Source of the DNA: Candidatus Iainarchaeum sp.
Lineage (GTDB): Archaea > Iainarchaeota > Iainarchaeia > Iainarchaeales > Iainarchaeaceae
NCBI GenBank assembly: GCA_043812975.1
Contig: JBDRLP010000006.1
Coordinates: 1 to 10,893 of the forward strand
Direction: 5' to 3'
Length of the DNA: 10,893 nucleotides
In this document: positions 1-10,893 of the stretch, one piece after another
How positions within the stretch are numbered: position 1 is the first letter of the stretch
Layout: every line of letters begins with the position of its first letter
Notes under the pieces: model-generated
Told to the model about the DNA's origin: nothing
The model's input: the letters and a program-made list of their open reading frames with translations, nothing else
The model's database searches: none
Program-made: the position numbers and the translations under genes

Positions 1-101
1 TGTACTATTATTTGGTCTTCTTCTGCGGCATGTGCTATTGGTGCCACAAGAATTAATGGTATTATGAGTAAGGGGAAGATAACTTCCAATTGTTTTAACA
101 T
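1..101 (-). CDS. 5' part of a secreted or membrane protein with a Sec-type signal peptide (runs off the left edge)
   Basis: Manual translation from the ATG at 101 gives MLKQLEVIFPLLIIPLILVAPIAHAAEEDQIIV..., with a hydrophobic core and an AHA|A cleavage motif. A GAGGAGG RBS lies just upstream (about 110-116), overlapping the stop of the pilin gene. Not in the ORF track. Confidence 0.75.
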   Translation of the reverse strand, partial: MLKQLEVIFPLLIIPLILVAPIAHAAEEDQIIV

Positions 102-114
102 TTTGTAATCCTCC

Positions 115-420
115 TCATAATCCTGGTGGTGTGGATGTCAAGTAATTCACCATTAGTGGTGCTATCCAAACCAGAACCAAACCAACTATGGCGTATGATA
201 CCATTGATTTTGCGTTTTCTCTTGATTGTATGTTGCTTCCTGAGAACATGTACATTGCTCCTGCAATGGTTATTGCGATTATTCCGAGTATTGAAACAAC
301 GCCTTTGATTAGGTCGTATATTTTTGTTATTGGCGCGGTAATGGATTCGATGTCTCCTGCGGCAAAAACCATTGGCGACAACAAAAACATTATTGCTAGT
401 AGTGCTACAATTTTTTTCAT
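115..420 (-). CDS. TrbC/VirB2-like pilin (101 aa)
   Basis: The likely start is the ATG at 420 (MKKIVALLAIMFLLSPMVFA|A), with a GGAGGT RBS at about 430-435. After the signal peptide come two hydrophobic helices separated by 'MFSGSNIQSRENAKSM..YAIVGL', the typical VirB2/TrbC pilin pattern. Confidence 0.75.
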   Translation of the reverse strand: MKKIVALLAIMFLLSPMVFAAGDIESITAPITKIYDLIKGVVSILGIIAITIAGAMYMFSGSNIQSRENAKSMVSYAIVGLVLVWIAPLMVNYLTSTPPGL

Positions 421-470
421 TTTCAAAAAACCTCCAAAAGGTATAATTCCTAAAACAATCGCCTTCGAGG

Positions 471-480
471 TTTTATAAAA
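471..480. promoter_or_regulatory. Palindromic TATA box, probable pilin-operon promoter
   Basis: TTTTATAAAA lies about 50 nt upstream of the pilin ATG, in a divergent intergenic region. Confidence 0.55.
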
Positions 481-487
481 CAATTTT

Positions 488-526
488 GTTAATCACAGTT
501 AACCAAGACTTAACTACGCTTAACTA
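488..526. repeat. Four helically phased TTAA(C) repeats
   Basis: TTAA occurs at 489, 499, 510 and 520 (spacing 10/11/10). CTTAACTA occurs at both 509-516 and 519-526. Confidence 0.5.
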
Positions 527-575
527 AAATAATAAAAACAATGCAAACACCGAGTTTATTTTAGAGGTGGTATCA

Positions 576-728
576 GTGTACCAGCAAACAAGTCTACAAC
601 AAAAAAGAACAGTAAAAAATTCAAGCAAGAATGCTGAACTTGAGGAATTCAAAAAAATACACTCAGAAACATTCATCTACTTCCTAGAGCAGTATGAGAA
701 GTGGAAGGAATTGAAAAAAGAATCTTAG
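576..728 (+). CDS. Small hypothetical protein (50 aa)
   Basis: GTG start at 576 preceded by a GAGGTG RBS (564-569). Translation: MYQQTSLQQKRTVKNSSKNAELEEFKKIHSETFIYFLEQYEKWKELKKES. The TAG at 726-728 overlaps the convergent gene's stop. It is shorter than any ORF in the track. Confidence 0.6.
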   Translation: MYQQTSLQQKRTVKNSSKNAELEEFKKIHSETFIYFLEQYEKWKELKKES

Positions 729-1180
729 TTATTTGGTAGTAATTTCATTGCTTTATCTAATGTACTATCAACTTCTTCTTTTTTATACCATGGTTTAGTT
801 ATGCTAATTCGTTTTTCAATATCTTTGCGGGATAATTTTTCGTCTTTATGTAAGTAGATAATTGATGAAAATAATTCTGCTTTAGAAGTGTCTGAAATTA
901 ATTCAATAATTTTCTTTTTATTATTCTCAACATTCACGTTTTCTTCGTTTGATAGTCTAGTGTTTCGAGCTATTTCACTAGTGTATATTCCACCTAACTC
1001 AAAACAGAAAGGCCCTCGTTTGTACCAAGTAAAAGTTAACTCTTCTAAATCCACTATGCCAAAAATTTTTAGAAGATAAGTAGTTTTCTGGAATTTTAGT
1101 CTATTGTCAAAGCTATCTAAATCAAGCTTACCAAAAATTGCTTCATATGCTTTGACTGCTTTTTGGCGTGCCGATCCCAT
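725..1180 (-). CDS. YwgA/SocA (Panacea)-like winged-helix protein, putative antitoxin
   Basis: Motifs 'RLKFQKTTYLL' and 'FTWYKRGPFCFEL' match the KLQKxxY...F.xY.GPxSxEL signature. The C-terminus has 'ELFSSIIYL...KPWY'. A GTGAT RBS precedes the ATG. Confidence 0.6.
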   Translation of the reverse strand: MGSARQKAVKAYEAIFGKLDLDSFDNRLKFQKTTYLLKIFGIVDLEELTFTWYKRGPFCFELGGIYTSEIARNTRLSNEENVNVENNKKKIIELISDTSKAELFSSIIYLHKDEKLSRKDIEKRISITKPWYKKEEVDSTLDKAMKLLPNN

Positions 1181-1212
1181 ATAATCACTAAATACTAACC
1201 ACTAAGTAATAC

Positions 1213-1929
1213 TTAAATATTGCTCTCCGCCCCATTTTTGCGTTGCAATTCTTTTACTCTTGTCATAGCTGTTTTAATCAAGTCAACGAGCTCTGTTACT
1301 TTATTTGGGGGTATTTTGTCAATTCTATCATTTTCTAATTCTAAAAATTCATCTAAAAGTGAGTCAATTTCCTCACAAGTTTTTTCAAGATCTTCATCAA
1401 ACGGCTCAGCTAAGAATTCATCTAGTGCTGTTCTATTTGGCAATTTATAATTCCTAGATGGGTCGTCTGGCTGTAATGATCCCTTCATTCTTTTGAATGA
1501 ATATTCTAGTCCTTTAAGTTTTCTGTTTTCTCTAATTTTTATAAAATTTACGATGCTGTCTTTGAGTTTGATAAAAAGGCGTTCAGCTCCCCTAATAGCC
1601 AAATCAATTTCTTCTAATTGATCGCCTCTTATGACTTCAAACTCTTGAAAACTTTCCCACTCTTTTAGATCATTAGCCGGATAATATTCTGATTCAATTT
1701 TGACAAAAAGTTTTTCTTTGGCTGTCTTCTTTATTGTTTCTATAAATTTTTTTAACTGCTCTTCATCCTTTACTTGGCAAAAAATTTCTACTTGGTCCCC
1801 ATCACCAATATTCATTACTCTGCCAGGTATTTTAGGGTCAGAAGAATTAGAAATTTGTTCTATAGTTTCTCTTAATCGAACGCCATGTATTTGATCTTCT
1901 GATGAAAGCAAAACCCTATAAACTTCCAT
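1213..1929 (-). CDS. Acylphosphatase-fold protein with a long helical C-terminal extension
   Basis: 'QIHGVRLR' resembles the AcyP VQGVGFR motif, and 'GRVMNIGDGDQVEIFC' resembles GWVRNLPDGSVEI. The acidic, coiled-coil-like C-terminal half is unassigned. Confidence 0.6.
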   Translation of the reverse strand: MEVYRVLLSSEDQIHGVRLRETIEQISNSSDPKIPGRVMNIGDGDQVEIFCQVKDEEQLKKFIETIKKTAKEKLFVKIESEYYPANDLKEWESFQEFEVIRGDQLEEIDLAIRGAERLFIKLKDSIVNFIKIRENRKLKGLEYSFKRMKGSLQPDDPSRNYKLPNRTALDEFLAEPFDEDLEKTCEEIDSLLDEFLELENDRIDKIPPNKVTELVDLIKTAMTRVKELQRKNGAESNI

Positions 1930-2054
1930 TATACCCTTCTGATTAAATTCGTTTAAAAAACCTTCTAGTTTTCTCTAATTAAAAACAATTATATTTAACC
2001 TTGCAGTTATTACTTTCAACTAATTTTTTCCAACAAAGGAGTAGCATTTTTTCA

Positions 2055-3131
2055 TTAAAGCGACCATTTTGTCGAGGTACAGCCTTTCCCTTGCCCTGCT
2101 AAAAGTGAATCCATAAATGCCTTTTGTTCTTTTTTGTCTCTGATTTCTCCAACAATAACCCGGTCAGGCCTCATCCTTAAAGTATTTGTAATTAATTCCT
2201 GCATTCCAAGGTCAATTGAATCTGCATTGGCAAGTTTCACAAAATGTTTGTGAGGTACATTAATTTCCGGTGTTTCTTCAACAAGAATAATTCTTTCATT
2301 TGCAGGAACAAAATTTAAGAGACTATTGAGAAGAGTTGTTTTTCCTGATCCTGTGTTTCCGCAGACTAACAATGAACAATCAGCCTGAATTGCCATCCAT
2401 AAAAAGGCAAGTTGGTCAATAGAAACAGAACCAATATCAGCTAAATCTGTTGGAGTGAATGGTTGTTCGCGAAACTTTCTGATTGTTAATGAAGGTCCGG
2501 AAACTGAAGCAGGTTCAATACAAGCATTAAGTCTTGAGCCATCACTTAGAACAGCATTAAGCCTTGGATTTTGTAAAGTCAGTCTTCTTCCTATTGTGCC
2601 GGCCATTGCATTTACAATAGTTTTGATTTCAGAATTATCTGAAAAGTATAAGTTGGTCGGAAGCCATCCAAAGATAGAATCGAAAACATAAACAGGCTTT
2701 GATTTCCCCAAACCAATAACTGCAATTTCCTCAAGTTCCTTGTCCTCAAGAAGGTTTGTCAGGATTCCGGCAGGAGTTGTAATATTTTCGATTAATTTTT
2801 TTAAGTACTTTTTTTGATCTCTGTCCAGGGTTATATGGTTTTTTTCACAATAGATTTCCAGTGCCTGATTCGGCTGATTTTCTTTAGTGTTTGTACTGCT
2901 ATTTCTGTAATGTTCAAGCGTATTTCTGAGTAGTTTTGCTTCATCTATGCTTAATTCAGGGGTGTTTTTGAGCAAATAAACTAGTTTTCCGCTTTTTTCC
3001 TGTATAATCTCCCTTGAATCCCCAGCCGCGGAAACAACCTTGGCTCTGTCCTTTTCTTTTAACCCAAAAACCCTCCAGCCAAGAGCCTCTTCTACCTTCA
3101 AACATTCAAATACTTGCTTCGAAACCCCCAT
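2055..3131 (-). pseudogene. CpaF/VirB11/KlbA-family pilus secretion ATPase, C-terminally truncated
   Basis: Contains 'LSDGSRLNA', 'TIRKF', Walker A GNTGSGKTT, Asp box 'VEETPEI' and Walker B 'LRMRPDRVIVGEIR'. It ends at 'AGQGKGCTSTKWSL*', lacking the T-x-H-A His box and everything downstream. I found no continuation in the other frames. Confidence 0.75.
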
Positions 3132-3210
3132 CTATATATTACGTTGATTGTCGTATATATTGGTTTTGGTTTTTGCAAACTATTTTAAGTAAAAGATTGG
3201 TTTCTCTTGT
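3132..3210. promoter_or_regulatory. Divergent promoter region with TATA elements
   Basis: TATATAT at about 3133-3139 and 3154-3160. The latter is about 25 nt upstream of the ATPase ATG, a spacing typical of leaderless transcripts. Confidence 0.4.
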
Positions 3211-3546
3211 ATGCGGATTCGTGGAGGAAGAATTGTAGATTTCTGGAAAAATATTCAGAATTCTGTGAGAAAATCAAGGTTTAATCGATTAATGAATTGG
3301 TCAATATTAAATGATAGAAAGGGTGAAAGAAGAAAAAAGCGAATTAATAGCAAAACAGGAGCCACTTTTTTTATGAATCCTGCAGAAGCAGTCGGAATGA
3401 AAAAACCAAAACCAGAAGTAGTAAGTTCTATTGGAGCTGTAGATTATCCTCGTGGTCCTGCTATTGATTTGAAGGAAGGAGTAGTTGGTTTGAAAAATAG
3501 GCGTGTTCCTGGTTCAGACAGGAGAAAAAAATCAAAGAAAAAATAA
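3211..3546 (+). CDS. Hypothetical highly basic protein (111 aa)
   Basis: ATG-started ORF filling the intergenic gap. It is R/K-rich with no recognisable motif. Confidence 0.55.
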   Translation: MRIRGGRIVDFWKNIQNSVRKSRFNRLMNWSILNDRKGERRKKRINSKTGATFFMNPAEAVGMKKPKPEVVSSIGAVDYPRGPAIDLKEGVVGLKNRRVPGSDRRKKSKKK

Positions 3547-3605
3547 TTATGTAGAACTTATTCTTGTGATTAAGTTTAAATTCTGTTTTATGAGAAAACT
3601 ATATT

Positions 3606-3809
3606 ATGGATTTAGATGAAATTGGTGATATTGCAGATCGTCCTGACATACCCATAAGGAAATTTGCACCTAAATCTAAACAACCTGAAAAAAAATGTCA
3701 GGTTTGCAGGAAAGGGATAACCAAAGAGAACACTCCGTCTATTTTATATTATTCAAAATTCTGTTCCAATCAGTGTAAGGAACGTTATATGTATTCAACA
3801 GATATTTAA
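3606..3809 (+). CDS. Small zinc-finger protein (TRASH/treble-clef-like)
   Basis: Cysteine pattern CQVC-x-FCSNQC. TTTAAA at about 3575-3580 is roughly 26-31 nt upstream of the ATG. Confidence 0.65.
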   Translation: MDLDEIGDIADRPDIPIRKFAPKSKQPEKKCQVCRKGITKENTPSILYYSKFCSNQCKERYMYSTDI

Positions 3810-4156
3810 TTCCACTTCAACTTTTCTCCTAATTTTATTTTGCTTGCAGTTTCTTTTGGAAGTTCCACAAAATACTTTGCTGATTTTTTTGGAGTGTAAT
3901 TCAATATCCACGGATTTAATGTTGTTTTATCAACAACTATTTTTTCGGAATTAAGGTAAACAATATCTATAGGAAAAAACACGAACAGCATGTGGACACT
4001 TGAATTTATTCTTCCTTCTTTATCTAGTTCAAAAACTAATCCGTAATCAAAGTTTTCTTTTTTTTCAAACATCAAACCCTTAAACCTTGAAAACGAAGTA
4101 TTGGCTGTTTTGGTTTTTTCAATTATTTTTTTTCCAGAAGTAGAATTAATTAACAT
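3806..4156 (-). CDS. DUF192 (UPF0127) family protein
   Basis: Motifs 'ANTSFSRFKGLMF', 'VHMLFVFFPIDIVYLN' and 'AKYFVELP...IKLGEKL'. The start is the ATG at 4156 or the TTG at 4162. Confidence 0.9.
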   Translation of the reverse strand: MLINSTSGKKIIEKTKTANTSFSRFKGLMFEKKENFDYGLVFELDKEGRINSSVHMLFVFFPIDIVYLNSEKIVVDKTTLNPWILNYTPKKSAKYFVELPKETASKIKLGEKLKWN

Positions 4157-4162
4157 TAACAA

Positions 4163-4402
4163 TCAGTGCTTTTTCTTTTCTTCTCTTATCATTTCAATAC
4201 TCGGCACCTTTATTTCCTCGAGCATTGTCTTTGACTCTTTTGGAGTTATAGAATTGAATTGTTCTCTAGCAAGTTCTTTTCTAAGGGAATCGATTTCGCT
4301 CAGTTTAACCTGCATTTCCTCAAGGATATTCTCAACTCTTTCTTTTTTGCTGTTGGAAGCTTTTTTTTTCATACTCTCAATTTTCCCGTTCTTTTTAACC
4401 AT
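4163..4402 (-). CDS. Small charged coiled-coil hypothetical protein
   Basis: K/E-rich ORF directly abutting the DUF192 gene. The start is the ATG at 4402 or the GTG at 4411. Confidence 0.6.
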   Translation of the reverse strand: MVKKNGKIESMKKKASNSKKERVENILEEMQVKLSEIDSLRKELAREQFNSITPKESKTMLEEIKVPSIEMIREEKKKH

Positions 4403-4475
4403 TAAAACCACATTATTTGAGGTCTTTCACATATTAATAGTTTGTTGTTGCACCGGCAACCACGTCTAAAAACCA

Positions 4476-4481
4476 TTTAAA
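4476..4481 (+). promoter_or_regulatory. TATA box for the LAGLIDADG gene (probably leaderless; may read through into the tRNA)
   Basis: TTTAAA preceded by an A-rich BRE-like stretch, 23-28 nt upstream of ATG 4504. There is no RBS before the ATG. Confidence 0.55.
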
Positions 4482-4503
4482 GCCTCAAAAATCAAATTCT
4501 TTA

Positions 4504-5463
4504 ATGCAGGAAAAATTATCGATTTTTGATGTTAAATCAGATTGGTTGAAAGATCAAGTTTATGTTCATGGTTTGAGGGAAGAAATAAGGGAAATCCTTG
4601 TCCATTTAGGCGGTCCATCAAAGGCATGTCATTTGCTTGGAGTTTCTTATGTTGCTTTGAAAGAGTGGCCGCATGGAAGAAAACCAATCTCGCTTGAGAA
4701 ACTCAATACACTGATTGGTTTTTGTGATGCTCCGTTTCAAAAAGAAATTAAATCAAAGATTGATTCAAAAGAAATTTTATTGAGTTGCAGGTACTCTCCT
4801 CACAAAATAAAATTTCCCAAAATTATTACTCCAGATTTAGCTTATCTTCTTGGTATATGTCTTGGAGATGGAACCTTTGCAGGAGATTCTTCCAATGGAA
4901 AAGGGAATTGGATAATCGGTGCTTTCTTTGACAACCGAGAACATCAAGCGTTGTGTGATTTAATTATCTTGAAAATTTTTGGTATTAAGGCAAAACAATA
5001 CGATTCTAAGGAAAATTGTTTTGAGTCATATTTTGGCTCAAAAGTGTTGCACTGGTTTTTCAGAAGCTACTTTGGAGTTTGCAATGGGTATAAATGTAAT
5101 AGAATATTCGGTCCTGATTTAATTTTAAAATCAGATAAAAAGATTGTTTCTTCGTTTTTGCAGGGTTTGTTCGATTCTGATGGAACAATAAATAACAGAA
5201 ATGTTGTGAAGTATGCGAGCACCAGCAAGGTCATGGTTGAGCAAGTAAGGGCTGTGCTCACAGGGTTTGGCATTGACTCAGGATTTTCTAAATGGCTTAA
5301 GGCTGAGAAGTATTTGCCCCTTTATACAGCCGAAGTGAGGTCTAAGAATAACGTTTTAAAGTTTGCCGAACGCATTAATTTTAGACATCCAGGTAAACAT
5401 GCTAGATTGCTTGGTGTTGAAATAAAATCAAATAAAATCGCTATTAATAGCCCCGTCGTCTAG
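4504..5463 (+). CDS. Free-standing two-motif LAGLIDADG homing endonuclease with an N-terminal HTH
   Basis: Motif 1 'LAYLLGICLGDG' and motif 2 'FLQGLFDSDG', both with the acidic catalytic residue. The HTH-like segment is 'GPSKACHLLGVSYVALKEWPHGRKPISL'. There are no intein splicing motifs. The last codons S-P-V-V-stop are tRNA nucleotides 1-15. Confidence 0.9.
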   Translation: MQEKLSIFDVKSDWLKDQVYVHGLREEIREILVHLGGPSKACHLLGVSYVALKEWPHGRKPISLEKLNTLIGFCDAPFQKEIKSKIDSKEILLSCRYSPHKIKFPKIITPDLAYLLGICLGDGTFAGDSSNGKGNWIIGAFFDNREHQALCDLIILKIFGIKAKQYDSKENCFESYFGSKVLHWFFRSYFGVCNGYKCNRIFGPDLILKSDKKIVSSFLQGLFDSDGTINNRNVVKYASTSKVMVEQVRAVLTGFGIDSGFSKWLKAEKYLPLYTAEVRSKNNVLKFAERINFRHPGKHARLLGVEIKSNKIAINSPVV

Positions 5464-5565
5464 CGGCCAAGGGGACTCAGTCCATTGATTAATGATTGCT
5501 GGTTCCCGTCGAAAGGATATTGGATTCTGGATCCAATGACCAGAGTTCGAATCTCTGCGGGGCTA
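5449..5565 (+). tRNA. tRNA-Gln(CTG) with a D-loop intron
   Basis: Acceptor stem AGCCCCG 5449-55 / CGGGGCT 5558-64. D-stem GTCT/GGAT. Anticodon arm TTGGA-TT-CTG-GA-TCCAA, with the anticodon at 5527-5529. T-arm CAGAG-TTCGAAT-CTCTG. Discriminator A5565, no encoded CCA. The A1-U72 pair is typical of archaeal tRNA-Gln. The spliced length is 73 nt. Confidence 0.95.
5470..5513 (+). other. 44-nt non-canonical tRNA intron in the D-loop (just before position 21) with a relaxed bulge-helix-bulge motif
   Basis: The central 4-bp helix is CGGC 5464-67 / GTCG 5508-11, with 3-nt bulges CAA 5468-70 and AAA 5512-14 and an inner helix GGGGAC/GTTCCC. Cutting after the second nucleotide of each bulge restores ...GCGGCCA|AGGAT.... 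Confidence 0.88.
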
Positions 5566-5582
5566 TTTTGCTATTTTATTCA
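5566..5582 (+). terminator. T-rich putative terminator after the tRNA
   Basis: TTTTGCTATTTTATT immediately follows the discriminator base. Confidence 0.35.
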
Positions 5583-5629
5583 TTCTACTTGTAAGAAATT
5601 AATAAATATGTTAAAAGCATATTAAATTT

Positions 5630-6235
5630 ATGGCGAAACGTCTTAGAGATTCAAAAAAATGGTTTGATTATATTATGAAAAGTATTACTAGTGCGTATCC
5701 TAAACAGAGACAACGAAATAAATCTTTGGATAGACAAAGAAGCGCTCACTTATTTGAATTACAGAAAAAAGCTGATGAATTGGCTGATTCTAAAGGAACT
5801 GATTCAAAAGAGCATAAGAGAGTATTGGCTGAAATTAAAAATGTAGATAGTACAAGGAAATATCATAGACGTGTTGCCATAGGAATACATGCTCGAATTG
5901 TAACTGATACTGTGTTAAAATTATTTGACTATAATAAAACATTACCCGCAAGAGACTTAAGAGATTTAAGAAAAGCAAGTGAGGATTTTTTGAAAGTTCT
6001 TCTTCCTCAAGCTAAGGGTATGATGTCTAAAGAAAGTATTATTCCTGCGGTTCGTATTTCGAGTGACAAGTTTGTGGATGCTGTTAGACCAATCTTAGGA
6101 GATACTGGCGGGTTAGAATACTATTCTAGTATAGGAGCTCATGTTTTTGGAACTGATATTGGTCGTTCTCCAAAAATTGTTCAAAGAGGTAATCTGCTTG
6201 ATGCAGAGGAATTTTTTCGCAGGCGAAAAAGGTAA
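5630..6235 (+). CDS. Hypothetical basic protein (201 aa)
   Basis: Long ATG-started ORF with an AT-rich promoter-like upstream region. It is R/K-rich at both termini with no recognisable domain. Confidence 0.7.
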   Translation: MAKRLRDSKKWFDYIMKSITSAYPKQRQRNKSLDRQRSAHLFELQKKADELADSKGTDSKEHKRVLAEIKNVDSTRKYHRRVAIGIHARIVTDTVLKLFDYNKTLPARDLRDLRKASEDFLKVLLPQAKGMMSKESIIPAVRISSDKFVDAVRPILGDTGGLEYYSSIGAHVFGTDIGRSPKIVQRGNLLDAEEFFRRRKR

Positions 6236-6294
6236 TTAGTAGAATTTCTAAAAAATTACTATTTAAAATGTATTCCGAATCTCGGTTCCTTATT

Positions 6295-9048
6295 TCACGT
6301 TCGCATGAATTTTAATGCTTCCGGGAATAAACGCCACATGTTTGGTTTTGTAAGTATTTTTCCTACAAAGCGTGAGGGCCTGTCCATGTCTCCGTGTTCA
6401 CTTAAAAATTCCCCGATTTTTGCCTTTTCCATTCTCTGAAACAGCCTGTCAAGCTGTTCCTCGTTTTTGCTATTCAGAAACTGCCTTATTTTCCAGTGTA
6501 ACCTTAGTTCTTTATTAAGTTCAGAACAGTTCTTTTCATAATTTTTTAATGGCTTGTTGTCTTTGAAATAAGCATTTATAGAATCAGCAGCTATTTTTCC
6601 TGCTTCAGCACCAAGGATTATTCCTCCGCCTGTGTTATGCAAGAGGATAGGCCCTATTCCCCCTGTAAACATTTGCGTTTCCGGGATTTCAACATCAAAA
6701 ACATTTGAATCGGTTGTTTTTACTTTTCTTATTTCTTTCACTTTCAGAAGTATAATTTTTTGTGTTAAAATATTTTTAATAAATTCGTTATCATTATTTT
6801 TTGTTTTGCTGAAAACCTGCACCAATCTTTGTGAACCAAGATTTTTGTATGATTCATAAGAGTTTCCGAATTCTTTAAGGAGCTCCTGTTTAATATTTTT
6901 TGTTTCAAGTAATTCTTTCGGAATTTTTTGGGTTTCTCTTCCTGACATTTTTTGAATAAATTTTTCTATTTTTTTTTCTTTTTCCGGAAAAATGTTTTTC
7001 AGTTCATGCATGTCTTTTTTGCGTGAAAAAGTTATCCGATATGATTCTAAACAGCCAAACTCTTTTCCAAAAATACGCCTGTTTTTTGGTTTCTCGGATT
7101 CTATTGACGGGAACAAGCCAAGTTGAAATGACAGCAAAACAAGGTCGCTTGCCATTTTTCTGCTAACTGTTTTTGCGCTGAGTTCAATTGAACGATGCCT
7201 CCTGTTTTTGTTTTCTCTTATCCTTATTGTTCCGTCTCCTCTTAAATATCCTTTCAAAAATTCTTTTTTCAGTTCTTCTTCAATATTAAAAATAATCCAC
7301 GGTATTTGTTTGCCTTTCGCTTTTATTCCGCATTCAAAAACATTTTGAAAAAGATTTTTTGCAATTTCCCCCCCGAAAGTTAATGAGTATGCTGTTTCTT
7401 TGCTGTTTTCCGGGTTTTTTTTGCCAGTAATTTTTTCAGGTCGTACTCCTAATCCTTTTTGTATGCATTTCACCGCGTCTTCGAGATAGCCTTTTTTCTT
7501 GTCTTCTATTCCCATTGTAATCGTAAGATTGTTTTCTTTGTAAGAGCCCTCGGCTGCAAAATAACCCAGAAGTCTGCATAGTTCTTTTGTAATTGGGAGT
7601 TTGTCCTCATAAAACAGTGATCCTTTGTAAAGGCTGATTTTCGTGTTTTGTGGCCTTATACCTTTTTCCAAAAATTTTGTCAGGGGTATGATGTTTTTAT
7701 AGTAGTATTGGCTCGCTTTTCCTTTTTCAACTTCTTTATAATTTTGGTAAATCTTCTCCTTTAAACCATGCACCATAATTTTTTTTGCTGTTTCTGGACA
7801 TTTTTCCATGAGTTCCTTTATAATATTAATTTCCTTGATTATTCTTCCCTTTGGAATGTTGGTGTTAAGAGCCATTATATCTTTTCCTTGTTGTAGTTTA
7901 TCTGTGTATTTTGCAGAAAAACTATTTTTTGTTGCAACCATCACGCTGTGGCTTGCAGTTGCTTTAACTCTATACCCTTTTTCCAGAATTATTTCATAAA
8001 GATCTTCCTCAATTTTGTGTCTTAGAATATTTTTTATTTCTCTAAAGCCATTTTTTTTCGCTTTTTCATCCGGGGAAAAAGCGCGTATTTCTTTTTTTGG
8101 AACAGCTATCTCATAGTTTTCTGAGGAAATTATTTCGTTTTTTGGATTGGTGAATTCTTTATCTGCAAGTTTACCTATTTTCTCATTTCTTATAAAACCT
8201 TTTTCATCAAGCAAAACAATCGGCTCTTCATAATCAATGCTTGTTGCTTTTGTCTGGAAAGCAGAATCTCCAACCAAAAGCATGTTGTCATGGACAATAT
8301 TTTTCAAGGGTTCCCCAACAGGAATTAAAGAACTGCACCTGTCACAAAATTCTCCTGAAATATTTTTTTCATTTACAAACATTTCGAAATCTTTTCTAAT
8401 GTTTTTTGACGTGCTTGCCAAACCAATTCTGGCTTGTTCTTCATTTTCAGGAACTATCCACGCAAAAAATCCTTTTGAATAATCGCCCATGTAAATCTGA
8501 ACACACTTTGGGTCAAAGTTTCCTTTTGCAATAACCTGATAACCATGAACATAATTTTTAATATTTGTTTGAAAACCCATTAAGCTTCGTGTTTTAGAAT
8601 TAACTCCGTCAGCTCCCACGATTAGTTTTGATTTTTGCAAACCTCCTCTTCCTTTATACTCAGTAAAAATTGTTTCATTTCTAATATCAATCATTTTTGT
8701 ATTAAGATTTATTTCAACTCCTGCTTCTGTTGCTTCTCTTGCAAGAACCCTGTCAAATTCTTTTCTGTCAATAACATAAGCTACAGTTGAACTTTTTTTT
8801 ACTTCTATCATCTCATGATTTGGTGAATAAATTTGAGCCCCTTTAATTTTGTTCACCAAAGTTTCTTCAACTTCTTTTCGTATGCCGACATCCTCGACTC
8901 CGGTAGCACTAATAATTCCTGTGCAGTTAACTGGGTTGCCAATAACATTGTGTTCTTCAAGTACTGAGGTTTTCCACCCCATTTCCTGACATTTTCTGGC
9001 AGTGATCAACCCAGCAGGACCTCCTCCGATAACAGTAACCATGTTCAT
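6295..9048 (-). CDS. Geranylgeranyl reductase family FAD oxidoreductase (DGGGPL reductase-like) containing an intein
   Basis: FAD motif 'VIGGGPAG', plus 'CTGIIS', 'IDRKEFDRVLA', 'IVGADGVNS', 'FFAWIVP' and 'LVGDSAFQTKAT|TGGGI'. The spliced product would be 269+112 = 381 aa, a normal GGR length. Confidence 0.9.
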   Translation of the reverse strand: MNMVTVIGGGPAGLITARKCQEMGWKTSVLEEHNVIGNPVNCTGIISATGVEDVGIRKEVEETLVNKIKGAQIYSPNHEMIEVKKSSTVAYVIDRKEFDRVLAREATEAGVEINLNTKMIDIRNETIFTEYKGRGGLQKSKLIVGADGVNSKTRSLMGFQTNIKNYVHGYQVIAKGNFDPKCVQIYMGDYSKGFFAWIVPENEEQARIGLASTSKNIRKDFEMFVNEKNISGEFCDRCSSLIPVGEPLKNIVHDNMLLVGDSAFQTKATSIDYEEPIVLLDEKGFIRNEKIGKLADKEFTNPKNEIISSENYEIAVPKKEIRAFSPDEKAKKNGFREIKNILRHKIEEDLYEIILEKGYRVKATASHSVMVATKNSFSAKYTDKLQQGKDIMALNTNIPKGRIIKEINIIKELMEKCPETAKKIMVHGLKEKIYQNYKEVEKGKASQYYYKNIIPLTKFLEKGIRPQNTKISLYKGSLFYEDKLPITKELCRLLGYFAAEGSYKENNLTITMGIEDKKKGYLEDAVKCIQKGLGVRPEKITGKKNPENSKETAYSLTFGGEIAKNLFQNVFECGIKAKGKQIPWIIFNIEEELKKEFLKGYLRGDGTIRIRENKNRRHRSIELSAKTVSRKMASDLVLLSFQLGLFPSIESEKPKNRRIFGKEFGCLESYRITFSRKKDMHELKNIFPEKEKKIEKFIQKMSGRETQKIPKELLETKNIKQELLKEFGNSYESYKNLGSQRLVQVFSKTKNNDNEFIKNILTQKIILLKVKEIRKVKTTDSNVFDVEIPETQMFTGGIGPILLHNTGGGIILGAEAGKIAADSINAYFKDNKPLKNYEKNCSELNKELRLHWKIRQFLNSKNEEQLDRLFQRMEKAKIGEFLSEHGDMDRPSRFVGKILTKPNMWRLFPEALKFMRT
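6634..8241 (-). mobile_element. Intein (536 aa) with a LAGLIDADG homing endonuclease
   Basis: Block A 'SIDYEEPIVL' (Ser1), block B 'VKATASHSV', LAGLIDADG motifs 'LLGYFAAEG' and 'FLKGYLRGDG', block F 'VFDVEIP' and block G 'ILLHN', followed by Thr+1. Confidence 0.93.
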
Positions 9049-9114
9049 GTTAATTTCACTAAATAGAAAAGAGAGAACCTTTTTTTAGTTGTTTTTGTTA
9101 GGTTGTTAAAAACT

Positions 9115-10893
9115 TTAATCATCGTTCCAGGCGAATTTACCTGATTTTTCTTCAGGCTCTTTCTTGAATAAGCCTCCAAGACTGCTTGTTTTTCCCTTAT
9201 AAACCGTGTGAAGACCTTCGCTTTTCAATCCATTTCCGTTCTTTTTCATTCTGTGGAACAGGAATGCGCCTCCGCCAAGAATGCCGATTCCGCCAAGCAA
9301 AATTATTAAGATTGCAGCTATAATGAAAATTATCCAGAGTATATCTGACAAAGGAGTTATTTCAATAGGGTTTTGTCTGCTTTGTTCAAGTAATACAGGC
9401 GGTGCTTTGTAAGAATCAAACTGACTTGCAACATCATTTGCCTGTTGGTCAGTCAAACCTGTTGCTGCAATATATTCAACAGTGACTTCCTTATTGTTTG
9501 CAATTTCACCCAAATCAAATTTGATTATTGGATCCTGCTGAACAACGCTAAATTGCTGATCAGAAATAATATTGTCTGCATTATTGGTAACACCTTTTGG
9601 TATTATTTCAATTAACTGTAATGTTTTTATCTGGCCGCTGTTTTTGAAAGTAATAATTATTGTTGCTTTCAATCCATTATCGGTTTTTGTAATTAATAGT
9701 TTTCTTTCAGGAGAATTTTCCATGAACAATGTTTGTGCTTCTGAAAGAAGTTCTTCTTTAACTCCTGCATTCCTAAAAATAGTCAGAAGGTCAGAAGTAT
9801 TGAAAGAACCATTTTTTTCAATAAAAATTTCTTCATTCATGTTGTATACTTCAATTTCTATTTCTGCAACTGTCTTGTTGCCTGCCTTGTCCTGAGCACT
9901 GACTTCTAATTTATAGGTTTTGTTTAATTTTGAATTAGAATTCCAGCTGACTTCATAAAAATCACCTTTCTTTTCTAATGTGCCAATTCTGATTCCTTCA
10001 ACAAAGGCTTCTACTTTCTCAATTCCACTGTCAGAATCATCTGCACTAACCTTGATTAAAACCTGTCCGCCTACTTTTTCTCCTTCTGTTGGAGAATCAA
10101 TTGTTATTTCTGGTTTTACTGAATCAACTGTGAATTCAATCTGCTTTTCACAGGTGTTCTCTTCATTATCTTCTCCCTGAACAAGAATACTTCCTGTGCC
10201 TGATAGTTCCTCAGGAACCAAATATGTTTCTTCAAATCTTGCGCCTTCCTTGTTGGTTGATAAAGTTTCATAACCGCTTCCAGGCATTTTTACTTTAATA
10301 TCCGCATCAAATAAGTCTCCGCCACTTACAGATATATCAATGTTAAGTTCTCCTGCTTTCACGTTTTCAGGAACATCAATGTTAATTCCTAGTGAACATG
10401 AGCCCCCTGATAATAATACTTTTTTGTCAACACTTCTTACTCCTTCATTGCCAACATTATCAATTGCCTGAACCCTGTAATAATAAGCAATTCCTTTCAC
10501 TAAACTGGAATCCTCATCTGTATAGTTAGTTCTTTCAATTCCTGTGAATTTTTTTACTCCGGGTTCATTGACCTCAAAGCCACTGTCTTTGCTTCGGTAA
10601 ACATTGTATTCTCTGATTCCTGAATTATTTCCTGAAGGTTTGTCATTGGGTTCATCCCATGAAAGGAAAATACTTCCGTCACTCTGGCTTATTCCAAAAA
10701 TGTTTGTAGGCACATCAGGGCCTGTTTTATCAATTTTAATTTTGTAGTGGTCTGTTGAACTGCATCCATTAGAATTGCATGCTGCAAGATGGAACCAAAC
10801 AATTCCGTCTTCTCTGTTTGAATAATTTTTTTCTCTTGTAGTTCCTGTGCTGTCATTCCCGCTGTCAATAGTGTAATCTTCAGTATCATTCAA
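9115..10893 (-). CDS. Large membrane-anchored surface protein with FN3 and Ig-like domains (probably 5'-partial)
   Basis: FN3 features 'LSWDEP...YNVYRS...YYYRVQAIDNVGNEG'. Bacterial Ig-like features 'DSVKPEITIDSP...DSDSGIEKVE...AQDKAGN'. A C-terminal TM helix 'ILWIIFIIAAILIILLGGIGILGGGAFLF' is followed by a basic tail. The frame is open to the window edge. Confidence 0.85.
   Translation of the reverse strand: MNDTEDYTIDSGNDSTGTTREKNYSNREDGIVWFHLAACNSNGCSSTDHYKIKIDKTGPDVPTNIFGISQSDGSIFLSWDEPNDKPSGNNSGIREYNVYRSKDSGFEVNEPGVKKFTGIERTNYTDEDSSLVKGIAYYYRVQAIDNVGNEGVRSVDKKVLLSGGSCSLGINIDVPENVKAGELNIDISVSGGDLFDADIKVKMPGSGYETLSTNKEGARFEETYLVPEELSGTGSILVQGEDNEENTCEKQIEFTVDSVKPEITIDSPTEGEKVGGQVLIKVSADDSDSGIEKVEAFVEGIRIGTLEKKGDFYEVSWNSNSKLNKTYKLEVSAQDKAGNKTVAEIEIEVYNMNEEIFIEKNGSFNTSDLLTIFRNAGVKEELLSEAQTLFMENSPERKLLITKTDNGLKATIIITFKNSGQIKTLQLIEIIPKGVTNNADNIISDQQFSVVQQDPIIKFDLGEIANNKEVTVEYIAATGLTDQQANDVASQFDSYKAPPVLLEQSRQNPIEITPLSDILWIIFIIAAILIILLGGIGILGGGAFLFHRMKKNGNGLKSEGLHTVYKGKTSSLGGLFKKEPEEKSGKFAWNDD

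Follow-up and report, generated by a model that had tools for sequence, protein, structure and literature searches.

Two genes that run into each other on the forward strand lie within the 10,893-nt stretch of DNA analysed here (the window): a predicted LAGLIDADG homing endonuclease gene and a tRNA-Gln(CUG) gene that is interrupted by a short intron in its D-loop (Table 1).

Table 1. Features of the endonuclease–tRNA-Gln(CUG) locus, in positions of the window
Feature	Position	Strand	Basis
TTTAAA A/T box, candidate archaeal promoter of the endonuclease gene, 22 nt before ATG	4476..4481	+	sequence read, inference only
Endonuclease cassette: segment absent from the syntenic locus of the same-genus genome G003	4451..5448	+	alignment to G003
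Predicted LAGLIDADG homing endonuclease gene (P0001), free-standing, single-chain, 319 aa	4504..5463	+	ORF list, Pfam, AlphaFold, Foldseek
N-terminal helical domain, residues 1–105, helix-turn-helix-like	4504..4818	+	weak Pfam match, alignment, model
LAGLIDADG motif 1, residues 112–125, LAYLLGICLGDGTF; catalytic Asp122 at 4867–4869	4837..4878	+	orthologue alignment
LAGLIDADG motif 2, residues 215–229, VSSFLQGLFDSDGTI; catalytic Asp226 at 5179–5181	5146..5190	+	orthologue alignment
15-nt overlap of ORF 3' end and tRNA 5' end	5449..5463	+	stop TAG 5461–5463 = tRNA nt 13–15
tRNA-Gln(CUG) gene including intron; anticodon CTG at 5527–5529	5449..5565	+	Rfam, folding, cloverleaf parse
tRNA exon 1, nt 1–21	5449..5469	+	cloverleaf parse
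D-loop intron, 44 nt, relaxed bulge-helix-bulge type, no ORF	5470..5513	+	folding, alignment, covariation
tRNA exon 2	5514..5565	+	cloverleaf parse

An earlier note on this DNA had claimed an intact, two-motif LAGLIDADG frame with no intein or intron around it, and our analysis bears this out. A reading of the window's sequence revealed no extein and no intron surrounding the ORF. Its 319-residue product scores 68.9 bits against Pfam PF14528 (LAGLIDADG_3; cut-off 22.5), with residues 215–292 covered, and in an alignment of 18 orthologues residues G121, D122 and G123 of motif 1 and D224, D226 and G227 of motif 2 are invariant (18/18), both catalytic aspartates included. The AlphaFold model of the protein (pLDDT 89.9, pTM 0.88) adopts a pseudo-dimeric alpha-beta-beta-alpha-beta-beta-alpha fold, and its Foldseek hits include the endonuclease domains of TliVMA and PI-PfuI as well as I-DmoI (7qsu, E 1.3e-12; 1dq3; and 2vs7_A, TM-score 0.76 normalised to the length of I-DmoI); WhiA chains were also among the matches (8dy9_I, E 1.3e-8). 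The N-terminal domain shows conserved columns across orthologues and helices at residues 25–88 of the predicted model, and its residues 30–55 match Pfam P22_Cro weakly (E 0.009, below the cut-off). By its motifs and acidic residues, its profile score, its fold and its signs of mobility, the protein qualifies as a single-chain two-motif LAGLIDADG endonuclease, and the ORF, which is intact, is best explained as a selfish homing endonuclease gene whose product is probably active. It is not intron-encoded in the manner of I-DmoI: its reading frame is placed upstream of tRNA nt 1, outside the 44-nt intron, which itself holds no ORF.

Excision of the 44 nt in the D-loop of the tRNA yields a complete cloverleaf with 4/4 D-stem pairs. 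The T arm and acceptor are identical to those of the same genome's tRNA-Gln(UUG), and the D arm after predicted splicing equals the D arm of intron-less relatives; because AAGG is repeated at both junctions, the splice borders can be moved by up to 2–3 nt. Over 14 homologous genes that carry the intron, pairing in its helices reaches 97.2% and 7 pairs have changed in a compensatory way, while 0 of 500 shuffles reached the observed pairing and slid controls gave 32–57%. The 117-nt precursor folds with z = -3.74. Its central helix (C16–C19 with G60–G63) and 5' bulge (CAA) are canonical for a bulge-helix-bulge, and the 3' splice site (AAA) faces two unpaired nucleotides, forming the 2x3 internal loop of the relaxed form. 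The only splicing-endonuclease homologue found in the genome is a single-subunit form, a 169-aa ORF on contig C42 (PF01974, 87.6 bits), and we assume that the intron is spliced. ARAGORN reported no tRNA in the window, which we do not count against the tRNA because this program handles only anticodon-loop introns. The Rfam tRNA model detected the gene (31.2 bits) with a wrong 5' end at 5502; we rejected this start, which falls inside the intron, because the true acceptor strand is 5449–5455. A 7-mer, CCCGTCG, recurs in exon 1 and in the intron, and we set it aside as a repeat that some 100 nt may contain by chance. The D-loop introns of tRNA-Gln, 14 in all, occupy one position and can be aligned over shared sequence.

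The intron begins at 5470, 7 nt after the endonuclease stop codon, the distance that the earlier note had given for it, and its covarying helices and the cloverleaf restored by its removal support the intron itself. The same note had described endonuclease and tRNA as fused, which is too strong a word. At orthologue loci the stop codon falls variously in the D arm, the D-loop intron or an anticodon-loop intron, or 1–34 nt before the tRNA, and the frame differs as well; in 16 of 18 database orthologues the C-terminal tail is tRNA-Gln 5' sequence read as protein. That the ORF extends into the tRNA is incidental and follows from tight packing.

The position of the gene is the same throughout its lineage. 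The earlier note had proposed to score the adjacency of homologues to tRNA 5' ends, and when we did so all 23 readable orthologue loci (9 including the window, and 14 further ones) proved to lie directly 5' of tRNA-Gln, with anticodon CUG in each of the 22 where the anticodon could be read. In Iainarchaeota/Diapherotrites (DPANN) this endonuclease lineage is confined to that single address, immediately 5' of tRNA-Gln(CUG), and the order contains many paralogous lineages besides, each of which abuts one end of a particular tRNA gene with its 3' end. Among the free-standing paralogues examined in relatives, 10 of 11 loci have a tRNA end within -88 to +4 nt of the ORF stop, and all four complete free-standing copies in the window's own genome adjoin tRNAs. 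On either strand, the ORF end of a paralogue always abuts the end of a tRNA. Six of 10 paralogue-flanked tRNAs are of intron-free length (72–84 nt); among the longer ones, those at loci L035 and L020 have anticodon-loop introns and no D-loop intron (the parse excluded L030 and L036).

Several lines of evidence show that the endonuclease gene behaves as a mobile element. Orthologues are patchily present, in 9 of 60 relatives. We compared syntenic loci for empty alleles, a check that the earlier note had called for, and within one genus found gene and intron together in G000 and G002, a 3' stump with the intron in G004, and neither in G003. The left flank of the cassette (3539–4450) is 79.5% identical to G003, similarity ends at 4450, and G003 has 140 unrelated nt before its tRNA-Gln(CUG). 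The endonuclease tree disagrees with taxonomy: G000 pairs with G010 from a different genus (support 99/94), and G002, from its own genus, falls outside this pair; between G000 and G010 the DNA of the gene is 80.8% identical and that of the upstream flank 73.3%. Broken copies are found at G030, L191 and L194. Stumps, of which eight lie at tRNA-Gln and two at tRNA-Phe, are always the C-terminal end, and a decayed gene keeps only its last 100–200 nt before the tRNA, which suggests that this remnant is now needed for tRNA expression. As a candidate tRNA promoter in the ORF 3' end we considered a AAATAAAA box at -29 to -22 and rejected it, its position not being kept in G010 and G004; the box is one possible reason for the retained stumps.

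Our data show that the endonuclease gene and the D-loop intron are statistically linked. A gene or stump precedes 12 of the 14 tRNA-Gln(CUG) genes that have an intron in the D-loop and 5 of the 35 that do not, and at tRNA-Phe, in front of which stands a second endonuclease lineage (about 30% identity), a paralogous gene or stump precedes 6/6 genes with a D-loop intron against 0/21 intron-less ones; all of these counts come from related genomes and overstate independence because the genomes are kin. None of 47 tRNA-Gln(UUG) genes has a D-loop intron, and none has a gene or stump. In the window's genome we found only two D-loop introns, and these are in the only two tRNAs with an overlapping endonuclease gene upstream. 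The tRNA-Phe paralogue lies at C27:27433–28341. D-loop intron and gene or stump occur together in four taxonomic families (f1, f2, f14 and f26). Anticodon-loop introns are found both with and without an endonuclease gene, and the introns linked to it are those of the D-loop, nearest the gene. On the endonuclease tree the intron state changes at least four times, and as few changes arose in only 19–24 of 500 shuffles.

The co-occurrence of gene and intron that the earlier note had expected is thus real in these counts, but the pairing is not constant. Of the 22 orthologue loci that could be read, 12 are without the D-loop intron and G051 is without any intron, so the D-loop intron is not required for carrying the gene, and one whole orthologue subclade is nearly free of it (8/9). 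The closest relative of the window's gene, found in G010 (80% identity), belongs to an allele that lacks the D-loop intron, and gene and intron can be separated within the first 21 nt of the tRNA. Conversely, G008 and G009 have an intron-bearing tRNA-Gln(CUG) with no trace of an endonuclease gene upstream, and introns are still present where decay has left a mere stump of the gene.

We propose that this selfish endonuclease is anchored at tRNA-Gln(CUG) and that the D-loop intron is its co-converted passenger, an account in which, taken as a whole, we have moderate confidence. The cut would probably fall in the D-arm part of the tRNA gene, and repair would copy the endonuclease gene from a carrier genome. 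Because the first 21 nt of the tRNA and the intron lie only 0–65 nt from the end of the gene, they would be co-converted with it, and the intron would thus spread as a linked passenger. In carrier alleles, protection would then come from the intron or from variant D-loop sequences. Co-conversion is most likely the way in which gene and intron move together; this, the cleavage site and the protection by the intron are what we infer from comparing sequences. We entertain more tentatively, as possible but doubtful, the general proposition that D-loop introns of archaeal tRNAs are the immunity partners of tRNA-targeting, free-standing LAGLIDADG endonucleases, in which the intron-less D arm is cut, the intron blocks cutting and both are copied jointly into naive genomes.

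The enzyme might instead recognise the junction between the spacer and the tRNA 5' end, with insertion of the gene destroying the site and the intron an older, lineage-specific neighbour that has no protective role. We regard this as unlikely, if far from negligible. A site at the border fits the paralogues, whose ORF ends always lie at a tRNA end on either strand and whose flanked tRNAs are of intron-free length in 6 of 10 cases and lack a D-loop intron in the two longer ones parsed. The 12 of 22 orthologue loci without the D-loop intron and the two intron-bearing tRNA genes without a trace of the endonuclease gene agree with it too, and the intron state follows clades of the endonuclease tree, as expected from shared descent. 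What a merely older neighbour explains poorly is that the same link recurs at two tRNAs with two lineages only about 30% identical, that it spans four families, and that it concerns D-loop introns specifically, nearest the gene, when anticodon-loop introns occur with or without it.

The intron could also have been born from the attack itself, if repeated cutting of the D arm selected for spliceable insertions at the cut, repair scars giving resistance that would mark present or past exposure and would not have travelled in with the enzyme's gene. D-loop introns do stand at tRNAs that have, or once had, an upstream gene (12/14 and 6/6), and they outlast its decay to a stump, but all 14 tRNA-Gln introns share one position and alignable sequence, which points to a single origin followed by inheritance or transfer and not to repeated births. 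The intron state clusters on the endonuclease tree as well, and we consider such an origin improbable. Still harder to sustain, and in our view very improbable, is a domesticated DNA-binding protein, a WhiA-like LAGLIDADG and helix-turn-helix regulator of the neighbouring tRNA gene that has lost its nuclease function. The WhiA chains among the structural matches, the extra helix-turn-helix-like domain and the fixed position beside the tRNA would suit a regulator of this kind; since both catalytic aspartates are invariant in 18/18 orthologues, only 9 of 60 relatives have the gene, it is often found broken or reduced to a stump, and the endonuclease tree disagrees with taxonomy, a host regulator does not fit.

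The closest known parallel to the co-converted passenger is collaborative homing in phages (PMC2790892 and PMC6083498), where the free-standing endonuclease F-CphI is reported to be paired with the psbA group I intron of cyanophage S-PM2, and T4 MobE with the td/I-TevIII intron. The archaeal locus shares with these systems an endonuclease gene that lies outside and beside a gene with an ORF-less intron, the co-occurrence of gene and intron (here above expectation, among kin genomes), and a proposed joint spread through double-strand-break repair, with the intron interrupting the target. It differs from them in that the host is an archaeal chromosome, the enzyme is a LAGLIDADG protein and not an HNH or Endo VII enzyme, the intron is of the protein-spliced bulge-helix-bulge kind found in tRNAs where theirs are self-splicing group I introns, roughly half of the alleles with the gene lack the intron, and cleavage at the insertion site is here only predicted. 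T4 SegB is reported to be a free-standing GIY-YIG homing endonuclease in a tRNA gene cluster (PMC2330249) that brings about preferential inheritance of the adjoining tRNA region. It resembles our gene in standing free among tRNA genes; SegB belongs to another enzyme family and host and involves no intron, whereas the archaeal genes sit at the fixed border of one particular tRNA and overlap it. With I-DmoI and I-Tsp061I, the LAGLIDADG enzymes of archaeal rRNA introns, our protein shares its fold, the domain of life and the class of the intron nearby; unlike them, its ORF is outside the intron, in front of the entire tRNA gene, the intron measures only 44 nt, and the protein has an extra N-terminal domain of about 105 residues.

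To account for the spread of short archaeal tRNA introns that lack an ORF, published models turn to integrases or to intron transposition, the latter in Thermoproteales. For tRNA-Thr of Caldiarchaeum, intron gain has been modelled through integrating elements with integrases and att sites, and the word 'homing' occurs 0 times in that paper (PMC3293823). The model addresses the same question of how introns at odd positions are gained and likewise has an intron at a mobile element's target protect the gene; it differs in invoking integrases and att sites and no homing endonuclease. Full-text literature searches outside subscription journals and bioRxiv supplements turned up no account of LAGLIDADG genes that are tied to tRNA genes in archaea or associated with bulge-helix-bulge introns of tRNAs.

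In DPANN archaea, the borders of tRNA genes serve as the address of a large class of free-standing LAGLIDADG genes. Annotation misses this address: the tRNA is invisible to ARAGORN, and the endonuclease proteins of such lineages are currently filed as hypothetical. The link between gene and intron offers a testable lead on how tRNA introns at odd positions spread. Two lineages at the 5' ends of tRNAs, D-loop introns beside them and a decay series from gene to stump to nothing make up a system for asking whether homing endonucleases drive introns of this kind or select for them. If D-loop introns are indeed immunity partners of the endonucleases, the pair would represent an archaeal version, with a protein-spliced intron, of the collaborative homing known from phages, and would provide a mechanism by which non-canonical tRNA introns spread.

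We also looked for clues to the cut site at the tRNA itself. Intron-less alleles include some with D-loop AGCGGCCAA (for example G013 and G018) and some with AGTGGCCAA (for example G003 and G010). The AGCGGCCAA form occurs in 0/10 intron-less alleles with an intact gene versus 7/30 alleles lacking both gene and intron (P ~0.07 before kinship is considered), which is too weak for us to claim the C16/T16 variants of the D-loop as a form of immunity. Sequencing runs were uninformative, as no RNA run matched and no contig bridged the gene or the intron: the best DNA runs contained at most 0.13 of the sampled words, and the contigs were short or carried the tRNA-Gln of other organisms. No footprint marks the cut site among 19 orthologue loci; a fossil half-tRNA upstream was rejected as such a footprint, a significant copy of the tRNA 5' end being present at only one of them (L182). 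A 21-nt relic of the tRNA 5' end at the 'empty' site of G003 was likewise dismissed, since similar copies lie 60–150 nt upstream of at least nine tRNA-Gln genes, of both CUG and UUG type and including one on contig C65 of the window's genome. These upstream copies are followed by a hairpin of the CCTTTT...AAAAGG type, and the combination is consistent with a small, independent insertion element that makes a copy of its target site.

We analyzed the complete 10,893-base contig (C6) of a 1.24 Mb genome with 35% G+C and an estimated completeness of 94%. Its nearest named public proteins and loci point to DPANN archaea of the Iainarchaeota/Diapherotrites kind. In a profile search, the product of its endonuclease gene (P0001) matched Pfam LAGLIDADG_3 with 68.9 bits, and residues 30-55 gave a weak match to a Cro-like Pfam domain. 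The two LAGLIDADG motifs are LAYLLGICLGDGTF and VSSFLQGLFDSDGTI. As the ORF lies within no bigger frame, the gene is free-standing, in agreement with the intact two-motif ORF reported in the earlier note. An AlphaFold model of P0001 is confident (pLDDT 89.9), and a structure search with this model returned the TliVMA and PI-PfuI intein endonuclease domains, with WhiA as a lower-ranked match; the TM-score to I-DmoI is 0.76, normalised to I-DmoI's length. In an alignment of 18 orthologues, G121-D122-G123 and D224-x-D226-G227 are invariant, and the N-terminal 105 residues are likewise conserved. The conservation of the catalytic residues argues for an active nuclease rather than a WhiA-like regulator.

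Positions of the main features (contig C6 unless another contig is named)
Feature	Coordinates	Strand	Remarks
TrbC/VirB2-type pilin homologue	115-483	-	
T2SSE-family secretion ATPase	2055-3131	-	
LAGLIDADG endonuclease gene	4504-5463	+	319 residues
tRNA-Gln(CUG) gene	5449-5565	+	cloverleaf once intron is taken out
D-loop intron	5470-5513	+	excision gives full cloverleaf
GGR-like gene (FAD_binding_3, GGR_cat)	6295-9048	-	contains an intein
Second free-standing LAGLIDADG gene	C27:27433-28341		302 aa, ~30% identical to P0001

ARAGORN reported zero tRNAs in the window, and an Rfam tRNA call at 5502-5565 was rejected because its 5′ end is false and lies inside the intron. The spliced cloverleaf has its anticodon CTG at 5527-5529, and it shares an identical T arm and acceptor with tRNA-Gln(UUG) on contig C65 of the same genome. 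The endonuclease stop codon TAG forms nucleotides 13-15 of the tRNA; this anatomy of ORF, stop, tRNA and intron had been read correctly to the base. The predicted precursor fold (z = -3.74) contains a 4-bp helix between exon C16-C19 and intron G60-G63. On the 5′ side, a 3-nt bulge (CAA) with the 5′ splice site is followed by a 6-bp intron helix, and the 3′ splice site lies in AAA, facing two unpaired nucleotides beside the D stem; the intron is thus predicted to be a relaxed form of bulge-helix-bulge. Across 14 homologous intron-bearing tRNA-Gln(CUG) genes, the structure is 97.2% paired with 7 pairs changed on both sides, a level matched by none of 500 shuffles and compared with 32-57% in slid controls. 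The genome encodes one splicing-endonuclease homologue (169 aa). These data show that the intron is real, conserved and at an odd position; its splicing is presumed.

P0001 orthologues (37-80% identity) are present in 9 of 60 related genomes, and each of the eight readable loci has tRNA-Gln(CUG) immediately downstream in the same orientation. When one genome per species was scanned, 21 orthologue loci came up, comprising seven that coincide with these (matching contig coordinates) and 14 new ones; in all 14, tRNA-Gln immediately follows the ORF, with the contig ending 15 nt into the tRNA in one case. Counting the window's own, 23 of 23 readable orthologue loci are at tRNA-Gln, with anticodon CUG in 22/22 readable cases. 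This is the adjacency to tRNA 5′ ends that the earlier note proposed to score, and it shows that the P0001 lineage is addressed to tRNA-Gln(CUG). The C-terminal tails (…NSPVV, …APSSSGQG etc.) of 16 of 18 database orthologues are the translated tRNA 5′ end, in various frames. The ORF stops in the D arm in this genome (G000) and two relatives (G010, G047), at tRNA nucleotides 24-26 in G051, inside the D-loop intron in G017, inside an anticodon-loop intron in G011, and 1-34 nt upstream of the tRNA in genomes G002 and G054 and loci L183, L189 and L190. Because the stop varies so widely, from 34 nt before the tRNA to the anticodon-loop intron, the overlap is incidental, and "fused", as initially described, is too strong a word for the arrangement.

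At the syntenic locus within the genus, both gene and intron are present in G000 and G002, whereas G004 retains the intron but just the final ~100 nt of the gene, and G003 has neither. In G003, the left flank matches at 79.5% identity as far as window position 4450, after which come 140 unrelated nt. Elsewhere, we found broken gene copies (G030, L191, L194) and eight tRNA-Gln(CUG) loci with only a C-terminal stump of the gene (33-74 codons) directly before the tRNA; full-length queries over 1.3-1.4 kb upstream of tRNA-Gln detected no N-terminal stumps. In the protein tree, the G000 copy is sister to that of G010, which belongs to another genus (support 99/94), and the copy of G002, from the same genus as G000, falls outside this pair (99/98). 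Identity between G000 and G010 is 80.8% over the gene versus 73.3% over the upstream flank. The three allele states, broken copies, stumps and tree placement are signs of a selfish, mobile gene. The survival of 3′ stumps alone suggests a role in tRNA expression for the final 100-200 nt of the gene; a candidate TATA-like box in this region is not conserved in position.

A survey of tRNA-Gln yielded 108 5′ ends in 58 of 61 genomes, of which 98 were parsed, 9 were unparsable and 1 was a duplicated fragment.

Endonuclease gene state upstream of parsed tRNA-Gln genes
tRNA-Gln class	Loci	Intact/broken gene	Stump	No trace	Flank too short
CUG with D-loop intron	14	5	7	2	0
CUG without D-loop intron	37	4	1	30	2
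UUG	47	0	0	46	1

Among the 98 parsed genes, the D-loop intron (34-55 nt) occurs at a single position and only in CUG genes, with none in 47 UUG genes. A gene or stump accompanies 12 of 14 intron-bearing CUG genes and 5 of 35 CUG genes that lack the intron and have a long enough flank. Including the 14 extra loci, the intron is present in 10 of 22 readable orthologue loci and absent from 12. The latter include the allele of G010, whose gene is the closest relative of P0001, so the intron is not essential for carriage. On the endonuclease tree, intron-bearing loci group together (8/10 in one clade, 1/9 in the other); at least four changes of intron state are required, and only 19-24 of 500 shuffles needed so few. 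The D-loop sequence AGCGGCCAA is found in 0/10 intron-less alleles with an intact gene versus 7/30 naive alleles, a weak hint that the enzyme's target may lie in the D arm.

The second free-standing gene, on contig C27, has its stop TAG at nucleotides 8-10 of tRNA-Phe(GAA), which carries a 39-nt D-loop intron after …AGCCUG. Its orthologues in G021 (with one TGA), G030, G059 and G003 (a fragment) all precede tRNA-Phe. We parsed 29 tRNA-Phe genes and separately read that of G003, which is cut by a contig end. The D-loop intron is present in five of the 29 and in G003, and in all six cases either the gene or a C-terminal stump lies upstream; those with stumps are G011 (49 aa, 59% identity) and G002 (57 aa, weak at E 0.001). 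Upstream of intron-less tRNA-Phe, gene or stump was found in 0/21 cases (two of them with little flanking sequence). G059 combines the gene with an anticodon-loop intron and an atypical D arm; in G016 (L152) and G053 (L150, with several introns), introns lie at other positions, after nucleotide 9, and no upstream gene trace was found. Among delimitable tRNA genes of this genome, only tRNA-Gln(CUG) and tRNA-Phe have D-loop introns, and all other tRNA introns found are in or at the anticodon loop. Two independent endonuclease lineages thus show genetic linkage to an odd-position D-loop intron.

From the loci found in the search of related genomes, we also took the 11 paralogue loci with open frames of 267-441 aa, the size of a free-standing gene. 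In ten, the distance between the ORF stop and a tRNA end is -88 to +4 nt: six are same-strand, with the ORF 3′ end on the tRNA 5′ end, and four convergent, with it on the tRNA 3′ end. At L029, no tRNA was found at E 0.1 or better. Six of the ten tRNAs measure 72-84 nt, as expected without an intron; of the four longer ones (L020, L030, L035, L036), the two parsed, L035 and L020, have anticodon-loop introns. In this genome, each of the four complete free-standing copies lies next to a tRNA gene (Gln, Phe, Ala, Asp), and the remaining LAGLIDADG matches are in long intein-sized frames or beside a 16S rRNA match. The free-standing genes form a selfish endonuclease family with tRNA gene borders as its address.

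In the mechanism we propose, the enzyme would cut the tRNA gene of naive genomes, repair would copy the endonuclease gene with the adjoining exon 1 and intron, and carriers would be protected by the intron or by D-loop variants. In phages, free-standing endonucleases co-spread with a neighboring ORF-less intron, as for F-CphI with psbA and MobE with I-TevIII, and LAGLIDADG genes within archaeal rRNA bulge-helix-bulge introns are classical. A full-text literature search did not find LAGLIDADG genes anchored outside archaeal tRNA genes with linked, protein-spliced D-loop introns. T4 SegB is a free-standing endonuclease in a tRNA cluster (PMC2330249), and the Caldiarchaeum intron-gain model invokes integrases only (PMC3293823). 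The gene-intron system makes the question of intron spread testable.

The intein that interrupts the geranylgeranyl-reductase-like (GGR-like) gene (Intein_splicing match, residues 306-805) has its own LAGLIDADG_3 domain; it makes a second homing element, unrelated to P0001 and 830 nt away from it. At a contig end, a partial LAGLIDADG ORF (L008, C53:7036-7485) starts where an archaeal SSU rRNA match ends, and probably encodes an rRNA-intron endonuclease of the classical type.

In many tRNA-Gln genes, both CUG and UUG, 13-21 nt of the gene's own 5′ end recur 60-150 nt upstream. A hairpin of the CCTTTT...AAAAGG type comes after the copy, and often TTGCGA or TTCGCG as well. Examples are C65 ~11698 (144 nt before tRNA-Gln(UUG)), G003 L096 1205-1232, and L053, L070, L083, L084, L089, L094, L101 and L103; the pattern fits small insertion elements that carry a hairpin and duplicate their target. 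The anticodon-loop introns of tRNA-Ala(CGC) (C46:669-775) and tRNA-Asp(GTC) (C36:18850-18965) share AAAAAAGGTTTGCGAAAAT, and a third tRNA, probably Arg (C12:14988-15147), has an intron with the looser variant AAAGGTTAGCGAAAAG, suggesting that these introns, or insertions, form one related family. Orphan tRNA 3′ halves (T arm and acceptor strand) at C58:9339-9389, C23:18063-18087, C27 ~28490-28518 and C46:1857-1881 directly follow complete tRNA genes or an endonuclease gene; two have a T arm (nearly) identical to their neighbor's with a different acceptor, and these halves may be split-tRNA halves or duplication scars. At L055 (G013), L081 (G018) and L044 (G043), tRNA-Gln 5′ halves reach the anticodon loop, with no 3′ half in reach in the >100 nt that follow; that of G043 is followed by direct repeats of ~35 nt. 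Such loci may represent giant introns, split genes or arrays of repeats. At L115 (G036), ~40 nt of upstream sequence and the first 25 nt of tRNA-Gln(CUG) are tandemly duplicated 147 nt before the complete gene.
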